A DNA stretch of 64,000 nt. It comes from Alphaproteobacteria bacterium. GTDB lineage: Bacteria > Pseudomonadota > Alphaproteobacteria > CAAHEQ01 > UBA3637. A program made the translations under genes and the position numbers. Numbering within the stretch: position 1 is the first letter of the stretch; each line of letters opens with the position of its first letter. The DNA lies in contig SUUS01000004.1 in NCBI GenBank assembly GCA_015062395.1, forward strand, positions 18,943 through 82,942. The letters run 5' to 3'. Below the pieces are notes generated by a model. That model saw only the letters and a program-made list of their open reading frames with translations. It was not told the DNA's origin and did no database searches. This document shows positions 1 to 64,000 of this stretch, piece after piece.

Positions 1-1
1 A

Positions 2-472
2 ATTTCTCAAGGTGAGGCAACTACAAATCTTGCGCGTTATGATGGTGTTCGTTATGGTGTTCGAGAAGAAGGTAAAACTTTAGATGAAATGTATATGAAT
101 ACACGTATGGCAGGTTTTGGACAAGAGGTTCGTAATCGCATGATTTTAGGAACATTCTTTACATCGGCAAAGGGCTATCATGATTATTTTGTTCCTGCGC
201 AAAAAATGCGTTCATTGATTAAGCAAGACTTTGATAAAGCTTTTGAAAAAGTGGATGTATTGTTCTCTCCTGCAGTTCCAATTAAGCCTTTTACTATCGA
301 GGAAGCTAAAAATGGAGCAGCAAAAGGACGCTTTAATGATAACTATTTGATGCCATCTTGTTTAACGGGAGTTCCTGCTGGTTGTGCGAATAATGGTTTA
401 CAAGTCATTGGTCGTATGTGGGATGATGCAACGGTTTTGAAAGTATTAGATGTAGTGGAGATGATGAAATGA
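2..472 (+). CDS. gatA: Glutamyl-tRNA(Gln) amidotransferase subunit A, C-terminal part (5' end outside window)
   Basis: In-frame translation from nt 2 reads [53 protein letters not shown].., a GatA C-terminus. The stop TGA overlaps the gatB start (ATGA). Confidence 0.85.
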
Positions 473-1935
473 CATATATTGTAAAAGGAAAAACAGCCGA
501 TTGGGAGCTGATTTGTGGTCTAGAGGTCCACTGTGAAATTATTTCAAACGCTAAGGTTTTTTCAGGGGCTAGTGCAGAATTTGGAGGACTTCCCAATACA
601 CACGTTGCATTTTTGGACTGTGGTATGCCAGGTCAATTGCCTGTTCTAAATGAAAAGTGTATCGAGCAATGTATCAAAACAGGTTTTGGCTTAAACGCTC
701 AAATTAATAAACATTCTGTATTTGATAGAAAGAATTACTTTTATGGAGACTTGCCAACAGGTTATCAAATTACGCAATTGTTTTACCCAATCGTTGGCGA
801 AGGTTATTTGGATGTGACAGACGAAGATGGTCAAATCAAAAGAATCGGTATTGAACGTTTGCATCTAGAGCAAGATGCTGGTAAGTCTATCCACGATATG
901 CATCCAACGCAGTCTTATTTGGATTTTAACCGTGCTGGTGTTGGTTTGATGGAAATTGTATCTAAGCCAGATATTCGTTCTCCTGAACAAGCAGGTGATT
1001 ACTTACGTAAATTAAGAGCTTTGGTTCGTTATTTAGGGACTTGTGATGGAAATATGGATGAAGGCTCTATGCGTTGCGATATCAATGTTTCTGTTCGTAA
1101 GGTCGGTGAAGAAGGTTATCGTCACCGTGTTGAAATTAAGAACGTTAACTCGATTAAATTTGTGATGCAAGCGATTGATTTGGAAGTTCATCGTCAGATT
1201 GATTTATACGAAGCAGGGCAAGATTTCCCTCAAGAAACACGTTTATTTGATGCGGTTAATATGGAAACGCGTTCTATGCGTTCAAAGGAAAATGCTTTGG
1301 ATTATCGTTATTTCCCAGATCCAGATTTACCTCCAGTCAATTTGACGCAAGATTATATTGATAATATTCGTGAAAATTTGTCCGAATTGCCAGAAGCAAA
1401 GAAAAAACGCTATATGGAAAGTTTGGGGCTGCCTGAATATGATGCGCGTATTTTGACTTCTGATAAAGAAACAGCAATTTATTTTGAACGTGCTTTACAA
1501 GGTGCAAGCCGAGATCCGAAAAAAGTTGCAAACTGGGTTATGGGAGATTTGTTTGCAAAATTAAATGCCGAATACATTGCTATTGAAAACAGTCCAGTTC
1601 GTCCGGAAGATTTGGGAGCATTGATTGATTTAATTAATGATGGCACAATTTCTGGAAAAATAGCAAAAGATGTTTTCGAAGAAATGTTTACAAGTGGAAA
1701 ATCTGCAGCTGCAATTGTGGAAGAAAAGGGCTTGAAGCAAGTTTCTGATACAGGCGCGATAGAAGCGATGATCGCGGAAGTTTTATCTGCCAATATGGAT
1801 AAAGTCGCGGAAATTAAAGCTGGTAAAGATAAATTAAAAGGTTGGTTCGTCGGTCAGATTATGAAAGCTTCACAAGGAAAAGTAAATCCTGGGTTGGCAA
1901 ATCAATTATTGGATAAAAAGTTAAGCGAAATGTAA
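469..1935 (+). CDS. gatB: Asp/Glu-tRNA amidotransferase subunit B
   Basis: 488 aa. GatB-typical motifs are present (ELICGLEVH.., [18 protein letters not shown]-terminal GatB/YqeY-like tail). Start overlaps the gatA stop. Confidence 0.9.
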
Positions 1936-1962
1936 AAGTTTTTGACGTGTTGTTTAAAAAAA

Positions 1963-1992
1963 AGGAGGCAACAGAAGCCTCCTTTTGGTTTC
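1963..1992. terminator. Bidirectional rho-independent terminator between convergent gatB and the 831-aa pilin-like gene
   Basis: Hairpin aggaggc-aacagaa-gcctcct flanked by an A-run on one side and a T-run on the other. It lies in the 78-bp gap between convergent stops. Confidence 0.6.
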
Positions 1993-2013
1993 ATGTGTGT
2001 ATTTTTTTATTAT

Positions 2014-4509
2014 TTACATACATATAACTTCTGCCATACCATCTTCTCTATTAGAATTGACATATTCATCGCTTACTTGGTAATACTTATTTACTGTACC
2101 GTCAATCTCATCTTCTTCTGTCCCTGCGGATGTTGAAGTCCAAACATTGATATCACTCCATTCTTTTATTAAGCTATCCGAACAGGTTTTTCCTTCTTTT
2201 CCATTCCAATTTGGACAGATATCACGAACGGAAGGTAGCGACATTCCAATTTGTTTACATATTTGTTCTCCATGTATATGGTCAATAAAGTCTATACTGC
2301 AAAAACTTACTTCATTCAATTCAATTAATTCGCCGATACCACCACATTTTTTACAGGTTCCATCAGTGAGAGTATATTCATCAGAACATTGCAGACATTT
2401 GCATTCATCTCCATATGCTAAACAACCCGTAATGTCTGAACATTTTTCGCATTTTCCCATTGCATCACATTGACCATCAACGCCGTTTGAGTATGCGCAC
2501 AAAGAACCAGGGCCAAGTTGATTTAAGCTTGGACATACACCTTCTTGGGCATTGACAAGTACGAAGCACGGACTTGGTTCCACGATAGCACAACACTTTT
2601 TAGCGACTTCATTATATGGTTCATCTTCAGGACATCCACCACCACCAGAGGACGAAGAAGAGGAGCTGCTCGATGATGAACTACTACTACTTGATGAAGA
2701 AGAACTACTCGATGAAGAGCTGCTAGTACTGCTAGAGCTCGAAGAAGAACTCGAAGAACTGCTGCTACTACTCGAGCTACTACTACTTGAAGAAGAGCTA
2801 CTGGAGCTTGACGAAGAGCTTGACGAGCTGGATGAACTACAGCTTGGAGCGCTTGTACATCCACAATCATTTCCGTTCGCTGGACAACAAAGAACAGCAT
2901 CTTCGGTTCTGCAACATTCTCCAGTTGGTTTCCAAACCTTTTCAACTTCAACATATCTGAAGCAAGTTATTCCATTGTAATCATAGGTTTCTTCTTCGCA
3001 ACAACCTGTTGGGCAAGAAGTGTCTGGGCATTCACCACAATCAGGATCATCGACGGAGCAGAATCCGTCATCACAATGATATTTGCACCCACCAGATGGT
3101 GGACATAAAGAATCATCATCATACCAGCTAGTTCCATCTTCTGTACATCTTCCACATTCGTTACTAGTAGACCACTGTCCTTCGCCATCACAAAAGCATA
3201 TAGTAACTCCGTCTTCATCTTCCCGAAGTTCACCAGGTGTACATTTTTTTGTTATGCATTCACATGTTGTTTCATCCCAAACAGCTGGAGGAATACAAAG
3301 GAAACAATGTTTGTAGTCATCAGAGGATGAATTTTCACATGTTCTCCAACCAATAGCTTCATCACAACAGCAAGTATAGGTATATGAACCATTGCTTTCT
3401 TGTCTGGAATCACAAACATAATATCCTTCTTGGGTACAAGGACAAGCACAAGTTATCTGACTTCCATCATCACAGGAATACTCAAAAGTGTCGTTTTCGC
3501 TACAGTAAGACGTATCTGTCGCTACATTCGGACAGTAGCACCCACCACCAGAAGAGCTGGAACTGCTACTACTTGAGCTCGAAGAAGAACTCGACGATGA
3601 ACTACTTGAAGAAGAGCTCGAGCTTGATGAAGAACTACTTGAAGACGAACTGGACGAACTCGAACTGCTAGAGCTGCTACAAGATGGATCAGGCGTACAA
3701 GAAATCATGCAAGCGTCTTCATCAGTCGGACAACAAGTGTCAGTTTGATTGCAGCATGTTCCCGTATAAATTGTGACTTCTTCGACTTTTAATTTGGTTA
3801 AGCAACCATATTCATCGTATTCGTCTTCTGTGATGGAGCAACTTTTTCGTGCATTTGTACTGTCACATACTCTGGTTTGACAAGTATAACCACGCCATCC
3901 ATTGTCACAAATACATTTGCCGTTAGTATCTCTGTATCCATGTCCATTACATTCATTTCTGGATACGTTGCCTCGTCTGTCGCCCCATAAAATTTTGAAA
4001 ACAACATCATTGTCTTCTTCTTGACAAGCAAGCGTTGTACCATCAACCAGAACGCTTTCAAACAATGCATTTTTTTCATCCGTCACTAAGTGGGTACAGA
4101 CGCCATAGCTGACAGGGTTGGTTGTCAAAAAGATGTAATTCGCATTATGAGTAATTGTTTTAATAAAATCCTTTTTTCCGTAGTAAGCAATTTCTCCTGA
4201 AGTAGTTGTACGAAGCCTGCGACGCCCTGTTAAATCGCTGGCAATTAATGTTGCTTCATCAGTTATGTTGTTTGCTTCGTTCCAGTCTAAAGCTTCTCGA
4301 ATTAATGCAATCGCCCCAATGGTTAAAATAGCAATAACAAATAAAACAGCAATCATTTCTAACATCGAACGCCCGAATTGAGAACGTCGAAATTGCAAAG
4401 CAGAATTGGAATTAGAAACAAGGTTTAAATCAGGAATGTCCTGTAAGTTGTTGATTTTACTTGAAAATTCGGGGGGGCAGGGGGTAAATTTGAATAAATT
4501 AATGGACAT
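2014..4509 (-). CDS. Giant type-IV-pilin-like, Cys-rich, poly-Ser-linked secreted/surface protein (putative pilus-associated adhesin)
   Basis: 831 aa. Residues 46-70 read G|RSMLEMIAVLFVIAILTIGAIALI (prepilin-peptidase-type motif, Glu at +5). The same motif family occurs in the two small pilins at 36.5-37.8 kb. AGGAAG lies 9 nt upstream of the ATG at 4509. Downstream there is an EGF-like CICDNGWRGYTC, many Cys-rich modules and two poly-Ser tracts. Confidence 0.7.
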   Translation of the reverse strand: MSINLFKFTPCPPEFSSKINNLQDIPDLNLVSNSNSALQFRRSQFGRSMLEMIAVLFVIAILTIGAIALIREALDWNEANNITDEATLIASDLTGRRRLRTTTSGEIAYYGKKDFIKTITHNANYIFLTTNPVSYGVCTHLVTDEKNALFESVLVDGTTLACQEEDNDVVFKILWGDRRGNVSRNECNGHGYRDTNGKCICDNGWRGYTCQTRVCDSTNARKSCSITEDEYDEYGCLTKLKVEEVTIYTGTCCNQTDTCCPTDEDACMISCTPDPSCSSSSSSSSSSSSSSSSSSSSSSSSSSSSSSSSSSSSSSSSSSSGGGCYCPNVATDTSYCSENDTFEYSCDDGSQITCACPCTQEGYYVCDSRQESNGSYTYTCCCDEAIGWRTCENSSSDDYKHCFLCIPPAVWDETTCECITKKCTPGELREDEDGVTICFCDGEGQWSTSNECGRCTEDGTSWYDDDSLCPPSGGCKYHCDDGFCSVDDPDCGECPDTSCPTGCCEEETYDYNGITCFRYVEVEKVWKPTGECCRTEDAVLCCPANGNDCGCTSAPSCSSSSSSSSSSSSSSSSSSSSSSSSSSSSSSSSSSSSSTSSSSSSSSSSSSSSSSSSSSSSSSSSGGGGCPEDEPYNEVAKKCCAIVEPSPCFVLVNAQEGVCPSLNQLGPGSLCAYSNGVDGQCDAMGKCEKCSDITGCLAYGDECKCLQCSDEYTLTDGTCKKCGGIGELIELNEVSFCSIDFIDHIHGEQICKQIGMSLPSVRDICPNWNGKEGKTCSDSLIKEWSDINVWTSTSAGTEEDEIDGTVNKYYQVSDEYVNSNREDGMAEVICM
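2641..2838 (-). repeat. Low-complexity Ser-codon repeat (AGC/AGT/TCN) encoding a ~66-residue poly-Ser linker
   Basis: The plus strand reads as GAAGAGCTn/ACTn iterations. The protein reads SCSSSS..(one T)..SSSGGGGCPEDE. Confidence 0.8.
3551..3684 (-). repeat. Low-complexity Ser-codon repeat encoding a ~45-residue poly-Ser linker
   Basis: The protein reads PDPSCSSSS...SSSGGGCYCPN. The DNA is imperfect Ser-codon iterations. Confidence 0.8.
4471..4477 (-). repeat. Homopolymeric C7 tract (G7 on the plus strand) inside codons 11-13 (P-C-P-P) of the 831-aa gene. A C5 follows 2 nt away.
   Basis: Sequence gaattcGGGGGGGcaGGGGGtaaa. The sense strand reads ttt acc ccc tgc ccc ccc gaa. Confidence 0.8.
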
Positions 4510-4552
4510 ATTAAATACTTCCTTTCTGATATAATTTCTATTAATTTGTCTT

Positions 4553-4581
4553 ATTTTAAATAAAACGAATCCTTAAGTCAA
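4553..4581 (-). promoter_or_regulatory. Sigma70-like promoter for the 831-aa pilin-like gene
   Basis: Minus-strand sense reads TTGACT-17 nt-TAAAAT, about 45 nt upstream of the ATG. Confidence 0.45.
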
Positions 4582-4597
4582 GAATGTTTTTTTATCT

Positions 4598-4738
4598 CGT
4601 CATATTGAGCGAGTGCGAAATATCTCATCACGTGTAGTACTGCCTACGTGCAAAAACTTCCAGAGATTCTTCGGGCTAGCGCCCTTCAGAATGACGTACG
4701 ACACATACTACGTCATATTTCGCGTTCGTTCAATATGA
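4598..4738. repeat. Palindromic repeat element, copy 1 (hairpin-rich, 'atgacgt' family) with ~27-bp imperfect terminal inverted repeats
   Basis: 4598-4624 gtcatattgagcgagtgcgaaatat is the reverse complement of 4711-4738 (atatttcgcgttcgttcaatatgac). The 38-nt core 4660-4697 (ccagagattcttcgggctagcgcccttcagaatgacgt) matches, in reverse orientation, the core at 37223-37259 (35/38 nt). Internal hairpin atgacgta/tacgtcat. Confidence 0.55.
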
Positions 4739-4817
4739 CGCGATGGGGGAGGCTGTGGTGTACGTTATTTTCACCACATTTAGGATGACTTTTAGAATGC
4801 GTAAAATAATGGGAAAA

Positions 4818-4825
4818 AGGGGGGG
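4818..4825. repeat. G8 homopolymer in the intergenic region between the 122-aa gene and the 831-aa gene
   Basis: Sequence aaaaaGGGGGGGGatgg. A G/C run is unusual for a ~33% GC sequence. Confidence 0.7.
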
Positions 4826-4866
4826 GATGGTGTTTTTTGTCAAATGATATAAACAACAAAGTTTTT

Positions 4867-5235
4867 TTAAGGAATTATGTGGACGATTCTTTTTCCAATG
4901 CGAATAAATAAGCGAATTTCAATTTGCTCTAATAAATCAGTATCAACTAACTTTGGGTTTATGAGCGTTAAACGAATGCGTTTAGAGTTTGGAATTTCCC
5001 TATAACTTTCGATATTTTTGATGCCACCTAATGCATTTAGAATGGAATAGGGGATTTTCCCTGATTCTTTCGACGATAAAAAATGAATGGGGATTTCAAA
5101 TTTATTCGTGTCTTCCACCTGTATAGGAATGCGTACATAACCACTTTGGGAATCTGAATCAAAATGCATTTTTATGGGGTGATGAAAAAAAGATGATAAC
5201 CAATCTTTGATTTTAAAAATTTTGTTTTTCACCAT
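4867..5235 (-). CDS. Hypothetical protein (weak PilZ-like resemblance)
   Basis: ORF 4867..5298. The start was moved to the internal ATG (MVKNKIFKIKD..) because AAGGA lies 9 nt upstream. Sequence DSDSQSGYVRI loosely resembles the PilZ DxSxxG region. Low confidence. Confidence 0.4.
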   Translation of the reverse strand: MVKNKIFKIKDWLSSFFHHPIKMHFDSDSQSGYVRIPIQVEDTNKFEIPIHFLSSKESGKIPYSILNALGGIKNIESYREIPNSKRIRLTLINPKLVDTDLLEQIEIRLFIRIGKRIVHIIP

Positions 5236-5371
5236 TTTATATTTCCTTTTTTTTGTTTTGAACAAACAAATTTTTAAGGAAAAATAAAATATGGTCAATC
5301 TTTTAATAATTTTATGCTGTACTTTTCATAAAATAAAAAACAGCATAGCATATAAATGCATTAAAACATAT

Positions 5372-5917
5372 TTATGCGTTTTCAAACTCTTTTTGGATGA
5401 GCATACAAACTTCTTCCACAGATAAATGACTGGTATCGATAATTAAATCGAAGTTCGTATTATCTTCGATATCCACTTGATAGTATTTTAAAAAACGCTC
5501 TCTTTCACTTTTTCTGCGTAGAGCTGTCGCATTAAAAACTTCTTCAGGGTTTTGATATTTGCTTTCAGAACTGCGAGATGTATCATTAAAAATACGATTT
5601 GCAGCTTCTGTCGGATTGACTTCTAATTTTACTTTAAATGAATCGGGCATAAAGTGCCATGCCAATCTGGAATCAACAATATATGCATTTCCATCACAAT
5701 TCATTGCTTTTATAACAGCATCGATTTTATCATCAATAGATTTATCTTTTTCAGCTAATTGATTTAATTGCAATGTGGTAATACCCATTTGTTGGGCTAT
5801 TTGGCGTTGAGCAGAACCCGTCGAATAATAAGTCAATCCTAATTGTTCGGCCAATTTTTTTGCTACCGTTGATTTGCCTGAACCCAGAGAGCCTGTAATT
5901 GTTATGGACTTTTTCAT
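5372..5917 (-). CDS. Cytidylate-kinase-like P-loop NMP kinase family protein
   Basis: MKKSITITGSLGSGKSTVAKKLAEQLGL.. P-loop. GGAG lies 6 nt upstream of the internal ATG. The start was trimmed from ORF 5372..5989. It sits 11 nt downstream of the asmA-like stop. Confidence 0.65.
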   Translation of the reverse strand: MKKSITITGSLGSGKSTVAKKLAEQLGLTYYSTGSAQRQIAQQMGITTLQLNQLAEKDKSIDDKIDAVIKAMNCDGNAYIVDSRLAWHFMPDSFKVKLEVNPTEAANRIFNDTSRSSESKYQNPEEVFNATALRRKSERERFLKYYQVDIEDNTNFDLIIDTSHLSVEEVCMLIQKEFENA

Positions 5918-5927
5918 TTTCGCTCCA

Positions 5928-8900
5928 TTAATTTCTGCGAATAGACCCTTGGAAACCAGAAGATGGTTCTGTTGAAGCTGGCATTGCAACGTCTATATCA
6001 AATTTAGAAATACTTTCGTATGTTAACTCTAAAATTTCAAAGGCATCTTTTGCTTGAACAATGGCTGTTTTTATTTGTTCTATGTCAGCAGACGTATTCG
6101 CAAATGTTTTTAATTGTTGTATCAATGTCATTGTTGAAAAAGCTTTTTGATATGCTTGATCGATTTGTTCGACGCCTTTTAATCTTTGTTCAATTCTGTT
6201 AACAGCATGCATCGTTTTTTGAGCACTTGTTTCAATCGATTGAATTTCTTCACGTAATTGAGACAGTGCAACGCGTTTGATTTCATCTGATACACTTTGT
6301 GTTCTGGATGCAATCAATGCACTTTGAGCCGTTCCTTTTTCTACATCAGCAACTGATGGTGCTGGTTTGTTTGCTAATTCTCGCAATAAAACCAAAGCAT
6401 CTTTTGCTCTGACCAATTCAGTTAGCGCTGTTTGTGTGCTTGTCGTTTGTAATAATTGTTCCGTTTGTGCAATTTGATTTTCTGCTGTGACGACTAATTG
6501 AGCTAATTGATTAATTCTTTCTTTCGCTTCTAATCTGGCTTGAGCAGCTTTCGCTGTTTGTTCATCTTGCAGTAATTTTGCTTTTGCATCATTTGATGTG
6601 CCTTCTATGTAGCGAATAAAAGAAGATAGATCAATGTTCGTTTGTGGATTATGCGCCAATCCTTTGACAACAACAGAAATAGGTGGATAACCAGCAAAGT
6701 TTTTCAACGAAATTGCTGATGTCGCATTCACAGACCATTTCGGCAAATCGAAGTTGATTTGCATCATCGCATTTGCGTTTGGTGTTTTTAACACTGTGTC
6801 TGATGTTTTGAAAACGCCATCTGAAATTGAAAAGTTTCCAGATAAGATATCAAAAGCTGTTTCTCCAAACGTCAATTCTTTATTTAATTGTTTATCCATT
6901 CCCGTTAAAGAATCTTGTCTTGCTAAAGTCGCTCTGATTCTGTGTTCAAAGGCATTTAAGTTTAAATTAGAAATGATGCCTGATTGAACGGTAAAACTAC
7001 CTGTAGAAGATAAAGAATTAATCATGTCTTCAACTGAATTCCCACTTGCATCAAAGTTCATGGACAATGAGGATGTTCCACTTTTTAATCTAAATAATCC
7101 TAACGTAATTAAATCCATTCTGACAGGTACTTTTTGCAACTTTAACGTTCCCTTTACATATGGCGTTGCGCCTGATGCATTTAAATTTACATTAACGTTT
7201 ACTGTACCATCTGCAATTTGTGCCGTGGCATCATTAAAAGACAGAATTTTTTCTTCTAATTTTATAGGTGTTTTTAAATTTGATACTTCTAATTTTCCTA
7301 AAGCCATTTTTTCAGCTTCTAATTGCATGTTTATAGTTAAGCCATTAAAATCATCAAAGTTTAGCAAATTTGAAGAAAATGTTGTTTTCCCTGTTTTAGC
7401 ATCTACTCCTTGATTTAAGTTTTTAGAACTCATAAATTTATCTAAATATAAATAAGGGGTTTTGACGTTTCCTTTAATTTGACTTGCCATTTCGTCTTTT
7501 TGTATTTGGATATTGGCTGTGATTTTTTGTGGACCAATAACTGCCTCGCTGTCTTTAAATGTTATATTCGAAGCATCTCCACTGACCCAACCATTGAATG
7601 TAAACGTTCCACTTAAAGCAGGGAAAATTTGCAAATCAGGTTTTACCATTTGTACAAATTGACGGAAATTCGGATGTGTTATTTTTAATGTTCCAGAATA
7701 AGATGTATTTGTTTTGAGTGGGTTTTCAATATCTCCGACAGCAGTAATTTTCCCTTGAGAGAAAGACAGTTGCATATCAGTATTCACTTTATCAAAAGAG
7801 CCGTTAAATTTTGCGTTCAATGTAAGGTTTCCCATATTAGCAGGAAGTGGAGATTGAATTTTTAGTCTGTCTAATAATAGCATAGACTTTGGCATTTCCA
7901 ATTCAACATATACATCTTTAAATTGCAAGCTTCCATCATCTTTCTTTTGTACAGTTCCTGTGTATTTGAGATTGGAAAGAGCAACCTGATCGATTGTTAA
8001 ATTGTCTGTAATCCATTCTTTTTGATTGATTTTCCCTTCATAATTGATACGTTCCATTGGTAAAGATTTAAATGTGATGTCTGAACCATTTAAACTGAAT
8101 GAAACGTTAATATCTTTGAGTAATACAGATTTTTCTAATGCATTTTTTACGTCACTTAACCAAAGCTTTACAGAACGATTTTCTGCAACAGGGGTATAGG
8201 GAACAAACTTATCAAAATCCATGTTTTTTATAGCTAAATTGACGTATCCTGTTAATTTGGGTTCTGTCAATGCAAAAGCCATTCCTCCTGCAACAGAAGC
8301 ATCGTTTATTCCAATGTTTAATTGGGAAAAGGTTAAGTCTTTATTTCTTAAGCGAATATCGCTGGATGCTTTTAATTTATTAATGAACGTTGTTTCGATG
8401 TCTAAACGATACGACAAATCAAGCCAAGAAAGCGTTTGTGTTGGCGAATCAGATTCTATGGTTGTTGTCAATAAAATAGTTGGTTCTGTTGTGTCTAGTA
8501 AGATGTTTCCCTTTGATGATACGTATGTTGCTTTTGGCAAAACGGCTTTTAATTCTCTGATTTCAACATTTTCATTTTGTTTGTCGAAAGAAAATACAAA
8601 ATCTTTTATTTGTTCTTTAAATAAAGAAACTTGTGAAGATTTGACTAACAAATCTAAATTTTCAGGAAGTTTGTTTTGAGCTATACTCAATATATTCTGC
8701 CATGATTCGTTTTTAGGCAAATAAGGATAAAATGTATCTAAATTTAAATGTGACAAGACCAGCATTGCAGATACTTTTGATTTTGCATCTTTTTTTTCTG
8801 GAAACAGGGTCGTTAATTTAACAGACATGCTATTTTCTACTGCGTCTTCTCCATATCGAATAGCTGCTTCAGATATAGAAAATTCTTTTTGTGATACAAA

Positions 8901-9776
8901 AAAGTTTCCATTACCTTCTATTTTTTTATTTAATTGTTCTGGTAAATCTTTAAAGCCTCGATAAGTTGCTAAAAATGAAGATAGTTTAGGAATGCTAAAT
9001 GTCACATTTCCAGAAATGCTTTGTGTGATGTCACCAATTTTATTGATTGTTCCTTGTGCAACAGAAAAGACTGCGCCACTATCTTGATTAAGTAAATTTA
9101 AAGAAAATTTTGTATCAGATGATAAATTAAGTTGGTCAAGATGTAAATTTGTTTTTAATGGCAATTTATCGATATTGATAAGTCCTTCAAAATCAAAAGG
9201 TCCTGTGACAGATTTGGATTGCAGCAGACCAGATACAACAGTGATTTGGTATTTTTCATTTGTGACGGCATCAGAATAGCTAATGGTCCCGTTTTTTATT
9301 TCCATATTTTTGAATTGAGGGGGAACTTCTTTAAATGTTTGTCCCATCATAGCGTCTTGAGCTTGCAAGGTTTCCTCTGGTTTTAAAAATTTAAAATTCC
9401 AATTGTTTTGTCCTTTTTCATCTCTTTTTAATTGAATTTGAGGCTCTTCCAATGTGAGCTTTTCAACAATTAATGGGTTTTTGAACAATGAAGATAGTTT
9501 TAAATGCGCTTCAATTTTGGCAACTTTAATTATGCCAGCAACATCAGCTGGACCTTCGTTTTTTATGAGGACATCGGATATTTGTATGACTGGAGCAGGC
9601 AACAACTGGAACGAAAAATCGCCATTGATGACCATTTGTTTTCCTGTTAATTCTTTCGCAGATGCGATAATTTGTTCTTTATAAGACGCTTCATCAAAGC
9701 TTTTGTAAAAGAAAAAAGCGACAGTTCCAATTACTAAAATAACAATCGCCATAAACGTTAACAGAAATTTTTTCAT
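5928..9776 (-). CDS. AsmA-family outer-membrane assembly/translocation protein with a long C-terminal coiled-coil extension
   Basis: 1282 aa. N-terminal TM followed by an AsmA-like N-domain (..SFQLLPAPVIQISDVLIKNEGPADVAG..EAHLKLSSLF..). The last ~300 aa are Q/A/E/L-rich heptad-like. GAGGAG RBS. Confidence 0.7.
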   Translation of the reverse strand: MKKFLLTFMAIVILVIGTVAFFFYKSFDEASYKEQIIASAKELTGKQMVINGDFSFQLLPAPVIQISDVLIKNEGPADVAGIIKVAKIEAHLKLSSLFKNPLIVEKLTLEEPQIQLKRDEKGQNNWNFKFLKPEETLQAQDAMMGQTFKEVPPQFKNMEIKNGTISYSDAVTNEKYQITVVSGLLQSKSVTGPFDFEGLINIDKLPLKTNLHLDQLNLSSDTKFSLNLLNQDSGAVFSVAQGTINKIGDITQSISGNVTFSIPKLSSFLATYRGFKDLPEQLNKKIEGNGNFFVSQKEFSISEAAIRYGEDAVENSMSVKLTTLFPEKKDAKSKVSAMLVLSHLNLDTFYPYLPKNESWQNILSIAQNKLPENLDLLVKSSQVSLFKEQIKDFVFSFDKQNENVEIRELKAVLPKATYVSSKGNILLDTTEPTILLTTTIESDSPTQTLSWLDLSYRLDIETTFINKLKASSDIRLRNKDLTFSQLNIGINDASVAGGMAFALTEPKLTGYVNLAIKNMDFDKFVPYTPVAENRSVKLWLSDVKNALEKSVLLKDINVSFSLNGSDITFKSLPMERINYEGKINQKEWITDNLTIDQVALSNLKYTGTVQKKDDGSLQFKDVYVELEMPKSMLLLDRLKIQSPLPANMGNLTLNAKFNGSFDKVNTDMQLSFSQGKITAVGDIENPLKTNTSYSGTLKITHPNFRQFVQMVKPDLQIFPALSGTFTFNGWVSGDASNITFKDSEAVIGPQKITANIQIQKDEMASQIKGNVKTPYLYLDKFMSSKNLNQGVDAKTGKTTFSSNLLNFDDFNGLTINMQLEAEKMALGKLEVSNLKTPIKLEEKILSFNDATAQIADGTVNVNVNLNASGATPYVKGTLKLQKVPVRMDLITLGLFRLKSGTSSLSMNFDASGNSVEDMINSLSSTGSFTVQSGIISNLNLNAFEHRIRATLARQDSLTGMDKQLNKELTFGETAFDILSGNFSISDGVFKTSDTVLKTPNANAMMQINFDLPKWSVNATSAISLKNFAGYPPISVVVKGLAHNPQTNIDLSSFIRYIEGTSNDAKAKLLQDEQTAKAAQARLEAKERINQLAQLVVTAENQIAQTEQLLQTTSTQTALTELVRAKDALVLLRELANKPAPSVADVEKGTAQSALIASRTQSVSDEIKRVALSQLREEIQSIETSAQKTMHAVNRIEQRLKGVEQIDQAYQKAFSTMTLIQQLKTFANTSADIEQIKTAIVQAKDAFEILELTYESISKFDIDVAMPASTEPSSGFQGSIRRN

Positions 9777-9848
9777 TTTTATCTCCTCAAGGTATTTTAT
9801 TTCTTCTTATACTATAACACGATACTTAATTTTTAGTAAAGATTCTTT

Positions 9849-11309
9849 TTAGTTTTTTTTCCATAATTTTGGCAATAATAATACAATAACAGTCATAAAC
9901 TCTAACCGTCCTAAAATCATCGCAAAAGATAAAATCCACTTTGCTGCATCAGGTAAAAGAAAAAAACTTTTATCAGGTCCTATTGTATTTCCTATTCCAG
10001 GACCTACGTTCGCAACAGAAGATAACGCACCTGAAAAAGATGTTGTAAAATCAAGACCTGTTAATGATAAACATAATGTTGTGACAATAGTTGTGGCACA
10101 AAAAATGCTCATAAAAGACATGACGCCCATCCAAACATCTTCTGTGATGGGTTTATTATTATATTTAGGGATGATAACTGCATGGGGTGATATCATTAAA
10201 GTTAAATGTCTTTTTATTGCAGAAGCTAAAATAGAAAATCTAAAGAATTTAATACCTCCAGAAGTTGAACCTGTACAGCTTCCGACAGCAGTAAGAAAAA
10301 CAAAAAAGACAACAAAAAAAGGACCCCAGAGCGTATAATTTTCTGTTACATACCCCGTCGTAGTTATGATAGAAGTAAAGTGAAATGTAAATGTTCTGAT
10401 CGTGTCAAATATATCATTAAATGGTGGCATGAAAATGCGCATACAAACAGGGATAATTGTGCATAATGTAAAACAGGTAAGTAAAAATGTTTTGACTTGT
10501 TCATTTTCTTTGAGTTTAAACCATTTCCCTTCTAAAAATGCGACAATAACAGCCAAAGGTAAACCACCGATTGTCATGAAAAATATCAAAATCCATTCAA
10601 TAAGAGGGGAGTGATAAAATGCAATAGATGTATCGTGAGTGGAAAATCCTCCTGTCGATAGGCAAGTCATCATATGTGCCACAGCATTAAATAAATCCAT
10701 CCCACCAACATATAAAGCCCAAACACATAAGCATGAAACAAATAAATAAGCATAAATATAGCGTTTTAATTTAGAGGCGACAAACGGAGAATCTTTTTCA
10801 GACGAATCAGAACTTTCAGTAGAAAATAATTGCATTCCTCCAATACGTAAAATAGGAAGAATTGTAATGGCTAAAACAATAATTCCAATGCCGCCCAACC
10901 ATTGCAACATTGAACGCCATAGCAAAAAACCTTTGGGCATACTGTCTATATGAGCTAAAATCGTCGAACCCGTTGTTGTTAATCCTGAAACGCTTTCAAA
11001 AAAAACATCTGTTATGGATAAGTCTTGGTCTGAAAAATAGAAAGGGATTGCGCCAATAATGCTTGCTAAAAACCAAATGCAAGAAGTGATGACAAACATT
11101 TCTTTTTTATTAAGTGCTCGGTTCCATTTTCGATAAGATAAAGCACTGATTAAAGCGCCTAAAAATGCAACACCAAAAGCACAGATTAAAAAGTTTTCTC
11201 CGTTTTCTGGTTGTTTTGCAAAAAAATCAACAATCGCAGGGAATGCCATCAGGCTTCCTAAAAAAATACTGATAATACCACAAATAAATAAAAGCAACGA
11301 TATGCGCAT
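9849..11309 (-). CDS. trkH: TrkH/KtrB-family K+ uptake transporter
   Basis: 486 aa polytopic protein. GLTTTGSTIL and GFSTHD selectivity-filter-like motifs. AAGGGGG RBS. Confidence 0.85.
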   Translation of the reverse strand: MRISLLLFICGIISIFLGSLMAFPAIVDFFAKQPENGENFLICAFGVAFLGALISALSYRKWNRALNKKEMFVITSCIWFLASIIGAIPFYFSDQDLSITDVFFESVSGLTTTGSTILAHIDSMPKGFLLWRSMLQWLGGIGIIVLAITILPILRIGGMQLFSTESSDSSEKDSPFVASKLKRYIYAYLFVSCLCVWALYVGGMDLFNAVAHMMTCLSTGGFSTHDTSIAFYHSPLIEWILIFFMTIGGLPLAVIVAFLEGKWFKLKENEQVKTFLLTCFTLCTIIPVCMRIFMPPFNDIFDTIRTFTFHFTSIITTTGYVTENYTLWGPFFVVFFVFLTAVGSCTGSTSGGIKFFRFSILASAIKRHLTLMISPHAVIIPKYNNKPITEDVWMGVMSFMSIFCATTIVTTLCLSLTGLDFTTSFSGALSSVANVGPGIGNTIGPDKSFFLLPDAAKWILSFAMILGRLEFMTVIVLLLPKLWKKN

Positions 11310-11396
11310 AACGCCCCCTTTGTATTTGTATCATAAATTAAAGCTTGAAAAATGCAATAAAAATTTGTATATATATTGTATATAAGGAGTTTTTTT

Positions 11397-12137
11397 ATGA
11401 GCAGATACTTTGATGCGCATGTGCATTTGCAGATGATTTCAGATTTAAATACCGTTATGAATGACGCACAAAGAAAAAATGTCAGCCATTTTATTTGTAA
11501 TTCGACAAGTCCTGCTGATTGGCAACAAGTTCTACAAATTTCAAAAAACTATTCAAATGTTTGTGTTTGTTTCGGTGTTCATCCACACTATGTTCAAGGA
11601 TTGCCAAAAAGTTGGTTTGTTGAATTAGAAAAAATTTTATTAGAAAATCCACACTCAATGATGGGCGAAATTGGTTTGGACAAATTAAAACCTGATTTGG
11701 ATTTGCAAGAAGAAGTTTTAAGGAAACAATTAACACTTGCTTGGAAATTAAATCGTTCTGCGCATATTCACTGTGTCAGAGCGTGGGATAGATTGCTTCA
11801 TGTTTTTAAAAGTCAACGTGAAAAAATGCCTCCAAAACTTTTGATGCATTCTCATCATGGAAATGCAGATTTAATTCCTGTTTTAATAGAAAAATATAAC
11901 GCTTATTTTTCTTATTCAGCGATATTTGTTCCAGAAAATCGTCCAAAAATTAGGGCATGTATGAATGCAACACCTCTAAATCGCATTTTAATTGAAAGTG
12001 ACGCACCAGACCTGACGGCACAACCATCAGATATTGTAGATTTAACAAAAAAGATGAGCGTTATTACAGGTCATAACTTGAATGTATTAAAAAAAGCATT
12101 ATTTAAAAATGCACAGGAGTTTGTAAATGGAAACTAG
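11397..12137 (+). CDS. tatD: TatD-family metal-dependent hydrolase
   Basis: YFDAHVHL..GEIGLD..HCVRAW..ESDAPD motifs. The start was moved to MSRYFD.. because AAGGAG lies 9 nt upstream. Confidence 0.85.
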   Translation: MSRYFDAHVHLQMISDLNTVMNDAQRKNVSHFICNSTSPADWQQVLQISKNYSNVCVCFGVHPHYVQGLPKSWFVELEKILLENPHSMMGEIGLDKLKPDLDLQEEVLRKQLTLAWKLNRSAHIHCVRAWDRLLHVFKSQREKMPPKLLMHSHHGNADLIPVLIEKYNAYFSYSAIFVPENRPKIRACMNATPLNRILIESDAPDLTAQPSDIVDLTKKMSVITGHNLNVLKKALFKNAQEFVNGN

Positions 12138-12819
12138 ATTGATGAGAACAAAGCTTTTACTCGGTGACGAAGGCGTCGCTAAGTTGCAACGTGCAAGGGT
12201 AATGGTCGTTGGATGTGGCGCTGTTGGTTCTTACGCTATAGAGGCTTTGGCAAGAGCAGGAATCGGACATTTGAAATTAGTCGATTTTGATGCCGTTTCT
12301 GTTAGCAATATAAATCGTCAGTTGTTTGCATTGTCTTCAACGGTCGGTAAGAAAAAAATTGACGTGGCAAAAGAAAGAATAAAGGATATATCTTCTGATA
12401 TTTTGGTTGATACTGTTGATGCGTTCTTGGATGAAAAAAATGTGGATAAAATTTTAGAAGATGTTGATTATGTTATCGATGCTATTGATAGCAGAGATTC
12501 TAAAATTGCGTTATATAGAACATGTTTGCAAAAACAAATACCATTTATTTCATCAATGGGCGCGGCATTAAGATTAGATGAAACAAAAATAAAAATTGCA
12601 ACGTTAAAGAAGACATCTGTGTGTCCGTTGGCAGGGATTTTGCGTCAGACGTGTAAGAAAGAAGGTATATCAATGGATTTTCCTGTCGTTTATTCAACTG
12701 AAACACCTATCAAAGCCAGTAATGGTCACAGACAGATGGGTTCTTTATCAACAATTCCAGCTATTTTTGGTTTGATGCTTGCTCATTTTATCATTCAAAA
12801 AATTATTAAATTAAAATAA
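12127..12819 (+). CDS. tcdA: tRNA threonylcarbamoyladenosine dehydratase (ThiF/MoeB-like E1 fold)
   Basis: VMVVGCGAVGSYAIEALARAGIGHLKLVDFDAVSVSNINRQ.. matches TcdA/CsdL. Overlaps the tatD stop. Confidence 0.75.
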   Translation: METRLMRTKLLLGDEGVAKLQRARVMVVGCGAVGSYAIEALARAGIGHLKLVDFDAVSVSNINRQLFALSSTVGKKKIDVAKERIKDISSDILVDTVDAFLDEKNVDKILEDVDYVIDAIDSRDSKIALYRTCLQKQIPFISSMGAALRLDETKIKIATLKKTSVCPLAGILRQTCKKEGISMDFPVVYSTETPIKASNGHRQMGSLSTIPAIFGLMLAHFIIQKIIKLK

Positions 12820-12887
12820 AGCTTAATCCTTGACAAGTTTTAAAATCTGTTTATACTCCTTTTTATAAGAACAAAAAAGGAACGAAT

Positions 12888-15164
12888 ATGACAAATCCAT
12901 TTGATTTTGATGACTTTCAGGAAACCGATTTTGCCGAAGTAAAAACAGTTAAAGAACCAGACTATCTGAAAGGGTTAAATCCAGAACAATATGAAGCCGT
13001 CACAACAACCGAAGGACCTTTGTTGGTTTTATCTGGTGCAGGAACAGGAAAAACAAGGGTATTAACGACGCGTTTGGCTTATATTATAGATCGGCGTTTA
13101 GCAATGCCTTGGCAATGTTTAGCTGTCACATTTACGAATAAAGCATCTAAAGAAATGTCAGAACGTTTGGAAAAAATGATTGGAGCAGATGCTCTTTCTG
13201 TGTGGTTGGGAACGTTCCATAAACTGGGTTTAAGGATGTTGCGACAGCATTATGACATTGTTGATTTACAAAAAGATTTTGTTATTTTGGGGACCGATGA
13301 CAGCGAACGTATTTGCAAACAGTTGATGCAAGCAGATGGTGTTGATATCAAACAATGGACTCCTGCAGGATTAAACGCTGTTATTCAACGTTGGAAGGAC
13401 AGGGGATTATCGCCTTCATCAGTAAGTACAAAAGAAAATAGCTCTTTTTTAAATGGGGGTGCGTTGTCTTATTATCACCGTTATCAAGCCAGATTAAAAG
13501 AATTAAATGCTGTTGATTTTGGTGATTTATTGCTTTTACCTTTGGAAATTTTTAAAATCAGACCAGATATTGCAGCGAAATATCAAAAACAGTTTAAGTA
13601 TATTTTGGTCGATGAGTATCAAGATACAAATGTTGCACAGTATTTATGGTTGCGTTTATTAGCTCAAGGAAGTGGTAATTTATGTTGTGTCGGGGATGAC
13701 GATCAATCTATCTATTCTTGGCGTGGCGCAGAAGTTGAAAATATCTTGCGTTTTCCAAAAGACTTTCCAACAGCTAAAACGATTCGTTTGGAACGCAATT
13801 ATCGTTCTACGACTCATATTTTAGGCGCAGCATCAGCCTTGATTGCAAATAATGAAACTAGATTGGGAAAAACACTTTATGTTGCTCCAGAACGAGATGG
13901 ATCTGGTGATAGGGTTCAGATTAAAGGATATTATAGTGGTTCTGAAGAAGCTGAACGGGTTATTGATACGGTGGAAAATTTAATGCGAACAACACCATTA
14001 TCACAAATGGCTGTTTTGGTTCGGGCAGGTTTTCAAACAAGAGCATTTGAAGAATCTTTGATTAAGGCAGGTATTCCTTACCAAGTTATTGGGGACTTTA
14101 AGTTTTATGAGCGTGAGGAAATTAAAGATGCTGTTGCGTATTTACGCCTGTTGGCTAATCCATCCGATGATTTAGCTTTTATGCGAATTGTAAATAAACC
14201 ACGCAGAGGGTTGGGGGATGCGACTTTACAAAAATTATCGGACACAGCAAGACAAAAGCAAATACCTTTATTAGAGGCTATTGATTGGGCAGAATTGAAG
14301 CCTGCAGTTCGTTCAACATTGACAGAGTTTAAAAAGAATATCATTCGTTGGCGTAGTCGTTTAGAAAATGGCGAGGAACTGTCTGAAGTGACTGAAAAGC
14401 TGTTGGAAGAAAGTGGATATTATACAATGTGGAGAATGGATAAATCTGCAGAGGCGCCTGGTCGTTTAGAAAACTTAAAAGAATTAATTAATGTGATGAG
14501 TGGTGAATTCCAAGATTTAAATATGTTTATCGAACATGCCAGTTTGGTTATGGATACAGAAAATCAAGTTGAGCAGGAATTATTTACAGTGATGACACTA
14601 CATGCATCAAAAGGGTTAGAATTTGATGTTGTTTTCTTACCTGGATGGGAAGAAGAATTATTTCCTCATGCCAAATCAATGGGGGAAGGCGCATTGGCAT
14701 TAGAGGAAGAACGCAGATTGGCTTATGTCGGATTGACCAGAGCCAGAAAAAAAGCTTATATTTCTTTTGCTGCAAATCGCAGAGTTTATGGTAAGTGGCA
14801 AAATGCACAACCTTCTCGATTTATCGATGAACTGCCCGATGAACATATTGAAATGGTTTCTACATTTAATTCGCGTTATTTTGATTACACACCTAAATTT
14901 TCAACTAAACCGAGTTATCAAAAATGGGAAGAAAATGAAGATGAAAATTTAAATGCTTCTTTTTACCAATGGGGAAAAACTTCAGGAAGCATTTATCACG
15001 ATGATGAAAGTGTTGTAAAACGTTCATCGCAAAAAGGTAAGCGTGTTTACCATGAAAAATTTGGTTTCGGCACTGTATGGGGGCAAGATGGTGAAAAACT
15101 GGATATAGCCTTCGACAAACATGGTCGAAAAAAAATTATGGCGCGCTTTGTTTCTGAAACTTAA
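12888..15164 (+). CDS. uvrD: UvrD/Rep/PcrA-family SF1 DNA helicase
   Basis: 758 aa. Motifs GAGTGKTRVLTTRLAYII, VDEYQDTN, TLHASKGLEFDVVFLPG..VGLTRARK. UvrD-type C-terminal tail. Confidence 0.85.
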   Translation: MTNPFDFDDFQETDFAEVKTVKEPDYLKGLNPEQYEAVTTTEGPLLVLSGAGTGKTRVLTTRLAYIIDRRLAMPWQCLAVTFTNKASKEMSERLEKMIGADALSVWLGTFHKLGLRMLRQHYDIVDLQKDFVILGTDDSERICKQLMQADGVDIKQWTPAGLNAVIQRWKDRGLSPSSVSTKENSSFLNGGALSYYHRYQARLKELNAVDFGDLLLLPLEIFKIRPDIAAKYQKQFKYILVDEYQDTNVAQYLWLRLLAQGSGNLCCVGDDDQSIYSWRGAEVENILRFPKDFPTAKTIRLERNYRSTTHILGAASALIANNETRLGKTLYVAPERDGSGDRVQIKGYYSGSEEAERVIDTVENLMRTTPLSQMAVLVRAGFQTRAFEESLIKAGIPYQVIGDFKFYEREEIKDAVAYLRLLANPSDDLAFMRIVNKPRRGLGDATLQKLSDTARQKQIPLLEAIDWAELKPAVRSTLTEFKKNIIRWRSRLENGEELSEVTEKLLEESGYYTMWRMDKSAEAPGRLENLKELINVMSGEFQDLNMFIEHASLVMDTENQVEQELFTVMTLHASKGLEFDVVFLPGWEEELFPHAKSMGEGALALEEERRLAYVGLTRARKKAYISFAANRRVYGKWQNAQPSRFIDELPDEHIEMVSTFNSRYFDYTPKFSTKPSYQKWEENEDENLNASFYQWGKTSGSIYHDDESVVKRSSQKGKRVYHEKFGFGTVWGQDGEKLDIAFDKHGRKKIMARFVSET

Positions 15165-15181
15165 AAAAAAGGAGAAATATT

Positions 15182-15784
15182 ATGAAAAAAATTTTAATTA
15201 ATTTTTTTGTTGTCTTTTTGATTATTATTGCTTTTATGATACCATATTGTATGCGTACGTTAAATCGTGCAACGGTATTAGATGAAAATGCAATTGCTAA
15301 ATGGTCACAAGTCGAAAATAATTATGAACGTCGTTATGATTTAATACCTAATTTGGTCGCAACAGTTAAAGGATATGCATCTCATGAAGAAAAGGTGTTA
15401 ATTGATGTGACAGAAAAAAGAACTTCTATTGGGCAAATTAAATTATCTGCTGATGATTTAAATAATCCAGAAAAAATGGAAGCGTTTAGAAAGGCTCAAA
15501 GTGAATTATCTGGCACATTATCTCGTTTGATGGCCGTTGCTGAAAATTATCCAGATTTGAAAGCTAATGAAAATTTCTTATCGCTACAATCTCAATTGGA
15601 GGGAACTGAAAATAGAATAGCTGTTGCTCGTAAAGATTATATTGAAGCTGTTCGTGAGTATAACCAATTTTTAGGAATGATTCCTCAAAAGTGGATTTTA
15701 TCGATGTTTGGTGATTTTGAAAAAAAATCAGAATATAAAATTGATGAAGCAAAAAAATCCGTTCCAGAAGTGAAGTTTGACTAA
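15182..15784 (+). CDS. lemA: LemA family protein
   Basis: 200 aa with an N-terminal TM. Sequence ..WSQVENNYERRYDLIPNLVATVKGYASHE.. is LemA-typical. Confidence 0.85.
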   Translation: MKKILINFFVVFLIIIAFMIPYCMRTLNRATVLDENAIAKWSQVENNYERRYDLIPNLVATVKGYASHEEKVLIDVTEKRTSIGQIKLSADDLNNPEKMEAFRKAQSELSGTLSRLMAVAENYPDLKANENFLSLQSQLEGTENRIAVARKDYIEAVREYNQFLGMIPQKWILSMFGDFEKKSEYKIDEAKKSVPEVKFD

Positions 15785-15786
15785 TA

Positions 15787-16443
15787 ATGAAACTGAAACG
15801 TTTTTTATTGATTTTATTTTTCTGTTTGTTCGGAATGTCCGTCTACGCGATGGACTTTCCGACATTAACAGGACAGGTAGTTGACGAGGCGGGTATTATC
15901 AATACTAAAACAGAAGAAGAAATTTTATCAATGTTGCGTGAAGGGCAGCAGTTTGTTGTTGTCACATTGAAGGATTTAAGAGGTTATGAAATTGAAGAAT
16001 ACGGGGTGGAATTGGCTCGTCATTGGAAGATTGGAACAAAAGAACATGATGATGGGGTTTTGTTAATTGTTGCTCCAAATGAAAGGCAAGTACGTATCGA
16101 AGTTGGATATGGTTTAGAGGGGGTTTTAACAGATGCCAAGAGTTCAGAAATTATCCGTCATATTTTATTACCTGCGTTTAAAGTGGGGAATTATAATGAT
16201 GGAATTGTTAGGGCTGTTGATGCGATTAATCGAATTATTGCTGGAGAGCAAGTCGATGTTGAAACAGGCGAGTTGAGTTTTTTTGAAGTCATCTTTATGA
16301 TATTCTTTTTTTTGTTCGTTTTGTTTGCAAATCTAACGCCCTCTCATTCAGATGGTTCAGGCGGCGGTGGAGGCTCTCACAGAAGTTCATTTCGTGGTGG
16401 AGGAGGTTCTTTTGGCGGTGGAGGCGCTTCTGGTAGATGGTAA
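15787..16443 (+). CDS. TPM-domain (YgcG-like) protein with a C-terminal TM helix and a Gly-rich FGGGGASGRW tail
   Basis: Signal peptide, a TPM-domain core (..VVTLKDLRGYEIEEYGVELARHWKIGTKEHDDGVLLIVAPNERQVRIEVGYGLEG..), a TM helix, then GGGGGSHRSSFRGGGGSFGGGGASGRW*. Confidence 0.8.
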   Translation: MKLKRFLLILFFCLFGMSVYAMDFPTLTGQVVDEAGIINTKTEEEILSMLREGQQFVVVTLKDLRGYEIEEYGVELARHWKIGTKEHDDGVLLIVAPNERQVRIEVGYGLEGVLTDAKSSEIIRHILLPAFKVGNYNDGIVRAVDAINRIIAGEQVDVETGELSFFEVIFMIFFFLFVLFANLTPSHSDGSGGGGGSHRSSFRGGGGSFGGGGASGRW

Positions 16444-17135
16444 TGCAAGAAACTCTATCTTTACGTGAAAAAATAAAAAAGTATAAAAAAGAAAATAGAA
16501 CTTATTTTTTGGCTCAAGAAAAAACTACAAAAAAGTTAGAGCAAGAACTTTTAAAAAAAGGGAATTATACTCGTTTGTGGTGGAACAGAACAAGTTATTT
16601 TCTGCCACAACAAAAATCATCAGAGGTGGATGATTTTTTATCCGACTTGGGTGGACGGAATTGTGATGCTTTTTCTGTTTCTAGCTTATCTAAAAGAGAT
16701 ATTTGGGTTCTTTTTATATATTATTTAATTTGTATCGGAATTCGAATTTATAGCCAATGGGGTTTGTTACATGATCTTTATTCTGTTGAAAATTCTATAG
16801 GTATTTTATTGTATCGTGTGTCGTTTGAAGCATTGCTTGTTTTGATTTGTTTTTTATTTTTAGGCTTCTTTTTGTTTGCAGTTGTTTTTATTCTATTTTG
16901 TTTTTTTGATGTTATTTTGATATTCGTTTACTTAATTTCCTCTAATAAAAAAAGGCAATATTTAGATGAAAAGTTTTCAGATGAAAATTGTGGTGTCGTT
17001 GTTATGAAAATTTGGTGTTGGATATTTAAATTTATTTTATCTGTTTTGTCATTTTCATATCTTGGTAAACTTTTTTCTTCTTTTAAGGGAGCCAGTGGTT
17101 CTTTTGGTGGAGGAGGCGCTTCTGGTAGATGGTAG
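16437..17135 (+). CDS. Polytopic membrane protein sharing the FGGGGASGRW C-terminal tail (no TPM domain)
   Basis: 232 aa. The ATG lies inside the agATGGta of the previous gene's tail codons. Ends ..GASGSFGGGGASGRW*. Confidence 0.6.
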   Translation: MVMQETLSLREKIKKYKKENRTYFLAQEKTTKKLEQELLKKGNYTRLWWNRTSYFLPQQKSSEVDDFLSDLGGRNCDAFSVSSLSKRDIWVLFIYYLICIGIRIYSQWGLLHDLYSVENSIGILLYRVSFEALLVLICFLFLGFFLFAVVFILFCFFDVILIFVYLISSNKKRQYLDEKFSDENCGVVVMKIWCWIFKFILSVLSFSYLGKLFSSFKGASGSFGGGGASGRW

Positions 17136-17908
17136 ATTTTTTTTGCTTTTTTTTACTTTTTGCTTTAGTCCTTTTTTTATCGTTTAGAAAACAGCATTTT
17201 ACTGTACGTGAAAATATAAAAAGGATATATGGGTCGGATGACGCAAATTTCATCCGTTATCCAAGGCGTTCTTCATCCGTTTTTCAGACAATTTTAAGTA
17301 TTTTTTCTGCTGTTTTAGTTCTTTTTATGTTTTGTTTTTTCTTTTGGTGGCTTATATTTCCATTGGATGCAGTTATTGAGAATAATATTGATAAACTGAT
17401 GCCAATATTTTTGACTATATTCTTTTTCATCTCTTTTCTTGAAACAATAATTTTATATAAGGAAAACGAAGATTTTCAACGGATTATAAAAAAGCTTCTT
17501 TTGTTTTTTTTAATTTATTTTTTGCCGTCGATTTTAATTTGTTTTTTTTCATATTGTTATTATAAAGAAAATATCTTGGATATGGGGATATTCCTTTTCT
17601 TTGTTTTTTCTTTTTTTCTTTGTTTGGCTGTTAATATATCAATATGTGTCAGTGCTTTTTTGGGCATTGTTTTTATTTATGGAATCGGGTATTTTTTTAT
17701 TGTTTTTTATAGCCTTCTTACAGGAAAAAGGATAAATGCGATTAAATGTCCGGCTTTTTCTCATCGTTTTTTTCACAATTTTTGGATGGTTTGTTTTTGG
17801 ATGATGACGTTTTATTACGTATATTGGTTTTTCGGAAAGTTATTAGGGGTATTTCAATCGGGAAAAGGAAATTTCGGTGGGGGAGGCGCTTCTGGTAGAT
17901 GGAAATAA
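17129..17908 (+). CDS. Polytopic membrane protein sharing the FGGGGASGRW(K) C-terminal tail
   Basis: 259 aa with ~6 TM helices. The ATG is embedded in the previous gene's tail. Ends ..GKGNFGGGGASGRWK*. Confidence 0.6.
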   Translation: MVDFFCFFLLFALVLFLSFRKQHFTVRENIKRIYGSDDANFIRYPRRSSSVFQTILSIFSAVLVLFMFCFFFWWLIFPLDAVIENNIDKLMPIFLTIFFFISFLETIILYKENEDFQRIIKKLLLFFLIYFLPSILICFFSYCYYKENILDMGIFLFFVFSFFLCLAVNISICVSAFLGIVFIYGIGYFFIVFYSLLTGKRINAIKCPAFSHRFFHNFWMVCFWMMTFYYVYWFFGKLLGVFQSGKGNFGGGGASGRWK

Positions 17909-17910
17909 AA

Positions 17911-17935
17911 AAGGCAGATTAATCTGCCTTTTTAA
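17911..17935. terminator. Bidirectional rho-independent terminator
   Basis: Hairpin aaggcagatt/aatctgcctt with A/T runs on both sides, between convergent stops at 17908 and 17953. Confidence 0.6.
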
Positions 17936-17952
17936 ATTTATAGAAATAGATG

Positions 17953-18927
17953 CTATTCTTTTTGATGTTCTTGTTCAATCGTTGAGCGTTCGTTTTGATG
18001 ACAAATTGTTCTAGGTTTTATTTCTGTTTCTCCTCGAAAAAATGCAACTACACGCAAATCACGAACATAAGGATGCGATAAATTTTCCCAATACGTATAT
18101 TTTGTTGGCAAAGTTGGTTGTGTTTTTATTTGTTGAATTTCTTCGTTTGTAAAACCTTCTGCTTTTAACAATTCATCACCGTATTTCCAAGTGCGTGCTA
18201 ATATGATATCAGCCCAAAAACGAAGTCCTTCAAAACGGAGATGAGGTAATGATAGATCTCCTCTGCTTATTTTCCTTGTATCAATTGATAAGTCTGCAAT
18301 GTCATCTGCGTATTCAATTGCCGAGGTAGTAATAATGCCATCTTTTTCTTTTAATCCTTCTAAAATTCGGCCATAAAGATGCAGTTTTTTAATTCGACTA
18401 GAACTGTCTTTTGAAAACTCAAAGGGAACAAAATCTGTAAACGGTGCATTTTTATTTTGATCAATCAATTCGTCCCACAATGGTCGATTTGTAATTGTTA
18501 GTTTTTGATATTTTTCATCAGCAGTATTTTTAATCGTTTCTTGATGAAATGCTTCTCCGTTTAAAAAGGCTTTTTTTGTTTCGGCTAATTCTGTTATTTT
18601 TTGTAAAGCATCTTTTAACTTTGTTTCAGGAGTTATTTCATAGATTAAAGAGTTATCCAAAACCAATATATTTTTTTTACTTCTTTTTGACTTTCGGATA
18701 AATCTTTGCGTCCTTTTTTGAATGTCTTCGAATCGTCCGATTAATCCAACTTCATAGATAAAACCGTTATATCGAGAGGAAGTGTAAAAAGCTTTTGGTA
18801 ATTCACAAGCGCCAACCAAAGCCAGAGAACCATTAACGATAAATGTTTTTCCATTTTGAAAGGTATTAATTAATTCTTCTATCCGTTTTTGCTGATTGGG
18901 ATTTAAACTTTTGGCTTTTTTTTGCAT
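17953..18927 (-). CDS. Hypothetical protein (orphan; possible PD-(D/E)xK-like or GIY-YIG-like nuclease features, very uncertain)
   Basis: 324 aa. No recognised family. Possible VLD..ETK and FIYEVGLIGRF motifs. Isolated between two terminators/promoter regions. Confidence 0.55.
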   Translation of the reverse strand: MQKKAKSLNPNQQKRIEELINTFQNGKTFIVNGSLALVGACELPKAFYTSSRYNGFIYEVGLIGRFEDIQKRTQRFIRKSKRSKKNILVLDNSLIYEITPETKLKDALQKITELAETKKAFLNGEAFHQETIKNTADEKYQKLTITNRPLWDELIDQNKNAPFTDFVPFEFSKDSSSRIKKLHLYGRILEGLKEKDGIITTSAIEYADDIADLSIDTRKISRGDLSLPHLRFEGLRFWADIILARTWKYGDELLKAEGFTNEEIQQIKTQPTLPTKYTYWENLSHPYVRDLRVVAFFRGETEIKPRTICHQNERSTIEQEHQKE

Positions 18928-19068
18928 TTTTACCTCCTTTTCTTATCAATGATGTTTTTTTTCATACTATACTTATACAAATTTGATGTCAAGAAAATGA
19001 TTTATTCCTTGCATTTTATTCTTTTGCAAATTAAAATACGAAAAGTTTAAATTAAGTAGGAATTTTAT

Positions 19069-20310
19069 ATGGCTAATTGGGTTTCAAAAGTTGGTTTTAG
19101 ATATTTAAAATCACGTAAGAAAACGGGGTTTGTTTCTGTTATTGCAGGCTTTTCTTTTCTAGGGATTATGCTGGGTGTTGCTACATTAATTATTGTTATG
19201 AGTGTCATGAATGGTTTTAGAGCAGAATTAATGGAGCGAATTTTGGGGTTTAACGGGCATTTATCTGTTCAATCTACGTGGGGGCCTGTTTTAAATGAAG
19301 ATGAGAATTTAATTAAAAAATTAGAAAATACATACGGAATTGTTTCTGTCGCTTCATTGTTGGAAGGACAGGTGATGGTTTCAACAAATATGCATTCTCA
19401 AGGAGCTTTGATTCGGGGATTGAAACCAGCTGATTTTAAAAAACGACCATTATTGTTTGATAATTTTTTGGGAAGTTGGGATGAATTTGAAAATGAACAA
19501 GGTATCATATTAGGCGCCAGATTAGCTTCAAAAATGGGCGTTCGTATTGGTGATAAAATAACTCTGATTTCACCCAATGGAAACAGTACTGCATTTGGAA
19601 CAATGCCCAGAACAAAAGCGTATCGTATTGCAGGGACATTTGATTCAGGTATGTATGAATATGATTCGAATATGGTTTTTATGCCTCTTTCAATGGCGCA
19701 AAAGTTTTTGATGCAAGAAGGAAAAATATCACAAATAGATTTGTTTGTCTCCAATATGGATGATTTAGCTTTTATTATGCAAGATGTGATGGATGTTTTG
19801 CCATTAAATGTTTCAGTCGTCGATTGGCGTAAATCAAATGCCGCCTTTTTTAACGCAGTCGAAGTTGAACGCAATGTAATGTTTTTAATTTTGACGTTAA
19901 TTATCATCGTAGCAGCATTTAACATCATATCTGGATTGATTATGTTGGTTAAAGATAAAACAAAAGATATCGCTATTTTAAGGACTATGGGCGCCAGTCG
20001 AAAAGGAATAATGACTGTCTTTTTAATCGATGGTTGTTTTGTTGGTTTTGTTGGTTCTTTTTTGGGGTTGATTTTGGGGTTGTCAATCAGTTTAAACATC
20101 GAAAAAATTCGTCAATGGCTTGGTTCTTTAGCTGGAAGAGATTTATTTTCTGCTGAAATTTATTTTTTAAGTCAGTTGCCTAGTAAAACTTACGCATCTG
20201 ATGTTTTTTTGGTTATTGGATTGGCCTTGGGATTGTCTTTTTTGGCAACATTGTATCCGTCGTGGAAAGCAAGCAAAACAGATCCTGTGGAGGCTTTAAG
20301 ATATGAATAA
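19069..20310 (+). CDS. lolE: Lipoprotein-releasing system permease (LolC/E, FtsX-like)
   Basis: 413 aa. Four TM helices with a large periplasmic loop. FtsX/MacB-type C-terminus ..ILRTMGAS...SWKASKTDPVEALRYE. Confidence 0.75.
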   Translation: MANWVSKVGFRYLKSRKKTGFVSVIAGFSFLGIMLGVATLIIVMSVMNGFRAELMERILGFNGHLSVQSTWGPVLNEDENLIKKLENTYGIVSVASLLEGQVMVSTNMHSQGALIRGLKPADFKKRPLLFDNFLGSWDEFENEQGIILGARLASKMGVRIGDKITLISPNGNSTAFGTMPRTKAYRIAGTFDSGMYEYDSNMVFMPLSMAQKFLMQEGKISQIDLFVSNMDDLAFIMQDVMDVLPLNVSVVDWRKSNAAFFNAVEVERNVMFLILTLIIIVAAFNIISGLIMLVKDKTKDIAILRTMGASRKGIMTVFLIDGCFVGFVGSFLGLILGLSISLNIEKIRQWLGSLAGRDLFSAEIYFLSQLPSKTYASDVFLVIGLALGLSFLATLYPSWKASKTDPVEALRYE

Positions 20311-20920
20311 AAAAAACACAAGCAAAAATAAACGTTATCATACGTCGTTTGTTGAAGCTGATGAACGTACATTAGAAAAGCTTTTTGGTACAAAATCACA
20401 AAAGAATGAAACACAAGAACCAAACGAACAGGAAGATGAGTTTGGCAAAAAAGAAGAAACAAAAGCAGAATTGCGACAGACCATCAAAATACTGTTGACG
20501 ATGTTGCGCTGGGCGATTTTTATTTGTATTTTCGGTCTTAATTTGGCGCTTTCTATCAGTCTTGCAGCTAATTCAGATTTGTCATCAAAGACTGGTGTTA
20601 TTTTTGTTGTTTTATCAGTCCTTTCTTTGTATTTTGCATGGTTTACAGTCAAAATAAAGAAAAAAAATGAATTTCAAAAAAAATTGAAAAACAGAATGCT
20701 TGTCACGTTGTTGTTTAGTTTGGGAACTTGCTCATATAAATGGGTTTTTTATATGTTATTAATGATGGCATTTAATTTTTTTGCTATTTTAGGTTATGCG
20801 TTTTTCTTCAATAATTTTAAGATAAAAAGAAGTGCTAAAAAGGAAGAACTGCAACGGATAATCGAGGTGTTGATAGTTGTTTTTGTTTTGTTAGTGTTTG
20901 TTTTTTCTGCTAAAAATTAG
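20303..20920 (+). CDS. Hypothetical membrane protein inserted between lolE and lolD
   Basis: 205 aa. Acidic N-terminus (..QEPNEQEDEFGKKEETKAELRQ..) followed by ~4 TM helices. Overlaps the lolE stop by 8 nt. Confidence 0.5.
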   Translation: MNKKNTSKNKRYHTSFVEADERTLEKLFGTKSQKNETQEPNEQEDEFGKKEETKAELRQTIKILLTMLRWAIFICIFGLNLALSISLAANSDLSSKTGVIFVVLSVLSLYFAWFTVKIKKKNEFQKKLKNRMLVTLLFSLGTCSYKWVFYMLLMMAFNFFAILGYAFFFNNFKIKRSAKKEELQRIIEVLIVVFVLLVFVFSAKN

Positions 20921-20940
20921 TAGCTCAAGGATATAATGAA

Positions 20941-21621
20941 ATGAAAGATGTGGTTTTAGAGTTAAAAGATATTAAGCGTTGGTTTGGCAACGGTGAAAAG
21001 AAATTAGAAGTTCTAAAAGGTGTTAATTTAAAAATCAACAAAGGCGAAATTGTCGCTTTAGAAGGACCTAGTGGTAGTGGTAAGTCAACATTGCTTTACG
21101 TGACAGGATTGTTGGATAAGCCCAGTTCGGGAGAGCTTTATTTAGCTGGTCAATCTTGTGCTAAAATGAAAGAGCAGGAACGGACGCAAGCAAGACGTAA
21201 GTATTTAGGCTTTGTATATCAATCGCATTTGTTGTTGCCAGATTTTACATGTTTAGAAAATGTGATGATGCCATTGTTGATTAGTGGAGTTCACAAAAAA
21301 GACGCATCTTTAAAGGCTGCAGAGTTATTGGAAAAAATGGGTTTAAAACACAGGTTGAAGCATCGACCAGGAGAAATGTCGGGGGGAGAACAACAACGTG
21401 CCGCTGTTGCCAGAGCTTTGGTTCATTCTCCAGCTTTGCTGTTGGCTGATGAACCAACAGGGAATTTGGACCCTAGTACAAGTGAAAAGGTTTTTGCTGA
21501 ACTTTTGTCTATTGTCAGAGAAACAGGCTTATCTGCATTAATTGCAACACATAATCCAGCTTTGGCTGCTAAAATGGACAGACGCCTTCGGATAGAAAAT
21601 GGTGGTGTGTTGGAGGTTTAA
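20941..21621 (+). CDS. lolD: Lipoprotein-releasing system ATP-binding protein
   Basis: Walker A GPSGSGKST, signature LSGGEQQRAAVARAL, Walker B LLLADEPTGNLD. Confidence 0.85.
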   Translation: MKDVVLELKDIKRWFGNGEKKLEVLKGVNLKINKGEIVALEGPSGSGKSTLLYVTGLLDKPSSGELYLAGQSCAKMKEQERTQARRKYLGFVYQSHLLLPDFTCLENVMMPLLISGVHKKDASLKAAELLEKMGLKHRLKHRPGEMSGGEQQRAAVARALVHSPALLLADEPTGNLDPSTSEKVFAELLSIVRETGLSALIATHNPALAAKMDRRLRIENGGVLEV

Positions 21622-21622
21622 T

Positions 21623-22243
21623 ATGAAGCAAGATAACCGATTGGAACATGATAACCTGTTAAGTGTTTTTTTGGATAATGTAAAAAAAAGTATTCTTTTT
21701 ATCATAAAAAACAAAGTTATTTTAAAAAGGATAATTTCTTTTGTTTTTTCTGTTTTTGTATCTTTGTTTGAGATATGTTTAATCTTTGGTTTATTCTTTA
21801 TACTTCGAAATGGAAGTTCTCTTTTTCAAAAAATTTTACATCATCCTTATATATTTGATTTTTTTAAACTTCAAGAAATCATTTATCTTTCTTTTTTAGA
21901 TTATAAGCCAATATGGATTTATTTTATTGTCGCACTGATTGTTTTTGTTATTGTAAATTCAATCTATCGCTTTTATAAAAGTAAAAATTGGGAAAATTGG
22001 ATTTTAACCGTTTTAAATGTTAGTACTTGTCTGCTTTTTTGTTTACTTATGTTTTTCCATTTTTTTAATTTACCGAGTGCGTTAATGCTTAAAGAAGGAA
22101 AAGTAATCCCTTTATGTTATGAATTGTCTGCTCTTCATTTTGAAAAAGAAATTTGTTCTTTATGTCCACAGAGAGAGTTCGTTTTTAATAGATGTGTTTT
22201 AAGTAAAGGGCTTTCGTTTCCGTCGTCTATTTTGAAAAAATAA
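21623..22243 (+). CDS. Hypothetical polytopic membrane protein downstream of lolD
   Basis: The start was moved to MKQDNRL.. because GGAGG lies 6 nt upstream, 1 nt after the lolD stop. ~5 TM helices. Confidence 0.5.
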   Translation: MKQDNRLEHDNLLSVFLDNVKKSILFIIKNKVILKRIISFVFSVFVSLFEICLIFGLFFILRNGSSLFQKILHHPYIFDFFKLQEIIYLSFLDYKPIWIYFIVALIVFVIVNSIYRFYKSKNWENWILTVLNVSTCLLFCLLMFFHFFNLPSALMLKEGKVIPLCYELSALHFEKEICSLCPQREFVFNRCVLSKGLSFPSSILKK

Positions 22244-22263
22244 TATAAAAAAATTCTTCATTC

Positions 22264-22291
22264 TTGCTTTTTACATATTTTTTGTTATAAT
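22264..22291 (+). promoter_or_regulatory. Sigma70-like promoter upstream of dnaE
   Basis: TTGCTT-16 nt-TATAAT about 25 nt before AAAGGGA-N7-ATG. Confidence 0.35.
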
Positions 22292-22314
22292 GCCTGTTAA
22301 AAAGGGAATACAAT

Positions 22315-25300
22315 ATGACACCGAAATTTATTCATTTAAGAACTCATTCTGCATACTCATTGCTTGAAGGTGCAATGAAAATGGGTAAATTGGTTAAGCG
22401 TGTTAAAGCTTTAAATATGCCTGCAGTAGCTGTCACGGACAGTGGCAATTTATACTGTGGTATGGATTTTTCTCATGAAGCTGCTGATAATGGTATTCAA
22501 CCGATTTTGGGAACTCAACTTCTGATTAAACAGCCTGTTGAAAAAGGAACTTTGTTGCTGCCAGAAGACGAAATAAATCCAGTTTTAGATAAAATTGTAT
22601 TGTTGGTTCAAAATGAAGTAGGTTATAAGAATTTATTAAAAATTTTCCAACGATATTACATGGGGGAAACAAAGCAAGAAACGCCTCATTTATTGTTGGA
22701 AGAATTGATTGAATTTAATCAGGGGCTGATTTTATTATCTGGTGGCGCGACAGGTCCAATAGGACGATATATTTTGCAAGAAAAGCCAGAAAAAGCGAAA
22801 GAATTGGCTGTCAAATTAAAAGAGTTTTTTGGGAATCGTTTTTATATGGAAGTATCCAGAACGGGCGAGGTTGATGAAGCAAAGACGGAAAAAGCTTTTT
22901 TAGATTTAGCTTATGAATTGGATATTCCTTTGGTGGCAACGAACGAAGCTTTTTACGATAAGCCTGAAATGTATGAAGCACATGACGCTTTAATGTGTAT
23001 TGGTCAAAAAACTTACGTTGAAGTGACGGACAGAATCCGTTTATCTCCACAGCATTATCTTAAAAGCGCAGAAGAAATGTCAGAGTTGTTTTCTGATTTG
23101 CCAGAGGCGTTGGAAAATACAGTTAAAATAGCTCAACGATGTGGTTTTATGGTCGAATTTCATGCACCAGAGTTTCCTAGATACGACTGTCATGGAAAAA
23201 CTGAAGATGAAGTTTTGAAAGAAAAAGCAGAAACAGGTTTAGCTGCCAGAATGAAAGATAGACCTGATGAATTTGAAAAATATAACACACGCCTACAATA
23301 CGAATTAAGTGTTATTAAACAAATGGGTTTCCCTGGATACTTTTTAATCGTTGCTGATTTTATTCAGTGGTCAAAAGCACATAATATACCAGTTGGACCA
23401 GGTCGTGGTTCTGGTGCTGGTTCTGTTGTTGCTTGGGCTTTAACGATTACAGATATTGACCCATTGCGATTTAATTTACTTTTTGAACGTTTTTTAAATC
23501 CAGAACGTGTTAATATGCCCGACTTTGACGTTGACTTTTGTCAGGAAAAACGAGAGCAAAGTATTAAATACGTTCAAGATAACTATGGTTTTGATCATGT
23601 GGCACAAATTATTACGTTTGGTCAATTACAGCCAAAGGCCGTTATTCGAGATGTTGGACGTGTTTTACAAATTCCGTATCCTGTTGTAGATAGATTATCT
23701 AAATTAGTTCCTGCAGGTATGAATGAAAAGGGAAAACCCTATACATTGCAGGAAGCATTGGATATGGAACCTGCTTTTGAAGTCGAAGCGAATAACGAGC
23801 CTCAAATTAAACGGTTGCTGGAAATAGCATTGCAATTAGAAGGTTTGTATCGTAATACCTCGACGCATGCAGCTGGAGTGGTTATTGGACGTTTTCCATT
23901 GGATGAGATTCTGCCTATTTATAAAGATCCATCTTCTGATATGCCTGTGACTCAATATAATATGAAATATGTTGAATCAACAGGATTAATTAAGTTTGAC
24001 TTTTTGGGATTAAAAACATTGACAACGTTGGCGAAAACAATGGAATTGTTAAAACCAAGGGGGATTGAATTTGATTTAGGAGCTATTCCTTTAGATGATG
24101 AAAAAACATTCCAGTTATTGAGTGATGCCGATACATCTGGTGTTTTTCAGTTGGAAAGTCCAGGAATGCGCAAAATTTTAAAGGAAATGAAGCCCGATAA
24201 AATTGAAGATATTGTGGCTATTGTTGCATTGTATCGTCCAGGGCCTATGGGCAATATCCCTTCTTATATTGCCAGAAAACATGGGCAGGAAGAACCTGAT
24301 TATTTGCATCCATTGTTGGAAGATATTTTAAAAGAAACCTATGGGATTATGATTTATCAGGAACAAGTTATGCAGATTGCTCAAGTTTTGGCAGGCTTTA
24401 GTTTGGGTGGTGCAGATTTGTTGCGTCGAGCTATGGGTAAAAAGAAATTTGACGTTATGCAACAACAGAAGTTGGTCTTTATCGAGGGGGCAAAGAAAAA
24501 AGGGGTTCCAGAACAAAAAGCTACGGAAATTTTTGAATTAATGGAAAAATTCGCTAGCTATGGATTTAATAAATCTCATGCAGCAGCATATGCGTTTGTT
24601 TCTTATCAGACTGCGTATTTAAAAGCACATTATCCTGTTGAATTTATGGCTGCAACGATGACATTGGATAAAATTGATACGGATAAATTAGGTTTCTTTA
24701 AACGAGAGATAGCCCATATGGGAATTAAAATTTTACCACCAGATGTCAATAAATCTTGTGTCCATTTTACAGTGGAAGATGGCGCAATTCGTTATGCTGC
24801 TGCAGCATTGAAAAATGTGGGTGATGGTGCGATTGAAGATTTGGTGAACGAACGTGAAAAGAACGGACCTTATAAAAATATCCAAGATTTTATCGCACGT
24901 TCTTCAACGGCAGTTATGAATAAACGCTGTTTGGAAAATTTAATTAAATCTGGTGCTTTGGATTGTTTAGATAAAAACAGGGCTAAATTATTGGCAAATG
25001 TTGAAAAAATGGCACAGCATTCATCTTTATTACAGAAAGAAAAACAAAGCGCTCAAGCATCTTTGTTTGGGGGGCAAGCTGTTTTTGAAGAATTGCATAT
25101 GCCAGAAGTTCCTGATTTTCCTCAAATGGAAAAGTTGGATATGGAACGACAAGCTGTTGGTTTTTATTTGTCTGCCCATCCGTTGGATGCTTATGAAGAT
25201 AATTTTGAACGTTTGCGTGTCAACTTGACAACAGAAATTGAGCCTTTGGTTCGTAGCGCTGGTTCGGCTAGAGTGCGAATAGCCTGTATTATCAATGAAA

Positions 25301-25752
25301 AACGAGAACGTATTAGTCAAAAATCTGGTAAAAAATTTGCTTTTATTACAGGCTCGGATACAGTGGGTACTTTTGAAGCTCTATGTTTTTCAGAAGTACT
25401 AAATCAAAGTCGCGAGATGTTGGATTCTGGAAAGCCTTTGATTGTTTCGTTGTCGGCTGATTTAAATGAAGAAGGGGCTGTTCGAGCCAATGTACAAAAT
25501 GTTGAATATCTAACAGATGCAGTTGCCAGAGTTTCTGAAACAATTGTGCTTTATATCAACAGTCCTGCATGTTTGCCTGCGATAAAAGAAGTTTTAGCAA
25601 AAGAAAATTCAGGTCGAGGAAGCGTTATTATTGTCGCCCAAGCTCAAGGTTATCAAGTCGAAATAAAACTGGCAGATGGTTATTCCTTATCTGCCAGCGC
25701 TACAACAGCATTACGAGCCATTCCTGGAATTTATCAAGTTAAACAATTTTAA
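22315..25752 (+). CDS. dnaE: DNA polymerase III alpha subunit
   Basis: 1145 aa. N-terminal PHP domain (HLRTHSAYSLLEGA), polymerase core (..FDVDFCQ..GRVLQIP..AAGVVIG..), OB fold and C-terminal tail. Confidence 0.95.
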   Translation: MTPKFIHLRTHSAYSLLEGAMKMGKLVKRVKALNMPAVAVTDSGNLYCGMDFSHEAADNGIQPILGTQLLIKQPVEKGTLLLPEDEINPVLDKIVLLVQNEVGYKNLLKIFQRYYMGETKQETPHLLLEELIEFNQGLILLSGGATGPIGRYILQEKPEKAKELAVKLKEFFGNRFYMEVSRTGEVDEAKTEKAFLDLAYELDIPLVATNEAFYDKPEMYEAHDALMCIGQKTYVEVTDRIRLSPQHYLKSAEEMSELFSDLPEALENTVKIAQRCGFMVEFHAPEFPRYDCHGKTEDEVLKEKAETGLAARMKDRPDEFEKYNTRLQYELSVIKQMGFPGYFLIVADFIQWSKAHNIPVGPGRGSGAGSVVAWALTITDIDPLRFNLLFERFLNPERVNMPDFDVDFCQEKREQSIKYVQDNYGFDHVAQIITFGQLQPKAVIRDVGRVLQIPYPVVDRLSKLVPAGMNEKGKPYTLQEALDMEPAFEVEANNEPQIKRLLEIALQLEGLYRNTSTHAAGVVIGRFPLDEILPIYKDPSSDMPVTQYNMKYVESTGLIKFDFLGLKTLTTLAKTMELLKPRGIEFDLGAIPLDDEKTFQLLSDADTSGVFQLESPGMRKILKEMKPDKIEDIVAIVALYRPGPMGNIPSYIARKHGQEEPDYLHPLLEDILKETYGIMIYQEQVMQIAQVLAGFSLGGADLLRRAMGKKKFDVMQQQKLVFIEGAKKKGVPEQKATEIFELMEKFASYGFNKSHAAAYAFVSYQTAYLKAHYPVEFMAATMTLDKIDTDKLGFFKREIAHMGIKILPPDVNKSCVHFTVEDGAIRYAAAALKNVGDGAIEDLVNEREKNGPYKNIQDFIARSSTAVMNKRCLENLIKSGALDCLDKNRAKLLANVEKMAQHSSLLQKEKQSAQASLFGGQAVFEELHMPEVPDFPQMEKLDMERQAVGFYLSAHPLDAYEDNFERLRVNLTTEIEPLVRSAGSARVRIACIINEKRERISQKSGKKFAFITGSDTVGTFEALCFSEVLNQSREMLDSGKPLIVSLSADLNEEGAVRANVQNVEYLTDAVARVSETIVLYINSPACLPAIKEVLAKENSGRGSVIIVAQAQGYQVEIKLADGYSLSASATTALRAIPGIYQVKQF

Positions 25753-26303
25753 CGAGATGTTTGTCTGCCAAACATAGCAAAAATAGATGGCTTTTTGGTT
25801 GCTGTCTCTCTTTTTCCTTCGTTGTTTTCTTCTTTTATGTCACCTGTTATGCATTTATACCCGTTTATAATTGATTGAACGCGTTCATCTTTTAAATCCA
25901 GCAATGTACCAGCTAATGCAACGTAATCGCCAGAGGAAACAACGCGACCTTTTTCAAATTTTTCACGATGAACAAAAGTAAATCCATCTCTGTATGAAAA
26001 TCTTTTTTGTTTTTCAATTTCTTCGTTTTCATTAAAGGAAATAGACAAAGAAACTCTACCATCTGTATTATAAAAATGTTTTTTTTCTGTTCTAAATTGT
26101 CCTTTTTGTTCGTCAAAAACAAATTGAGTATCTTGTTCTTTTTTTCCGTCTTCAGAGTAATAAACCTGCATGCCGCCTTCAGGAACTTTTGCATCAGCAT
26201 TTTGATAGTAATAGCTGTTGACATAATCAACATTTCCATTTTTTGTGAAATGTGTTGTTTGTATTTTACGACCAAATTCGTCTTGGATAACTTCTTTTTC
26301 CAT
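25749..26303 (-). CDS. Hypothetical protein
   Basis: ORF 25749..26363 trimmed to MEKEVIQDEF.. because AAGGAG lies 8 nt upstream. No recognised domain. Convergent with dnaE, 4-nt overlap. Confidence 0.45.
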   Translation of the reverse strand: MEKEVIQDEFGRKIQTTHFTKNGNVDYVNSYYYQNADAKVPEGGMQVYYSEDGKKEQDTQFVFDEQKGQFRTEKKHFYNTDGRVSLSISFNENEEIEKQKRFSYRDGFTFVHREKFEKGRVVSSGDYVALAGTLLDLKDERVQSIINGYKCITGDIKEENNEGKRETATKKPSIFAMFGRQTSR

Positions 26304-26380
26304 GATGACTTCTCCTTTCTTACCTATATATTTTATTATAGCATTTTCATTGTTTTTAGTCAAGTTTTTTTATTCGTTTT

Positions 26381-27304
26381 TTAATCTTTTTTATAACTGG
26401 CACGTTTTAGCCTGTCATTGATTGCCAGACCCAAACCTTGCATAGGAATTGGCATAACTGCAATACCTGTATATTTGGGATTATCTAACATGTGCATCAT
26501 AGCGAACAAATTGGCTGCAGCTTCAGTTAAATCTTCTTTTTCTGATAAATTTAAAACTGCAGAATCAGATTTACCAAAACCAAGCAAGGCTTCCCCTTCA
26601 AACGCTTCGATAGCATTGATTCTGACTGGTAAGGACGGAGCATAATGGCTTTTGAGCTGTCCAGGGCTATGAGGTGCATTTTCATCTTTTTCAGGGCGAA
26701 TAACGGGCCCTATTAAATTTTCAATTTCTTCAATGGCAAGTCCACCATAACGTAGTACTGCAATTTTATCTTCTTCGCATAATAAAACAGTAGATTCTAC
26801 ACCGACTTGACAAGGCCCTCCATCTAATGTAAATGGGGCTTCATTACCATAGTCGTCGAAAATATGTTTGGCTGTTGTGGGGCTGATACGACCAGATTTA
26901 TTTGCCGAAGGCGCAACAACAGGTTTTCCAAATTCAGAAATTAATTCCAACGCGATGTGGTTATTGGGACAACGAATGGCAAGTGTATCTAAACCTGCAC
27001 TTGCTAATAAAGATACTTTGCATGTTTTTTTTCTTTTTAAAACTAAAGTTAATGGACCAGGCCAAAAGTTTTCAATCAGCTTTTTTGCAACAGGTGTGAT
27101 TTGAACATATTGTTTTGCCATTTCGATTCCATCGACATGAGCAATCAGTGGATTAAACGAAGGGCGTCCTTTTTTTTCATAAATACTTGCTACGGCTGTA
27201 TCGTTTGTGGCATCTGCCCCTAATCCATAAACTGTTTCTGTTGGAAACGCCACCAACTGTCCGTCTTTTAACAATAAAGCGGCTTTTTTTATTTGTTCTT
27301 TCAT
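26381..27304 (-). CDS. tsaC: L-threonylcarbamoyladenylate synthase, Sua5 type (YrdC domain plus C-terminal Sua5 domain)
   Basis: 307 aa. Sequence ..LVAFPTETVYGLGADATN..KGRPSFNPLIAHV.. matches the YrdC/Sua5 family. Confidence 0.85.
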   Translation of the reverse strand: MKEQIKKAALLLKDGQLVAFPTETVYGLGADATNDTAVASIYEKKGRPSFNPLIAHVDGIEMAKQYVQITPVAKKLIENFWPGPLTLVLKRKKTCKVSLLASAGLDTLAIRCPNNHIALELISEFGKPVVAPSANKSGRISPTTAKHIFDDYGNEAPFTLDGGPCQVGVESTVLLCEEDKIAVLRYGGLAIEEIENLIGPVIRPEKDENAPHSPGQLKSHYAPSLPVRINAIEAFEGEALLGFGKSDSAVLNLSEKEDLTEAAANLFAMMHMLDNPKYTGIAVMPIPMQGLGLAINDRLKRASYKKD

Positions 27305-27313
27305 TTTTTTGCC

Positions 27314-28615
27314 TTATTCTGTTGTAGTGGTTCTGGTACGCGATGTTGGTTCATTTTGTCTGACACAAAATTTATGAACAACAGCTTCTTTAACAGCTCC
27401 TGACAGTGTGACAAACGTTGAATCTGCAGATTTTTCCACAGAAAAAGTCGTTTCGGTTGTCGCATTGGATACAAATTTCGTTGGAATGATTGTAATACCT
27501 TTATTGTACCCCGTTGGACATGTCCATTCATCTAAACCTTTTGAATCAGTAATCGTTTCAACATCCACTAAACTCCATTTTGGTAAAACTTCACTTAATT
27601 TAGCACCACCCAAAGACATTAACTTTATGTCATGCATAACAGATGTGTATGATGGGTCTAATTGATAACGCGCAACGCATGCTGTTCCTGTCCATGCGCA
27701 TCCTGCTGTTTGCTCACAGGTTGAAGCATTCGTTCCAGTGCAAGATGCACTATTATGGTTTTCACCGACGATTGGACCATCTATATGTAATTGCCCTGCA
27801 ATACGTACTTTACCCGTTGATGTATTGACCTCAAAAAAAGGCGTACAGCCAGTTTTAACAGTTACGGAATTAGTACCATAATTGGTTATGCAGTCATCGC
27901 TGTCAACGGTTAAAAGGTTTTTAAAACCTGCTGTTAGACCCGTTACTGTATCGGCTTGCGCCGTTTGTGCTTTTAAATGTTGCCATCTGATATCTTTCAG
28001 AATCGAAGAATTGGTGGCTTCTTCAAAGGCTGTTATAGCTGCGACTGCATTTACTGGAACTCCATCAAAGTCCCACTCCCAAGCTCCTTGCATTCCTTTT
28101 AGTGTTTCTGTCGTTCCTACACCACCTTCAAGTCCGATTAAGGCTGCAATTTTTGCCGCACGTCTCAAAGTTAAGGGTTGTGTTCCGTCTTGTTGATGTG
28201 CAATACCATAAATAACTGGACGATAGGTCGTATCAGAGACTGGGACAGTATAACCACAAATAACCAGCGCATAATCATCCAGAATTTCTGGATTTCCAGC
28301 AAAAAAATCCATTATATCATCGGTTGAAAAATCATAACATTCTTGTTTTTCTTGGGTTATACTTTGATAGTTTTCGTTTTCATCGTCATATAAGCCCAAT
28401 TCTTTCGATAGAATTAATTCATTTGCTTGGATATATGCAGCTAATCCATCTTTTACTGCACGTATTTCTGTGGCAATTTGCGTGTCAATAATGTCTTCAT
28501 TTCTGCGTCTGATTTGTTGAAACAAAATTGGTGTTATCAATGCAATTAAGCCAATAACAGCAACCATTTCAATCATTAAAGAACCTGTTTGTTTTTTCTT
28601 TACATTTTGACGCAT
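27314..28615 (-). CDS. Type-IV-pilin-like protein with a large C-terminal domain (minor-pilin or pseudopilin-like)
   Basis: 433 aa. N-terminus MRQNVKKKQTG|SLMIEMVAVIGLIALITPILF carries the class III signal motif (Glu at +5). The C-terminal ~380 aa are Thr/Gly/Cys-containing with no recognised domain. Confidence 0.6.
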   Translation of the reverse strand: MRQNVKKKQTGSLMIEMVAVIGLIALITPILFQQIRRRNEDIIDTQIATEIRAVKDGLAAYIQANELILSKELGLYDDENENYQSITQEKQECYDFSTDDIMDFFAGNPEILDDYALVICGYTVPVSDTTYRPVIYGIAHQQDGTQPLTLRRAAKIAALIGLEGGVGTTETLKGMQGAWEWDFDGVPVNAVAAITAFEEATNSSILKDIRWQHLKAQTAQADTVTGLTAGFKNLLTVDSDDCITNYGTNSVTVKTGCTPFFEVNTSTGKVRIAGQLHIDGPIVGENHNSASCTGTNASTCEQTAGCAWTGTACVARYQLDPSYTSVMHDIKLMSLGGAKLSEVLPKWSLVDVETITDSKGLDEWTCPTGYNKGITIIPTKFVSNATTETTFSVEKSADSTFVTLSGAVKEAVVHKFCVRQNEPTSRTRTTTTE

Positions 28616-28632
28616 GATAAATTCTTCCTTTC

Positions 28633-29469
28633 TTATTTTTTAAGTGGTTTGATAATGCCACTTTGGCATATTGAGGTGTTGGCATTCCAATAACAACCTT
28701 GGTGTGCGTATTGTCCACAAGTTATATGATTGTGTTTTATGCAATTTGGATTATAAGCGACAGACAAACGCGAAATGCAAATTAAATACTCTTCATTCGT
28801 TTCATTTAAAATCTCATCCGTTAACGCTTTTGGTAAATTAACTGTTTTCATACGTGTGTTTGATAATGAATAATCAGCATTATTTGGGTCAAAATCACGA
28901 CCATCTTTTTGGCTGCGTTCTGCTAAAATACCACAGTATGTGGAAAGTTGAACGCCATCGCCACTGTTCGAATCGTCACGATATTCAATAAAACGCATTT
29001 TTTCACCCAACGCTCTGGGGGACAAGCTTGTTAAATACGTTCCATACATAGGATCTAAATCAGAAAAAGTTGTATATGTGACTAAAAAATCTGTTGTGCC
29101 ATAATCTTCAAAATCTTCATTGAATTGCCTTTTGGCACACGTATTTGTTTGCGATGCAGTTTCGTTATCAATGCAAATAATTGTTGAAATTGGAGGATTG
29201 TTCGTTTGAACCATGTTTGGCGATAAAAATTCACTGAATTCCATCTGACCCGATGCAACCCAGTCTTCATATTTCATTTTTCTGCTTCCATCTTCAGTCT
29301 CTGTGACCATAGAACCAGCTTGTAAAGCCGCGCTATGTTGGCTAATCAATTCTTGTACAACAATTTTAGCGTGTGGTATATCAATTTGGGAAACACCATC
29401 CGCTCTGGGGTAAAGCGAATAAAATAAAAGAGTCGCTAAAAAAGTCAGTGTTCCGAGTAAATAAAACAT
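28633..29469 (-). CDS. Hypothetical N-terminally anchored or secreted protein, co-oriented immediately upstream of the 433-aa pilin-like gene
   Basis: 278 aa. Hydrophobic N-terminus FYLLGTLTFLATLLFYSLY. AAGGA RBS. 17-nt gap to the next gene, suggesting an operon. Confidence 0.5.
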   Translation of the reverse strand: MFYLLGTLTFLATLLFYSLYPRADGVSQIDIPHAKIVVQELISQHSAALQAGSMVTETEDGSRKMKYEDWVASGQMEFSEFLSPNMVQTNNPPISTIICIDNETASQTNTCAKRQFNEDFEDYGTTDFLVTYTTFSDLDPMYGTYLTSLSPRALGEKMRFIEYRDDSNSGDGVQLSTYCGILAERSQKDGRDFDPNNADYSLSNTRMKTVNLPKALTDEILNETNEEYLICISRLSVAYNPNCIKHNHITCGQYAHQGCYWNANTSICQSGIIKPLKK

Positions 29470-29543
29470 AAAAAATCCTTAAATTTCTTTATTTTTTCAT
29501 TCTAAATAATTTTTTCTTTTTTTTCAAATAAAAAAATGTTTTT

Positions 29544-30215
29544 TTATAAAAAAGAATGTAAATAAAGCGCATTTTGTTTAAGCCAAGTTTTTGCTTTATG
29601 TGTTTGTCCCCCTAATTCTTTAACGTATAGCCAAAAATCTATGCTGTGGTTCATGTGTTTTAAATGTGCAACTTCATGAATAATAACATAGTCCAGTACA
29701 AATAAAGGAGCTAAACTTAAACGCCAACAAAAAGACAGGTTTCTTCCAGATGAACAGCTTCCCCAACGTGAAACGGTATCTTTTAAACTGATGTGATTAA
29801 TGTTGGTACAGGGAAGATTTTTTATTCTTTCCTGAATATAAAAAAGTGTTTGTTTTTTTATAAAATCTTTGACGCGTCGATGTAAATGCTCTGCATCTCC
29901 AGATACAACCAGAAGATTTCCCTGAATATGTGTTAATGTTTTTTTGTCAGAATGGAAAATTGTTAATTCTTTGCCTAAAACACAAATCTGCATGCCATTT
30001 TCAAATTTTTGTTTTGCAGGTATTGTTTTTAAGTGAGCCTTTAGCCAAACAATGTTTTTTTGAGCAAAACTTTTTGCAAAAATTAAAGGGCAAAGCCAAG
30101 GAATTGTCAGTTCGGGTAAGCCTGTTTTTGTGTTTATTTTTAAAGACAGATTTTTTTTCCCTTTTTTCCGAATAATGTCGATTTTTATTCCATCTATTTC
30201 TATAAATCGTCCCAT
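29544..30215 (-). CDS. YgjP/DUF45-family zinc-dependent hydrolase
   Basis: 223 aa. YVIIHEVAHLKHMNHS (HExxH) in the DUF45 family context. Confidence 0.7.
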   Translation of the reverse strand: MGRFIEIDGIKIDIIRKKGKKNLSLKINTKTGLPELTIPWLCPLIFAKSFAQKNIVWLKAHLKTIPAKQKFENGMQICVLGKELTIFHSDKKTLTHIQGNLLVVSGDAEHLHRRVKDFIKKQTLFYIQERIKNLPCTNINHISLKDTVSRWGSCSSGRNLSFCWRLSLAPLFVLDYVIIHEVAHLKHMNHSIDFWLYVKELGGQTHKAKTWLKQNALYLHSFL

Positions 30216-30640
30216 TTTACGATAAAATCCTTATAATTATCTGGAATGCAGTACTCAACGGCACGATTTTTAACGGAAATTCCAGATGTGTGAATGCTGT
30301 TTTTTTTGTTCGTAATCAATGGATGCCATGGAGGCAATGTTTTGTACTTTAGCAACCAAAGATATGCACATGTTTTTGGTAGCCACTTTTTGCATTTTTT
30401 TAAATTTTTAGGGGTTAATTTAATGCATTCGGGAACTGTATCCCACCTGTTTTGATAATCTTTACATTTTCCTGTACAGACATCCAGCAAAGGACAAGCT
30501 ATTTTGGTAAAATGTATAAAAATGGAACCGACTTTAATCAGACAGCATTTTCCACAACAATCGCAAATACTTTCCCATTCTTCGTCTGTCATTTGGGAAA
30601 GTTTTTTTGTTTTCCAAAAAGCCTCTTTTTTTTCTTGCAT
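30200..30640 (-). CDS. ycgN: UPF0260 family Cys-cluster protein (YcgN-like)
   Basis: EEWESICDCCGKCCLIKV..CPLLDVCTGKCKDYQNR motif block. The start was trimmed to MQEKKEAFWK (the ORF track extends to 30763). Confidence 0.7.
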   Translation of the reverse strand: MQEKKEAFWKTKKLSQMTDEEWESICDCCGKCCLIKVGSIFIHFTKIACPLLDVCTGKCKDYQNRWDTVPECIKLTPKNLKKCKKWLPKTCAYLWLLKYKTLPPWHPLITNKKNSIHTSGISVKNRAVEYCIPDNYKDFIVKWDDL

Positions 30641-30749
30641 AAAAAATATAATAAGTATTTTTTTGAAAAAATCAAATAATTTGAATAGACAATTACGAAA
30701 AAAAAGGTTATAATAAAAATATGTGAAAGAAGTTATAATAGGAGAAAAA

Positions 30750-30986
30750 ATGATACGTTTCATCTTTAGTATGTTATTCTATGGTTTCTTTTTAGGAATC
30801 TTGGCAATTGTTTGTATGTGGTTTTTTCTGGGGATGACTGTTCAAGAATCTATTAATTGGTTGATAGATAAAACTTCTCAAACACAGGAAATCGTTTCTG
30901 ACGGGGCTTCAGCAGTGGGGAGTACTGTTCGTTCTGTCAGCAATAATGTAGAACGTCAAATTGAACGTGTCGCTGAAAGTTTATAA
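30750..30986 (+). CDS. Small hypothetical membrane protein
   Basis: GGAG lies 7 nt upstream of ATG (MIRFIFSMLFYGFFLGILAIV..). One TM helix. Confidence 0.4.
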   Translation: MIRFIFSMLFYGFFLGILAIVCMWFFLGMTVQESINWLIDKTSQTQEIVSDGASAVGSTVRSVSNNVERQIERVAESL

Positions 30987-31492
30987 TGATTGAGGAAAAA
31001 GAAGAAAAAAATATACTGTACTATTTAAACCCTATTACATGGGGGCGTTTATGTATTTCGTATTTATTAACAGGCGCATTGATTCTTAATCATTTTTTCG
31101 TCTTTATTTTGATGGGGCTTATTATCTTGTTGGTCGCCTTTTTTTCTTATGACCGATATGCGTTAATGACATATGATGAGGATTATTCGTTGGCGTATTC
31201 ACATGGATTTTCTTCTACACGTAAGTATAATTCACCATTGGCTCGGGGCGATAAGTATTTGGCAAAAGAATTAAAAGCTTATTATACTTCAACAAGTCCG
31301 AAAAAACATTCTGAAAAATCTGGCAATAATCAGACAGGAGCGTTTGATGATAAATATGTCTTTCAGAAGTCACAACCTGTTTGGAACAGGAAAGAAACGG
31401 TTTCTCGTTCTTTTATTTATCAGGAAGTTCGCCAACGTTTGTTTAATATCGAAATAAATGTTATGCAAAATCAAAATAAAAAAGCAGAATAA
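30986..31492 (+). CDS. Hypothetical membrane protein
   Basis: 168 aa. TAATG overlap with the upstream ORF. Two TM helices. Confidence 0.45.
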   Translation: MIEEKEEKNILYYLNPITWGRLCISYLLTGALILNHFFVFILMGLIILLVAFFSYDRYALMTYDEDYSLAYSHGFSSTRKYNSPLARGDKYLAKELKAYYTSTSPKKHSEKSGNNQTGAFDDKYVFQKSQPVWNRKETVSRSFIYQEVRQRLFNIEINVMQNQNKKAE

Positions 31493-31537
31493 ATAAAACT
31501 TGTCTTTTTCTTCGAATATGCTAGGCTTGTTAAAAGC

Positions 31538-33388
31538 TTGATTGTAAAGGAGAATAAAATGCAAGAAAAAATCCCAGAACATTTTGATTTAGAACAGTTG
31601 GTTGTGGATGTCGTTTCTGCTGAAATGTTGGATGAAAAACAATCAGAACGTATCGTTTCTTTGTTAAGTAAAGCATTATCTGTTCACAAAATTATTTTGA
31701 ATGTGAAGATTGATAAATCATTAATAGCTGGTTTTAAATTGCAAATAGCATCTTGTTTTTTGGATTTTTCCTTGGATACAAAATTGCAAAAATTACAATC
31801 TTTTTTAGAAAATGTTGACTTTAATCAGCTTGAAAATTACGATTTTGATGCGCTGTTTGCCAAATGGAAAGAAAAGCAGAAATCAGAAAAAGTTATGCAA
31901 CGAATCGGGATTATTTCTTCAATCAAAGATGGCGTTGTTCGTATTAAAGGAATGAGGCAAGTTAAAGCTGGCGAATTGATTAAATTTTCGCACGATGCGC
32001 AAGGAATAGTTTTTACTTTAAATACAGATTATACAGATGTTGTTTTGCTTTCTGGTGCAGATGTTTTAAAAGAGGGGGATTTAGCATACCAAACAGGTGC
32101 AGTTGTTCAGGTTCCAATTGGAAAGGAATTAATCGGACGAGTCGTTGATGCTTTGGGTAATCCTTTGGATGGAAATGGTAAAATACAGACAAAACAACAA
32201 AAACCATTAGAAGCTTCAGTTCCAGGAATTATCGATAGACAACCTGTTTTTAAGTCTTTCCCAACAGGATTAAAGGTGGTTGATGCGTTGGTTCCTATCG
32301 GTTTGGGTCAGCGTGAATTAATCGTTGGAGACAGGCAAACAGGAAAAACATCTATTATCATTGATGCAATTTTAAATCAAAAACGCTTAAATGATGCTGC
32401 AAAACAAGAAAAAGATAAAATTTACTGCGTATATGTCTGCATTGGACAAAAACAATCTACGGTTGCTCAAGTTGTGAACGTGTTGAAAAATATGGGGGCT
32501 ATGGATTATACGTGTGTTGTTTGTGCTAATGCATCAGACCCTGCGTCGCAACAGTATTTGGCACCATTTACAGGAACAACGATTGCAGAATACTTTCGAG
32601 ACAATGGGATGAATGCCGTTGTTTTTTATGATGATTTATCGAAGCATGCGAATGCTTATCGGCAAATATCTTTGCTGTTGAGACGACCTCCTGGCCGAGA
32701 AGCTTATCCAGGGGATATTTTCTATTTACATTCTCGTTTGCTTGAACGAGCTGCTATGATGAGTGAGGAAAAAGGTGGTGGTTCTTTAACTGCAATACCC
32801 GTTGTTGAAACGCAAGAAGGCGATTTATCAGCCTATATCCCTACAAATGTAATTTCCATTACAGACGGTCAGATTTTTTTAGAAAGCGCTTTATTTCATC
32901 AAGGGGTAAGACCTGCTGTTAATGTTGGGTTGTCGGTGTCTCGAGTCGGTTCAAAGGCGCAAAGGCCATTACTTGCAAAATTATCAGGTTCTTTAAAATT
33001 GGAATTGGCTCAATATCGTGAAATGTTGTCCTTTTCTCAAATTGCTTCTGATTTGGATGCTTCTAGCCAAGAATTATTGCAAAAGGGCTTACGTATTACA
33101 GAGGTTTTAAAGCAGCGTGTTTATAAGCCCCTTTCTTTTGTTGATGAATATATTGCATTATATGCAGTTTTAAATGGCTTTTATGCAGGAATGGTTGCAC
33201 ATGATATTTTGGACTTTGAACCGATATTGTTGGAAAAAATACATTTAGATTACCCAGACATTATCGAAGAAATTGAAAATGCAAAAGGAACATTACCTTC
33301 GCATATTTTAAAAGCTTTAGATGACGCGATAAAAGAAGAAATAGCAGCTTTTATTGACGAAAAGACACGACAGGAACATTTGTCATGA
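31538..33388 (+). CDS. atpA: F1 ATP synthase: delta (OSCP) C-terminal-domain-like segment fused in frame to full-length alpha subunit
   Basis: 616 aa. Residues ~20-85 (VVDVVSAEMLDEKQ..NVKIDKSLIAGFKLQIAS..LDTKLQKL) align to the delta C-terminal domain. From ~120 onward a canonical alpha subunit follows (GIISSIKDGVVRIKG.., P-loop GDRQTGKT). AAGGAG lies 7 nt before ATG 31538. No stop codon separates the two parts. Confidence 0.8.
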   Translation: MIVKENKMQEKIPEHFDLEQLVVDVVSAEMLDEKQSERIVSLLSKALSVHKIILNVKIDKSLIAGFKLQIASCFLDFSLDTKLQKLQSFLENVDFNQLENYDFDALFAKWKEKQKSEKVMQRIGIISSIKDGVVRIKGMRQVKAGELIKFSHDAQGIVFTLNTDYTDVVLLSGADVLKEGDLAYQTGAVVQVPIGKELIGRVVDALGNPLDGNGKIQTKQQKPLEASVPGIIDRQPVFKSFPTGLKVVDALVPIGLGQRELIVGDRQTGKTSIIIDAILNQKRLNDAAKQEKDKIYCVYVCIGQKQSTVAQVVNVLKNMGAMDYTCVVCANASDPASQQYLAPFTGTTIAEYFRDNGMNAVVFYDDLSKHANAYRQISLLLRRPPGREAYPGDIFYLHSRLLERAAMMSEEKGGGSLTAIPVVETQEGDLSAYIPTNVISITDGQIFLESALFHQGVRPAVNVGLSVSRVGSKAQRPLLAKLSGSLKLELAQYREMLSFSQIASDLDASSQELLQKGLRITEVLKQRVYKPLSFVDEYIALYAVLNGFYAGMVAHDILDFEPILLEKIHLDYPDIIEEIENAKGTLPSHILKALDDAIKEEIAAFIDEKTRQEHLS

Positions 33389-34467
33389 GTGGTTTGAAAC
33401 AATTAAAAACGCAAATTAATACAGTTCAAACAACGATGAAAATTACATCGGCAATGCGAATGATATCTGTTTCTAACTTGCGTAAATCACATGGATTATT
33501 ACTGAATGCGTATCCTTATTTAGATGAAATTACCCGAATGCTTCGCAGATTGGTTCGTTCAGTTTCGTACAGACAAGAACAAAAATCTTTTCAAGCAGAA
33601 GAAAGTGATATTATTTTGCCAGCTTTACTAAAAGGAAAAGGTGAAGAAAAAAAGCATGTTGTTGTTTGTGTGACATCAGATGAAGGACTGTGTGGCCGAT
33701 TTAATTTTAGTGTTATCGATAAAACAACACAGGTAATTAAACATTTGCTTTCGCAAAAGCAACAGCATATTTCAATTGTGTGTATTGGAGCACGAGGGGG
33801 AGAGCTTTTATGTAAGAAATTTCCATCATTGCCTATTCACACGATACATCGAAAAGGGCATAAAGATATAGCTTTATTTTTAGAAGCAGAAAGAACTGCA
33901 ATGAATTTAATTGATAGCTTTTATCGTGATTTGTTTGACGTTTGTACAGTCGTGTACAGTGAATTTGAAAGTGCAGCAGTTCAGAAGATAAAAGTAGAAC
34001 AAATGATACCTCTTGAAACATTTCAACATCACGATATTTGGGATTTTATGAATGACAGCGAAGATCCTCATTATGTTAGGCGAGATGCATTAGGCCAAAA
34101 GCAAATCAAGCATACCGCAGCGCAATTGTTGAGCGCTATTGGGGGAAAGGATATTAAATCTCCATTAGGTTCTGTTGATGCAGATGCTTTATTAAAAGAA
34201 TCGACTCGCCTACCAGATAGCTATGATTATGAAGCGTCTGATTTGCAGATATTAGATTATATGTTGCCTTTGTTTGTTGAGGCGCATGTTTATAAAATTT
34301 TATTAAATTCGATGGCATCGGAAAGCGCAGCACGCATGATTGCGATGGAAGGTGCGTCAAAAAATGCAAAAGAAATGATGAAGGTATTTAATAAAAAATA
34401 TCATCGCAGACGTCAAGAGATGGTGACAAAAGATTTAACAGAAGTTATATCAGGTTCGATGAGTTAG
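33385..34467 (+). CDS. atpG: F1 ATP synthase gamma subunit (~70 residues longer than typical)
   Basis: N-terminal helix MSGLKQLKTQINTVQTTMKITSAMRMISVS.. and C-terminus ..ESAARMIAMEGASKNA..RQEMVTKDLTEVISG are gamma-typical. Extra sequence around residues 215-300. Confidence 0.85.
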   Translation: MSGLKQLKTQINTVQTTMKITSAMRMISVSNLRKSHGLLLNAYPYLDEITRMLRRLVRSVSYRQEQKSFQAEESDIILPALLKGKGEEKKHVVVCVTSDEGLCGRFNFSVIDKTTQVIKHLLSQKQQHISIVCIGARGGELLCKKFPSLPIHTIHRKGHKDIALFLEAERTAMNLIDSFYRDLFDVCTVVYSEFESAAVQKIKVEQMIPLETFQHHDIWDFMNDSEDPHYVRRDALGQKQIKHTAAQLLSAIGGKDIKSPLGSVDADALLKESTRLPDSYDYEASDLQILDYMLPLFVEAHVYKILLNSMASESAARMIAMEGASKNAKEMMKVFNKKYHRRRQEMVTKDLTEVISGSMS

Positions 34468-34479
34468 AGAAAGGACTAA

Positions 34480-35940
<1,461 letters not shown>

Positions 35941-36381
35941 ATGCCAGAAACATTAAAAGTTGATGGGAAAATGAATGTTCACATAATATCTCCGACAAAG
36001 TCGGTTTTGGATGGTGTTGCTGATAAAGTTTTATTGCCAACACCATATGGGAATATCATGATTTTAAAAGACCGAGCACCGTTGTTTACAGCTACATCAT
36101 CGGGAATTATGTGGGTGTATAATGAAGGTGTTAAGCCCGTTGCTTATTTTATTTCAGGTGGTATCGCTGAAATCAGACGCAATATCTGCTCTGTTTTAGC
36201 GTGGGGCGTAAAGGCTGATGAAATTAATAAAGAACGCTTGCATTCTTGGCGTTTGAATTTAGAAGGCGAATTACCTAAAATTCATTCAAAAATGCAAAAA
36301 AAGCAAGCATTAGAGCGAATCGATTTTTTAAAAATGTTGGAAACGCGTCCATCGTTATTAGTTCCTCCTGATTTTGAATAA
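35941..36381 (+). CDS. atpC: F1 ATP synthase epsilon subunit
   Basis: 146 aa. Position and size are right, with a beta-sandwich plus helical-tail pattern. Confidence 0.8.
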   Translation: MPETLKVDGKMNVHIISPTKSVLDGVADKVLLPTPYGNIMILKDRAPLFTATSSGIMWVYNEGVKPVAYFISGGIAEIRRNICSVLAWGVKADEINKERLHSWRLNLEGELPKIHSKMQKKQALERIDFLKMLETRPSLLVPPDFE

Positions 36382-36444
36382 GATTTTGATAAAGGAGGTA
36401 TTCTGAAGGGCGTTTGCCTGATGAATGTCTAAAAAGAATAAAAA

Positions 36445-36473
36445 AACGTCCTTGAAAAACAAGGACGTTTTGT
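36445..36473. terminator. Bidirectional rho-independent terminator (atpC and pilin A)
   Basis: Hairpin acgtccttg-aaaaa-caaggacgt with T/A runs on both sides. The identical hairpin recurs at 37335-37366. Confidence 0.65.
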
Positions 36474-36494
36474 AAAGATTTAATTTAAGCTAAA

Positions 36495-36911
36495 TTAAAT
36501 TTCGAATGTAAATACGATGACGCCTTCTCCTGCTCCAGCAGCAATTTGTGGGTTCGCATTTGCAGAGTTACGAGTTGTGATAGCTTCTGCAACAGCTGTA
36601 CCAAGATTCGGTGTTGTGAGTGTGAATTCATTATTGGCATTAACAGCACTAACTTGATAATCAACGGCATTTCCAATTGGAGCTGTATCTGTCATAAGAG
36701 CATTACAGGTTGTAGCGCCTAAATCAGCTGCAGCACCTGAACCACGTGTTTGAGCCAAAACACCACAACGGGATACATATTCCAAAACGCTGTTAGCGCG
36801 ATGACGGTTCATAGCCATTGTGTAACCAGCCAAACCACCGATTGACAAAACACCGATAATTGCCAATACACCCAACATTTCAATCATAGAACGACCATAT
36901 TCTTTTTTCAT
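36495..36911 (-). CDS. Type IV pilin (major-pilin-like), paralogue A
   Basis: 138 aa. MKKEYG|RSMIEMLGVLAIIGVLSIGGLAGY.. has a short basic leader, a Gly cleavage site and Glu at +5. Two Cys in the C-terminal half. Confidence 0.8.
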   Translation of the reverse strand: MKKEYGRSMIEMLGVLAIIGVLSIGGLAGYTMAMNRHRANSVLEYVSRCGVLAQTRGSGAAADLGATTCNALMTDTAPIGNAVDYQVSAVNANNEFTLTTPNLGTAVAEAITTRNSANANPQIAAGAGEGVIVFTFEI

Positions 36912-37100
36912 TTTTTATTCCTTTTTTTATTAGGTTAATAACCATTTTAAAATTTATCGCAGAGCATTTTATAAAGCAAGAAAAATATCATTACAAAATG
37001 CAAAGTTATTTTTCTCGAAAATCAGAATAAAACAAAATTTATTAATAGTTTGTAAAAAATAAAAATTTTTATTTTTTTAGTTGTTTTCTTTTTTTTTGTA
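36912..37100 (-). promoter_or_regulatory. Conserved pilin 5' region (putative promoter, TTGCTT-17-TAAATT) shared with paralogue B
   Basis: ~85% identical to 37797-37959, including the RBS region. Confidence 0.4.
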
Positions 37101-37176
37101 GTATTTCGAATGTAGTTGGCTCAAAGAAATTGTTGTTGCTAAATGCATAGTTTTTTGTACGTACTCATTACCACAA

Positions 37177-37320
37177 TTCAGGAGATCTTTCGCATACGCT
37201 CAAGATGACGTGGAGGTATAATACGTCATTCTGAAGGGGGTAGCCCGAAGAATCTCTGGAGGCAGTACCTTAATTCAAGAGATCCTTCACATCCGTTCAG
37301 GATGACGTACATGCATGACG
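37177..37320. repeat. Palindromic repeat element, copy 2 (opposite orientation to copy 1), between the two pilin paralogues
   Basis: Core 37223-37259 acgtcattctgaagggggtagcccgaagaatctctgg is the reverse complement of 4660-4697. It is flanked by ~35-bp direct repeats ttcaRgagatcYttc.cat.cgYtcaRgatgacgt (37177-37211 and 37277-37311), which are related to the copy-1 terminal repeats. Confidence 0.55.
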
Positions 37321-37334
37321 CAAAAGGATGAAAA

Positions 37335-37366
37335 AAACGTCCTTGAAAAACAAGGACGTTTTGTGA
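37335..37366 (-). terminator. Rho-independent terminator of pilin paralogue B (identical to the one after paralogue A)
   Basis: aaacgtccttg-aaaaa-caaggacgtttt. Confidence 0.65.
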
Positions 37367-37385
37367 AGATTTAATTTAAGCTAAA

Positions 37386-37796
37386 TTAAATTCCGAATGT
37401 AAATTGAACAGCGTCATCACCACTAGCAGCAATTTGTGGGTTCGCATTTGCAGAGTTACGAGCAACGATTGCTTCTGCAATGGATTCTCCAATAGCTGGT
37501 GTTGTAATTGTGAATTCATCATCAGCAGCTGCGCCAACGACGTACTCTGCAGCTGCACCAATTGGAGCTGTATCTGTCATAAGAGCACCACAGGTTGTAG
37601 CAGTTAAATCATCTGCAGCACCTGAACCACGTGTTTGAGCCAAAACAGCACAACGGGATACATATTCCATAACGGAGTTAGCGCGATGACGGTTCATAGC
37701 CATTGTGTAACCAGCCAAACCACCGATTGACAAAACACCGATAATTGCCAATACACCCAACATTTCAATCATAGAACGACCATATTCTTTTTTCAT
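37386..37796 (-). CDS. Type IV pilin, paralogue B
   Basis: 136 aa. The first ~60 aa are nearly identical to paralogue A. The C-terminal half has diverged (AEYVVGAAADDEFTITTPAIGESIAEAIVARNSANANPQIAASGDDAVQFTFGI). Confidence 0.8.
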   Translation of the reverse strand: MKKEYGRSMIEMLGVLAIIGVLSIGGLAGYTMAMNRHRANSVMEYVSRCAVLAQTRGSGAADDLTATTCGALMTDTAPIGAAAEYVVGAAADDEFTITTPAIGESIAEAIVARNSANANPQIAASGDDAVQFTFGI

Positions 37797-37959
37797 TTTT
37801 TTTATTCCTTTTTTTGTTATAGGTTAATAACCATTTTAAAATTTATCACAGTGCATTTTACAATGCAAGAAAAATATCATCACAAAATGCAAAGTTATTT
37901 TCCTCGTAAATCAGGATAAAGCGAAATTTATTAACAATGTGTAAATAAAATAAAAATTT
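37797..37959 (-). promoter_or_regulatory. Conserved pilin 5' region of paralogue B
   Basis: Duplicate of 36912-37100. Confidence 0.4.
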
Positions 37960-39024
37960 TTATTTTTCTTGTATTTTTTTTACGGCAGACTTTAATTGCC
38001 CACAGGCAGCCATGATGTCTTGTCCACGCGATACACGAATGGGGGCAGCGATATATGCATCTTCCAATACGCGTGCAAAACGGTGTATTTGATTATTGGA
38101 TGTCGGTTCAAATCCACAGTTTTCCCAAGGATTAAAGGGAATTAAATTAAATTTGACTTCCAATCCTTTGACCAATTGGATTAATTCTTTTGCATTTTCC
38201 AGCGAATCGTTAACACCCTTTAACAACACGTATTCCATCGTGATGTATTGACGATGTTGTTGACGTGCTTGAAATTCATGACATGCTTTTATTAATACTT
38301 CCAACGGATATTTTTTATTAATCGGCATAATTTTATTGCGAATCGAATCGTTCGATGCGTGCAAACTGATTGCTAACTTAACGCCCAAATCAGTCGCCAG
38401 ATTCGGAATTTTATCAGCGATTCCACATGTTGATACCGTCACGCGTCTTTTGGATAAAGCGATTCCTTGTCCGTCTGTCAAGATTCGCATTGCTTGGACC
38501 AAATTATCGTAATTCATTAATGGTTCACCCATGCCCATTACAACTACATTGGATAAAAAACGTGTTTCATTGGTGGGGGATGGCCATTCGCCATAACTGT
38601 CTCTGGCAGCCATGAATTGCCCCACAATTTCTCCTGCCGTTAAATTACGCAACATCTTTTGCGTTCCTGTATGACAGAACTTGCATCCCATTAAGCATCC
38701 AACTTGCGTCGATAGGCAAACAGCTCCCCGATCTTCTTCTGGAATATAAACAGTTTCAACTTCATTTCCGTCAGCGAATCGAAATAACCATTTGCGTGTT
38801 CCATCTGTTGAATTTTTTTCAGTTATTACTTCTGGACGTGAAATGATATATTTTTCAGACAACTTTTGTTGAAACGCTTTTGACAAAGATGACATTTTGA
38901 AAAAATCAGTTTCACCTTTGTTATAGATCCATTGCCATAATTGTTTTGTCCGAAAGGGTTTCTCTCCCATTTCGGACAAAAGTGATGTTAATTGTTCGTT
39001 AGATAGGCCAACTAAATCTTGCAT
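37960..39024 (-). CDS. rlmN: 23S rRNA m2A2503 / tRNA m2A37 methyltransferase (radical SAM)
   Basis: CLSTQVGCLMGCKFCHTG radical-SAM cluster. MGMGEPLMN, C-terminal ..GQDIMAACGQL. Confidence 0.9.
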   Translation of the reverse strand: MQDLVGLSNEQLTSLLSEMGEKPFRTKQLWQWIYNKGETDFFKMSSLSKAFQQKLSEKYIISRPEVITEKNSTDGTRKWLFRFADGNEVETVYIPEEDRGAVCLSTQVGCLMGCKFCHTGTQKMLRNLTAGEIVGQFMAARDSYGEWPSPTNETRFLSNVVVMGMGEPLMNYDNLVQAMRILTDGQGIALSKRRVTVSTCGIADKIPNLATDLGVKLAISLHASNDSIRNKIMPINKKYPLEVLIKACHEFQARQQHRQYITMEYVLLKGVNDSLENAKELIQLVKGLEVKFNLIPFNPWENCGFEPTSNNQIHRFARVLEDAYIAAPIRVSRGQDIMAACGQLKSAVKKIQEK

Positions 39025-39027
39025 GTT

Positions 39028-39540
39028 TTATTTTTTACCACATGCCTTATCTATTGCATTGGCTGCTTTTGTAAAGCCTTTTAATGAGAACGTATCCGTC
39101 GTTGTATTGCCCAAAGACGATTTCCCAACAATAACAGCTTTGTTTCCAGCTTTCATCATACGATAAAGTTGATTATCAATGTCCGTTTTGGGTGCCCATG
39201 CTGTATCTTCGTGTGTGAATAATTCAATTTTTTCTTTTTTATCTATTTGAATTGTTGCAACAGAACCCTTCTTATAGTTATAACCAGCAGTCAAGCTGAC
39301 AACATTGAAAGATTTTTCCTTTGGACGATGTGCAACAATCAAGAAAATTTCCCCTCTACGTTTATATTTTCCTGCAGATTTTTGGGGAACTGATGCCATA
39401 TAGCATAAATTAGCCCCATTTTCTTTCATTTTATAAGCACTCCAATCGCCATAAGTTCCCAATAAAGTACGATTTTCTGCCGCTTTTGCAACGGATGTAA
39501 AAGCTATTAAACACAAAACAAGCAAAGCAATTTTTTTCAT
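39028..39540 (-). CDS. ialB: Invasion-associated locus B (IalB) family periplasmic protein
   Basis: 170 aa. Signal peptide, then GTYGDWSAYKMKENGANLCYMAS and a C-terminal ..DKACG, consistent with the IalB-family pattern. Confidence 0.55.
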   Translation of the reverse strand: MKKIALLVLCLIAFTSVAKAAENRTLLGTYGDWSAYKMKENGANLCYMASVPQKSAGKYKRRGEIFLIVAHRPKEKSFNVVSLTAGYNYKKGSVATIQIDKKEKIELFTHEDTAWAPKTDIDNQLYRMMKAGNKAVIVGKSSLGNTTTDTFSLKGFTKAANAIDKACGKK

Positions 39541-39590
39541 TTTTATCTCCTTATCATATTTATTAAGGAAAGTTTACAATGATTTTTATT

Positions 39591-40697
39591 TTATTGCAAC
39601 GCTTTTTTTTCATTTTCCTGTGTTTTATTTACTTCTTCTTTTACATCTTTTAAAACTGGAGGGGTCGGAATTTCCAATCTCTTCATTTTAGGCAGAGCCT
39701 TTGCCGTTGTTTTAGATACTTTGTTTTTTTTGATTTGTCGCCATTGCTGAACGTTTTCTTGATGCTCTTTATAAGACGGGGCAAAGGTATGCCCTCCTGT
39801 CCCATCGGCAACAAAATATAAATCTTCTGTTTTTTGTGGATTTAAAACAGCAGCTATCGAATCTTTCCCTGGATTCGATATCGCAGTCGGTGGTAATCCA
39901 TAAATAATATACGTATTAAACGGATGTTTCTTTTTTAAATCATTCGACCAAAGTTTGCGCTTAAATATCCCCGTTTTGTCAGATAATCCGTAAATAACTG
40001 TTGGATCTGATTGAAGACGCATTTTTTGTGATAACCTGTTTAAAAATACAGACGCTATATGAGCGCGTTCATCATCTTTTGATGTTTCTTTTTCAATTAT
40101 GGATGCTAAAATGATGACATCTTCTTTACTTTTCAATATCAAATCTTTTTGACGCGTTTCCCATAATTTGTCAATCGTTCGGTTCATCGCATTTGTCATT
40201 CTGTCGATTAAGTGTTGTTTGCTGTCCCCTGCAGAATAATAGTATGTTTCTGGCAATAAAGACCCTTCTGCAGGAATGGTTTTTATTTGTCCACTTAACG
40301 AATCGGTTTTATTTAATAATTCTACTATTTGATATGAAGTTAACCCCTCGGGAATTGTGATTCTTCGGATAAATGTTTTTCCCCCTGTTAAAATATCCAT
40401 GACCATCTTTGCGCTGGCTCGGGCTGGAATAGAGTATTCACCTGCTTTCAATTCTGATGATTTATTGCTGACTCTGACCCCAAGTGTAAATATCGCAGGA
40501 CTTTCAATAATGCCTTGTTTATGTAAGTAAGAGGCTATTTTCTTCAAAGAAAACCCTTTTTCGATGAAAACTTCTGTTCTTTTTTCCAAAGGTCCTTCTG
40601 ATATGAAAAATTCATATGTCGAAAAGACAGAGCTCCCAATTAAACCTGCTGTAATGAATGCAATCAGCATATAAATAAAAAATGATTTTCGTATCAT
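39591..40697 (-). CDS. mltG: Endolytic murein transglycosylase MltG (YceG-like)
   Basis: N-terminal TM helix. ..LASIIEKETSKDDERAHIASVFLNRLSQKMRLQSDPTVIYG.. is the YceG signature. Confidence 0.85.
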   Translation of the reverse strand: MIRKSFFIYMLIAFITAGLIGSSVFSTYEFFISEGPLEKRTEVFIEKGFSLKKIASYLHKQGIIESPAIFTLGVRVSNKSSELKAGEYSIPARASAKMVMDILTGGKTFIRRITIPEGLTSYQIVELLNKTDSLSGQIKTIPAEGSLLPETYYYSAGDSKQHLIDRMTNAMNRTIDKLWETRQKDLILKSKEDVIILASIIEKETSKDDERAHIASVFLNRLSQKMRLQSDPTVIYGLSDKTGIFKRKLWSNDLKKKHPFNTYIIYGLPPTAISNPGKDSIAAVLNPQKTEDLYFVADGTGGHTFAPSYKEHQENVQQWRQIKKNKVSKTTAKALPKMKRLEIPTPPVLKDVKEEVNKTQENEKKALQ

Positions 40698-40730
40698 GTA
40701 AAACCTCTGCTTACTTTGTTTTTTATATGA

Positions 40731-41984
40731 TTAGCTCTTTTTCTTCAATTTTGCAATGAAAAAGCCATCCATGTTTTGATAAGGAAATGTACGGATGAAG
40801 CCTTCGGGTGTTCTAAAATCATCCAATCTTTTGTCGTTTATTGGAACAATATCAAATAGGTCTTTGACTTGTTCAATAATGTCTTCCCCTTCTTGTTTTT
40901 GTAATGAACAAGTGCAATAAACAACCGTTCCGTTTTCCTTTAAATGCTTATGCGCTGTTTTTAATAACTTTAGCTGTGCAATGTTTAGTTTTTTGATATC
41001 TTCTGGCGTCCTGTGAAAGTACAAGTCAGGGTGTCTGCGAATAGTTCCCGTTGCAGAGCAGGGCGCATCTATTAAAATAGCGTCATATATTTTGTCATTT
41101 TCGATTTTGTTCGCATCAGACACAATTAAATTGGCTGTCAGATTTAACCGTTTTAAATTTTCTTCCACGCGTTTCATTCTTTTTTCTGAAATGTCAAATG
41201 CATCAACTTTTGCCCCTTTCACAATCAGGGCGGCTGTTTTCCCTCCAGGTGCTGCGCAAAAATCGGCAACGTATTTATCCTTTAAGTCATCAAATACCAA
41301 AACAGGCAACGCAGCTGCAGCATCTTGTACCCACCAAGCGCCTTCATTAAATCCTTCCAACTCTGGGATATAAACATTTGCTGGTAATTCCAACGAGCCT
41401 GTGGATGTTTGTTTTGCCTTTAATTTCTTTTCCCAAAGGATAACATCGTCTTTGACAGAAACGAATGTCGCAGGTTGTGTTAGGTTGGCTTGACATATCT
41501 TAAAGGCGTTTTCTTTAGCATATGATGCTTCCCAAATGTCAAATAACCATTTGGGCGTATTAAAAATAAAGTCATCTTCTTTAATTAAATTTTCTTTTTG
41601 TCTTAAAAAAGTTCTTAAAACACCGTTAATAAGCTTTGTATAAAAATCAAGTTTTAATTCTTTTGCCAAATCTACTGCCGTTGATACTGCCGCATGTGGT
41701 GGAACTTCCATCCATTCAATTTGACAAATGGCAAGACGCAGAATATCAGTGACCTTTTTTGCTTTGTTAGGAAGTGGCTTTTCAATCAGCGTATTTAAAA
41801 TTTTATCAATTTGTCCACATCTGCGCAGACATGTCGTGACAAGCATTCTGACGAAAGCTTTATCTTGCGCCGATAACGTATTCGTTTGTTTATCAAAAAC
41901 ATCATCTAAATTTTGTTTTTTTCCGATGACTTCGAACAAGGCATTTAATGCAACCAATCTAGGAAACAGAATTTCTTTTGTCAT
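40731..41984 (-). CDS. rsmB: 16S rRNA (cytosine967-C5)-methyltransferase (Sun/RsmB family)
   Basis: NusB-like N-terminus, SAM motif DFCAAPGGKTAAL, catalytic ..DAPCSATGTIRRHPD.. and ..CTCSLQ. Confidence 0.85.
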   Translation of the reverse strand: MTKEILFPRLVALNALFEVIGKKQNLDDVFDKQTNTLSAQDKAFVRMLVTTCLRRCGQIDKILNTLIEKPLPNKAKKVTDILRLAICQIEWMEVPPHAAVSTAVDLAKELKLDFYTKLINGVLRTFLRQKENLIKEDDFIFNTPKWLFDIWEASYAKENAFKICQANLTQPATFVSVKDDVILWEKKLKAKQTSTGSLELPANVYIPELEGFNEGAWWVQDAAAALPVLVFDDLKDKYVADFCAAPGGKTAALIVKGAKVDAFDISEKRMKRVEENLKRLNLTANLIVSDANKIENDKIYDAILIDAPCSATGTIRRHPDLYFHRTPEDIKKLNIAQLKLLKTAHKHLKENGTVVYCTCSLQKQEGEDIIEQVKDLFDIVPINDKRLDDFRTPEGFIRTFPYQNMDGFFIAKLKKKS

Positions 41985-41995
41985 TCATTAATTCC

Positions 41996-43636
41996 TTAAC
42001 GTAAAAAGAAGTTGGGAATAGGATCTTCCTTGGCAACTTTTTCTTTTTCCTGTTGTTCTATGAAAGGAGGAATTGCTAAATCATTTTCATCAGGTAAGAC
42101 AGGCGTTGAAATGTTGTTCATTTTCTCCTTATTTTCTTTTTCAATACGCTCTTTGTTCTTTTTTATGATTTCTTCATCATCTTTGCTGCTAAAAAGAGGA
42201 AAAAAATCTCCACCAAAAAAACGACGCCTTTTTTCCTTTACTGGAGCTTCCTGTATTTCCGATGTTTGTTGTACTTCAGTATTCGATTTTTCTTCATCTA
42301 AAACACTTTCTAATAACGAACCAAATAAGTCATTTTTAGTGTCAGATTCTTTCATTTCATTTTCATCCAAATCAACTTCGATTGCAGGATTTGGAATAAA
42401 ACTTTCTTCTGTTTGAATTTTATTGAGAGTATTGTCAACACTCGTTTCAGGTAATGTTTGTATATCTTGGACATTTGCATGAGGGGCAGGTACAAAAATA
42501 GCACTGGGTTTTTGTTCTAAATCTTCTTTTTTTTCTTCATTTCCTGTTGGATTAACTATAATTGGTTCGGGACGCGCATTTATTTCCCGTTCAATTTGAA
42601 GTGTCTTGTTTGCTTTTTGACATTCCAGCCCCGTCGCAACAATAGATACACGAATTTTATCATCCAAAGTTTCATCTTCTCCAATACCATAAATGATATT
42701 AGCATCTTCTTGAACTTCTTGCTGGATTCTTTCAAGAACTTCGCTTTGTTCCATCAAAGATATTTTTTTACCCATCAAGCTGATTAAAACACCCTTTGCA
42801 TCTTTCATTGAAACTTCAAAAAGAGGATTGTTAATCGCTTTTTCAGTTGCATCTATTGCTCTTGTTGGACCACTGGCTTCTCCAGACCCCATAATTGCTT
42901 TTCCCATGTTTTCAGTGATGGTTTTAAAGTCAGCAAAATCAACTTGAACTTTCATGGTTTTCATCATTAAATCTGTGATATTTTTGACGCCTTTATATAA
43001 AATATCATCTGCCATTTTAAATGCTTCATCAAACGTCGTGTTTTCGTCACAAAGGTAAAATAAATTTTGATTCGGAATGGTAATCAGCGTATCTATATAT
43101 TTAGACAATTCTTCAATACCTGCTTCTGCAATTTTCATGCGTCTGCTTCCTTCTGTATTAAACGGTTTTGTCACAACACCAATGGTTAAAATGCCCATTT
43201 CTTTAGCTATTTTAGCAATTACAGGAGAGGCACCTGTCCCGGTTCCTTTTCCCATTCCTGCGGCAATAAATAATAAATTAATTCCTTGCAAAACTTCTTT
43301 GATTTTTTCAGCACTTTCTTCTGCTGCAGCTTTTCCTATTTCTGGTAAAGAACCTGCACCCAATCCTTTTGTCAATGTAGCACCTAATTGGATGCGTTCA
43401 TGTGTTAATGATTGTGTCATGATTTGGGCATCTGTGTTGGCAACGACAAAGCGAGCGCCTTTCAATCCCGATTCAATCATGTTATTAATCGCATTGCCTC
43501 CAGCTCCACCAACGCCCATCACACAGATGTTGGGCGTGATTAAAATTTCTGGTAAATTATCAGGCAAACCGATTTGTAAATCTTCGGAGGTGTTTTCATC
43601 TTGTGGTAGTGTAATTAAAAGCTCTGTTTCATCCAT
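41996..43636 (-). CDS. ftsZ: Cell division GTPase FtsZ (long C-terminal linker)
   Basis: GVGGAGGNAINNM tubulin signature, GGGTGTG. 546 aa with a ~200-aa E/K/D-rich linker and a conserved C-terminal peptide. Confidence 0.95.
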   Translation of the reverse strand: MDETELLITLPQDENTSEDLQIGLPDNLPEILITPNICVMGVGGAGGNAINNMIESGLKGARFVVANTDAQIMTQSLTHERIQLGATLTKGLGAGSLPEIGKAAAEESAEKIKEVLQGINLLFIAAGMGKGTGTGASPVIAKIAKEMGILTIGVVTKPFNTEGSRRMKIAEAGIEELSKYIDTLITIPNQNLFYLCDENTTFDEAFKMADDILYKGVKNITDLMMKTMKVQVDFADFKTITENMGKAIMGSGEASGPTRAIDATEKAINNPLFEVSMKDAKGVLISLMGKKISLMEQSEVLERIQQEVQEDANIIYGIGEDETLDDKIRVSIVATGLECQKANKTLQIEREINARPEPIIVNPTGNEEKKEDLEQKPSAIFVPAPHANVQDIQTLPETSVDNTLNKIQTEESFIPNPAIEVDLDENEMKESDTKNDLFGSLLESVLDEEKSNTEVQQTSEIQEAPVKEKRRRFFGGDFFPLFSSKDDEEIIKKNKERIEKENKEKMNNISTPVLPDENDLAIPPFIEQQEKEKVAKEDPIPNFFLR

Positions 43637-44871
43637 TTTAGCACCTTTTTCAGTAAATTGGGTTGTTTATTCGACTGTTGTTTTATTTTTTTATCTTCTT
43701 TTTGAATGCGATGATTCATTGCATAAAGGAGTAATCCTATTGCTGTAGAAGTTGCCGTCATAGGCAATGTATCTGGTAGTCCTTTGATATAAACTGGTTT
43801 TCCACAGCGAACTTGCGCATCCAGTAAATTCATGGCCTTATCTCTGATACCATCTGTTTGACTGACTCCTCCACACAAAACGATACGTTTCGTTGCGCAA
43901 TCATTCTTTTCTTGAGATAATAAATATGTATATAAAAAATTGAAAATTTGTTCTAATCTTGCAACCATGATAGAAATAAGCACTTTTCTTGATATGGTTG
44001 TTGTTGTCCCTTCTTCTTCTTCCCCGATAAGTGGTAAGGTGACGGTGTTTTTTTCATCGGCAGGTGATGTAAATGCACATCCATATAAAGTTTTTACTCG
44101 CTCTGCATCTTTTAACGGTGTTTTTAAAACATAAGAAATGTCTTTTGTAATTAAATTACCACCTAATGGCAATACGGCTGCATATCGGATAAAACCTTCT
44201 GAAAAAATCGCTAATGATGCAACACCACTACCAATATCAATTAATGTCGTTCCAACTTCTTTTTCGTTTTGCGTTAAAACAGACAAAGCAGAAGCATAAG
44301 GTGTTGCAACTTTTCCAGCCATCCAAACGTGACATTGTTCCAATGCAATGGATAAATTTCGAATTTGAGGCAGAGGAACAGTAATCAAATGCAGTGTGAC
44401 CCCTAATACTTTTCCAGATAAACCAGTCGGTTCGTCAGCAATATCGTTTTGTCCATCTAAACTATAGGATATTGGTATTTGATGGATAATTTCTTTTTCT
44501 TTTAAATCAATTTTGGCCAATGCAGCATCAATAACTTTTCTGACATCAGACGGAATAATAACACGTGTGTCTGGTAATTTTATTTCTGCACTAACGTAAA
44601 CAGATTCCAGTTGAGGAGAAGATATATTTACAATAACAGAATCAATGCGTTTTTTTGCTTTTGTTTCTGCTTCTATTATAGCGTCTTGAATGGAACCTAC
44701 GGCTTGGGGTAAATTGACAATGACACCATTTTTAATTCCTTGAGCTTGGGAACAGCCCATTCCTATAATTGTCATATTATCATCAGAAACTTTTGCAATT
44801 AAGCAGCATATTTTTCCCGAACCAATATCTAATGCAGAAATATAGCCATTTTTAATTAAATGGTTAGCCAT
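43615..44871 (-). CDS. ftsA: Cell division protein FtsA
   Basis: Actin-like fold. ..ISALDIGSGKICCLIA.. and ..VLCGGVSQTDGI... Confidence 0.9.
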   Translation of the reverse strand: MANHLIKNGYISALDIGSGKICCLIAKVSDDNMTIIGMGCSQAQGIKNGVIVNLPQAVGSIQDAIIEAETKAKKRIDSVIVNISSPQLESVYVSAEIKLPDTRVIIPSDVRKVIDAALAKIDLKEKEIIHQIPISYSLDGQNDIADEPTGLSGKVLGVTLHLITVPLPQIRNLSIALEQCHVWMAGKVATPYASALSVLTQNEKEVGTTLIDIGSGVASLAIFSEGFIRYAAVLPLGGNLITKDISYVLKTPLKDAERVKTLYGCAFTSPADEKNTVTLPLIGEEEEGTTTTISRKVLISIMVARLEQIFNFLYTYLLSQEKNDCATKRIVLCGGVSQTDGIRDKAMNLLDAQVRCGKPVYIKGLPDTLPMTATSTAIGLLLYAMNHRIQKEDKKIKQQSNKQPNLLKKVLKWMKQSF

Positions 44872-45707
44872 TATTTATCTCCTTTCTTATCAGAGATGAT
44901 GGCATCTTTCCCATCTGGTTTTATGATGATTTTATCTTCTTGACGTAAATCTATTTTACGTATTTTTTTATCCAGTATTCTATGTTCTTTCTGTAAATCA
45001 TCCAATCGTTTTAATGATTCGGTCAAATCTGTATCTGGCAACAGAACAATAACGCCATTTTCTATATCATCAATATACAGATTCCAACGTCTGGACGATA
45101 CTAATACTGCTGAAATAGTCCGTGTGTATAATATCTCAAATTTTTCAAGAGCCTTAATTAATTCGGGTGCTTTTTGTGGTGCATTTTTTCCAACAACAAT
45201 GGGCAGATAAACACATTCGTCACACATGGAATTGACAATGTCTCCATTTTCATCAACAGGAAAATGTTTTTGTTCTTTTTGCCATAGAGCTATCGGTTTG
45301 CGTTCGTTTAAATAAATATGCAAGATATTAGGTAATTGCCGTCTAACAGATGCTTGTTTAATCCAAGGTAGTTTTTCTAAATTTTCTTGGATACGGTTTA
45401 AATCCAAAGTTGTTATTAACTTGTTTTGGGGGATATTTAATGCTTCGATTATTTGTGCTTCAGACGTTCTTTTTCGGCCAGTAATAAGCGCTTCATTATT
45501 TAATTCGAAGCCAATGTTTCCTAGAGTAGTATGAAATTTATTTATGAACATATTCCATTTTTCTTGTGCGTAGCCGTTATAAACAGACCACAAGCAAAGA
45601 ACAACTAATATGATAAAGACTGTAGTCAAAAAAACACTAAAAATACGGTGAATCCATATTTTAAATGAATTGTTTTTTTGCTTTTGAGTCTTTTTTATTG
45701 TTCGCAT
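44871..45707 (-). CDS. ftsQ: Cell division protein FtsQ
   Basis: N-terminal TM helix plus POTRA-like region, at the canonical position between ddl and ftsA. Confidence 0.75.
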   Translation of the reverse strand: MRTIKKTQKQKNNSFKIWIHRIFSVFLTTVFIILVVLCLWSVYNGYAQEKWNMFINKFHTTLGNIGFELNNEALITGRKRTSEAQIIEALNIPQNKLITTLDLNRIQENLEKLPWIKQASVRRQLPNILHIYLNERKPIALWQKEQKHFPVDENGDIVNSMCDECVYLPIVVGKNAPQKAPELIKALEKFEILYTRTISAVLVSSRRWNLYIDDIENGVIVLLPDTDLTESLKRLDDLQKEHRILDKKIRKIDLRQEDKIIIKPDGKDAIISDKKGDK

Positions 45708-46615
45708 GCTGCTTCCTCTACTAATAAAGATACCAAATCTTCATAAGAAATGCCAGCATATTTTGCCGCTTCAGGTAATAATGATAATGGAGTCATACCT
45801 GGTTGAGTATTTATTTCCAACGCAACGATGTGTGGTTTTTGTGGATTTGTATCATCGTATCTGAAATCCGTTCTAGAAGCGCCTCTGCATCCCAGAATAA
45901 CGTGCGCTTTTTGTGCAAATTGCATCATTTTTTCTTGAGCATCTAATGGAAGGTTTGCAGGAACAATGTGTTCGCTCATACCAGCAAGATATTTATTTTC
46001 ATAATTATAAAAACCTGTTTTGGGAGCAATTTCAGTAATTGCAATAGCTTTTCCATTAATAACAGAAACAGTCATTTCTCGACCTGGAATATATGTTTCC
46101 ATCATGACTTTTGCGCCACCAAAAGGCCACGAAACAATCAAATTTTGTTCTTGTTGTTCGTTTTCAATAATAAATACACCGACAGAAGAACCTTCATTAA
46201 TGGGCTTAATAACATATGGATATGGTAAACTAATGCCACTTTTTATATCGCTTAAAGTGACGATTTTTTCTGGTGCTACAGGAATACCTGCCATATTAAA
46301 CGCCATTTTAGCAAAGTGTTTATCCATTCCGACAGAAGATGCTAAAACGCCAGAGTGAGTATAAGGGATACCCATTAAATTCAGCAATCCTTGGATGTTT
46401 CCATCTTCTCCAAATTTTCCGTGTAAAGCATTAAAAACAACATCAGGTTTGATTTGTTTCAATGTTTCTACAAATAATGGAATATCTTCGGTCAGTTGAA
46501 CTAAATGAGCATCATATCCTTTGGTTAAAAGTGCTTCAAAAACACCTTTGCCTGTTTGTAATGATACCTCTTTTTCACTAGAAAGACCTCCAGCAACAAC
46601 AACAACTTTTTTCAT
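45695..46615 (-). CDS. ddl: D-alanine--D-alanine ligase
   Basis: MKKVVVVAGGLSSEKEVSLQTGKGV.., ATP-grasp motifs. Confidence 0.9.
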   Translation of the reverse strand: MKKVVVVAGGLSSEKEVSLQTGKGVFEALLTKGYDAHLVQLTEDIPLFVETLKQIKPDVVFNALHGKFGEDGNIQGLLNLMGIPYTHSGVLASSVGMDKHFAKMAFNMAGIPVAPEKIVTLSDIKSGISLPYPYVIKPINEGSSVGVFIIENEQQEQNLIVSWPFGGAKVMMETYIPGREMTVSVINGKAIAITEIAPKTGFYNYENKYLAGMSEHIVPANLPLDAQEKMMQFAQKAHVILGCRGASRTDFRYDDTNPQKPHIVALEINTQPGMTPLSLLPEAAKYAGISYEDLVSLLVEEAACEQ

Positions 46616-47557
46616 TTATTCTTCCTCCTGTTGTTTTGATATGCCTACTCTTTTTACTTCCCATTCCAACATCACACCACATTTTTCATAAACTCTTTTT
46701 CTGACCTCTTCACCCAAGCCTTCTACGTCAGCACTGGTTGCTTTTCCTTGATTTATTAAAAAGTTAGCGTGTTTTTCAGATATGATTGCATCACCTTTTT
46801 TCAATCCTCTGCATCCAGCTTTGTCGATTAAAGCCCATGCCTTTAAACCATCTGGATTTTTAAATGTTGAACCAGACGTTTTGACGCCTTGAGGTTGGTT
46901 TGATTCTCTTTTAGTTTTAAATTCGTGCATTTTTTGTGCAATTTTATCGGTATCTTCAGGAATACCTTTAAAAGTTGCTCCAATAAAAATCCAGTCATCT
47001 GGTAAAGCATTTTCACGATATTTGAAAAAATCCGATTGAGGAGTCATTTCCTGAATTTGACCTGACGAATCAACGACTCTAACGGTTTTTAAAATGTCTT
47101 TAATTTCTGAACCATATGCGCCAGCATTCATTCGAAGTGCGCCCCCTACAGTCCCTGGAATCCCAGATAAAAATTCAAAACCAGACAGACCACATTTTTG
47201 TGCGAATCGAGCTAAATCAACACTTAACAATCCTGCGCCACAGATAATGTCATTACCTTGTTGTACGACAGAAGCAAAAGGTTTTCCTAAATGAATAGTA
47301 ATTCCTGGTACGCCACCATCACGAACGATGATATTAGAACCACCACCTAGAATAAGCATTGGAATGGCAGGTTTGTCTTTTATAAAATTACATAAATCTT
47401 TTTCGTCGGCTGGTTCAAAGTAAAACTCTGCGTTTCCTCCGACGCCCATCCATGTTTTTTTTGCCAAAGAAATATTCGTTTTAATTTCGGCTTTTGTTGC
47501 TGGAAAAACAAAATGAAGATGTCTTGAAAATATCTTTTTTAATAAACTAAATAACAT
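46616..47557 (-). CDS. murB: UDP-N-acetylenolpyruvoylglucosamine reductase
   Basis: FAD-binding ..LILGGGSNII.., ..GAGLLSVDLARF.. Confidence 0.9.
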   Translation of the reverse strand: MLFSLLKKIFSRHLHFVFPATKAEIKTNISLAKKTWMGVGGNAEFYFEPADEKDLCNFIKDKPAIPMLILGGGSNIIVRDGGVPGITIHLGKPFASVVQQGNDIICGAGLLSVDLARFAQKCGLSGFEFLSGIPGTVGGALRMNAGAYGSEIKDILKTVRVVDSSGQIQEMTPQSDFFKYRENALPDDWIFIGATFKGIPEDTDKIAQKMHEFKTKRESNQPQGVKTSGSTFKNPDGLKAWALIDKAGCRGLKKGDAIISEKHANFLINQGKATSADVEGLGEEVRKRVYEKCGVMLEWEVKRVGISKQQEEE

Positions 47558-47558
47558 T

Positions 47559-48947
47559 TTATTTTTTCCTTTCTTCTAAATATCTTGGCAATTCAGACAT
47601 CCATTTCGATACATCTCCTGCGCCAAGTCCTATGACTAAATCGCCAGATGTGGCAACAGTCGCTATCTTTTCATTCATATCACTAGATGATGAAATTGTC
47701 AAAGCATTCGGATGATTTATTTTTTTGATAAACGCTTCTTTATTTATTCCTTCGATGGGCGTTTCCCCTGCAGCGTAAACATCAGAAACTAACAAAATAT
47801 CAGCTTTATCAAAAGCAAGAGCAAATTCATCCATTAAATCAGCAAAACGAGAATATCTATGTGGTTGAAAAACAGCTATAACTTTATTATTTGGTGTAGC
47901 TTCTTTTGCTGCATTCAGTGTTGCTTTGATTTCTTCTGGATGATGTCCATAATCATCATAGATATGAATTCCATCAACACAACCTCTTTTCGTAAAGCGC
48001 CTTTGTACACCTTCAAAAGAAGCAAAACCTGCTTTAATTTTTTCAATATCCATTCCACAATGATAAACAACAGCAAAAGCAGCCAAAGCATTCAGGATAT
48101 TATGTCTGCCAAACATCGGTAAAATAAAGTTGCTATAGATTTTGTCCCCAACTTTAATATCGAATTTTAATTCGCCTGCTTTGATTTGGATATTGATTGC
48201 TTGAATAAATGCGTCATCATTCAAACCGTAAGAAATGATTTTGCGATATTTTACTTTTTGGATTGTTTCTTTAACAACAGGATGATCTGTACAAACAACA
48301 CAGAAACCATAGAATGAGGTTGTTTGTAAAAAATGCATATATGCTAAATTCATTTGTTCAACAGAACCGTAATAATCCAAGTGTTCTGGATCCATACTGG
48401 TCACGACAGAAATCATTTTATTTAATCGTAAAAAACTACCATCAGATTCATCTGCTTCTGCAACAATCCAATCACTGCTTCCTAGAACAGAATTTGTTCC
48501 GTAATTATTCATTACGCCACCGACAATCGCAGATGGTTGCATTTGTCCTGTTATCATTAAATGAGTAATTAAAGATGAAGTTGTTGTTTTTCCATGCGTT
48601 CCAGCAACAGCTACCCCTTGTTTATAACGCATAATTTGAGCTAACATTTCTGCTCTATGTCCAACGGGCAGACCTTTTTCAACAGCAGCTTTTAGTTCTG
48701 GTAAATCTTTTGGAATGCCTGTGGAAACAATTACGACATCTGCGTTGTCGATAACATGAGGATCTTTTTGTCCGATAAAAACAGGAATTCCTTTGCTTGC
48801 TAATCTTTTTGTATTTGCATTTTCAACATCATTCGAACCTTGAACACGAATACCCATAGCTTGCAGGTTTTCGGCAATGGCACTCATACCTATTCCACCT
48901 ATGCCACAAAAATGAACGAGTCTGTTTTTAAAATAAATCATTTGCAA
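47559..48947 (-). CDS. murC: UDP-N-acetylmuramate--L-alanine ligase
   Basis: ..HFCGIGGIGMSAIAE.. and GTHGKTTTSSL Mur-ligase P-loop. Confidence 0.9.
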   Translation of the reverse strand: MQMIYFKNRLVHFCGIGGIGMSAIAENLQAMGIRVQGSNDVENANTKRLASKGIPVFIGQKDPHVIDNADVVIVSTGIPKDLPELKAAVEKGLPVGHRAEMLAQIMRYKQGVAVAGTHGKTTTSSLITHLMITGQMQPSAIVGGVMNNYGTNSVLGSSDWIVAEADESDGSFLRLNKMISVVTSMDPEHLDYYGSVEQMNLAYMHFLQTTSFYGFCVVCTDHPVVKETIQKVKYRKIISYGLNDDAFIQAINIQIKAGELKFDIKVGDKIYSNFILPMFGRHNILNALAAFAVVYHCGMDIEKIKAGFASFEGVQRRFTKRGCVDGIHIYDDYGHHPEEIKATLNAAKEATPNNKVIAVFQPHRYSRFADLMDEFALAFDKADILLVSDVYAAGETPIEGINKEAFIKKINHPNALTISSSSDMNEKIATVATSGDLVIGLGAGDVSKWMSELPRYLEERKK

Positions 48948-50038
48948 TCCTTTAAAATTTTAATAATTTCTTTTGCTAAAGCTTCATCAGCGCTTGTTTT
49001 GGGATTGGAGTTTTTAGCACAAAAAGCAGCTCTTTGCAATAAATTTTGATTTTCCATCAAATCTGTTAATCTTGACGTGATATTTTCAACGGTTGTATTT
49101 TTTTCTATGATAAGCCACCCAGCCCCTCCAGCAGTCCAAATACGTGCGTTTGCAGTTTGATGATTATCTGCAGCTGTTGGTAATGGCATTAATAATGCAG
49201 GTCTTCCCACCATAGAAAATTCAGCTAAAGACGAAGCCCCCGACCGAGAAATAACCAAATGCGCATTGGCTAATAAATTTGGAATGTTGTCAAAAAAAGG
49301 TGCTAATTGGATATTTTTGATACCAGAATTTCGATATTCTTCTTCGACTCTGTTCATATCTTCAGCACGTACTTGTTGCGTTAATACAAGTTTACCCTTT
49401 AATTCTGGGGAAAGAGCTACAATAGCTTTTGGTAAAATATCACTGAAGGCTCTGGCTCCCTGACTTCCCCCAATAATAAGTAAATGAAATTCTGTTGTAT
49501 CCGTCGGATAAGGAGTCTCTTTTTTTTCTATGATTTCTGGTCGGACAGGCATTCCTGTTTGAACTGTTTTAACAAAAGCAGGAAGTTGACCTGTTGGTGT
49601 AAATGATGTTGCAATCAGTTTAGCTTTTCTTGCCAATAAACGATTTGCCTTTCCTAAAATAGCATTTTGTTCGTGCAAAACAACAGGAATATGCAAAAAT
49701 TGGGCTGCTAAAACAGAAGGGATTGAAGCATATCCTCCGAAACCAACAACTAATTTAGGTTTTATTTTTAATAATAACCGAATGGCTTGAAACGTTCCAA
49801 TACCCAATTTGGATAGGGCGATAATTTTACCCAAAAGACCTCTGCCACTAACGGAAGAAGCACAAACAGAGTAATTTGGAATTGACGCTAGAATTCCTTT
49901 AATCCTTTTTTTTCCTCTGTTATCTGTGACAAAAGCTAGTTCGTAGCCTTCTTTTTTTAAACAGGTTGCTACAGCTTGAGCAGGAAAAACATGGCCACCA
50001 GAACCACCTGTTGTAATTAAAATTAAATTTTTTTTCAT
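48938..50038 (-). CDS. murG: Undecaprenyl-PP-MurNAc-pentapeptide GlcNAc transferase
   Basis: ..ITTGGSGGHVFPAQAVA.. GT28 family. Confidence 0.9.
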   Translation of the reverse strand: MKKNLILITTGGSGGHVFPAQAVATCLKKEGYELAFVTDNRGKKRIKGILASIPNYSVCASSVSGRGLLGKIIALSKLGIGTFQAIRLLLKIKPKLVVGFGGYASIPSVLAAQFLHIPVVLHEQNAILGKANRLLARKAKLIATSFTPTGQLPAFVKTVQTGMPVRPEIIEKKETPYPTDTTEFHLLIIGGSQGARAFSDILPKAIVALSPELKGKLVLTQQVRAEDMNRVEEEYRNSGIKNIQLAPFFDNIPNLLANAHLVISRSGASSLAEFSMVGRPALLMPLPTAADNHQTANARIWTAGGAGWLIIEKNTTVENITSRLTDLMENQNLLQRAAFCAKNSNPKTSADEALAKEIIKILKDCK

Positions 50039-51171
50039 TCCAATCCTCCTTGAGTCGGATGTCTGCGTGTTAAGGATAAAATAACGCCAAACCCTAATGC
50101 CAACGAAAGTAATGATGAACCACCGTAAGAAATAAAGGGTAGGGTCATTCCTTTTGTTGGAAGCAAGCTTAATGTTGATCCCATATTAATAAATGCTTGT
50201 ACACCAAATTGAGTTAAAAGTCCAGCTACTGCAAGCATATTAAATAAATTTTTTTCTTTACTCATAATGTAAAAACCACGAAAAACAATAAAAGCAAACA
50301 AAAAAACGACGACTATGCTTAATAAAAAACCGTATTCTTCAGCCGCAACTGCTAAAATAAAATCAGTATGAGCATCGGGCAGTTTACTTTTTATGATACC
50401 TTCTCCTGGACCACGTCCAAACCATCCAGCATTATTAAATGCAGCTAATGAAGTATCTACTTGAAACGAATCGCCCACATCAGGATTTAAAAAACGATTA
50501 ATTCGACTTTGAACGTGAGGCAGTAAGACGTATGCTGCTCCAAATCCACCTATTGCCAGTAAAGATAATAATGTTATCCACCAAAAAGAAATTCCTGCCA
50601 GAAATAGTTGAGCTCCCCAGATGGCAGAAATTGTGACTGTCATTCCAAAATCAGGTTGTAATAATAATAAACTAATAACAACTAAATAAATAAATCCAGC
50701 AATAGGAATTCCTGGAAAACCTTTAATTAAGCGTCCTGATGCGAAAATCCAAGCGCAAACAACAGCAAAAGCTGGTTTAATAAATTCAGATGGTTGTATT
50801 GAAAATCCTGGAAAATAAATCCATCTTTTTGATCCTTTTACTTCCATTCCGAAAAACAAAGTGCAACATAACAAGACAAAAAAACTTAAAAAAACTAAAA
50901 AACAGAGTCGTCTGATGTGTTTGGGCGATAACATAGATACACCAAACATTAAAGTAATTGAAGGGACAAGAAAAAATAATTGCTTTTTTATAAAGTAAAA
51001 AGAATCTTTGTTTTTTATAACGCGTTGAGCCACTGCAGGAGAGGCTGAAAAAGTTAAAAATATCCCACAGGCAATCAATGCTAAAATCGCCCACAATAGC
51101 CCTCTGTCAAGTGTTCTTGTCCATTCGAAAAAAGAAATCTTTGCTTTTAAATAAAGTTTTCGTATTTTCAT
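50035..51171 (-). CDS. ftsW: Lipid II flippase / peptidoglycan polymerase FtsW (SEDS family)
   Basis: The start was placed at MKIRKLY.. (ATGA overlap with the mraY stop); the ORF track starts 16 codons upstream. SEDS motifs ..SEFIKPAF.. and ..HTDFILAV... Confidence 0.85.
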   Translation of the reverse strand: MKIRKLYLKAKISFFEWTRTLDRGLLWAILALIACGIFLTFSASPAVAQRVIKNKDSFYFIKKQLFFLVPSITLMFGVSMLSPKHIRRLCFLVFLSFFVLLCCTLFFGMEVKGSKRWIYFPGFSIQPSEFIKPAFAVVCAWIFASGRLIKGFPGIPIAGFIYLVVISLLLLQPDFGMTVTISAIWGAQLFLAGISFWWITLLSLLAIGGFGAAYVLLPHVQSRINRFLNPDVGDSFQVDTSLAAFNNAGWFGRGPGEGIIKSKLPDAHTDFILAVAAEEYGFLLSIVVVFLFAFIVFRGFYIMSKEKNLFNMLAVAGLLTQFGVQAFINMGSTLSLLPTKGMTLPFISYGGSSLLSLALGFGVILSLTRRHPTQGGLE

Positions 51172-52205
51172 AATAATGTAGCCAATCCAATCAATCCCAT
51201 AAAAAATGAAAACAACCAAAAGCAGCGAACAACTTTGACTTCACTCCATCCTTTTTTTTCAAAATGGTGATGAATAGGCGCCATTAAAAAAATCCGTTTT
51301 TTAAAACGTTTGTATGAAAATACTTGTATCACATCCGACAGCGCTTCGATGACAAATAATGAACCGATAATAGCCAGTAATAATTCCTGATGTAAACAAA
51401 TGGCCATCATTCCCAATACAGCCCCCATTCCTAGAGCACCGATATCTCCCATAAAAATTTGAGCAGGTTTTTTATTGTAGTATAAAAATGCTAAAAGCGC
51501 TCCACAGGATGCTGATGCAAAAATACTAATAACCCAAACATCTGGTATATAAAAAAGCGAAACCCGTCTGGCTAAAGTTAAATCTCCTGTGATTATTCCC
51601 AATATGGCAAAGCAAATAAAAGAAATAATTAATGGTACGGAAACCAATCCATCTAATCCATCGGTTAAATTAACGGCATTGACGGTTCCTGTAAAAACGA
51701 ATGCGGCAAAAACAACATAAAGAAAACTTAATCCAAATACTGTTTTAAAATAAGGTATTTGTAGTGCTGTCATTACTTTTGTGGGCGTTAAATACATTGC
51801 AAAAAGTATAGCGATGGTTGCGACGATAAATTCAATGAGCAATCGTTTGTTTTCAGAAATACCATTTGGGGAAGAACTTTTTAACTTGCAAAAATCGTCA
51901 TAGAACCCTAAAAGTCCCATAGATAACATTACAAAAATTAAAATCCAAAGGAAGCCATTTGTAAGGGGACACCACAACAACACAGAAACCAATGTTGATA
52001 ATAATATAACAATCCCCCCCATTGTTGGCGTTCCTTTTTTGGTAAGGTGCGTTTGAGGACCGTTTAATCTGATGGGTTGTTCTTTTTTTAAGCTTTTCAT
52101 TTTGTTTATAAATTTGGGCATACCTAAAAAACAAAGCAGATATGCTGTTAAAAAAGCGATTAAACAAGACATTAAAACATTCGAAGATAAAACTGAAAAA
52201 AGCAT
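51168..52205 (-). CDS. mraY: Phospho-N-acetylmuramoyl-pentapeptide transferase
   Basis: ..NAVNLTDGLDGL.. and ..MGDIGALGMGAVLG.. Confidence 0.9.
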   Translation of the reverse strand: MLFSVLSSNVLMSCLIAFLTAYLLCFLGMPKFINKMKSLKKEQPIRLNGPQTHLTKKGTPTMGGIVILLSTLVSVLLWCPLTNGFLWILIFVMLSMGLLGFYDDFCKLKSSSPNGISENKRLLIEFIVATIAILFAMYLTPTKVMTALQIPYFKTVFGLSFLYVVFAAFVFTGTVNAVNLTDGLDGLVSVPLIISFICFAILGIITGDLTLARRVSLFYIPDVWVISIFASASCGALLAFLYYNKKPAQIFMGDIGALGMGAVLGMMAICLHQELLLAIIGSLFVIEALSDVIQVFSYKRFKKRIFLMAPIHHHFEKKGWSEVKVVRCFWLFSFFMGLIGLATLL

Positions 52206-55009
52206 TATTGAAAAGCCTCCAAAATTTTGTCTAAACGCATAGAGTTAGAACCTTTTATCAAAACAGTATCTCCATCTTGCAGAACTGCTTTTAACGATTC
52301 TATTACTTCAGGTGCATTTAAAACAGCAACAGCCTTTTTGCTTTCAGGAAGAACATCAAAGAGTTGTTTTATTTCTTCTCCTATCGTAAAAACAAGGTCT
52401 ATGTTATTTTTTTCAATAATGTCTTTTAAGCCTATATGTAGTTGTCTGGATTCTGTACCCAGTTCTTTCATTTCACCCAAAACAGCAATTTTCCTTCCAG
52501 GATAACGAGACAGAACGTCTAGTGAGGCTGCCATTGATGCAGGATTTGCATTATAAGCATCATCAATAAATGTAATCGTTTTTCCATCTATTTCTTTTTG
52601 CAGTGTTGCACCACGACCTTTTAACGGTTTAATGTGTTTTAAGTTTTCTATCGCTTTATCCACATCAGCACCTAACGCCAAAACAACGCCCAATACTCCC
52701 AAGGCATTTTGAATAAAATGTAATCCTGCTAATTGAAGCTGAAGTTGTTTTATTTGTCCATTAATTTGTATTTGAGCAATCGACCCTTCTTTGTTTATGG
52801 CGTAGTTTAATAATTTTACGGAAGCTTCTGGCTTGGAACCAAATGAATAAATATGAGAAATATCATTTTCAGAAGCTCTTTGTTTTAAATGTTGGAATTG
52901 ATCATTATCTGCATTTAAGAAAACAGCCCCATTTTTATTCATAAATTTAAAGATTTCGGATTTTGCATCAGCAATTTGTTGAACGTCTTTAAAAAATTCA
53001 AGATGTGCCGAACAAATCATTGTAATCAGTACAATGTCTGGTTTTACCAAATAAGATAGATATTCCATTTCACCAATATGATTCATTCCCATTTCAATAA
53101 TCGTCCAGTTGGCCAACCTGGGCATACGGGCCAAAGTTAAAGGAACCCCCCATTGGTTGTTTAAGTTTCCTTGCGTAAAATGAACTTCTCCTTGTCCTTT
53201 TAAAGCTGTTGCTAGCATTTCTTTGGATGTAGTTTTTCCTGATGAACCAGTAATACCAATTTTAATTGTTTTTGAATTTTGTACAGCATATTTTGCCATA
53301 TCCTCTAATGCTTCATCTGTATTAGTGACAAAGAATAATTTATCTGTTTGGTCAACTTGAGGTACATCTCTGCTAACAATCGCTGCCGCAGCACCTTTTT
53401 GGAGTGCATCGGCAACAAAATCATGTCCATCAAATTTTTCTCCTTTTAACGCAACGTAAATATCTCCAGGGATAATCGTTCTTGAATCAATAGAAACACC
53501 ATAGCCAATGAATGCTTTGTAAGCTTTTCCCCCAGTTGCTTTTTTCAATTCATCGCTTGTCCATAATGGTTTTTCTTCTTGTGATTTTAAGGCTAACAGC
53601 GCTTGGATGCGATCGTTAAAAGGATGGTTAAATCCATTAATCATTTGTCCTTCTTCATGACCTTTACCTGCAATTAACAAGCAATCTGCTTTTTGCAGTT
53701 TTCGAATCGCATGATAAATCGCTTTTGCTCTGTCTGCAATCGGATGTGCATTGGGACAGCCTTGCATAATTTCTGAACGAATTTCGGCTGCATCTTCAAA
53801 ACGGGGATTGTCATCTGTGACGATAACGTAATCAGCTAATTGTGCTGCTATTTGTCCCATAATAGGACGTTTTCCACGATCTCTGTTCCCACCACAACCA
53901 AAAACAACATAAAGTTTGCCTTTTGTTTGTCTTTTCAATGAGGTCAACGCTGTTTCAAGTCCATCAGGTGTATGTGCATAGTCAACAAAAATAGTCGCCC
54001 CAGTTTTTGTTTGAGCAATTAATTCCATTCTGCCAGCTGGACTTTTTAAGTGAGACAATGCCATTATAACATCAGGGATTGCAAAATTTAAAGATAAAAC
54101 CAAACCGATAGCTGCTAATACATTATAGCCTTGAAAGTTTCCTGCAACTGGCAGATGGACATCGTATCTTTCTCCGAATACTTCTAATGTTAAATCTTGT
54201 CCTGTTTCATAAAGTTTTTGATTTATTAAACGTATTTGTTGCCCTTGTTTTCCATAGGAAATAACATTTAATCCCTTTTGCTGGCAAATTTTTTGAATAG
54301 TTGTAAATTCTGGTATATCTGCGTTTAATACGGCTGTTTGCGTTGTTAATTCAGTAAATAAACGCATTTTTGCCATCAGATAATTTTCCATATTTTGATG
54401 ATAATCTAAATGGTCGCGTGTCAAGTTTGTAAATGCTGCAGCTTTGAATTTTAATCCACTTAATCTGTCTTGGTCCAAACCATGCGAGGATGCTTCTAAT
54501 GCTACGTAATTTACACTGTTTTCTGACAGCGTTTGTAAATCTTTACTTAAGGTAATACTGTCTGTTGTTGTCATTCCTGCATATGAATGATGATTTTTGG
54601 ACTGAACGCCTAATGTGCCAATACTGGCAGCATTTTTTCCAAGAGCTTCCAAAATTTCACGAACAAAAAAGACAGTAGAAGTTTTTCCATTTGTTCCTGT
54701 GACAGCCAATAAATTTTCAGGGTAATTTTGATAAAATAAAGACGCCAATTTAGCCATTGCTTGTCTGGCATTTTTAACTTCAAAAACTGGGATTTGCGCT
54801 TCAACAGGTGTGTCTGTTAAAATTGCAACTGCACCATTTGAAATAGCTTCTGGAATGTAAGAAAGACCACTTTCTTTATTTCCATTTACAGCAATGAATA
54901 AATTTCCTTTTTCAACTTTTCTAGAATCACAGGCAATTCCTGTTATTTCAAAATCAGCTTCAAAAGGCGTTGTAATTTCAGCTTTTTTTAATAATTCAGA
55001 CAATATCAT
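52205..55009 (-). CDS. murE: Fused MurE (meso-DAP-adding ligase) - MurF (D-Ala-D-Ala-adding ligase) polypeptide
   Basis: 934 aa single ORF. The N-terminal half is MurE (..VTGTNGKTSTVFF.., DNPR). From about residue 470 (WTSDELKKATGGKA..IYVALKGEKFDGHDFV..GITGSSGKTTSKEM) it is MurF. Confidence 0.8.
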   Translation of the reverse strand: MILSELLKKAEITTPFEADFEITGIACDSRKVEKGNLFIAVNGNKESGLSYIPEAISNGAVAILTDTPVEAQIPVFEVKNARQAMAKLASLFYQNYPENLLAVTGTNGKTSTVFFVREILEALGKNAASIGTLGVQSKNHHSYAGMTTTDSITLSKDLQTLSENSVNYVALEASSHGLDQDRLSGLKFKAAAFTNLTRDHLDYHQNMENYLMAKMRLFTELTTQTAVLNADIPEFTTIQKICQQKGLNVISYGKQGQQIRLINQKLYETGQDLTLEVFGERYDVHLPVAGNFQGYNVLAAIGLVLSLNFAIPDVIMALSHLKSPAGRMELIAQTKTGATIFVDYAHTPDGLETALTSLKRQTKGKLYVVFGCGGNRDRGKRPIMGQIAAQLADYVIVTDDNPRFEDAAEIRSEIMQGCPNAHPIADRAKAIYHAIRKLQKADCLLIAGKGHEEGQMINGFNHPFNDRIQALLALKSQEEKPLWTSDELKKATGGKAYKAFIGYGVSIDSRTIIPGDIYVALKGEKFDGHDFVADALQKGAAAAIVSRDVPQVDQTDKLFFVTNTDEALEDMAKYAVQNSKTIKIGITGSSGKTTSKEMLATALKGQGEVHFTQGNLNNQWGVPLTLARMPRLANWTIIEMGMNHIGEMEYLSYLVKPDIVLITMICSAHLEFFKDVQQIADAKSEIFKFMNKNGAVFLNADNDQFQHLKQRASENDISHIYSFGSKPEASVKLLNYAINKEGSIAQIQINGQIKQLQLQLAGLHFIQNALGVLGVVLALGADVDKAIENLKHIKPLKGRGATLQKEIDGKTITFIDDAYNANPASMAASLDVLSRYPGRKIAVLGEMKELGTESRQLHIGLKDIIEKNNIDLVFTIGEEIKQLFDVLPESKKAVAVLNAPEVIESLKAVLQDGDTVLIKGSNSMRLDKILEAFQ

Positions 55010-55010
55010 T

Positions 55011-56771
55011 TTATCTACCCTTTTTTTTCTTTTTTTCTAAAGCATAATCATACGCACTTTGCATATACGAAGCAGATGGAATTTCTTCTTTTTGCTCGAT
55101 ACCTAGCATAGGCGCGATGGCTTCAATAATTTTGCCAGCTGTAGGCGATGCGTTCCAACCAGCAGTATTGAAATACCAGTCTTCTTTTCGTTTGGCTGGG
55201 TTTTCCATCATAACATACACGATATATTTTGGTTTGTCCATTGGAAAAGTTCCAATAAATGAAGTTCTTACTTTTCCTTCTATATATTTTCCTGTTTTGG
55301 GGTCTTGTAATTGTGCCGTTCCTGTCTTTCCTATGACGTTAAAACCTGTGACGTTTGCTGTTTTGGCTGAACCGATTTTAACGACACCACGCAACATTTG
55401 TCGTATTTGTTGAGAGGTTTCTTCAGACAATAATTGTTCATATACAGCGTTTTTATTTCCATCTTTGATGAATGTTGGATATTGATACAGACCATTATTC
55501 ACTAAAGCATTAAAGGCGCTGGCCAAGTGAAGAGGGGATACAGCCAAACCATATCCATAACCAATAGTCGCAGTTTCAACATCATCCCATTTTTTTTGAA
55601 CAATGGGGTGCCCTTTTTCTGGTAAATTTATATCTAAAATAGATAAAAAATGAAAGCGATTTAAAAAGTCTCTTTGTACTTGTGGTCCCAGCATTTGTGC
55701 AATTTTAGCTGTTCCGATGTTGCTGGAATAAATTAAAATTTCTGGAACGGTTAATATACGATCTTCTGCTTGAAAATCTGTAATGGTTCGACCCTTTGCC
55801 AATTTATACGGATTAAAAGCTTCAATTTCTGATTGGGGTGTAATTAATCCACTTTCCAATCCAAAAGCCACCGTAAAAGGTTTCATTACAGAACCCAACT
55901 CATACATTCCAACTGTTGCTTTATTCAAAGAAATGGTGTTTGGATCAATAGGCGTTTTATTTAAATCAAAATCAGGCAAAGAAACCATTGCAAGCACTTC
56001 GCTTGTTTTTGCATCTAAAACCAAACAAACTGCGCCATCAGCCGTGAACTTTTCAACTGCTTCAGATAAAATTGTATGGACAATGTCTTGAATTTGTATA
56101 TCGACGGATAAAGTTAATGCATCTTGATTTTGTGTTAATATGTTTTCGTATTGTTTTTCTATGCCAGCAATTCCAACATTATCAATGTTAGTAAAACCAA
56201 TTAGATGCGAAAATAAATGACTGTGTGGATAAACGCGTCGTTCAGATGCTTCGAAATTTAATTGAGGATATCCCAAACGGTTGACTGCATATTGTTCTTG
56301 AGGTGTTAAATTCCTGCGTAAATAGATGAAACTGTTTTTTGATAAAAGCTTTTTTATTAAATTTTCTTTATTTAAATCAGGGAAAATCGAAATTAAATCT
56401 TCAGCCATTTTATGCGCATCAGGCATATAGCGAGCATCAACATATAAATCAACAATCGGCAAACTGGTTGCCAGAATGCGTCCTTTTCTATCTACAATAT
56501 CTGCTCTGGAAACAGGACGAGATGTTGATAAAATACTCTTGTTATGAGTCTTAATACTTTGTTTTAAAATTGTTTGATCAAATAAACGTATTCCAATGAT
56601 AATAAAAGCAATTAAAAATAAGTAAGCTAAAACCATCATTCTGGTTTTTCCTGTTTTAAGTGCATGTACCGTAATAGAATCTAAAAAACGATAAGTATCG
56701 TTGTCTTTTAGTGGGATTTCTTTTCCTATTGGATAAAGCTCTTCTTTTTTTTGACGGTAGAACAAAAACAT
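55011..56771 (-). CDS. ftsI: Peptidoglycan D,D-transpeptidase FtsI (PBP3)
   Basis: N-terminal TM helix plus dimerisation domain. Transpeptidase motifs SxxK (GSVMKPF), SxN and KTGT. Confidence 0.85.
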   Translation of the reverse strand: MFLFYRQKKEELYPIGKEIPLKDNDTYRFLDSITVHALKTGKTRMMVLAYLFLIAFIIIGIRLFDQTILKQSIKTHNKSILSTSRPVSRADIVDRKGRILATSLPIVDLYVDARYMPDAHKMAEDLISIFPDLNKENLIKKLLSKNSFIYLRRNLTPQEQYAVNRLGYPQLNFEASERRVYPHSHLFSHLIGFTNIDNVGIAGIEKQYENILTQNQDALTLSVDIQIQDIVHTILSEAVEKFTADGAVCLVLDAKTSEVLAMVSLPDFDLNKTPIDPNTISLNKATVGMYELGSVMKPFTVAFGLESGLITPQSEIEAFNPYKLAKGRTITDFQAEDRILTVPEILIYSSNIGTAKIAQMLGPQVQRDFLNRFHFLSILDINLPEKGHPIVQKKWDDVETATIGYGYGLAVSPLHLASAFNALVNNGLYQYPTFIKDGNKNAVYEQLLSEETSQQIRQMLRGVVKIGSAKTANVTGFNVIGKTGTAQLQDPKTGKYIEGKVRTSFIGTFPMDKPKYIVYVMMENPAKRKEDWYFNTAGWNASPTAGKIIEAIAPMLGIEQKEEIPSASYMQSAYDYALEKKKKKGR

Positions 56772-56772
56772 T

Positions 56773-57060
56773 TTAATCGCTCTCCTTAAAAGAAATATCG
56801 GACCATTTTAAAATTTGAGAGGGTTTTGTCTTTTGTAAAGATGTATTTTGTTTTGCTAAAATACGTAGCCTTTCTGGATTATTTAAGTTTGTCCATTCTG
56901 CTTTTAATATATGGATACTGCGATTGTTATATGTGATTTGTTTATGCATTTGAGCCAAACGGTTTTCTTTTGCCATGACGTGATATTTTAAGATAAACAT
57001 ACCTGTTGCAGAAAAAAAAGCAAAAAAGCCGAAAAGAAAGTAAAAAATAAAGCGCTTCAT
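56773..57060 (-). CDS. ftsL: Cell division protein FtsL-like
   Basis: 95-aa bitopic protein between rsmH and ftsI. Confidence 0.55.
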   Translation of the reverse strand: MKRFIFYFLFGFFAFFSATGMFILKYHVMAKENRLAQMHKQITYNNRSIHILKAEWTNLNNPERLRILAKQNTSLQKTKPSQILKWSDISFKESD

Positions 57061-57983
57061 TGAACAATCTCCTTATTTCGGATAGCACTGCGCAAATGAG
57101 CGCTTCTAGAGCGTGGGTTTATTTTTACTTCTTCATTTGTTGCACTGACAGGTTTTTTCGTTTGTAATTGAAAACGATAATTTTTTTGTTCTGTCTTTTT
57201 GTATTTGTTGGTGTGACAGGAGGGTGCAGATGCTTTTTGGAAAAAAGTTTTAACGATTCTATCTTCCAATGAATGAAATGTGACGACAGACAAAACGCCT
57301 TTATCTTTTAAGATAGATTCTGCAGCAGTCAATCCTTTTTCTAACTGACCTAATTCATCATTGACAAATATACGAAGAGCTTGAAATGTACGGGTCGCCG
57401 AGTCAATATCGCCTGGTTTATGAGGCATAACGCTGTGAATCGTTTGAACCAAATCCAAAGTTGTTTCAAATTTTTTTTCTTTTCTGCGAGATACAATAGC
57501 TTTTGCAATTTTTCTTGAAAAACGTTCTTCTCCGTACTGATATATAACATCAGCCAGCTGTTGCTCATCCATAGTGTTGACAACGTCTGCAGCCGTTTGT
57601 CCCGTTTGTCCCATTCGCATATCCAAAGGTCCATCTTTTTGGAAAGAAAATCCACGTTCTGGTTGGTCTATTTGCATCGAAGAAACACCAATGTCTAAAA
57701 CGACACCATCTACTTCTTGCTGAACTAAAGAATCCATGTCACCGAAACAGCCCTGTAGTAAAGTAAGACGTGGTGCATATTTTTCTACCAATGCTTGACC
57801 TGCATCAATGGCTGTTTTGTCTCGATCAATGGCAATAACGCAAGTTGTCGGATTCGCATCTAAAATGGCTTGCGTATAGCCACCAGCACCAAAAGTACCA
57901 TCAACGTACACACCATTTTCCTTTATTTGCAGAGATTCTATAACCTCTTGCAACAAAACGGGCATATGAGGACGTTTATCCAT
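57057..57983 (-). CDS. rsmH: 16S rRNA m4C1402 methyltransferase RsmH (MraW)
   Basis: ..HMPVLLQEV..YVDGTFGAGGYTQAIL..DLGVSSMQID.. Confidence 0.9.
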   Translation of the reverse strand: MDKRPHMPVLLQEVIESLQIKENGVYVDGTFGAGGYTQAILDANPTTCVIAIDRDKTAIDAGQALVEKYAPRLTLLQGCFGDMDSLVQQEVDGVVLDIGVSSMQIDQPERGFSFQKDGPLDMRMGQTGQTAADVVNTMDEQQLADVIYQYGEERFSRKIAKAIVSRRKEKKFETTLDLVQTIHSVMPHKPGDIDSATRTFQALRIFVNDELGQLEKGLTAAESILKDKGVLSVVTFHSLEDRIVKTFFQKASAPSCHTNKYKKTEQKNYRFQLQTKKPVSATNEEVKINPRSRSAHLRSAIRNKEIVQ

Positions 57984-58135
57984 TCTTTTCAGCTCCTTTG
58001 GTGTTTACACATATATGCTTCTTAAGGGATACCACGAGCAGGGGGTAAAGGTCAAGTATTAATTGTCTTTTTTTTGTTTACATTTGAAAATTTTTTAGTT
58101 ATGTTATTTATAAAGTTAATAAAAGGTTAAAGCAG

Positions 58136-59596
58136 ATGAGTGAGATAAAAGAAAATTCTAATATGAGATTACCACCACAAAGTTTAGAAGCAGAACAAGC
58201 TTTGCTGGGGGCTATTTTGACAAATAATCGAGCAATGGAAAAGGTCGATGAATTTTTAAAGCCAGAACATTTTGCTTCTGATGCGCATGGTAAAATTTTC
58301 AAAGCCTGTCAGACTTTGCTTGAACGAGGTCGTTTAGCCGATCCTATTACGTTAAAGGATTTTTTCTCTTCTCAAGGAACTTTGGATGATGTTGGTGGGG
58401 CTGATTATTTGTATCAGTTGGCATCCTCATCGACGACAACAATTAATGCTGGTGATTACGGAACACAAATTTTTGATCGTTATATGAGACGACAACTTAT
58501 TGGATTGGGAACAGATGTTGTCAACGATGCGTTTGAAATTTCTTTGGATAATTCTGCAGTCAAGCAAATTGAAAACGCTGAAAAAATGCTTTATGAACTG
58601 GCTAATGAAGGCGAATTAGAAGGGGGACCAAAGCCATTAAAAGAAGGGGCATATGATTTATTGTCTATGACACAGGAGGCAATGAATAACCCAAATGGTG
58701 TGGGGGGCGTACCTACTGGATTGGTTGATTTGGATAGTTTGTTGGGTGGATTAAGAAAATCAAATTTAATCGTTTTAGCAGGACGTCCTGCGATGGGTAA
58801 AACGGCATTAGCTACGTGTATTGCAGCTAATGTTGCGCAACATTTTAGAGAAGAAAATAAGAAAAATGCAGAAAAAAAATCTGTTTTGTTCTTTTCTTTG
58901 GAAATGTCAATGGCAGAATTGTTAGGACGTGTTATTTCTAACTATACTCAAATAGAAGGACATCGCATATCTTCTGGAAAAATTGAGCAAGCAGAATTTG
59001 AAAAATTGGCAGAGGCAATTAAAGATATTAATGATTTGCCTTTGTTGGTTGATGAAACGCCTGGTGTGACGGTTAATGCGATTCGCAATCGAGCCAGACG
59101 GATTAAACGTGATAAAAGTCATGGTTTGGGGCTGATTGTTATTGATTATTTGCAATTAATTCAAGAAAGTGGTCGGGCAGAAAATCGTGTTCAGGCTTTA
59201 TCAGAAATGACAAGAACTTTAAAAATTATGGCAAAAGAATTGGATGTGCCAGTTATTGTTTTATCGCAGTTAAGCCGCTTGGTTGAATCCAGAGATAATA
59301 AACGACCTCAATTATCGGACTTGCGCGAATCAGGTTCTATTGAGCAGGATGCAGATATTGTGATGTTTGTTTTCAGGGAAGTTTATTATTTGATGAACGA
59401 ACAACCAATACAAAAAGAACGCGAAACAACCGAAGCATTCCAAAAACGTTGTCAAGAATGGGAACAGAAAAAAATTGATTTAGAAAAGCAAGCTGAAGCG
59501 ATTGTCGCAAAGCAACGTCATGGTTCAACAGGGACAGCTAAACTGTACTTTGAAGGAAAATATACGTACTTTGGTAATTTAGCAAAGCAAGATTAA
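58136..59596 (+). CDS. dnaB: Replicative DNA helicase DnaB
   Basis: N-terminal ..PPQSLEAEQALLGAIL.., Walker A GRPAMGKTA, ..IVIDYLQLI.., ..SQLSRLVESR.. Confidence 0.95.
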   Translation: MSEIKENSNMRLPPQSLEAEQALLGAILTNNRAMEKVDEFLKPEHFASDAHGKIFKACQTLLERGRLADPITLKDFFSSQGTLDDVGGADYLYQLASSSTTTINAGDYGTQIFDRYMRRQLIGLGTDVVNDAFEISLDNSAVKQIENAEKMLYELANEGELEGGPKPLKEGAYDLLSMTQEAMNNPNGVGGVPTGLVDLDSLLGGLRKSNLIVLAGRPAMGKTALATCIAANVAQHFREENKKNAEKKSVLFFSLEMSMAELLGRVISNYTQIEGHRISSGKIEQAEFEKLAEAIKDINDLPLLVDETPGVTVNAIRNRARRIKRDKSHGLGLIVIDYLQLIQESGRAENRVQALSEMTRTLKIMAKELDVPVIVLSQLSRLVESRDNKRPQLSDLRESGSIEQDADIVMFVFREVYYLMNEQPIQKERETTEAFQKRCQEWEQKKIDLEKQAEAIVAKQRHGSTGTAKLYFEGKYTYFGNLAKQD

Positions 59597-59955
59597 CTAT
59601 CTTGTGGTGCTTTTTCAGAAAGGTCAAAATTTGGTAATTTTTCTGTGATGACGACGGGGACAAAATAGTCAGTGACAATGTCTTGTGTGGTTAAGTTTAC
59701 TTCAAACATTAAAACTTTTCTTCCTTGCTTTAAAATAATCTGTGCAACTTCGTTTAAATAATCTAATATAATGCTTTCAGTTGGCTGGCGATAAAATAAA
59801 GCATGTTCTTTTCCATCATACAAAATTCTGGGGTGAAAAGGGGTGCTTCCTTCTATGAATGGTATGACAATAATCAAGTCCCCTTTTTCATTAAAAAAAG
59901 TTGTGTACGATTTCATTTGTTGCATTTTAACGTCCCCCAGCCATATCTTTTGCAA
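59593..59955 (-). CDS. Hypothetical protein
   Basis: 120 aa with no recognised domain. Overlaps its neighbours at both ends. Confidence 0.35.
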   Translation of the reverse strand: MQKIWLGDVKMQQMKSYTTFFNEKGDLIIVIPFIEGSTPFHPRILYDGKEHALFYRQPTESIILDYLNEVAQIILKQGRKVLMFEVNLTTQDIVTDYFVPVVITEKLPNFDLSEKAPQDS

Positions 59956-60874
59956 TCAAAGCGCCATCAATACCAATGGATGCCACTGTTCCAAATCCAG
60001 GGAAACAGCTGACAACGCCAGAGGCAAATTCCATTCCAGCACCCGTCCAATCGTTATTTAGAGCGCGATTGATTGCAAAACCTGCACCGAATAAAGCTCC
60101 TATAATAGGGATTTTTTTTGCTCCCATTTTAAGGGTTGCCATTGTTGCTAACTTTGCCCCTGTTTTTTTCATTGTTTCTGTACCAATTTTTTCAACCAAT
60201 TTTTTACTTAATGGAAGACGTCCTGCTTTTTGAGCAGTGCTTTTTGCTACAGAAACAGTGTTTTGCGCAATTTTAGGAATGGAAACAGCTGTTTTTTCAG
60301 CGACTTCTTCAGCCAGTCTTTTGGATGAAACTTCAGCTGTAGCTTCTGCTAACGTACGAGTTGCCGTTTTTGTTTCCAACGCAATACCTTGTTTAGCTAG
60401 TTCTTCTTCAGCTAACTTTTGGACGATTTTTTCTTCGCCAGTTAGAATGTTTTTTACACCTTGAATAATACCACCAGCAGTGCCCCGTTTGACCATGTGT
60501 TTTTGCATCAGTTCATTGCGAAGTACGCCTGGCGTTCTGTAATAAGGTAAATCAGCTTCGCTTGTTGCACGAACTATTTTTTGAACTGCATCAGGCATTT
60601 CTTTTTGAAACTCCTTAAAACCACCCAAAATTGGCGCACTTTTTTTCAAGCAGTATTCAATGGCTTCTTCTTGAGTTTTTCCACTGATACCTTTTGTTTG
60701 TAAAAATTTGTTAAATGCATTGGATTTTCGGATGCCGACATTCATTAAAAATTCCCGAGCGATTTTTTCGTCTTTTTTAGCTGCAGAACCTAAAAAAGCT
60801 GAACACAGACTGGGAAACGCAATAGCTCCTAATGCAGGAAATGCAGGCGTTCCGATCAATGATGCTGTAGCCAA
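59927..60874 (-). CDS. Hypothetical Lys/Ala/Glu-rich protein with a C-terminal glycine-zipper membrane segment (TTG start in the ORF track; probably the 3' part of a frameshifted gene)
   Basis: 315 aa. The C-terminus reads ..IPIIGALFGAGFAINRALNNDWTGAGMEFASGVVSCFPGFGTVASIGIDGALIA. No RBS before the TTG. An RBS-equipped upstream ORF runs into it in another frame. Confidence 0.5.
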   Translation of the reverse strand: MATASLIGTPAFPALGAIAFPSLCSAFLGSAAKKDEKIAREFLMNVGIRKSNAFNKFLQTKGISGKTQEEAIEYCLKKSAPILGGFKEFQKEMPDAVQKIVRATSEADLPYYRTPGVLRNELMQKHMVKRGTAGGIIQGVKNILTGEEKIVQKLAEEELAKQGIALETKTATRTLAEATAEVSSKRLAEEVAEKTAVSIPKIAQNTVSVAKSTAQKAGRLPLSKKLVEKIGTETMKKTGAKLATMATLKMGAKKIPIIGALFGAGFAINRALNNDWTGAGMEFASGVVSCFPGFGTVASIGIDGALIAKDMAGGR

Positions 60875-61012
60875 AGCGCTGATATTTTAGGATGTCTTGT
60901 TATCCCATGTAAACAGCGCCCAATTAAATTTCGAGCAGCCTGTTTTCCAGCATAGGGTTTTCCTAGCTTGCTTTTTAAAAATTCATCGTATAATTTTGAC
61001 GCTTCGCTCATT
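60857..61012 (-). pseudogene. 51-codon ORF with a strong RBS that overlaps, in a different frame, the start of the 315-aa ORF (candidate frameshift site ~60875-60890)
   Basis: GGAG lies 7 nt before ATG at 61012. Translation MSEASKLYDEFLKSKLGKPYAGKQAARNLIGRCLHGITRHPKISALWLQHH* ends inside the next ORF. Confidence 0.4.
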
Positions 61013-61118
61013 TTTAATCTCCTATTTTATTATTTTAGCATAAAAAACATTTTTTTTCAAATATCTATTTGATTTTATAGGTGTGATTTATTAAACTTTA
61101 AGAAAAAGGAGTTTGAAT

Positions 61119-61541
61119 ATGGTCTATGAATTGAAGAAAATAAGCGTTATTTTTGTTTTTCGCAAAGCAGATAAATTTTTATTTGTGAAAAGAGAAAATA
61201 CAGGAAAGTGTGATGGATATTATATGTTGCCAGGTGGACATGTTGATGAAGATGAAACTGTTTTAAATGCGTGTGTTCGAGAGCTAAAAGAAGAATTAGA
61301 TATTCATGTCAATACATCTGATTTACGTTTTTGTTTGGTTGAACCTACCAAAACGCATATTCATTTATTTTTTGAAGTTTTATCTTATGAAGGAAAAATT
61401 AAAAATAACGAACCTCATAAACATAGCAGTGTCGATTTTTTAACTTTGGATAATCCTGAAATTTATCCAACGGTTGTTGATGAGCTAAATGCCATTACAA
61501 AAGGATGTTCTTTTATTGAAAATGCCCAGTTGCATTTTTAA
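61119..61541 (+). CDS. Nudix hydrolase
   Basis: Nudix box GGHVDEDETVLNACVRELKEELDI. AAGGAG lies 7 nt before the ATG. Confidence 0.8.
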   Translation: MVYELKKISVIFVFRKADKFLFVKRENTGKCDGYYMLPGGHVDEDETVLNACVRELKEELDIHVNTSDLRFCLVEPTKTHIHLFFEVLSYEGKIKNNEPHKHSSVDFLTLDNPEIYPTVVDELNAITKGCSFIENAQLHF

Positions 61542-61593
61542 GTTGAAATAACCTTGCAAAGCTGGTATAATAATAAGAACGGAGGATTGGATT

Positions 61594-62778
61594 ATGGCAA
61601 AAGTAAAAGACGATATTGCATATATTTGGGACGGGATAAAAATGTCTGCTTCAGAAGGGTGGACAGACGTTAAGGTGGCAAAGGGAAAAGTCCTAACGGG
61701 TGCAGTCAGTTCGATATATAGAGGTTTTTCAGCTTTAGGTTCTGGAATGAAGCAGGGGATGGATAAAAGTTTAATTCAGTATATCCCTAAAGACGATTTG
61801 GCGTTCATGAAAGAAAACAATGTACATCTTTATTCGTCAGACAGGACGACTTTAGCTGGGCATCAAACAGCTTTGAATGCTATCGTTATCAATCCAAAAT
61901 CATTTAAAGAATTAAATAATAATGCAGCATGTGAAACGTATGCACATCATGAGGTCCAACATGCTAGAGATATAAAAAAGTTGGAAAAAAATGGCTTTAG
62001 TGCTACAGATTTAGGACATGGTGGTTCTGGTATTTCAGGATTGGATAGGTCGTCTCAATTATTATTACAAGGCGTTTTAGAAGCCAGAGCTTATTCTGAA
62101 CAAATGGGTTTTATATACGATAAAAAGCAAAAAGAAAATTCAGCTGAAAATAGAAATGCGTATTATTATTTCGTAGATACCAATTCATATGGAAAGGCTT
62201 TTGATGATGCTATAAGACAAGGAAAAACAACTTCAGAGGCAAAACGAGCTGCAGCTGTAGAATTATTAAATAGCGATTTTTTAAAAAAGAATTATATAGA
62301 ACCTTGGGCAAACAAGCTAGAACAAACTGGAAAGCATAAATTTTCAGTTGATGGTTTATTGGGCGTTTTGGGTGAAGATTTATTAACAAAAGAAGATTTG
62401 ATGAAGGCTGATAAATTTTGGGAAAATATATCGGCTTATGACGATGTGAAAAAAAGTGATATGTATTTGGAATACCAAGCTCAAAAACGGGCAAGGGATT
62501 ATCAAGAAAAAAAATTGGCAGAGAATAAAACAGATGCACAGATACAAACGTTAACGCCACAAGACAATATGAAAAATGAACAGCAAATGGGGTTAAAAGC
62601 ACGTTTATCAGCTCTAGAAGTTGAAAAAAATACATCTGTTGCGCAACAAGAAAGTACAACATCATTAAAAGATTCTTTGAAAACAGCTTCTGTTGCAAAC
62701 GATTCTGGCAATAATGCAGGAACGAATAATGCGCCAACAGCAGTTCAAATTGCATCTGCAGGTAGTCAGGGGCGATGA
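61594..62778 (+). CDS. Hypothetical protein with an HExxH motif (possible zincin-like metallopeptidase)
   Basis: 394 aa. ..CETYAHHEVQHARD.. Otherwise no recognised family. C-terminal Gln/Ser/Asn-rich low-complexity region. Confidence 0.5.
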   Translation: MAKVKDDIAYIWDGIKMSASEGWTDVKVAKGKVLTGAVSSIYRGFSALGSGMKQGMDKSLIQYIPKDDLAFMKENNVHLYSSDRTTLAGHQTALNAIVINPKSFKELNNNAACETYAHHEVQHARDIKKLEKNGFSATDLGHGGSGISGLDRSSQLLLQGVLEARAYSEQMGFIYDKKQKENSAENRNAYYYFVDTNSYGKAFDDAIRQGKTTSEAKRAAAVELLNSDFLKKNYIEPWANKLEQTGKHKFSVDGLLGVLGEDLLTKEDLMKADKFWENISAYDDVKKSDMYLEYQAQKRARDYQEKKLAENKTDAQIQTLTPQDNMKNEQQMGLKARLSALEVEKNTSVAQQESTTSLKDSLKTASVANDSGNNAGTNNAPTAVQIASAGSQGR

Positions 62779-63569
62779 TTTTGGGCGCAAATATAAAAAA
62801 TTTTATGTTTATCTATGGTTCAACTATCAGGCGATTGCTGAAGTATTCGTTTATTTTTTTTGTTGCTTTGTGGGGCGTTTGGAATTATTTGGGCGTTAAA
62901 AGATTTGTATACCAGAGTTTTTTTGGAAAGCCTTATTCAGAAGAATTAGCAATTTCAGATAATGAGGTATATATTGATTTACCAGAAGACAGTTTTCGTA
63001 CAACAACAATAGCTGGACACCGTATAAAGTTTAAGTTATTAAAAATATATCAATCAACAGGTCGTGTTATTTACGTGGACCGATATACAAATCCAATTGG
63101 AAAATCTTTTCGAGATGCTGATGAAAGTGGTACTACCAGAATATATGATGAAGTAGTTCCTCAAGATATTACATTTGTTGTTGGTGAGTTTGCAAAACAT
63201 CCTAAAATAAAAGGCAGCCATGAATACCGTTCAGGAGGTCTTGACTATGATGATGAATATACTTATGGGATTTATAGAAAATATGCCCATTTATACGATA
63301 CGCATTTGACAAATATCCATACAATTGCTGCTTCTGCGGCTGTACAAAAAGGGTTGGATATTTTAAAAGCAGGGGATGTCGCTACTTTAGAAGGATATCT
63401 GATTTATTGGGAAACACGTTTGCCTGATGGATATATTATGGATTTTAAATCAGCAGTTTATGCAGGTGAAAAACATACAAAGCAAAAGTACGGAGGTATT
63501 TCTGGAGTGGGTTTGTGCAAACAATTACTGTTAACAAAAATTGTATTTGACGGATACACATTCGAATAA
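62775..63569 (+). CDS. Hypothetical protein with an N-terminal TM anchor, translationally coupled to the HExxH protein
   Basis: 264 aa. 4-nt overlap with the upstream gene. Confidence 0.45.
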   Translation: MILGANIKNFMFIYGSTIRRLLKYSFIFFVALWGVWNYLGVKRFVYQSFFGKPYSEELAISDNEVYIDLPEDSFRTTTIAGHRIKFKLLKIYQSTGRVIYVDRYTNPIGKSFRDADESGTTRIYDEVVPQDITFVVGEFAKHPKIKGSHEYRSGGLDYDDEYTYGIYRKYAHLYDTHLTNIHTIAASAAVQKGLDILKAGDVATLEGYLIYWETRLPDGYIMDFKSAVYAGEKHTKQKYGGISGVGLCKQLLLTKIVFDGYTFE

Positions 63570-63613
63570 CCAAATCCTTTCGAATTGTGTAAGTTTATCT
63601 AGGTTACGTTTTT

Positions 63614-64000
63614 TTACGTATTTGCTTTTTGTGCGTGTTGCAACAAAGCTTTTGATATTTGTTTTTTTTCTGGTTCTTGTTTGCTTGTAAGCGTTTCTTT
63701 TAATGAGCTTTTAGTTCCTTCCAACTTTTTCATCATTTTATTGGGTAGCGTATGGATTCCACAGACTAAAGAATCGCCAAGGGGTTTGAAACCATGTTTT
63801 TGCATTTGCGCTGCAATTTTGTTTTTATTTTTCGATAGCTTATAAAAAAACAAGCCTGCACCAGCGCCTGTGACCAATGCGCTTGCCATAATGGCTGGAA
63901 TGGCTATTGGACTGGTAATTGCTACTGCCGTTGATGCCAATCCTGCAGCAAGTAAACCAGCAGGAACGCCAACCTGAATTGCTTTTGCTGCATCTTCATC
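63614..64000 (-). CDS. Hypothetical glycine-zipper membrane protein (5' end beyond the window)
   Basis: The reading frame stays open to nt 64000 (..VGVPAGLLAAGLASTAVAITSPIAIPAIMASALVTGAGAGLFFYK..). The ORF track starts it at an internal TTG at 63940. Confidence 0.45.
   Translation of the reverse strand, partial: DEDAAKAIQVGVPAGLLAAGLASTAVAITSPIAIPAIMASALVTGAGAGLFFYKLSKNKNKIAAQMQKHGFKPLGDSLVCGIHTLPNKMMKKLEGTKSSLKETLTSKQEPEKKQISKALLQHAQKANT

Follow-up and report, generated by a model that had tools for sequence, protein, structure and literature searches.

We find that a gene on the minus strand of a 64,000-nucleotide stretch of Alphaproteobacteria bacterium DNA (the whole of which we call the window) probably encodes a modular pilin of the type IVb class. 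The product is most likely a low-abundance or tip subunit, and a role as an adhesin, which an earlier note on this DNA had put forward, is kept here as the most reasonable inference. The open reading frame (2014-4509, minus strand) translates into 831 residues, among them 75 Cys and 160 Ser, and has the Cys modules and two poly-Ser linkers that the note had described. The two runs measure 43 residues (aa 278-320) and 64 residues (aa 558-621, including one Thr), where ~45 and ~66 had been estimated. The note's claim that such an architecture had not been described did not hold, as over 1,200 modular pilins with 264 different architectures are already on record, including an 860-residue protein and three proteins that combine a pilin with a C-type lectin (IPR001304) (Raynaud et al. 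2021, PMC8179133). The 831-aa protein falls within the definition used in that study, with a pilin module, an EGF_2 domain and a probable C-type lectin-like domain (PMC8179133). What is new here is the set of modules and the family, and not the large pilin with grafted modules as such; no EGF architecture is present in the dataset of Raynaud et al. 2021 (PMC8179133).

The gene is preceded by a predicted sigma-70-like promoter, TTGACT-17-TAAAAT (4553..4581, minus strand; 10/12 matches in a consensus scan, and direct reading), and by a Shine-Dalgarno-like AAAGGAAG (4518..4525, minus strand) that was read directly 8 nt upstream of the ATG at 4509. Both signals agree with the earlier description. 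Upstream of G46 the frame offers one alternative start only, the TTG of codon 38, and this lacks a Shine-Dalgarno-like motif. Between the gene and the convergent gatB, a stem-loop with A/T runs on both sides (1960..1986) is likely to act as a bidirectional terminator for the two genes; on the other side the neighbours are a small ORF and then cmk. The poly-Ser tracts are encoded by a mixture of all six Ser codons, and TRF detected only weak repeats of 12-21 nt in the underlying DNA.

These data also bear on whether the gene is non-functional, as an artefact of low complexity or of assembly, or as a pseudogene in decay. No identical protein occurs in the large protein collection that was searched, the NCBI MAG apparently has no protein record for it (judging by accession counting), and many contigs that carry the gene in assemblies from JGI, ENA and Logan stop inside it. 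However, eight other assemblies from these sources carry the ORF intact, at 100% or 99.96% identity: an identical ORF is called in a JGI contig of 77 kb, and seven further assemblies agree. The disruption in independent assemblies against which the earlier note had cautioned was thus not found. In a diverged strain the ORF stays open across a 207-Ser tract. With significant domain homologies and with promoter, RBS and the likely terminator in place, we rejected the artefact or pseudogene explanation, which is largely refuted and which we rate as extremely improbable.

Searches of Pfam, NCBIfam and PDB with the whole 831-aa protein returned low-complexity noise only, and a word-indexed homologue search with the poly-Ser-free sequence gave zero matches. 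Domains emerged only from queries with segments or family profiles, and relatives only from a full HMMER scan. That scan identified 76 relatives and, with 229 family loci in species-representative genomes, we discarded the idea that the protein is an orphan or unique. Nearly all of these loci are in gut Alphaproteobacteria MAGs, many per genome, and the family includes 78 modular ORFs that are complete and contain as many as 97 Cys, the longest members reaching 1,033 aa. The 831-aa protein is a member of an expanded, fast-changing, uncharacterised family in uncultured gut Alphaproteobacteria, the members of which are probable pilus adhesins. A homologue search with an alignment of the closest subfamily returned mostly short ENA fragments, and a literature search on pili of this alphaproteobacterial lineage found nothing relevant.

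The pilin assignment begins with the leader peptide (aa 1-46; 4372..4509, minus strand), defined from the sequence and the family alignment, which ends at Gly46 in a predicted prepilin-peptidase site, G|R; the protein continues as G46|RSMLEMIAVLFVIAILTIGAIALI. The signal is of the class III type, in that G46|RSMLE(+5)MIAVLFVIAILTIGAIALI presents a hydrophilic leader, Gly, a hydrophobic stretch and Glu at +5, and the G, the R and Glu+5 are invariant in the family alignment. We placed the cleavage site after Gly46 because mature residue 2 of TcpA aligns to profile position 11. The pilin module itself (aa 47-183; 3961..4371, minus strand), delimited by hhalign, PDB profile matches and the alignment, has a hydrophobic alpha1 helix carrying Glu+5 and a small, probably disulfide-bonded head with a Cys138/Cys162 pair that is conserved across the family.

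Profile comparison shows homology to type IVb pilins for residues about 45-150. The family profile (A2) aligned with a profile of PilS/bundlin-like pilins (A5) over 112 columns (hhalign 99.7%, E 1.8e-25), and the alignment extends through alpha1 into the head. Further support is provided by the family of small pilins, which aligned with the N-terminus of the 831-aa protein (hhalign 96.6%, E 6.7e-10). Against PDB, A2 matched TcpA (E 0.0019, 113 profile positions), a fimbrial protein (0.005) and CofA (0.017), while A5 matched bundlin (8.6e-15), TcpA (2.3e-8) and PilS (5.4e-6). The type IV pilin class proposed earlier for the N-terminus is therefore upheld. With the curated models the protein stayed below threshold: PF07963 (N_methyl) gave 13.9 bits for the N-terminal segment (cut-off 21.2; E 0.043) and did not match the whole protein, TIGR02532 was unmatched, and the PilV model TIGR02523 scored 20 bits against a cut-off of 52. 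AlphaFold run on the single sequence without an alignment predicted with confidence only a helix at aa 49-80, with the remainder of the pilin at pLDDT <50, and the head and C-terminal models were unusable (pLDDT 39.6 and 34.6). To assign the subclass we used a long leader, a residue other than Phe at +1, closest similarity to TcpA, CofA, BfpA or PilS and a T4b-type operon. The 831-aa protein has the long leader and Arg at +1, its PDB and Pfam matches are all of the T4b kind, and pilins of its type in related MAGs are encoded in a T4b-type operon.

Two small pilin-like genes in the window, of 138 aa (36495..36911, minus strand) and 136 aa (37386..37796, minus strand; assigned by N-terminus and family alignment), share the N-terminus MKKEYG|RSMIEMLGVLAIIG. 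This matches the motif of the 831-aa protein, as had been noticed before. The first of them, with the same G|RSMIEM N-terminus, aligned with PilS-like pilins over alpha1 (hhalign 99.6%, E 5e-24). Their description in the earlier note as bona fide pilins is borne out by profile homology but not by the curated Pfam and NCBIfam thresholds, below which they score. The 64-kb window contains four pilin-like genes.

No ATPase, platform protein, secretin or prepilin peptidase was found in the window or in the ~14 kb of flanks examined, and no A24 prepilin peptidase in any locus examined. Pilus machinery adjoins pilins of the same type in the related MAGs L074, L179, L082 and L083. The gene order in L074 and L179 is TcpQ, secretin, PAP_PilO, T2SSE and T2SSF, followed by pilins beginning G|RSMVEMLGVLAIIGVLS; in related gut MAGs the PilS/bundlin-like pilins have the same G|RSMVEMLGVLAIIG N-terminus and lie inside a type IVb operon, the ATPase of which is 36% identical to BfpD. 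In L083, an Alphaproteobacteria MAG, homologues of TcpQ, secretin and PilO are located about 7 kb from a modular family member. When metagenomes were scanned with the L074 pilus ATPase, the only matches were its close relatives in human-gut assemblies, and none came from the goat samples carrying this genome.

The distribution of the machinery raises the question of whether the protein is assembled into a pilus at all. It could be anchored by a pilin-like signal, as a surface or periplasmic protein, and never be polymerised; the N-terminus would then serve as anchor or export signal only, and stalk and head would be displayed on the cell envelope, or used by a type II-secretion-like pseudopilus, instead of on a long pilus. 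Consistent with this, assembly machinery is absent near all four pilin-like genes, family genes are scattered around genomes outside pilus operons, and one relative is named 'type II secretion system protein' by NCBI. The leader is also unusually long: 46 aa (it would be 9 aa from the TTG start) and Arg at +1 are atypical for a type IV pilin signal and count against the pilin reading, while a leader of at least 20 aa is needed in 10-14 of the 78 modular relatives from related genomes as well. As read from the sequence, ~68 extracellular Cys would require oxidative folding in a gut organism and a subunit of ~785 residues would have to pass the secretin, both of which would speak against a pilus subunit. 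On the other hand, minor-pilin genes are often scattered in type IV pilus systems. The extreme conservation of alpha1 in the small pilins, with about 35 invariant residues, fits packing in a filament core and exceeds the needs of an anchor, Glu+5 is invariant, and the homology to filament-forming T4b pilins reaches into the head. We consider a protein that is never polymerised unlikely, and favor the type IVb pilin.

Directly behind the pilin module is a teneurin/tenascin-type EGF-like domain (aa 184-210; 3880..3960, minus strand), detected with Pfam, PROSITE and the family profile, that has four of the six canonical Cys. The first disulfide lacks both of its Cys here, but P0170 and other relatives have them. 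With Pfam EGF_2 the score is 26.3 bits (cut-off 22.1; E 9.7e-6), and 16/16 family members match this model; EGF_Teneurin, at 23.9 bits, is below its cut-off of 24.3. Both PROSITE patterns, EGF_1 and EGF_2, are matched by the segment CICDNGWRGYTC (aa 199-210), a coincidence at a single site that shuffling of the Cys-rich part reproduced in 0.1% of cases. In PDB the family profile matched the teneurin-2 EGF repeats (E 5e-15) and also the EGF of E-selectin. The EGF-like module of the earlier note is thus supported, and the Cys that are located C-terminal to it, put there at ~60, number 68.

These Cys are distributed over modules on both sides of the linkers (all minus strand). The module at aa 211-277 (3679..3879) was recognised by an internal repeat: its last ~50 residues are the first copy of a pre-linker repeat that is 41% identical over 54 aa (E 1e-4) to aa 506-557. 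It is followed by poly-Ser linker 1 (3550..3678) and a central Cys-rich region (aa 321-557; 2839..3549), in which 38 Cys, a degenerate EGF-like CFCDGEGQW and the second copy of the pre-linker repeat are found, and of which aa 397-495 recur in the relative P0184 at 49% identity. Behind linker 2 (2647..2838), the module at aa 622-729 (2323..2646) is common to relatives, with 63-88% identity in P0145, P0146 and P0147, all of which then switch to different C-terminal modules. Profile searches of the Cys-rich segments had been proposed in the earlier note as a check for EGF-, laminin-EGF- or TNFR-like folds. Outside the EGF, aa 211-277 and aa 321-557 are unmatched in Pfam or PDB, aa 622-729 has no Pfam match and aa 622-722 has no PDB match either. 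A metallothionein-like origin of the Cys content was rejected, since the Cys are part of EGF, lectin-like and repeated modules in which their spacing is conserved.

The last ~100 residues (aa ~730-831; 2017..2322, minus strand) probably form a compact C-type lectin-like domain (CTLD), with Cys751-Cys830, Cys765-Cys776 and VW790TST, a probable module that the earlier note had overlooked. About 55 of the 58 PDB matches of the family profile A3 are CTLDs, including DEC-205 (4.6e-6, the best), mosGCTL-6 (2.6e-4), langerin, dectin-1 and intimin. A profile built without the subgroup of the 831-aa protein (A6) still matched only CTLDs in PDB, and the 831-aa sequence aligned with it at hhalign 73% (E 3.1e-5), suggesting a lectin-like assignment of moderate confidence for this sequence itself. 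Cys751, Cys830 and W790 are invariant in the alignment of the domain family. Pfam Lectin_C matched 0/10 members and no EPN, QPD or WND sugar-binding motif is present in aa 730-831; therefore, this would be at most a compact, intimin-like, non-canonical CTLD.

Because C-terminal modules are swappable among family members, we also considered a released effector or toxin-delivery protein, in which the pilin module is a carrier and the C-terminal modules are cleaved or secreted via the T4b system, with polymorphic toxins or TcpF/CofJ-type secretion as the model. Protein export by T4b pili is known (PMC10120004, PMC9565799), and the last domain of two relatives may be Hint/intein-like and self-cleaving. 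This was a call by eye with a single PDB intein match (E 0.018), however, and was unconfirmed by Pfam. The 831-aa protein has no Hint, protease or toxin domain, and its terminal domain resembles a binding domain, so that delivery of an effector appears quite improbable.

For a modular pilin, the arrangement suggests the following mode of action. Prepilin peptidase would take off the leader and the alpha1 helix would dock the protein into a type IVb filament, with the EGF and Cys-rich modules as a rigid, protease-resistant stalk. The poly-Ser tracts would be extended spacers, possibly O-glycosylated, the length of which sets the reach of the head, and the lectin-like head would attach to a ligand on the surface of host cells, protists, fungi or bacteria of the ruminant gut. 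The gene belongs to a large paralogous, module-shuffling set, and strains come to differ at this locus through recombination and changes in linker length.

Known systems share parts of this arrangement. PilB and PilC of Streptococcus sanguinis likewise place binding modules (vWA, lectin) behind an N-terminal pilin carrier (PMC8179133, PMC9934059, Shahin et al. 2023). These belong to the type IVa/Com-like pilins, have the canonical IPR012902 motifs and use short linkers, whereas the 831-aa protein is type IVb-like, with G|RSM.E, an EGF, about 68 Cys in modules without a known match and poly-Ser spacers of 43-207 residues. The G|RSM.E module is below IPR012902-type thresholds and would therefore be invisible to the survey of Raynaud et al. 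Among large T4b minor pilins, CofB (ETEC CFA/III) and TcpB (Vibrio cholerae TCP) have a pilin domain, a flexible linker and beta-rich C-terminal domains, are located at the tip, start assembly and mediate binding, CofB with a lectin-type domain (PMC6048534, PMC5207764). In PDB, the family pilin module is matched best by TcpA and CofA. However, CofB and TcpB are single-copy and encoded in the pilus operon, unlike the many scattered paralogues with differing Cys-rich modules seen here, and we found no similarity to them beyond the pilin module.

In the thin pilus of R64/TP114 (IncI), the minor pilin PilV has a constant N-terminus and interchangeable C-terminal adhesin ends that set target specificity (PMC9045228). 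The related gut operons resemble this system in having PAP_PilO, PilS/bundlin pilins, a TcpQ-like protein, a secretin, T2SSE and T2SSF. The outcome is like that of the variable PilV adhesins, but the route is through paralogues, allelic exchange and linker length. A shufflon was ruled out, as the neighbours of the gene come without invertible cassettes or an Rci-type recombinase, and no similarity to plasmid genes or records was detectable. Selectins and other animal CTLD-EGF receptors also carry a C-type lectin-like domain and EGF on a stalk, and A3 matches the lectin-like domain of intimin, in keeping with the C-terminal lectin-like domains of intimin/invasin. Unlike in selectins, the EGF of the 831-aa protein is near the anchor and the lectin-like domain C-terminal, Ca2+/sugar-binding motifs are absent and the anchor is a pilin module; the link to selectins and intimin is one of resemblance in parts, not of membership. 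Serine-rich repeat adhesins of Gram-positive bacteria use long Ser-rich tracts, often O-glycosylated, as stalks for a binding domain. The Ser tracts here match them at the level of composition only, and assignment to this class was rejected: NF033849 scored 17.3 bits against a cut-off of 650, and SecA2/Y2 context, LPXTG and SRR dipeptide repeats are lacking.

More tentatively, and with the balance of probability against it, uncultured gut Alphaproteobacteria may possess an unrecognised recognition system on a type IVb pilus, with a large, recombining repertoire of tip subunits made from eukaryote-like parts on a tunable stalk and with strain-specific attachment. The parts may include teneurin-type EGF, C-type lectin-like heads, mucin-like WxxW and disulfide knots, joined by poly-Ser of 43 to >200 residues, and the targets may be host mucosa, protists, fungi or prey bacteria. 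By analogy, such a system might do the work of PilV switching without a shufflon, and might be the bacterial equivalent of selectin-type receptors. If the reading as a modular type IVb pilin is correct, modular pilins would extend to a type IVb lineage with G|RSM.EMLGVLAIIG that lies below standard signatures and has been missed by surveys. EGF and C-type lectin-like modules would join the known pilus-borne parts, as would long stalks of homopolymeric Ser and a very high content of Cys. The same reading would point to a hypervariable adhesin repertoire in widespread uncultured Alphaproteobacteria of the human and animal gut, and would provide a handle on their attachment targets.

The locus is a mosaic between strains, differing in linker length, in a recently exchanged C-terminal cassette and by gene replacement, and offers a small natural experiment on adhesin diversification. 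Poly-Ser linker 2, with 64 residues here, has 207 in the diverged strain. Compared with a second strain, the last 211 codons of the gene contain only 1 synonymous difference, and zero differences are found from about 1780 to 2650, while gatB of that strain differs by 66 synonymous and 2 non-synonymous codons. In a third strain a different gene occupies the position of the 831-aa gene, and in L040, L050 and L075 the position next to gatB is taken by other members of the family.

The candidate modular pilin at 2014-4509 on the minus strand (hereafter the giant) is a single uninterrupted ORF of 831 codons, as the earlier note had described, and it recurs at 100% or 99.96% identity in eight further assemblies of this organism (JGI, ENA and Logan). 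Many contigs among the other assemblies end within the gene, which fits assembly broken by poly-Ser. The product contains 75 Cys and 160 Ser, and its two long poly-Ser linkers, put at ~45 and ~66 residues in that note, were found to measure 43 residues (poly-Ser 1, aa 278-320) and 64 residues including one Thr (poly-Ser 2, aa 558-621). All six Ser codons are in use in these tracts and Tandem Repeats Finder detected only weak periodicities of 12-21 nt, indicating that the runs are not a simple triplet repeat but are maintained as protein sequence. The promoter and ribosome-binding site proposed for the gene were both located as predicted signals, the former as a promoter-like TTGACT-17-TAAAAT at 4581-4553 (-) and the latter as the Shine-Dalgarno motif AAAGGAAG 8 nt 5' of the ATG on the same strand. 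A stem-loop at 1960-1986 lies between the giant and the convergent gatB. Housekeeping genes of the usual kind (gatAB, asmA, ATP synthase and the dcw/fts cluster) are found in the window, whose G+C content is ~35%, and the proteins neighbouring the giant are exact matches to GatB MBE6449394.1 and to E7013_01820 and E7013_01825 (locus tags in hypothetical-protein names) of an Alphaproteobacteria MAG. Directly upstream of the promoter is a 30-nt inverted repeat (4594-4623 / 4715-4744, 87% complementary, 91 nt apart), which occurs once in the window and could be a regulatory site or the remnant of a small mobile element.

The N-terminus of the giant reads ...RRSQFG46|RSMLEMIAVLFVIAILTIGAIALI, and the prepilin motif likeness reported earlier to two small pilin genes at 36.5-37.8 kb was borne out, with G-R-S-M-[IL]-E-M common to all. 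At 46 aa the leader is long; the Shine-Dalgarno motif belongs to its ATG, and the sole alternative start, a TTG, would leave a leader of 9 aa. A leader of at least 20 aa is needed in 10-14 of the 78 modular members of related genomes, and the median for small pilins is 8 aa. A long leader and a non-Phe residue at +1 are traits of type IVb (T4b) pilins. Curated pilin models remained below threshold on the giant (N_methyl, E 0.043; PilV TIGR02523, 20 bits against a cut-off of 52).

Family profiles provided strong evidence that the N-terminal module is, as judged from sequence, a T4b-class pilin module. The small-pilin family comprises more than 5,000 sequences with the first ~35 mature residues invariant, and its profile aligned with residues 45-90 of the giant (hhalign 96.6%, E 6.7e-10). 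Scanning 1.8 billion representatives in full with HMMER, we identified 76 relatives of the giant, 16 of which have a layout like its own and make up the alignment A2. Gly(-1), Arg(+1), Glu(+5), one head Cys and the EGF Cys are invariant in A2, and the second head Cys (Cys162 of the Cys138/Cys162 pair of the giant) is kept in at least 90% of the sequences. Among solved structures A2 matched TcpA (E 0.0019, profile 11-123 on mature residues 2-138), a fimbrial protein and CofA. Compared with A5, an alignment of PilS/bundlin-like pilins, A2 matched at 99.7% (E 1.8e-25) over 112 columns that take in alpha1 and the head as far as its first conserved Cys. A5 itself matches bundlin (8.6e-15), TcpA (2.3e-8) and PilS (5.4e-6) in the PDB, and its members, which carry the GRSM-type N-terminus (G|RSM.E) of the pilins at locus L074, are by these profile matches bona fide T4b pilins.

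A link to pilus machinery comes from a scan of species-representative genomes, where the PilS/bundlin-type pilins of L074 have the N-terminus G|RSMVEMLGVLAIIGVLS and follow directly on genes for a TcpQ-like protein, a secretin, PAP_PilO, a T2SSE ATPase and a T2SSF platform protein. The same operon order is found again in L179, and L082 and the Alphaproteobacteria MAG L083 each have parts of it, in L083 ~7 kb from a modular family member. The operon's ATPase is 36% identical to BfpD. Neither assembly genes nor a prepilin peptidase were found within the window or its flanks, and a metagenome scan with a pilus ATPase as query recovered only close relatives of that ATPase. In the related MAG L015 (8148-12322) a pair of small-pilin homologues lies beside a Fic-domain gene and two ankyrin-repeat genes; genes of both kinds are often tied to interaction with eukaryotic cells.

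Downstream of the pilin module, the EGF-like module proposed in the earlier note was confirmed. The segment CICDNGWRGYTC (aa 199-210) matches both PROSITE EGF patterns; when the Cys-rich part was shuffled, 0.1% of the shuffles placed both at a single site. When aa 184-210 were scanned as a segment Pfam EGF_2 scored 26.3 bits against a cut-off of 22.1 and EGF_Teneurin nearly passed. EGF_2 was found in 16 of 16 aligned family members and EGF_Teneurin in 13 of them (best 4.4e-9), and the family profile matches the EGF repeats of teneurin-2 (E 5e-15). In the giant's copy neither Cys of the first disulfide is present, and all six Cys are kept in relatives such as P0170. The ~50 residues 5' of each poly-Ser tract form two copies of a pre-linker module (41% identity, E 1e-4). 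Profile searches of the Cys-rich segments identified EGF at aa 184-210; what remains of aa 211-277, 321-557 and 622-729 had no match in Pfam or the PDB.

The last ~100 residues of the giant align with the C-termini of many relatives ending in ...ALC[EK]. When a profile of these C-termini was searched against the PDB, C-type lectin-like domains (CTLDs) accounted for ~55 of 58 matches, including DEC-205 (4.6e-6), mosGCTL-6 (2.6e-4), PLA2R, mannose receptor, langerin, dectin-1 and intimin. A profile built without the giant's own subgroup still matched CTLDs solely, and the giant aligned to it moderately (73%, E 3.1e-5). Cys751-Cys830 is the counterpart of the canonical CTLD disulfide from helix to last strand. 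Pfam Lectin_C did not match the C-terminal domain, and the sugar-binding motifs EPN/QPD and WND are missing from it. We therefore describe the region as a probable compact, intimin-like lectin-like domain rather than a proven lectin, a call that is moderate for the giant's own sequence.

The giant belongs to a large, lineage-specific and rapidly diversifying family, which is found almost exclusively in uncultured Alphaproteobacteria in gut samples of goat, roe deer, buffalo, rabbit and human origin. Species representatives contain 229 confirmed family loci, with a dozen or more in some MAGs. The 80 loci kept for counting yielded 78 complete modular ORFs (mature length at least 200 aa), reaching maxima of 1,033 aa and 97 Cys, and a crude motif test found the lectin-like ending in 23 of them and the EGF_2 motif in 6. 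Long homopolymeric linkers are rare in the family: no [ST] run of six or more residues was present among the 78, and one relative has an (ET)n linker. Segments of the giant reappear in P0145-P0147 and P0184 joined to different neighbours, which indicates module shuffling. Other C-terminal modules in the family include Mucin2_WxxW and possibly a Hint-like one. P0224 and similar GRSM-type relatives have a Mucin2_WxxW repeat domain (PF13330, E 1.6e-19), another eukaryote-associated module on this carrier. In P0177 and P0181 the EGF domain is followed by a C-terminal region that, judged by eye, looks like a self-cleaving Hint/intein-like domain; it gave a weak intein match in the PDB (E 0.018) and nothing in Pfam.

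Comparison with a second strain (L009, L010) revealed a mosaic at this locus. The two gatB genes differ by 66 synonymous and 2 non-synonymous codons, and the upstream gatA/gatB sequence shows 4-22 differences in each 200 bp, yet no difference is found across ~1780-2650, a stretch running from the 3' end of gatB through the terminator and the lectin-like C-terminal cassette. The last 211 codons of the giant show one synonymous change in total. In the second strain poly-Ser 2 extends to 207 residues and is preceded by a different module. This pattern is the signature of a C-terminal cassette recently exchanged by recombination. In a third strain (L012, L013), whose gatB is 94% identical, the end of another Cys-containing gene occupies the giant's position, and family members occur at the gatB-adjacent site in more distant species as well (L040, L050, L075). 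The third-strain gene end reads ...DCCRNYDKSGIETTTGDC* (L012 3411-3713, L013 3386-3688), and the contigs stop short of its N-terminus.

Alongside the demonstrated domain composition, T4b pilin homology, tie of this pilin type to T4b operons in relatives and diversification of the locus, we infer the following function for the giant. The leader would be cut after Gly46. Like other bulky pilins, whether modular or minor (PMC8179133, PMC6048534, PMC5207764), the protein would join a T4b filament via alpha1, probably at its tip. The Cys-rich modules would form a rigid stalk, the poly-Ser tracts would act as extended, possibly glycosylated spacers, and the lectin-like head would bind a ligand. Allelic exchange together with the set of paralogues would stand in for the shufflon of PilV (PMC9045228). 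Modular pilins are an established concept: the catalogue covers 264 architectures and more than 1,200 proteins, among them one of 860 residues and three that pair a pilin with a C-type lectin, and none of these architectures has EGF (PMC8179133). The suggestion that the giant's architecture was undescribed does not hold for a large pilin with grafted modules, but does for its module set. In contrast to the catalogued proteins, the giant has a T4b-type carrier whose motif evades the standard signature, and combines EGF, lectin-like and uncharacterised disulfide-rich modules with very long poly-Ser stalks. It is of interest to pilus and gut-microbiome specialists and is not a new kind of system.

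Several other genes in the window are worth recording. A 433-aa ORF at 27314-28615 (-) has a class III-like N-terminus, KKKQTG|SLMIEMVAVIGLIAL, with motif-level likeness only to GRSM pilins (hhalign 21%); it shares the C-terminal motif C-x7-C-x5-GC-x-W-x6-C with its 278-aa neighbour at 28633-29469 (-), and the two may be another minor-pilin-like pair. The 934-aa ORF at 52205-55009 (-) contains two full sets of Mur ligase domains (Pfam) and appears to be a MurE-MurF fusion. Three tandem ORFs at 15787-17908 (+) each end in ...GGGGASGRW, the first being a TPM-domain protein and the other two looking like multi-pass membrane proteins. Finally, the 616-aa ATP synthase alpha-subunit ORF at 31538-33388 (+) has ~110 extra residues at its N-terminus, which by eye look like the delta/OSCP subunit, and may be a delta-alpha fusion.

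Follow-up and report, generated by a model that had tools for sequence, protein, structure and literature searches.

An interrupted poly-C tract in the long leader of a modular pilin-like gene, read as a stabilised derivative of a contingency tract present across its family

Analysis of the gene for an 831-aa modular pilin-like protein, located near one end of the window (the whole 64-kb stretch of alphaproteobacterial DNA that was analysed), identified a poly-C tract at codons 9–13 that is, on balance, best interpreted as a stabilised derivative, fixed ON or at best slow-switching, of a poly-C contingency tract found across the gene family. The first-pass annotation had proposed an ON/OFF phase-variation cassette at this position. 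A translated long leader, a cassette shared with sister genes and sister copies in which an uninterrupted C12 breaks the reading frame all agree with that proposal, whereas the tract of the window copy itself is interrupted and invariant. The slippage mechanism is already known from systems of the Neisseria pilC kind, and the gene family on which it would act is uncharacterised. The features of the gene and its tract are as follows.

2014..4509, minus strand: open reading frame of the 831-aa modular pilin-like protein, comprising leader, hydrophobic class-III-signal-like segment, pilin-like module and Cys-rich modules
4300..4371, minus strand: putative prepilin-peptidase site and alpha-1 N-terminal segment, G|RSMLEMIAVLFVIAILTIGAIALI, with Arg at +1 and Glu at +5
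4372..4509, minus strand: whole leader-coding region of 46 codons, with Gly46 at 4374-4372
4444..4509, minus strand: conserved leader N-terminus, codons 1-22, MSINLFKFTPCPPEFSSKINNL, identical in DNA to the sister copies save for the tract and one synonymous site
4471..4484, minus strand: poly-C tract, with C5 at 4484-4480, TG at 4479-4478 and C7 at 4477-4471, reading ACC CCC TGC CCC CCC (T P C P P)

On the minus strand the gene begins ATG TCC ATT AAT TTA TTC AAA TTT ACC CCC TGC CCC CCC GAA, which confirms the earlier description of a C5 and a C7 run split by TG inside the leader-coding region; the plus strand accordingly carries G7 at 4471-4477 and G5 at 4480-4484. The rarity that had been claimed for the tract held at the codon level and was less convincing in run counts. 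C/G runs of at least 7 nt occur three times in 64 kb (at 4471, 4819 and 52014), where order-1/2 Markov simulations gave an expectation of ~0.8 (P(≥3) = 0.03–0.06) and order-3/4 models an expectation of ~3, and the presence of four runs of at least 5 nt inside 360 bp had a P of ~0.08 in simulations. The tract is uncommon, yet run statistics alone are neither compelling nor decisive. Codon usage in the other genes showed that CCC accounts for 11% of Pro, ACC for 8% of Thr and TGC for 25% of Cys codons; the whole tract is built from the genome's rarest codons and contains all three CCC codons of the 831-aa gene. Because these rare CCC, ACC and TGC codons are used, the C-richness is not explained by the peptide and points to constraint or mutational history at the nucleotide level. 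With respect to membership among translational contingency genes, the in-frame C7 barely reaches a G/C run of 7 nt near the 5' end, and a change of one nucleotide truncates the product, as simulated C6 and C8 alleles encountered a stop within 17–27 codons of the ATG (C6 giving a 27-aa peptide). After such a change the sole remaining start for the protein body was a TTG without a Shine-Dalgarno site.

The signals upstream of the tract and the alternative start codon bear on whether the long leader is translated.

4396..4398, minus strand: in-frame TTG at codon 38, proposed alternative start, without a Shine-Dalgarno site and not conserved in homologues
4518..4523, minus strand: Shine-Dalgarno AGGAAG, 8 nt before the ATG (4509-4507), kept in the sister cassettes
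4553..4581, minus strand: sigma-70-like promoter TTGACT-17-TAAAAT with 10/12 matches, its -35 box and context kept in the sister copies
4659..4692, no strand assigned: short GC-rich palindromic repeat within the intergenic stretch before the gene; further copies adjoin the two short pilin genes

As judged from sequence comparison, ATG 4509 is the start codon and the long leader is translated. The 45 residues counted before Gly46, which precedes RSMLEMIAVLFVIAILTIGAIALI, were borne out, as was the contrast between ATG 4509 with its AGGAAG and the TTG that lacks a ribosome-binding site; the 5–11 aa reported for the other pilin leaders in the window required correction, both short pilin genes having the 6-residue MKKEYG. 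The leader appears real because its N-terminus (MSINLFKFTPxPEFSSKINNL), Shine-Dalgarno site and promoter are conserved in the homologues P0001, P0009 and P0010, whose leaders contain no in-frame ATG, GTG or TTG anywhere. Given the conservation of the -35 box and its context in sister copies, transcription would be expected to begin ahead of the tract. The leader, at 46 residues here and 35–57 in P0010, P0009 and P0001, is longer than the short hydrophilic leaders of 6–26 aa of characterised prepilins (PMC4471445), and annotated leaders across the pilin-like family span 5–147 residues (median 18). When the 5' UTR and leader were folded, no RNA structure was predicted (z = +0.56), and RNA structure was accordingly dropped as a reason for the conservation of the leader in DNA; Rfam identified no RNA family in the 64-kb window. 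The palindromic repeat was also observed upstream of a homologue in contig L020 and in contigs L036 and L037.

Sequence features of the 831-aa product suggest a large modular pilin-like surface protein that is adhesin-like. Its pilin-like module extends to approximately residue 175 and is followed by ~650 residues of Cys-rich segments with two poly-Ser linkers between them, in which no domain was identified. Characters expected of a type IV pilin (Gly at -1, Glu at +5 and ~20 hydrophobic residues) were found at QFG|RSMLEMIAVLFVIAILTIGAIALI, and the leader would be removed by a prepilin peptidase; no prepilin peptidase, assembly ATPase or platform genes were found within the 64-kb window. No Pfam family scored above threshold for the 831-aa protein. 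Matches to PF07963 (N_methyl; 13.5 bits, and 17.1 for the short pilin, against a cut-off of 21.2), TIGR02532 (12.5 bits against 16.3) and TIGR02523 PilV (E 2e-5, 25 bits against 52.2) fell in the correct place in the protein and were all sub-threshold. A structure model of the N-terminal part predicted a helix at residues 44-97, with pLDDT of 83-96 over residues 50-80 and below 60 for the remainder. The pilin module shares 39% identity with P0086 (E 9e-27) and 35% with P0001, and the window contains two short paralogues.

36495..36911, minus strand: short pilin paralogue of 138 aa, MKKEYG|RSMIEMLGVLAIIGVLS, G|RSM family, identical to NCBI E7013_01820
37386..37796, minus strand: short pilin paralogue of 136 aa, G|RSM family, identical to NCBI MBE6449423.1 (E7013_01825)

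The second of these was modelled (pLDDT 82) as a helix at residues 5-54 with a small beta domain; a Foldseek search of this model against the PDB gave no significant match, and a PDB profile search matched pilins only, at weak E values of 0.3-0.7. The motif G|RSM(I/L/V)EM is present in 124 of 147 family representatives, and the members detected in the family exceed 5,000. Many are 500–1260 aa in length, and many are very large, Cys-rich and probably adhesins. This is an uncharacterised pilin-like family, with the cleavage motif G|RSM, of uncultured gut Alphaproteobacteria.

Comparison among sister genes showed that a cassette running from the promoter through the ribosome-binding site and ATG to codon 21 is common to several pilin-like genes of one MAG, E7013; locus tags of this MAG are carried by P0001, P0036, P0064, P0281, P0282 and both short window pilins. 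From -18 to codon 21 the window and the P0001 locus match base for base save for a 3-nt tract indel and one synonymous site, and identity falls to ~70% beyond codon 21. Degenerate and exact patterns of the leader start had no match in genome and metagenome contig collections from other lineages. Differences between cassette copies are concentrated inside the tract, where homologues carry C12 (L035, L036 and L037), C5-T-C5 (L019), C4-T-C4 (L020) or C6-G-C-T-C5 (L010), and P0010 encodes the motif as CCT CTC CGC, without C-runs. Pro10 is invariant across four leader homologues, CCC is used at every tract Pro in three diverged copies, and L020 keeps the first 21 residues at the protein level despite synonymous DNA changes. 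All in-frame tract variants preserve the reading frame.

In the three contigs bearing the C12 cassette the frame is broken past codon 12 and the gene was called from an internal ATG. L035, with its C12 at 2656-2667, sits at the window's own locus, and L037 shares its source metagenome with the window's contig. The three copies have one length and identical downstream sequence until the contigs end, a short way past the tract. They could represent a single collapsed repeat or pseudogenes that have become fixed, and L035 might be a chimera assembled across the ~50-nt identical cassette. An ON version (C11 or C14) of the C12-bearing gene was not found in protein databases. A second occurrence was identified in P0086, which has an in-frame C12 in a 20-residue leader (C12 in L040, at 1242-1253), placing C12 in two unrelated leaders of the pilin-like family. 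N-termini within the 90%-identity cluster of P0086 read YPPPP(T/A)G or, with one proline fewer, YPPPAG (P0289); the N-terminus of P0294, before the tract, is that of the other frame, the outcome predicted for C11 or C14; P0287 was called from the internal Met. The cluster displays four states over 12 members and at least 20 contigs, length differences being deduced from protein N-termini. Homologous tracts are long and differ in length so as to shift the frame, directly in the C12 copies and at the protein level in the P0086 cluster, where the variants resemble the signature expected of slipped-strand phase variation. The sequence of L038 looks error-ridden around its tract. P0077, a representative whose call likewise begins at the internal Met, lacks both a homopolymer and a canonical start upstream, and was set aside as a separate case.

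For the window copy, comparison of tract length across metagenome samples returned no length variant: all contigs that span the tract, drawn from 10 samples, carry the same C5-TG-C7 and keep the frame, at the level of consensus assemblies that give the majority length. These samples may not be independent of one another, their JGI/ENA accession numbers being clustered and their DNA 100% identical. The source samples of the window, C12-cassette and L040 tracts comprise JGI 3300031555, 3300018494, 3300032167, 3300024268-72, 3300018493/95/878 and 3300022660, ENA ERZ27248351/436 and ERZ28594203, and SRR29134093. The L010 strain has a tract interrupted further, as C6-G-C-T-C5, with the same length and two more substitutions; lengths differing by other than multiples of 3 were not seen among the consensus sequences of the 10 samples and L010. 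Another run upstream provided a comparison.

4819..4826, minus strand: C8 in the intergenic region (plus-strand G8), lying 310 nt ahead of the ATG, internal control

This C8 had the same length in all fetched contigs spanning it, including the divergent L010 and L035, and this constancy made it the internal control. The G7 at 52014-52020 sits in the essential mraY gene. A 794-aa product from the TTG start, as expected of an OFF variant, was not on record in any assembly. The C8 was considered as a promoter-spacer tract and rejected: it follows TTGACA, but the nearest -10-like hexamer is ~26 nt off, and a consensus scan reported no promoter. Fragmented gene calls in L015 and L016 were dismissed as gene-caller artefacts since their DNA is 100% identical to the window.

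Our proposed mechanism is that a cassette common to several pilin-like genes carries a poly-C tract at the leader position, and that slipped-strand mispairing in replication, by adding or removing a single C in uninterrupted C12 tracts, would restore or break the frame between the pilin body and its sole start codon. The frame shift in C12 copies would then yield heritable, reversible ON/OFF expression. In the window copy a would-be C14 may have been broken by base substitutions (the proposed direction) into C5-TG-C7, leaving the gene in frame with a tract no longer changing at the consensus level, and hence fixed ON or switching slowly. Under this mechanism slippage would be the cause of the length and frame differences among relatives, OFF copies would be silent and interruption of the tract would lower the switching rate. 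Residual switching in the window copy is possible, as C7 meets the Campylobacter cut-off of at least 7 nt.

A window copy that remains an active switch, in which C7, alone or with C5, gains or loses C often enough within populations, is rather unlikely. This reading is favoured by a C7 that reaches the G/C cut-off for phasome prediction (PMC6321876), by the early stops in simulated C6 and C8 that leave just the unassisted TTG, by the surface adhesin-like product, by the longer tracts in sister copies and by the maintenance of the run through rare codons. It has to be reconciled, however, with spanning contigs from 10 samples that lack any length variant, with the unrecorded 794-aa OFF product, with an L010 strain that has just C6 and C5, with a constant neighbouring C8 and a G7 tolerated in mraY, and with the expectation that tracts at the lowest Campylobacter cut-off have a mutability that may be too low for efficient switching (PMC6321876). 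At the other extreme, the C-run could be a by-product of a Pro-containing leader motif, with the C12 copies and P0086 variants being pseudogenes or homopolymer sequencing or assembly errors. Homopolymers of 12 are difficult for short-read assemblers, and the invariant Pro10, the C12 contigs that share one length and end soon after the tract and the error-ridden L038 are consistent with such an origin. The peptide nevertheless needs no C-runs, as P0010 illustrates, and the rare CCC at each tract Pro in three diverged copies, the C12 in two unrelated family leaders and the four states of the P0086 cluster render the complete absence of a switch improbable.

Two further explanations concern translation and are both very improbable. 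If translation began at the TTG of codon 38, the leader would be (M)QFRRSQFG and the tract would belong to a small upstream ORF or to the 5' untranslated region. In favour of this start, the TTG is in frame, and with 9 residues the leader would be akin to the short leaders common in the family. This start is contradicted by the missing Shine-Dalgarno site, by the P0001, P0009 and P0010 leaders that offer no such codon, by the protein-level conservation of the first 21 residues with synonymous changes in L020 and by in-frame tract variants that keep the frame. Alternatively, rare CCC/ACC/TGC codons and Pro-Pro-Glu could stall ribosomes early, in an EF-P-dependent manner, and set the level of expression instead of switching it. 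A rare-codon cluster does occupy the tract, and PPE is a strong polyproline stalling motif, but Pro-Pro is missing from P0001 (TPSPE), L010 (TPRSPE) and P0009 (LPLPR), the 5' UTR and leader are predicted to be unstructured, and the out-of-frame C12 copies are left unexplained. A stabilised derivative of a family-wide contingency tract is retained as our preferred interpretation.

The cassette may also have a wider role. In L035 the window's own flanks carry a P0036-type body and C12 instead of the 831-aa body, the P0001 locus in L038 carries a P0036-type body, and P0001-type and P0036-type bodies are also found behind a different, short leader (P0007/P0283 and P0281). These body swaps and the recurrence of the same body types behind a short leader underlie an unlikely reading in which the promoter, Shine-Dalgarno site, 21-codon leader and poly-C form a portable expression cassette behind which pilin bodies are swapped by recombination. 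If true, modular tip adhesins of an uncultured gut alphaproteobacterium would be subject both to ON/OFF phase variation and to antigenic variation of the cassette kind, and this would imply a conserved long cytoplasmic leader with its own function, for example in regulated processing or docking.

A family-level switch, if true, would be the first evidence, in the literature searched, of simple-sequence-repeat phase variation in these uncultured low-GC gut Alphaproteobacteria, acting on an uncharacterised pilin-like family with thousands of detected members. Class-III-like signals can bear conserved leaders of 35–57 residues, in comparison to 6–26 aa in studied systems. Alleles locked in one phase may be recognisable by interrupted tracts, a point to consider when expression is predicted from metagenome assemblies, and a C7 in a 35% GC genome is insufficient by itself for calling a switch.

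In comparison with known systems, the leader is similar to those of type IVb and Flp prepilins, which have a class III signal with a long hydrophilic leader ending in Gly and cut on the cytoplasmic side, and whose hydrophilic leaders of 15-30 aa are longer than those of type IVa (PMC4471445). Unlike these, the present family has a leader of 46 residues (35-57 in homologues) with a conserved 21-residue N-terminal motif and Arg at +1, and fails the Pfam and TIGRFAM prepilin thresholds. The architecture recalls Streptococcus sanguinis PilB, in which an N-terminal pilin module bears grafted modules probably displayed at the pilus for adhesion (PMC8179133). PilB has a short leader and a module of the von Willebrand A-like type, and its abstract describes no phase-variable tract; the present protein has Cys-rich modules, joined by poly-Ser linkers, in which no domain is recognised. 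As in Campylobacter jejuni, where they serve as translational switches, rare G/C homopolymers lie in the 5' parts of surface-structure genes of a low-GC genome. The C. jejuni phasome was defined with PhasomeIt at a poly-G/C cut-off of at least 7, with variation demonstrated for tracts of at least 8 (PMC6321876); the window differs in lacking a phasome-like abundance of tracts (three runs of at least 7 in 64 kb, one in mraY), in its uncultured alphaproteobacterial host and in the presence of interrupted in-frame derivatives. Another parallel is the poly-G tract of Neisseria pilC1/pilC2 (Jonsson et al. 1991, as cited in PMC2193922). PilC is not a pilin and has a class I signal peptide, whereas the tract here is in the cytoplasmic leader of a class-III-like signal, is interrupted (C5-TG-C7) in the window, and is a putative switch. 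Both nevertheless place a G/C homopolymer in the N-terminal signal-coding region of a large pilus-associated adhesin, where pilC frameshifts turn expression ON and OFF.

The C-rich tract lies in the early codons of an 831-aa pilin-like gene whose 5' end reads ATG TCC ATT AAT TTA TTC AAA TTT ACC CCC TGC CCC CCC GAA, and its C5 and C7 runs split by TG were found exactly where the first-pass annotation had placed them. In the encoded protein 45 residues precede Gly46 and RSMLEMIAVLFVIAILTIGAIALI, with Gly at -1 and Glu at +5 of the putative prepilin-peptidase site (G|RSM, cut after Gly), followed by a hydrophobic stretch, a module of ~130 residues and then ~650 residues of Cys-rich segments, with two poly-Ser linkers between. 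These linkers (2650-2840 and 3560-3700, ~45-55 residues each) use mixed Ser codons with weak periodicity (12-21 nt), and the first is the end point of several metagenome contigs (e.g. products of 270-319 aa).

Features of the window
4509 (ATG) to 2014, minus strand: 831-codon ORF
4581-4553, minus strand: promoter-like site TTGACT-17-TAAAAT
8 nt 5' of ATG 4509, minus strand: AGGAAG
4484-4480, 4479-4478 and 4477-4471, minus strand: tract, as C5, TG and C7
52014-52020, coding strand: G7 in mraY codons 62-64 (ACA ATG GGG GGG ATT)
36495-36911 and 37386-37796: short pilin genes encoding MKKEYG|RSMIEMLGVLAIIGVLS...
16386-16442, 17078-17134 and 17848-17904: shared Gly-rich C-terminal sequence

The long leader had been considered atypical, with an in-frame TTG (codon 38) as an alternative start. 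An initial homology search returned one relative, P0001, with a leader of 57 residues starting MSINLFKFTPSPEFSSKINNL, and a second search added P0009 (MSVNLFKFLPLPRFLSKINNL..., 49 residues) and P0010 (MLLKSHKILPLRTLFNKLNNL..., 35 residues). All three have a Shine-Dalgarno site 5' of the corresponding ATG, and a DNA-level scan of their leaders found no in-frame ATG, GTG or TTG; the TTG is peculiar to the window and loses its standing as a start. The P0009 contig (L020) carries synonymous changes in the leader, which is therefore conserved at the protein level. Because the homologues keep these signals, lack another in-frame start and conserve the peptide, ATG 4509 is the start, which places the tract within the translated ORF and downstream of the predicted promoter, and the 45-residue leader is genuine.

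Three C/G runs of at least 7 occur in the 64-kb window, where low-order Markov models expect ~0.8 (P for at least three = 0.03-0.06). Order-3/4 models expect ~3, and the clustering of four runs of at least 5 inside 360 bp has P ~0.08, so that run statistics by themselves are weak evidence for the tract. Codon usage is more telling, as CCC makes up 11% of Pro, ACC 8% of Thr and TGC 25% of Cys codons, and all three CCC codons of the 831-aa gene are located in the tract; its C-richness is a nucleotide-level property that the peptide does not dictate. The G7 in essential mraY served as a control, indicating that housekeeping genes here can carry runs of 7. A 934-aa ORF in the cell-division and cell-wall (dcw) cluster (52205-55009) has two full Mur-ligase domain sets and is apparently a MurE-MurF fusion. 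The longest G/C run of the window, C8 (read as G8 on the plus strand; 4819-4826), is intergenic and comes directly after a 122-aa ORF, with the 831-aa gene 310 nt downstream; TTGACA precedes it, with no -10 box at suitable spacing.

Contigs were retrieved by exact-protein look-ups with the 831-aa protein and its neighbours (122-aa ORF, 181-aa kinase, GatB), and tract lengths were read from consensus assemblies only.

Tract states in the compared contigs
Window copy, 10 samples: C5-TG-C7 (14 nt), in frame
L010, ERZ28594203: C6-G-C-T-C5 (14 nt), in frame (TPRSPE)
L019 (P0001), JGI 3300032167: C5-T-C5, in frame
L020 (P0009), ERZ28594461: C4-T-C4, in frame
L021 (P0010), ERZ27316818: no tract (CCT CTC CGC), in frame
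L035, JGI 3300018494: C12, frame broken
L036 and L037, JGI 3300032167 and 3300031555: C12, frame broken
L038, ERZ27317580: 13 nt, interrupted, out of frame (short contig, possibly error-ridden)

The length variation in reads or independent isolates that the first-pass annotation had suggested looking for was absent at the window tract at consensus level, as all spanning contigs from 10 samples, which may not be independent, had C5-TG-C7. L010 was the sole strain variant of this allele, with both substitutions inside the tract, and the intergenic C8 was unchanged in every contig covering it, divergent strains included. One JGI 3300024272 contig (L033 3502-3657) matches the window identically to ~4916, within the 3' end of the 122-aa ORF, and diverges completely beyond; L034 stops at the same point, and the 831-aa gene region therefore looks strain-variable.

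L035 shares the window's flanks, intergenic region, promoter and ATG, and its tract (ATG ... TTT ACC CCC CCC CCC CGA ATT TTC AAG TAA) leads into a different, P0036-type pilin body called from an internal ATG. L036 and L037 carry this C12 cassette and body behind other flanks, and L037 is from the metagenome of the window's 77-kb contig. The three C12 contigs are identical to one another up to contig ends and may represent a collapsed repeat or fixed pseudogenes, L035 could be chimeric, and protein homology searches found no ON (in-frame) version of the C12 gene.

Window and P0001-locus (L019) DNA is identical from 18 nt 5' of the ATG through codon 21, except for a 3-nt indel in the tract and one synonymous site, with ~70% identity beyond. 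Tags of a single NCBI MAG, 'Alphaproteobacteria bacterium' E7013, cover P0001, P0036, P0064, P0281, P0282 and both window short pilins, and several of its family entries are 'partial', at contig ends; the pilin-like genes are a multigene family in one genome that breaks assemblies. L035 and window 4441-4509 have the same flanks and an identical 5' cassette with different pilin bodies, as do L038 and L019, and in P0007, P0283 and P0281 bodies of the P0001 and P0036 types also stand behind another, short leader (MQQNRDKKALKQHIQ(F/S)G). Unless these contigs are chimeras, the pattern points to mosaic recombination between members of the family.

Searched with a profile (E <= 1e-3), a set of 1.84 billion representatives gave 5,572 proteins with the common motif xG|R(S/T)M(I/V/L)EMLGVLAIIGVLS, many of 500-1,260 residues; every named member is a 'hypothetical protein [Alphaproteobacteria bacterium]' without a Pfam domain. 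Leaders as annotated are 5-147 residues long (median 18, a quarter at least 40), and some long ones look like gene calls over-extended into upstream repeat elements. A GC-rich short palindromic repeat (ATTCTGAAGGGCG..GCCCGAAGAATCTCTGGA; 4659-4692, 36400-36430, 37236-37260) flanks all three window pilin-like genes and homologues elsewhere (L020 100-135, L036, L037). Many over-long 'leaders' look like translations of repeats of this kind, and the element is a candidate terminator, mobile element or recombination site. The two short pilin genes lie in a ~0.89-kb tandem duplication (36431-37092 and 37322-37981), with 5' halves 96% identical and the same strong hairpin (AAAACGTCCTTGAAAAACAAGGACGTTTT) after each. 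Elsewhere in the window, three consecutive ORFs (15787-16443, 16437-17135, 17129-17908) share a Gly-rich C-terminus (...FGGGGGASGRW). The family member P0077 (L039 340-400; TAA AAC AAA GAA CAA AAA ACG ACA GGT CGC AGT ATG) has no ATG, GTG or TTG from the in-frame stop to the G|RSM site and would use either a non-canonical start or expression without a leader, and in the 406-aa homologue P0008 (L022 2990-3070) the start codon falls within a hairpin loop, of a structure resembling a terminator straight after secF (AAAAGCCTCTGTTAATGCAGAGGCTTTTTTTT), an odd placement for a translation start.

The pilin module most similar to that of the window protein (39% identity, E 9e-27) belongs to P0086 (573 aa), with a 20-residue leader, MKAYISSAKKSILYPPPPTG|RSM, and an in-frame C12 (L040 1242-1253). 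Most of the 12 members of its 90%-identity cluster have YPPPP(T/A)G. P0289 has one proline fewer (YPPPAG), P0294 starts MHYESLYFLIKKEHIIPPPPAG, which is what the DNA before the tract encodes in the other reading frame and what a C11 or C14 would give, and the call for P0287 (two contigs) begins at the Met of RSMIEM, its leader therefore being out of frame. Slipped-strand phase variation classically shows itself in near-identical sequences whose lengths differ by other than a multiple of three, and the differences in this cluster, inferred from proteins and not read from DNA, would match that pattern.

The site first flagged as a phase-variation switch thus appears to be a poly-C contingency tract of the G|RSM gene family, and the unit of promoter, ribosome-binding site and leader that the genes have in common agrees with the 'ON/OFF cassette' idea. 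What holds for the family holds less well for the window copy. Active switching of this copy, the main rival, would be in keeping with the longer tracts of sister copies, but is less likely given that the tract is broken up, nowhere exceeds C7 and is constant across all available assemblies, that L010 is interrupted further, that the neighbouring C8 is invariant and that essential mraY carries a G7. The authors of PhasomeIt treat at least 7 as a permissive G/C cut-off, with variability demonstrated for tracts of at least 8, and caution that runs no longer than the cut-off may switch inefficiently because of their stability (PMC6321876). On the same observations we lean, by a modest degree, towards the window tract being a stabilised, ON-fixed or slow-switching derivative.

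The 831-aa protein can be assigned to the type IV pilins only in part. It has the Gly-1/Glu+5/hydrophobic motif, and residue +1 is Arg; curated prepilin models all scored below threshold, and no peptidase or assembly machinery genes were found in the 64-kb window. In a structure model of its N-terminal part, helix 44-97 is confident and the rest falls under pLDDT 60; a short paralogue was modelled at pLDDT 82 as helix 5-54 plus strands, with no significant Foldseek match in the PDB, and a profile search of the PDB brought up pilins alone, at E 0.3-0.7. Studied type IV prepilin leaders span 6-26 aa (PMC4471445), whereas this leader is far longer. The architecture resembles the modular pilin PilB of S. 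sanguinis (PMC8179133). Mechanistically, the closest parallels are the Neisseria pilC poly-G tract in the signal-peptide-coding region (as cited in PMC2193922) and the Campylobacter poly-G/C contingency loci (PMC6321876). The switch would be of a type already known, in a gene family not characterised before.

Follow-up and report, generated by a model that had tools for sequence, protein, structure and literature searches.

What kind of element is the hairpin-rich palindromic sequence that occurs beside pilin-family genes at two places in a 64,000-nt stretch of alphaproteobacterial DNA (hereafter the window), and does it have anything to do with those genes? A first-pass annotation of the window had proposed either a MITE-like mobile repeat with a preference for pilin loci or a shared cis-regulatory or sRNA module coordinating the dispersed pilin genes, and had pointed to small palindromic dispersed repeats in other genomes as precedents. 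Our analysis bears out the last of these comparisons, in that the element shares its CGTC tag, a stem that begins with AT and a tail of 3 nt with CGTC-tagged REPs and belongs with small palindromic dispersed repeats of the REP/RPE type. Each copy is probably a BIME- or NIME-like cluster of three CGTC-tagged REP units.

Two composites built from one hairpin unit

The starting observation was a 38-nt core at 4660-4697 with a second copy, as its reverse complement, at 37223-37259. Indeed, the two cores differ by one mismatch and one 1-nt gap (36/38), a quality of match for which we estimate an expectation of ~1e-8 by chance in 64 kb, and alignment and repeat search both place them in opposite orientations. 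The homology goes beyond the core and takes in the whole ~170-nt composite, as seen when 4570-4770 is aligned with the reverse complement of 37150-37340; in pairwise alignment copy 1 (4594-4775) is a collinear homologue of copy 2 (37150-37320) read as its reverse complement, with 76% identity. The terminal inverted repeats ascribed to copy 1 were recovered by repeat search as 30-nt segments, 87% complementary, at 4594-4623 and 4715-4744, and the direct repeats said to bound copy 2 can be recognized by eye at 37175-37211 and 37272-37308, with 31 of 37 positions identical. An atgacgt...acgtcat hairpin is present in each copy as described, although its arms are separated by 12 nt in copy 1 and by 11 nt in copy 2 and not by the 12-13 nt given earlier. 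A hairpin pattern search, followed by a covariance model, revealed that a single ~30-nt hairpin unit underlies the core, the terminal inverted repeats and the direct repeats alike. Each copy contains three such units, and the 38-nt core corresponds to the middle unit only.

In copy 1, unit A (4597-4626, minus strand; covariance model 40.5 bits, E=7e-11) carries its CGTC tag at 4598-4601, an ATATT/AATAT stem at 4602-4606 and 4619-4623, and a CTC tail at 4624-4626. The spacer between units A and B (4627-4662) includes, by DNA folding and alignment, a small stem-loop formed by CACGT (4629-4633) and ACGTG (4646-4650), along with a GTACTGCC stretch that is common to copy 2. Unit B (4663-4697, plus strand; 41 bits), the core of the first-pass annotation, has a GAG tail, an ATTCT/AGAAT stem, an apical hairpin GGGC-TAGC-GCCC and a GACGT tag. 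It is followed by 12 nt between facing tags (4698-4709), where sequence and predicted fold indicate that the flanking ATGACGT and ACGTCAT are able to pair. Unit C (4710-4741, plus strand) has an ATATT/AATAT stem with a CGTC tag on both sides, scores 31.5 bits on the plus strand and 12 bits on the minus strand, and forms the 30-nt inverted repeat with unit A. The right flank of copy 1 (4742-4775; TGTGGT...GTACGT) is still alignable with copy 2, whose left flank (37150-37181; GTACGTAC...ACCACA) is its homologue by alignment. Within copy 2, unit Ua (37182-37211, plus strand; 45.7 bits) consists of GAG, an ATCTT/AAGAT stem and a GACGT tag; unit U2' (37223-37256, minus strand; 41.5 bits), the counterpart of unit B, retains the ATTCT/AGAAT stem with a partly decayed apical hairpin (GGGGGTAGCCC); and unit Ub (37279-37308, plus strand; 43.9 bits) consists of GAG, an ATCCT/AGGAT stem and a GACGT tag. 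An orphan ATGACG tag lies after unit Ub, at 37315-37320.

The two copies therefore share an architecture in which a tag-outward inverted doublet (A and B in copy 1), its units 22-36 nt apart and the gap containing GTACTGCC, is joined tag to tag by a third unit after 11-12 nt. Each cluster thus mixes units of the two orientations. Units A and C, at the ends of copy 1, are inverted, which accounts for the terminal inverted repeats reported for it, whereas the equivalent units of copy 2 are direct.

Read on the tag-last strand, the unit can be written GAG / AT-NN-T / TC / 2-4-bp GC apical stem with ~4-nt loop / TC / A-N'N'-AT / GACG(T), that is, an unpaired GAG tail, a 5-bp stem, a 2x2 TC/TC internal loop, an apical stem-loop, the return stem and an unpaired GACG(T) tag. 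Short units have a 4-nt loop, and the apical hairpin is longer in the middle unit. The CGTC tag is found in all six units (4598-4601; 4693-4696, reverse complement; 4711-4714 and, in reverse complement, 4737-4740; 37207-37210, reverse complement; 37224-37227; 37304-37307, reverse complement), and the CTC tail (GAG on the tag-last strand) in five of the six. The AT...AT stem base is present, unforced, in 6/6 window units, and in 50/50 of the aligned distinct sequences described below, where the search pattern imposes it on the external ones. The NN and N'N' positions are complementary in every window unit and use four combinations (TC/GA, CT/AG, CC/GG and AT/AT). For example, units A and C and their copy 2 equivalents are related by compensatory changes, ATATT/AATAT as compared to ATCCT/AGGAT and ATCTT/AAGAT. 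Folded as DNA, both composites are far more stable than shuffled sequences, with -31.9 kcal/mol for copy 1 (z = -5.1) and z = -3.3 for copy 2. Among other structured elements, a self-cleaving ribozyme and a k-turn were rejected by eye, the hammerhead CUGANGA...GAAA core being unsatisfied in the first case and the GA geometry unfit in the second; a tRNA/tmRNA scan returned none.

With filters off, the covariance model retrieved the six units from the 64-kb window at 31-46 bits (E 1e-12 to 7e-8), nothing besides them at E<0.1, and no unit in the 13 kb by which the 77,097-bp metagenome contig extends beyond the window. The known scope of the units in this host is thus two clusters and six units in 77 kb of its genome, with inverted dimers in both clusters. 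The statement that the element is present exactly twice stands for the unit clusters but overlooked a decayed third piece on the minus strand at 36389-36430, between the atpC stop and the pilin-1 terminator. This remnant, found by repeat search and alignments, consists of a GGAGGTAT spacer, the same as the spacer of copy 2, and a degenerate U2-type hairpin without the CGTC tag; positions 36400-36430 are 84% complementary to 4662-4692, and the covariance model gave no match to 36389-36430. The two pilin genes at this locus are a tandem duplication (36421-37090 and 37311-37981, 86%), with the remnant at the left edge of duplication block 1 and copy 2, together with 84 unique nt, between the blocks. 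Given these positions, the remnant and copy 2 are most simply read as one ancestral element duplicated together with the pilin gene, and the window would then hold two independent element loci, not three. The terminator hairpin of pilin paralogue 2 (37334-37362, minus strand) has a twin after paralogue 1 (36443-36471), both found by repeat search, and copy 2 starts 14 nt downstream of the pilin-2 terminator on the minus strand.

The unit among CGTC-tagged REPs and in other genomes

CGTC-tagged REPs, as described by Di Nocera, De Gregorio & Rocco (2013, BMC Genomics 14:522; PMC3733652), are palindromes with an unpaired CGTC (or TGTC or CCTC) at one end and three unpaired nucleotides, mostly CCA, at the other. 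Their stems "almost invariably" begin with complementary AT and are continuous over 8-9 bp, with a loop of 4-5 nt (PMC3733652). By the same account they frequently form inverted dimers, the spacers of which may hold small stem-loops, and clusters are rare (PMC3733652). They reside mostly in alpha-Proteobacteria, within a superfamily that includes Rickettsia RPE-4/-6 and Neisseria dRS3; the survey covers five phyla, and no associated or dedicated transposase is known for the superfamily (PMC3733652). The window units resemble the published elements, as characterized there, in the unpaired CGTC, the A-T/T-A first two pairs, the ~4-nt loop of the short units and the three unpaired tail nucleotides. 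The resemblance extends to inverted dimers, spacers with small stem-loops, intergenic location, an alphaproteobacterial host and the lack of an adjacent transposase. In contrast to the four described families, the window stem is composed of 5 bp, a TC/TC internal loop and a 2-4-bp apical stem in place of 8-9 uninterrupted base pairs, the tail reads CTC (GAG) in place of CCA, and the apical hairpin of the middle unit is longer. The window units are also clustered, three per copy, whereas clusters are rare in that account. Because the stem is interrupted, we place the unit in the superfamily but in none of families 1-4; it is arguably an undescribed sub-family, set apart by the published descriptions of those families and not by their consensus sequences.

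Particular members of the superfamily offer further comparisons. Neisseria dRS3/NIME arrays (CGTC-1 according to PMC3733652) similarly consist of CGTC-tagged units that bracket short spacer blocks in mosaic intergenic arrays, and Rickettsia RPE-4 and RPE-6 (CGTC-4 and CGTC-1, respectively, in the same source) are likewise CGTC-tagged palindromes of a low-GC alphaproteobacterium. The dRS3 stem differs (ATTCCC...GGGAAT) and is present in hundreds of copies per genome, compared with two clusters in 77 kb here, and many Rickettsia RPEs lie in frame inside genes while the window elements are intergenic, the likeness to them being one of description. In N. meningitidis, NIME arrays often adjoin surface-protein genes, pilin loci among them. 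E. coli REP/BIME and Pseudomonas REPIN-RAYT systems also pair a hairpin with a conserved unpaired tetranucleotide, have inverted doublets as the likely unit and form mosaic clusters, and the recognition logic of E. coli REPs and REPINs, in which the hairpin and its flanking tag are read in single-stranded DNA, is probably the same. Both of these systems differ in their tag, which is GTAG and not CGTC, and no RAYT is known for CGTC REPs or was found in the 77-kb contig; moreover, the sequence of the window unit is much more conserved across phyla than that of GTAG REPs.

This conservation emerged when GTDB species, each represented by one genome, were scanned with the pattern GAGATNNTTC-N8-13-TCANNATGACGT, in which NN was left free. 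The scan revealed matches at at least 119 loci in reference genomes, spread over about a dozen phyla. We estimate that chance would supply ~100 matches to the 18 fixed bases in 596 Gb, a figure for the whole collection, and on this estimate the matches are overwhelmingly real family members. NN is complementary in 146 of the 160 matches listed, as compared to 1 in 16 (about 6%) by chance. In an alignment of 50 distinct sequences, in which the fixed columns are imposed by the search pattern and only the free columns count as evidence, pair 6-28 is UA in 21, CG in 17, GC in 10 and AU in 2 sequences, with no unpaired cells, and the covariation score is 0.395 as compared to 0.127 in shuffles. Covariation thus shows that the hairpin is selected for pairing. 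The apical segment among the matches listed is a variable GC mini-hairpin of 8-13 nt.

Most of the matches listed come from Hymenobacter, where the units are very abundant, multi-copy and dispersed. Inverted tag-outward doublets, 62-72 nt apart, are positioned there between ordinary housekeeping genes such as hemL, purE, trpG and an aldo-keto reductase, and tag-outward inverted doublets also occur in Alistipes, Gastranaerophilales and others; for example, an Alistipes metagenome-assembled genome contains a 90-nt doublet in five tandem copies. Judged by record title, the remaining matches include but are not limited to: Komeilibacteria, Omnitrophica, Clostridia, Legionella and other Gammaproteobacteria, a "delta proteobacterium", Chloroflexia, Anaerolineales, Nitrospirales, Acidobacteriota, Tepidisphaeraceae, Sulfurihydrogenibium, Coriobacteriia and Gastranaerophilales. 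One CGTC-tagged hairpin variant, rich in Hymenobacter, is therefore common to bacteria of many phyla almost letter for letter. Units at seven external loci had no Rfam match, a literature search for Hymenobacter REPs found nothing, and a literature search by sequence strings returned primers only. A plasmid search gave no match to the element, and a link to phages was set aside with only 8 pattern matches in viral contigs. A metagenome scan for the unit-B type of the host itself yielded 2 matches, both from other organisms, and the collection seemingly lacks the host organism.

Pilin genes, close relatives and alternative explanations

The positions relative to pilin genes are much as first described: an 831-aa pilin-like gene, with its ATG at 4509, has copy 1 at 85-235 nt upstream of that codon, and copy 2 lies between two pilin paralogues. 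A pilin-type N-terminus, G-R/S-(S/L)-M-(L/I)-E-M followed by a hydrophobic helix, is encoded by four window genes (831, 433, 138 and 136 aa), three of which have an element or remnant nearby; the fourth (27314-28615) has none. This association is numerically suggestive if intergenic space is ignored. The genome, however, is very compact, with 32 intergenic gaps totalling ~3.1 kb in a greedy ORF-based gene set, and no other real gap is as large as the two that hold the clusters, even when the clusters are subtracted (a 629-nt entry being a gene-call artefact). Pilin-adjacent gaps make up ~40% of the free space, and the probability that both clusters fall there is ~0.15; weighted by free intergenic space, the adjacency is not significant. 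The pilin-1 protein is entered at NCBI as a hypothetical protein of a "MAG: Alphaproteobacteria bacterium", and among the other products of the contig are IalB, AsmA and an outer-membrane protein that resembles Surface_Ag_2.

A promoter-like TTGACT-17-TAAAAT (4553-4581, minus strand; 10/12 consensus, a pattern match only) is located 13 nt downstream of copy 1 on the minus strand, and copy 1 would therefore be upstream of the predicted promoter of the 831-aa pilin-like gene. Copy 2 similarly precedes a 170-nt upstream region common to both pilin paralogues. From the positions of the terminator and the promoter-like pattern, both clusters seem to lie outside transcription units, each flanked by a terminator or gene end on one side and by the next pattern-based promoter on the other, in the largest intergenic gaps.

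The clusters are non-coding, and comparison with close relatives revealed that they are specific to this lineage, those relatives lacking them at the corresponding sites. The covariance model, with filters off, found no unit in five related alphaproteobacterial pilin loci (95 kb), two of which are syntenic with the window (rlmN-pilin-...-atpC). A ~95% identical strain (L162) has just one pilin gene between rlmN and atpC; it lacks copy 2 and has a different remnant, and only aacttgtacataaATGACGC separates the atpC stop from the terminator. The single pilin gene of this strain may be an assembler collapse of a tandem repeat, but the atpC-terminator junction lies outside the repeat. In a sister species (L170, whose neighbouring protein is 86% identical), a 77-nt gap leads from a 122-aa gene to the pilin-like gene, as compared to 357 nt in the window. 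Both share tttatatcaTTTGACAaaaaa, after which L170 goes straight into the ribosome-binding site and ATG, so that the window has ~300 extra nt at this site, including copy 1. All 10 metagenome contigs of the locus are ~100% identical, and G-tract length showed no variation among contigs. The clusters appear to be recent insertions that landed where this compact genome has most room, and their presence in the window but not in relatives with ~95% nucleotide and 86% protein identity suggests that the element is mobile. Neither copy has a direct repeat at its borders that could represent a target-site duplication, and comparison with the empty sites of L162 and L170 gave no clean junction. Presence and absence between such close strains at a pilin locus constitute a small natural system for the study of REP turnover.

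These data weigh against the proposed preference for pilin loci, which would rest on two independent loci with p ~0.15, when the pilin loci of relatives are unit-free, L162 and L170 lack the elements at the same sites, and units elsewhere adjoin housekeeping genes. They also bear on a shared cis-regulatory DNA module, in which TGACGT/ACGTCA would be operator sites through which one transcription factor controls the dispersed pilin genes together. In its favour, the clusters and remnant adjoin three of the four pilin-like genes, copy 1 ends 13 nt from a promoter-like -35 hexamer, and ATGACG occurs 32 times in the window where 18 occurrences are expected, 8 of them in the clusters. However, the motif is the conserved unpaired tag of a covarying hairpin, which argues that selection acts on folding and not on an operator in duplex form. 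Relatives lack the elements at their pilin loci, syntenic or not, and L162 and L170 lack them at the corresponding sites; within the window, the pilin-like gene at 27314-28615 has no element, and in many phyla the unit adjoins unrelated genes. We consider a module of this kind unlikely, all the more so with the space-weighted p of ~0.15. The repeated TGACG(T), which the first-pass annotation had taken for a possible regulator binding site, is a conserved unpaired tag of hairpin units and not a free-standing operator site.

It is also improbable that the clusters act as structured RNA, either as an sRNA or as a UTR element that stabilizes, terminates or processes pilin transcripts. In its favour, folding predictions are strong, pilin terminators immediately precede copy 2 and the remnant, which lie 3' of them, and REPs of other bacteria are often transcribed and can stabilize upstream mRNA (PMC3733652). 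Yet the mixed orientation of units within each cluster means that no single strand carries a consistent motif, and no promoter-terminator pair frames either cluster. Copy 2 lies past an intrinsic terminator and upstream of the 170-nt region common to the paralogues, and copy 1 lies upstream of a promoter-like site. In Rfam 15 the window has no match at the gathering score and nothing relevant at E<=10 around copy 1, and the relatives are without the elements. The shared module proposed earlier, whether regulatory DNA or sRNA, is thus not supported, given the mixed unit orientations, clusters that seem to lie outside transcription units and relatives that lack the elements.

A classical MITE, that is, an internally deleted insertion sequence mobilized through its terminal inverted repeats by a DDE transposase, is a very improbable identity for the element. 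Copy 1 does have 30-nt imperfect inverted ends and a size of ~150 nt, and known MITEs (Correia/NEMIS, RUP, ERIC) are similarly small, non-coding, structured and intergenic. The "inverted repeats" of copy 1 are, however, copies of an internal hairpin unit, the termini of copy 2 are direct and not inverted, and no target-site duplication is visible; unlike MITEs, the window elements are built of repeated hairpin units and not of insertion-sequence ends, and their ends are not consistently inverted. The contig contains neither a related transposase nor a related insertion sequence, plasmids hold nothing similar and viral contigs provide only the 8 pattern matches. Finally, an unrecognized small protein-coding gene is hardly credible, even though mechanical ORFs of 41-48 aa overlap copy 1 (4613-4738, 4648-4788 and 4713-4859), as indels of 18, 14, 1, 1, 8 and 9 nt between the copies, not all multiples of three, leave no frame conserved, the copies are oppositely oriented relative to their flanking genes, and variation tracks base-pairing and not codons.

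For the window, CGTC-tagged REP clusters are best read as selfish or neutral repeat DNA, and should accordingly not be annotated as a pilin regulator or sRNA. Nothing here shows control of pilin genes by the clusters, and any effect on the neighbouring pilin genes would probably be incidental.

Possible recognition and spread of the unit

With its invariant unpaired tag and tail, its invariant stem base and a middle that covaries freely, the hairpin is probably a substrate for a protein that recognizes both structure and sequence. By analogy with REPs and REPINs and their RAYT (REP-associated tyrosine transposase) or IS200-type HUH enzymes, the hairpin may form in single-stranded DNA at the replication fork, where the folded strand would be recognized at its foot and tag and then excised or copied. 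Once in place, the clusters may supply repeats for recombination or duplication. Pfam and domain searches found no transposase or HUH gene in the 77-kb contig. When the ORFs of the at least 119 loci were clustered, no recurrent neighbouring gene family appeared among the matches listed; similarly, a pattern search for the HUH-Y1 motif found none in 1,728 ORFs among the matches listed, and a listing of genes bracketed by inverted units, together with Pfam annotation of array neighbours and of the genes of the window, revealed ordinary genes only. These results agree with the published account, according to which CGTC REPs have no dedicated transposase (PMC3733652).

The near-identity of the unit across phyla sharpens the question of what recognizes and spreads CGTC REPs. 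We can offer a speculative and rather unlikely answer, namely that a widely distributed protein recognizes and propagates these elements, as the "missing dedicated transposase", and that at this locus the clusters would serve as NIME-like repeats for pilin-gene duplication, gene conversion and allele replacement. The first part draws on the tag, stem base, TC/TC loop and tail, which are near-identical across about a dozen phyla while the middle pairs covary. The second draws on the REP material at both boundaries of the duplication blocks, and on the sister strain, which has one pilin gene and no cluster.

The 831-aa pilin-like gene and the G runs around copy 1

The gene downstream of copy 1, the three-unit cluster of CGTC-tagged hairpins, occupies positions 2014-4509 on the minus strand and encodes an 831-aa protein with a pilin-type N-terminus (GRSMLEMIAVLFVIAILTIGAI), a cysteine-rich body and two poly-serine tracts, a first of 49 residues and a second of 64 that is interrupted by one threonine. 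We looked for a Pfam domain in this protein and found none. Copy 1 itself sits between the two longest G runs in the window, from a genome of 35% GC: a G7 run (4471-4477) within what is predicted to be the gene's 5′ coding portion or its leader, and a G8 run (4819-4826) upstream of it, inside a lineage-specific insert. These tracts could serve in phase variation; no length variation was seen in either among the 6-7 metagenome contigs compared.

Duplicated and apparently fused genes in the window

The pilin tandem duplication comprises gene, terminator and upstream region (36421-37090 and 37311-37981), with 86% identity overall. Identity between the paralogues reaches 96% over the N-terminal third and 5′ region (36673-36916 versus 37558-37801) and is about 81% in the C-terminal parts. 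A strain about 95% identical carries a single pilin gene. Elsewhere, three adjacent paralogous genes of 218, 232 and 259 aa (15787-17908) have a glycine-rich C-terminus in common, and the 57-nt repeat that encodes it ends in GGTGGAGGAGGCGCTTCTGGTAGATGGTA; the first of the three has a TPM-phosphatase domain. Two apparent gene fusions, both also present in related contigs, join ATP synthase delta (OSCP) to alpha (31538-33388; 609-616 aa) and place two complete Mur-ligase domain sets in one 934-aa protein (52205-55009).

CGTC units in other bacteria

Among the reference-genome matches listed (L013-L129), Hymenobacter genomes (for example, L015:3560-3651) contain the CGTC hairpin unit GAGATGCTTCGRCTNCGCTCAGCATGACGT in great abundance, and it occurs in genomes of about 12 further phyla. 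The usual Hymenobacter form is an inverted doublet with tags outward, 62-72 nt apart, located in gaps separating housekeeping genes. Our literature search turned up no publication on Hymenobacter REPs. In the Alistipes MAG HGM05567 (L087:5196-5628), a 90-nt doublet is present in five copies arranged head-to-tail, each comprising a TGTC-tagged unit, an 18-nt spacer and a CGTC-tagged unit; this tandem array is flanked by a gene for a 1221-aa surface-type protein and a YfiO/BamD-like gene. A CGTC doublet in a Gastranaerophilales MAG (L043:3676-3860), whose apical hairpin is GGGC-TAAA-GCCC, is similar to unit B of copy 1. Interspersed with this doublet are three copies of CTACGTGCGTAGCAC, an arrangement that recalls the copy 1 spacer stem-loop CACGTG...CTACGTG.

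Follow-up and report, generated by a model that had tools for sequence, protein, structure and literature searches.

In a 64-kb stretch of DNA (64,000 nucleotides, the window) from an uncultured, AT-rich Gram-negative lineage, a lemA-TPM1 envelope operon probably carries a clade-restricted membrane gene, X, in the place of a second TPM gene (TPM2). X ends in the same Gly-rich tail as TPM1, and according to this reading it is duplicated in tandem here and its tails are homogenised. The best match in a LemA scan of genome contigs is only 55 % identical and the lineage is therefore absent from the GTDB representatives; the 80 lemA loci from that scan form the cross-phylum survey used below. Almost nothing on lemA-TPM operons was found in the literature.

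The four ORFs of the operon agree with the description in a sequence-only reading of this DNA (lemA, a TPM gene, a gene 2 of 232 aa with about four TM helices and a gene 3 of 259 aa with about six). The features are as follows:

15182..15784, + strand: lemA, first cistron of the operon, 200 aa, N-terminal TM helix followed by the LemA helical domain
15787..16443, + strand: TPM1 (YgcG-type), 218 aa, signal peptide, TPM domain, one TM helix and Gly-rich tail
16405..16443, + strand: tail copy 1, coding for GSFGGGGASGRW and the stop codon
16437..17135, + strand: gene 2, 232 aa, about four predicted membrane helices, no Pfam match, tail at the end
17097..17135, + strand: tail copy 2, with GGAGG at 17112-17116, the gene 3 ATG at 17129-17131 and the gene 2 stop codon TAG at 17133-17135
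17129..17908, + strand: gene 3, 259 aa, about 6-7 helices, 19 % Phe, no Pfam match above threshold
17867..17908, + strand: tail copy 3, at the end of gene 3, no following gene
17908..17933, + strand: hairpin terminator, AAAAAGGCAGA-TTAA-TCTGCCTTTTT, closing the operon

The first two genes are ordinary members of their families. An AGGAG lies 7 nt 5' of the lemA ATG, and the product possesses a LemA domain (Pfam PF04011, 5.7e-56, 188.9 bits versus a cut-off of 26.2) and, according to hydropathy, a TM helix at residues 1-28, as expected for LemA proteins. It matches PDB entry 2etd ('lemA protein') with 7.9e-38 and NCBIfam MamQ with 2.9e-23, the latter under the MamQ cut-off; within the LemA/MamQ family (PF04011; 2ETD) it is typical and shows nothing unusual. 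TPM1 is a clear member of the YgcG-type TPM proteins (PF04536; E. coli YgcG b2778; 7TBR, 2KW7, 5ANP/BA41), with a TPM domain (Pfam PF04536, 3.7e-36, 124.3 bits versus a cut-off of 22.1), matches to the PDB entries 7tbr (7.9e-25) and 2kw7 (7.3e-23), a TM helix at about residues 158-187 by hydropathy and the C-terminus ..GGGGSFGGGGASGRW. It shares the TPM domain and the C-terminal TM anchor with Psb32/TLP18.3, a tail-anchored TPM protein and photosystem II assembly factor, and the match to NCBIfam Psb32 is weak (8e-09) and under the Psb32 cut-off. Psb32 is without the Gly-rich extension which was reported for its bacterial homologs (bioRxiv 10.1101/2025.05.08.652833).

At the distal end, the hairpin at 17908-17933 faces a convergent gene (17953-18927). 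Its RNA folds with -14 kcal/mol (z=-4.83; none of 200 shuffles was equally stable), and a similar hairpin is located 3' of X in the relatives L088/L091. Upstream of it, a search for terminator-like hairpins with a T-run gave only two weak consensus matches, which is within chance expectation, and lemA through gene 3 presumably form one transcript ending there. No rRNA, tRNA or other Rfam match was found in the window, which also holds LolCDE, AsmA and, at 39-57 kb, an ORF run that is possibly a cell-wall/division cluster; this gene content points to a Gram-negative organism. In the relatives L095 and L103, DUF3646 is found on DnaX, a weak hint at Alphaproteobacteria.

The C-termini of gene 2 (..ASGSFGGGGASGRW) and gene 3 (..GNFGGGGASGRWK) repeat the tail of TPM1. 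This common tail on three consecutive ORFs, already noticed in the sequence-only reading, is confirmed by the 21-mer GGAGGCGCTTCTGGTAGATGG, of which exactly three copies exist in the window (at 16420, 17112 and 17882), each ending one of the ORFs; it had no match in 100 dinucleotide-preserving shuffles. The identity of copies 1 and 2, given there as 37/39, is 36/38 when counted over ggttcttttgg..atggta. The window contains no other ORF with a Gly-rich tail, and the tail peptides by themselves have no match in Pfam. Copy 2 looks mosaic: the sequence 5' of the tail is X/gene 3-like and the proximal GGTTCTTTTGG is TPM-like. In copy 3 the last 21 nt before the end of the W codon equal those of copies 1 and 2, and the embedded ATG leads to an ORF of 7 codons only.

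In copies 1 and 2 the tail DNA is at the same time the start of the next cistron, as had been claimed. Copy 1 comprises GGAGG (16420-16424), the ATG of gene 2 (16437-16439) and the stop codon TAA of TPM1 (16441-16443), and the start codons of genes 2 and 3 lie close to the stop codon of the preceding gene, each pair of cistrons overlapping by 7 nt (16437-16443 and 17129-17135). The reported position of GGAGG 12 nt 5' of the ATGs at 16437 and 17129 was verified. Some gene callers choose a second candidate start of gene 2, the ATG at 16443 (TAATG), resulting in a protein of 230 aa (P0001; likewise L087). Overlapping stop and start codons (ATGA, TAATG) are a known form of coupling; here 7 nt are shared (1 nt if gene 2 starts at 16443), and an SD-like GGAGG lies within the coding region of the preceding gene. 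In contrast to the usual case, the spacing of 12 nt exceeds the 5-10 nt common in this genome and the site belongs to a repeated coding module; therefore, a duplication of the module also duplicates the start site.

Neither the tail nor the overlapped start is unusual for this type of operon, contrary to the sequence-only reading. Proteins of this TPM subfamily ordinarily terminate in FGGGGASGRW: among the 120 best TPM homologs, 113 have a Gly-rich ..SG[SRGD]W end (47 SGSW, 35 SGRW, 25 SGGW), and the same tail occurs on TPM proteins of lemA loci across phyla. The C-terminus of E. coli YgcG is GGGGSSGGGGASGRW, its last nine residues (GGGGASGRW) being identical to those of TPM1. Starting a cistron inside the tail is an old arrangement found in unrelated phyla. 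Ordinary lemA-TPM1-TPM2 operons in Acinetobacter and in Bacteriovoracaceae show the 7-nt overlap ATGGTAA; L018 and L025 have TCATGGTAA followed by a TPM2 beginning with 'MV..', and L064 and L086 have TGGTAAATG.

The canonical lemA-TPM1-TPM2 operon, which we take to be the COG1704/COG1512/COG3762 neighbourhood, has the same first two genes, and its third gene often appears to be coupled to the TPM1 tail, in L018 and L025 with the identical ATGGTAA overlap. The slot after TPM1 usually holds TPM2 in other phyla and X in one small clade. TPM2 has a TPM fold into which a TM hairpin is inserted, ends in ..NELPNE.. and is without a Gly tail, whereas X carries the tail.

The syntenic relatives possess a single X (175-191 aa) in this slot. 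The order TPM then X with a 7-nt overlap is found in L088/L089, L091, L101 and L098; X starts at the ATG in the TPM1 tail (AGA-TGG-TAR) and ends with a second tail copy, which reads FGGGGASGRW in the three complete cases. We define the X family by a 4-helix core with the motif FHxxWxxCFWxxTFYYVYWxxGK, a start at the ATG of the TPM tail and the FGGGGASGRW end; here it comprises gene 3 of the window, P0123, P0124 and L098:4212-4802. The core motif is invariant across lineages with TPM proteins only 61-81 % identical, and X itself is 35-40 % identical between lineages in which TPM shares 74-81 % identity with the TPM of the window. These proteins surfaced only through synteny and an exhaustive phmmer search of 1.84e9 representative proteins, which gave three matches: P0002 (gene 3 itself), P0123 and P0124. 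X contains no TPM domain and has no other homolog among these 1.84 billion proteins; it is a clade-restricted, fast-evolving orphan membrane gene in one small uncultured lineage. It is dispensable, since it is missing in the relatives L094 and L099 and frameshifted at a T8 run in L092. Searches for remnants in the X-less L094, L095, L099 and L103 gave tail matches only. Scans of metagenome contigs with the X alignment and with the exact 21-mer gave no matches, the collection evidently being without samples that hold the organism.

Two other origins of X were tried and rejected. As a degenerate TPM2, the X family compared by hhalign with 23 TPM2 sequences reached a probability of 0.9 %, and a TPM2 HMM run over the region and the window picked up TPM1 alone, and that weakly. 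When X was taken for a detached C-terminal membrane part of TPM1 (X HMM versus 120 TPM proteins), the best match had E=0.002 and lay in hydrophobic segments.

Genes 2 and 3, described before as unrelated, both keep parts of X. Judging from BLASTP with the tails removed, gene 3 is an ortholog of the X membrane core: residues 112-237 are 40 % identical to residues 48-173 of X of L088 (E=3e-23), X of L098 is 28 % identical (E=1e-5), and the family comparison gave E=3e-23, 1.6e-17 and 1.5e-14 together with the invariant core columns. No match was found for residues 1-110 of gene 3. In gene 2 the N-terminus is the X-like part (residues 1-36 versus X of L088, BLASTP, 43 % identity, E=5e-7); it has the X-type start and tail, and the X core is below detection. 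Its body has no detectable homolog and no significant similarity to X or gene 3: the X-family HMM gives -1.2 bits, inside the range of 1000 shuffles, and there is a weak likeness of the last helix to X of L098 (E=0.066). A search of 5.8e9 proteins found for each of the two genes only itself, the X proteins being missed because they fall below the E-value set by the database size. PADLOC and PHROGs gave nothing meaningful on these orphan genes. The AF2 model of gene 2 (pLDDT 61.9) contains helices at 86-115, 120-172 and 182-219 and a disordered tail; that of gene 3 has a pLDDT of 51.9.

That the two genes lack a TPM domain, as had been stated, is supported by the absence of a Pfam match in the proteins and of a TPM domain in all six frames of 16380-17960. 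A custom full-length TPM HMM run over the same six frames matched only with its positions 180-248, i.e. TM helix and tail, which is all that genes 2 and 3 share with YgcG-type TPM proteins; their polytopic, Phe-rich body differs. The sequence-only reading had named an assembly duplication, or a single TPM-family gene split by a frameshift, as what might overturn it. Assemblers can be misled by short near-identical repeats, but at least six independent metagenome assemblies hold the identical four-gene arrangement (3 JGI, 2 ENA and 1 Logan, whose contigs do not differ by a single base within the operon), the homologous X is present in relatives, no frame shows a TPM signal past TM helix and tail, and every ORF is closed by an in-frame tail and stop codon of its own. 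Both possibilities can practically be dismissed.

Most likely, the two genes arose when unequal recombination between the tail repeats duplicated X in tandem. This history is deduced from the doubled length (491 aa combined, about twice X with its 175 to about 230 aa), the hybrid middle tail and a faint N-terminal LS(L/V)RE(K/N)IK motif retained in gene 3 (VRENIKRIY). The DNA of this motif is repeated with 19/21 identities at 16459-16479 and 17202-17222, and the N-terminal likeness of the two proteins has a BLASTP E-value of 0.023. Just 5' of its tail gene 2 reads X-like ..SFSYLGKLF.., with 12 residues between GK and FGGGG as in gene 3. Since the body of gene 2 matches neither X nor gene 3, the case for a whole-gene duplication is one of ends, length and architecture. 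The same division of parts, with the X N-terminus on gene 2 only, the X core on gene 3 only and no match for the body of gene 2 or for residues 1-110 of gene 3, would also follow if a single X had been split by an insertion of about 900 nt bearing the tail cassette. This is rather unlikely in view of the combined length, the X-like pre-tail with its 12-residue spacing in gene 2 and the second copy of the N-terminal motif in gene 3; the inserted piece would itself need an X origin, and the fission would therefore amount to a duplication.

The concerted evolution of the tails, proposed before, is reflected at silent sites, where paralogous tails are closer than orthologous ones. In 7 tail copies from 3 genomes, compared at 9 synonymous sites, tails of the same genome show 71 % synonymous identity, orthologs 37 % and the remaining pairs 33 % (permutation p=0.008). 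The tail Ser codon is TCT in all three copies of the window, TCC in both of L088 and TCA in both of L101, and the TCC pair does not result from codon usage because TCC makes up only 12 % of the Ser codons in L088. These patterns suggest that gene conversion maintains the identity of the last 21 nt among the tails of each genome. The within-genome codon covariation and the repeat-bounded tandem duplicate are those of concerted evolution and unequal crossing-over at short repeats elsewhere; here, in difference, the identical tract is only 21-23 nt long and the evidence is statistical and from few genomes. A tract of this size is near the lower length limit of RecA-dependent exchange. Instead of conversion, a constraint by dual coding could preserve the tail, as it must encode both the peptide and the SD and ATG of the next cistron. 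GGAGG and ATG do lie inside copies 1 and 2, and in clade members with X, GGAG(G) is retained 10-12 nt 5' of the ATG, while the X-less L095 has GGC GGT GGC. However, copy 3 and, in L088 and L101, the tails of X share the lineage-specific TPM-tail codons of their genome although no gene follows them, the spacer Ser and Gly codons covary though they are outside SD and ATG, and L094 keeps GGAGG..ATG without X, which leaves dual coding as a not very likely substitute.

It may further be asked whether genes 2 and 3 and X are functional at all or by-products, i.e. decaying duplicates or T-rich ORFs between tails with incidental translation. The genes are orphans and differ from their neighbours in GC content (26-30 %) and AT skew (-0.33 to -0.44); a comparison of strains gave 6 nonsynonymous versus 1 synonymous change in gene 3 (few differences in total, and the apparent scarcity of strain-level differences in X is within the mosaic recombination background); X has disappeared from L094 and L099 and carries a frameshift in L092; and the AF2 models are of low confidence. 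Against this, the X ORFs of 175-259 codons stay open where 2000 shuffles reach at most 140, the core motif is invariant, and reading frame and tail are kept in at least four lineages. The tail is in frame in every intact copy, and a conversion tract alone would not keep the frame upstream of it. Because of the ORF length and the kept frame and tail, the X ORFs are considered real, and their being by-products is improbable.

The sequence-only reading interpreted the tail as a portable LemA-binding or sorting tag grafted repeatedly onto unrelated membrane proteins by cassette shuffling. Its presence on non-TPM proteins here and the tight linkage of LemA and TPM across phyla in the 80 lemA loci would fit. 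Such shuffling was not seen elsewhere, however: besides X, the only non-TPM family with the tail, all tail-bearing ORFs checked in these loci are TPM proteins. Genes 2 and 3 are of common ancestry, and X already has the tail and the start within it in relatives, which speaks against separate grafting onto two proteins. Moreover, E. coli YgcG and L096 carry the tail without a neighbouring lemA, and the putative specific link between tail and LemA is thereby somewhat weakened. This interpretation is very unlikely. Another view, also doubtful, regards the YgcG tail as a self-propagating module of about 40 nt and X as born largely de novo from T-rich DNA between tails. The unit would combine the code for a C-terminal peptide used in docking or handling with a stop codon and a re-initiation site for the next cistron, and recombination could therefore create and multiply tail-tagged membrane cistrons. 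If true, X would have been recruited as a new LemA/TPM envelope subunit.

Under the preferred reading, a tandem duplication of X with homogenised tails, the tail repeats flanking X would have served as sites of unequal homologous recombination by which X was doubled, and the two copies would then have diverged in complementary fashion, giving the X N-terminus on gene 2 and the X core on gene 3 in the species of the window. Genes 2 and 3 are probably translated via termination-reinitiation at the overlapped ATG; GGAGG, a chance product of the Gly codons GGA-GGC, may aid reinitiation despite its long spacing. Crude hydropathy and the low-confidence AF2 models, on which topology and side of the tail are based, predict a disordered, probably cytoplasmic peptide after the last TM helix in TPM1 and X. 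Because both carry the same tail, X and TPM1 most likely offer one and the same putative partner a common putative signal for docking or handling, and X would be an accessory membrane subunit of the LemA/TPM system.

The locus is a lineage-specific variant of a known operon and, as the known biochemistry of this operon is unchanged by these findings, its importance is moderate. It is also a compact example of a coding repeat which, with its stop and start codon, can drive tandem duplication inside an operon. LemA and YgcG-type TPM proteins are very widespread envelope proteins, and the Gly-rich ..SGxW end of the latter is invariant. X represents a natural experiment, as the tail is perfectly kept while the remaining protein changes fast, which argues that the tail itself is selected or actively homogenised; X may thus be a minimal handle toward the putative partner of the tail.

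In the window, lemA, a TPM-domain gene, gene 2 and gene 3 form four ORFs in one direction, as seen by ORF calling and Pfam searches:

15182-15784, + strand, lemA (Pfam LemA, 5.7e-56)
15787-16443, + strand, TPM-domain gene (PF04536, 3.7e-36)
16437-17135, + strand, gene 2, 232 aa, no Pfam match
17129-17908, + strand, gene 3, 259 aa, no Pfam match above threshold
17908-17933, hairpin closing the operon (-14 kcal/mol, z = -4.8)

The TPM protein ends with ..GGGGSFGGGGASGRW, the gene 2 product with ..ASGSFGGGGASGRW and that of gene 3 with ..GNFGGGGASGRWK*. The sequence-only reading had described three consecutive ORFs with the same tail, and this was confirmed, since the 21-mer GGAGGCGCTTCTGGTAGATGG has exactly three copies in the window (at 16420, 17112 and 17882) and found no match across 100 dinucleotide-preserving shuffles. 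Further ORFs with a Gly-rich tail were not found elsewhere in the 64-kb window. The identity between the first two copies, formerly given as 37/39, is 36/38 after a recount. It also holds that genes 2 and 3 start within the tail: their ATG is formed by AGA-TGG, which leads to a 7-nt overlap with the upstream stop codon, and GGAGG lies 12 nt before the ATG of both genes. Other genes of the window have Shine-Dalgarno (SD) spacings of 5-10 nt, so 12 nt is at the long edge, and an alternative start of gene 2 is possible at 16443 (TAATG). Translation of genes 2 and 3 would proceed through termination-reinitiation at the overlapped ATG; these starts may be aided by the GGAGG that results from the Gly codons GGA-GGC, albeit at suboptimal spacing. 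An assembly artefact, considered in the earlier reading, is contradicted by contigs of six independent metagenome assemblies which are identical to the window over the whole operon. Operon structure, overlapping starts and common tail are thereby shown, and the comparisons described below also show from what genes 2 and 3 descend.

The tail itself is no local oddity but typical of the family. Among the 120 best homologs of the window TPM protein, 113 possess a Gly-rich ..SGxW end (47 SGSW, 35 SGRW and 25 SGGW), and in a survey of 80 lemA loci from many phyla the TPM gene adjoining lemA commonly ends with ..GGGGSFGGGGASG[GSR]W. Seven further tail-bearing ORFs of this survey, picked for unusual length or position, are all TPM proteins according to Pfam. 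YgcG of E. coli K-12, comprising a TPM domain and about three transmembrane (TM) helices, also ends with the tail (..GGGGSSGGGGASGRW); its gene has no adjoining lemA. About three extra TM helices between TPM domain and tail are found in L103:5001-5939 (P0020, from a relative) and in E. coli ygcG (L104:5712-6584), so that the combination "polytopic plus tail" pre-exists within the TPM family. In a relative (L096:873-3867, L097) a tail-bearing TPM gene directly follows uvrD without lemA between them; the L096 contig stops just past the TPM gene. In another relative (L099:4620-4700, L100) the TPM tail ends with GGGGASGKI (AGA to AAA, TGG to ATA), so that it lacks the terminal Trp, otherwise near-universal, as well as the embedded ATG, and no further membrane gene of the kind described below follows. 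The tail regions of L069:1184-3232, P0010 and P0071 gave weak or precomputed matches to PF25184 (YxzE-like putative bacteriocin), which hints at another family having similar Gly-rich ..W ends. The TM/linker segment before the TPM tail is wholly different between two strains of otherwise about 99 % identity (L088:3200-3600 vs L091; TPM proteins P0009, 202 aa, vs P0012, 234 aa), both segments leading into the same tail, so that replacement or indels have a local hot spot here.

Likewise, a start of the next gene inside the tail is not unique to the window. Ordinary lemA operons contain a second TPM protein (TPM2, about 145-270 aa), which has a TM hairpin within the TPM fold and an ending ..NELPNE.. 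without Gly tail, and which is often tightly coupled to the tail-bearing TPM1 where it follows it. Acinetobacter haemolyticus (L025) and a Bacteriovoracaceae MAG (L018) share the junction TCATGGTAA, in which TPM2 opens with "MV.."; two MAGs of Nitrospirales (L064, L086) have TGGTAAATG, and locus L007 has TGGTAATG. Starts that fall within the Gly-rich tail or at its end hence recur in lemA operons and are probably an old feature of this operon type. The elements formerly called unusual are thus mostly typical of the family.

What distinguishes the window are the two genes behind the TPM gene. A search of 5.8 billion proteins with gene 2 and gene 3 returned self matches alone. The window TPM protein has graded relatives (91, 81, 76, 74, 67, 61, 60 and 50 % identity) on syntenic contigs with the order uvrD-lemA-TPM-...-lolC, and in four of these (L088/L089, L091, L101 and L098) a single gene, here called X, follows TPM. 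In each of the four, the ATG of the tail is the start of X, again with an overlap of 7 nt, and the three complete X genes end with ..FGGGGASGRW*; in L098 the contig stops before X is complete. When the tails are left off, residues 112-237 of gene 3 align to X of L088 (48-173) with 40 % identity (E = 3e-23) and to X of L098 with 28 % identity (E = 1e-5). The first 36 residues of gene 2 match the N-terminus of X of L088 (43 % identity, E = 5e-7), and its 5' DNA is also alignable to X. Both genes hence trace to X and are not "unrelated". The body of gene 2 shows no significant similarity to X or gene 3, and its last helix and pre-tail segment only a weak resemblance (E = 0.066); in this segment GK and FGGGG stand 12 residues apart, as they do in gene 3. 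The core motif FHxxWxxCFWxxTFYYVYWxxGK is invariant throughout the X family. Among 1.84 billion representative proteins, an exhaustive phmmer search with gene 3 yielded three clusters only, namely itself, P0123 (X of L088) and P0124 (X of L101), which makes X a tiny family restricted to the clade. It is missing in the relatives L094, L095, L103, L099 and L100, where no remnants of it were detected. The relatives include the assemblies GCA_964369135.1, GCA_965340915.1 and GCA_965320695.1.

As the earlier reading had stated, genes 2 and 3 lack a TPM domain. X cannot be assigned to the TPM proteins either: it has no Pfam match, and a scan of six frames gave TPM signal in the TM-plus-tail part alone, which also speaks against genes 2 and 3 as one frameshifted TPM-family gene. 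X is not recognisable as a TPM2 (hhalign probability 0.9%), its comparison with TPM proteins gave no support for a fragment detached from the membrane part of TPM1, and the polytopic TPM1 proteins P0020 and E. coli YgcG showed no similarity to it in sequence.

The two-gene state most likely originated through unequal recombination between tail repeats. In the one-X state, X lies between direct repeats that are nearly identical, namely its own tail and that of TPM1, and unequal recombination between them would duplicate X in tandem. In agreement with this, every copy opens in a tail and closes in a tail, and genes 2 and 3 together comprise 491 aa vs 175 to about 230 aa for X, where about twice X is predicted. 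A hybrid middle tail is indicated as well: in its upstream part copy 2 is nearer to copy 3 (14/30; others 7-8/30), and in the GSF segment nearer to copy 1 (13/15) than to copy 3 (10/15). The X 5' sequence predicted after the middle tail is retained in gene 3 as FTVRENIKRIY, along with DNA that agrees with the 5' end of gene 2 at 19/21 positions and is displaced by a 51-nt T-rich insertion. A splitting of X by insertion or fission, instead of whole-gene duplication, is rather improbable; it would start from the same single gene and would itself need inserted DNA derived from X. After tandem duplication the copies would have diverged in complementary ways.

The tail repeats also seem to be homogenised. 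Tail codons aligned from three genomes show silent choices which are lineage-specific and common to the paralogs: GGA GGC GCT TCT GGT AGA in all three window copies, GGA GGT GCT TCA GGC AGA in both of L101 and .. TCC GGC AGA in both of L088, where TCC makes up just 12 % of Ser codons. Silent-site identity is 71 % within genomes; between genomes it is 37 % for orthologs and 33 % for the remaining pairs (permutation p = 0.008, small sample), in line with the concerted evolution suggested earlier. Of the proposed dual coding/initiation cassette, the presence of the next ATG in the tail stands; selection on SD and ATG cannot account for the identity of the last copy in each genome, because no gene lies downstream of it. 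On this small sample, gene conversion over about 21 nt would be the simplest account.

Between the window (12634-16535) and L087, whose TPM protein is 91 % identical, stretches with 0 differences alternate with 10-21 per 100 nt; this mosaic indicates homologous recombination between strains, and the TPM 3' end and gene 2 5' end fall in an identical patch. The lolC-lolD-dnaE stretch contains intercalated Phe-rich orphan membrane ORFs (20303-20920 and 21599-22243, both +), of which the first has an 8-nt overlap with the end of lolC; at the corresponding places other ORFs (134 and 181 aa) are present in L091 and none in L088. The lineage seems prone to gaining small membrane cistrons inside operons. 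A convergent orphan gene of 324 aa (window 17953-18927, -; L088:4209-5168; L091:9313-10272) is syntenic across the clade and has no match in Pfam, NCBIfam, PADLOC or PHROG. Its codon differences, 21 nonsynonymous vs 2 synonymous for the pair L088 and L091 and 3 vs 1 for window and L102, point to diversifying or very relaxed selection. In the X-less GCA_965340915.1, a reverse-transcriptase gene (RVT_1; L094:350-1615, -) lies about 2.3 kb upstream of lemA, with a 512-aa gene without Pfam match between them.

For real genes speak ORFs of 175-259 codons kept open in T-rich DNA, where 2000 shuffles never exceeded 140 codons, and the core motif and in-frame tail conserved across X lineages. Grounds for caution are 6 nonsynonymous vs 1 synonymous change in gene 3 of two strains, a GC content of 26-30 % with strong T excess in the genes, and the loss of X in some relatives. 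X of L092 (4082-4747) lacks one T of a T8 run relative to L091 and is thereby frameshifted, which may reflect an error of sequencing or an on/off site prone to slippage. AF2 models of genes 3 and 2 are helical with disordered tail and low confidence (pLDDT 51.9 and 61.9). The best description of X is a young membrane protein that evolves fast and is dispensable.

By crude hydropathy for both proteins, the order signal peptide, periplasmic TPM domain, TM helix and tail in TPM1 implies that its tail should be cytoplasmic, and the tail of X of L088 would lie there too, given four hydrophobic helices and an N-terminus rich in K/R. LemA is a candidate partner of the tail, against which counts that E. 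coli YgcG and L096 retain the tail without adjacent lemA. The actual novelty is a clade-restricted non-TPM family with YgcG tail, tandemly duplicated in the window; there is evidence for a tail repeat which mediates the rearrangement and is itself homogenised. Most likely, the tail would provide X with the docking or handling signal that TPM1 carries, and X would be an accessory subunit filling the slot held by TPM2 in other bacteria.
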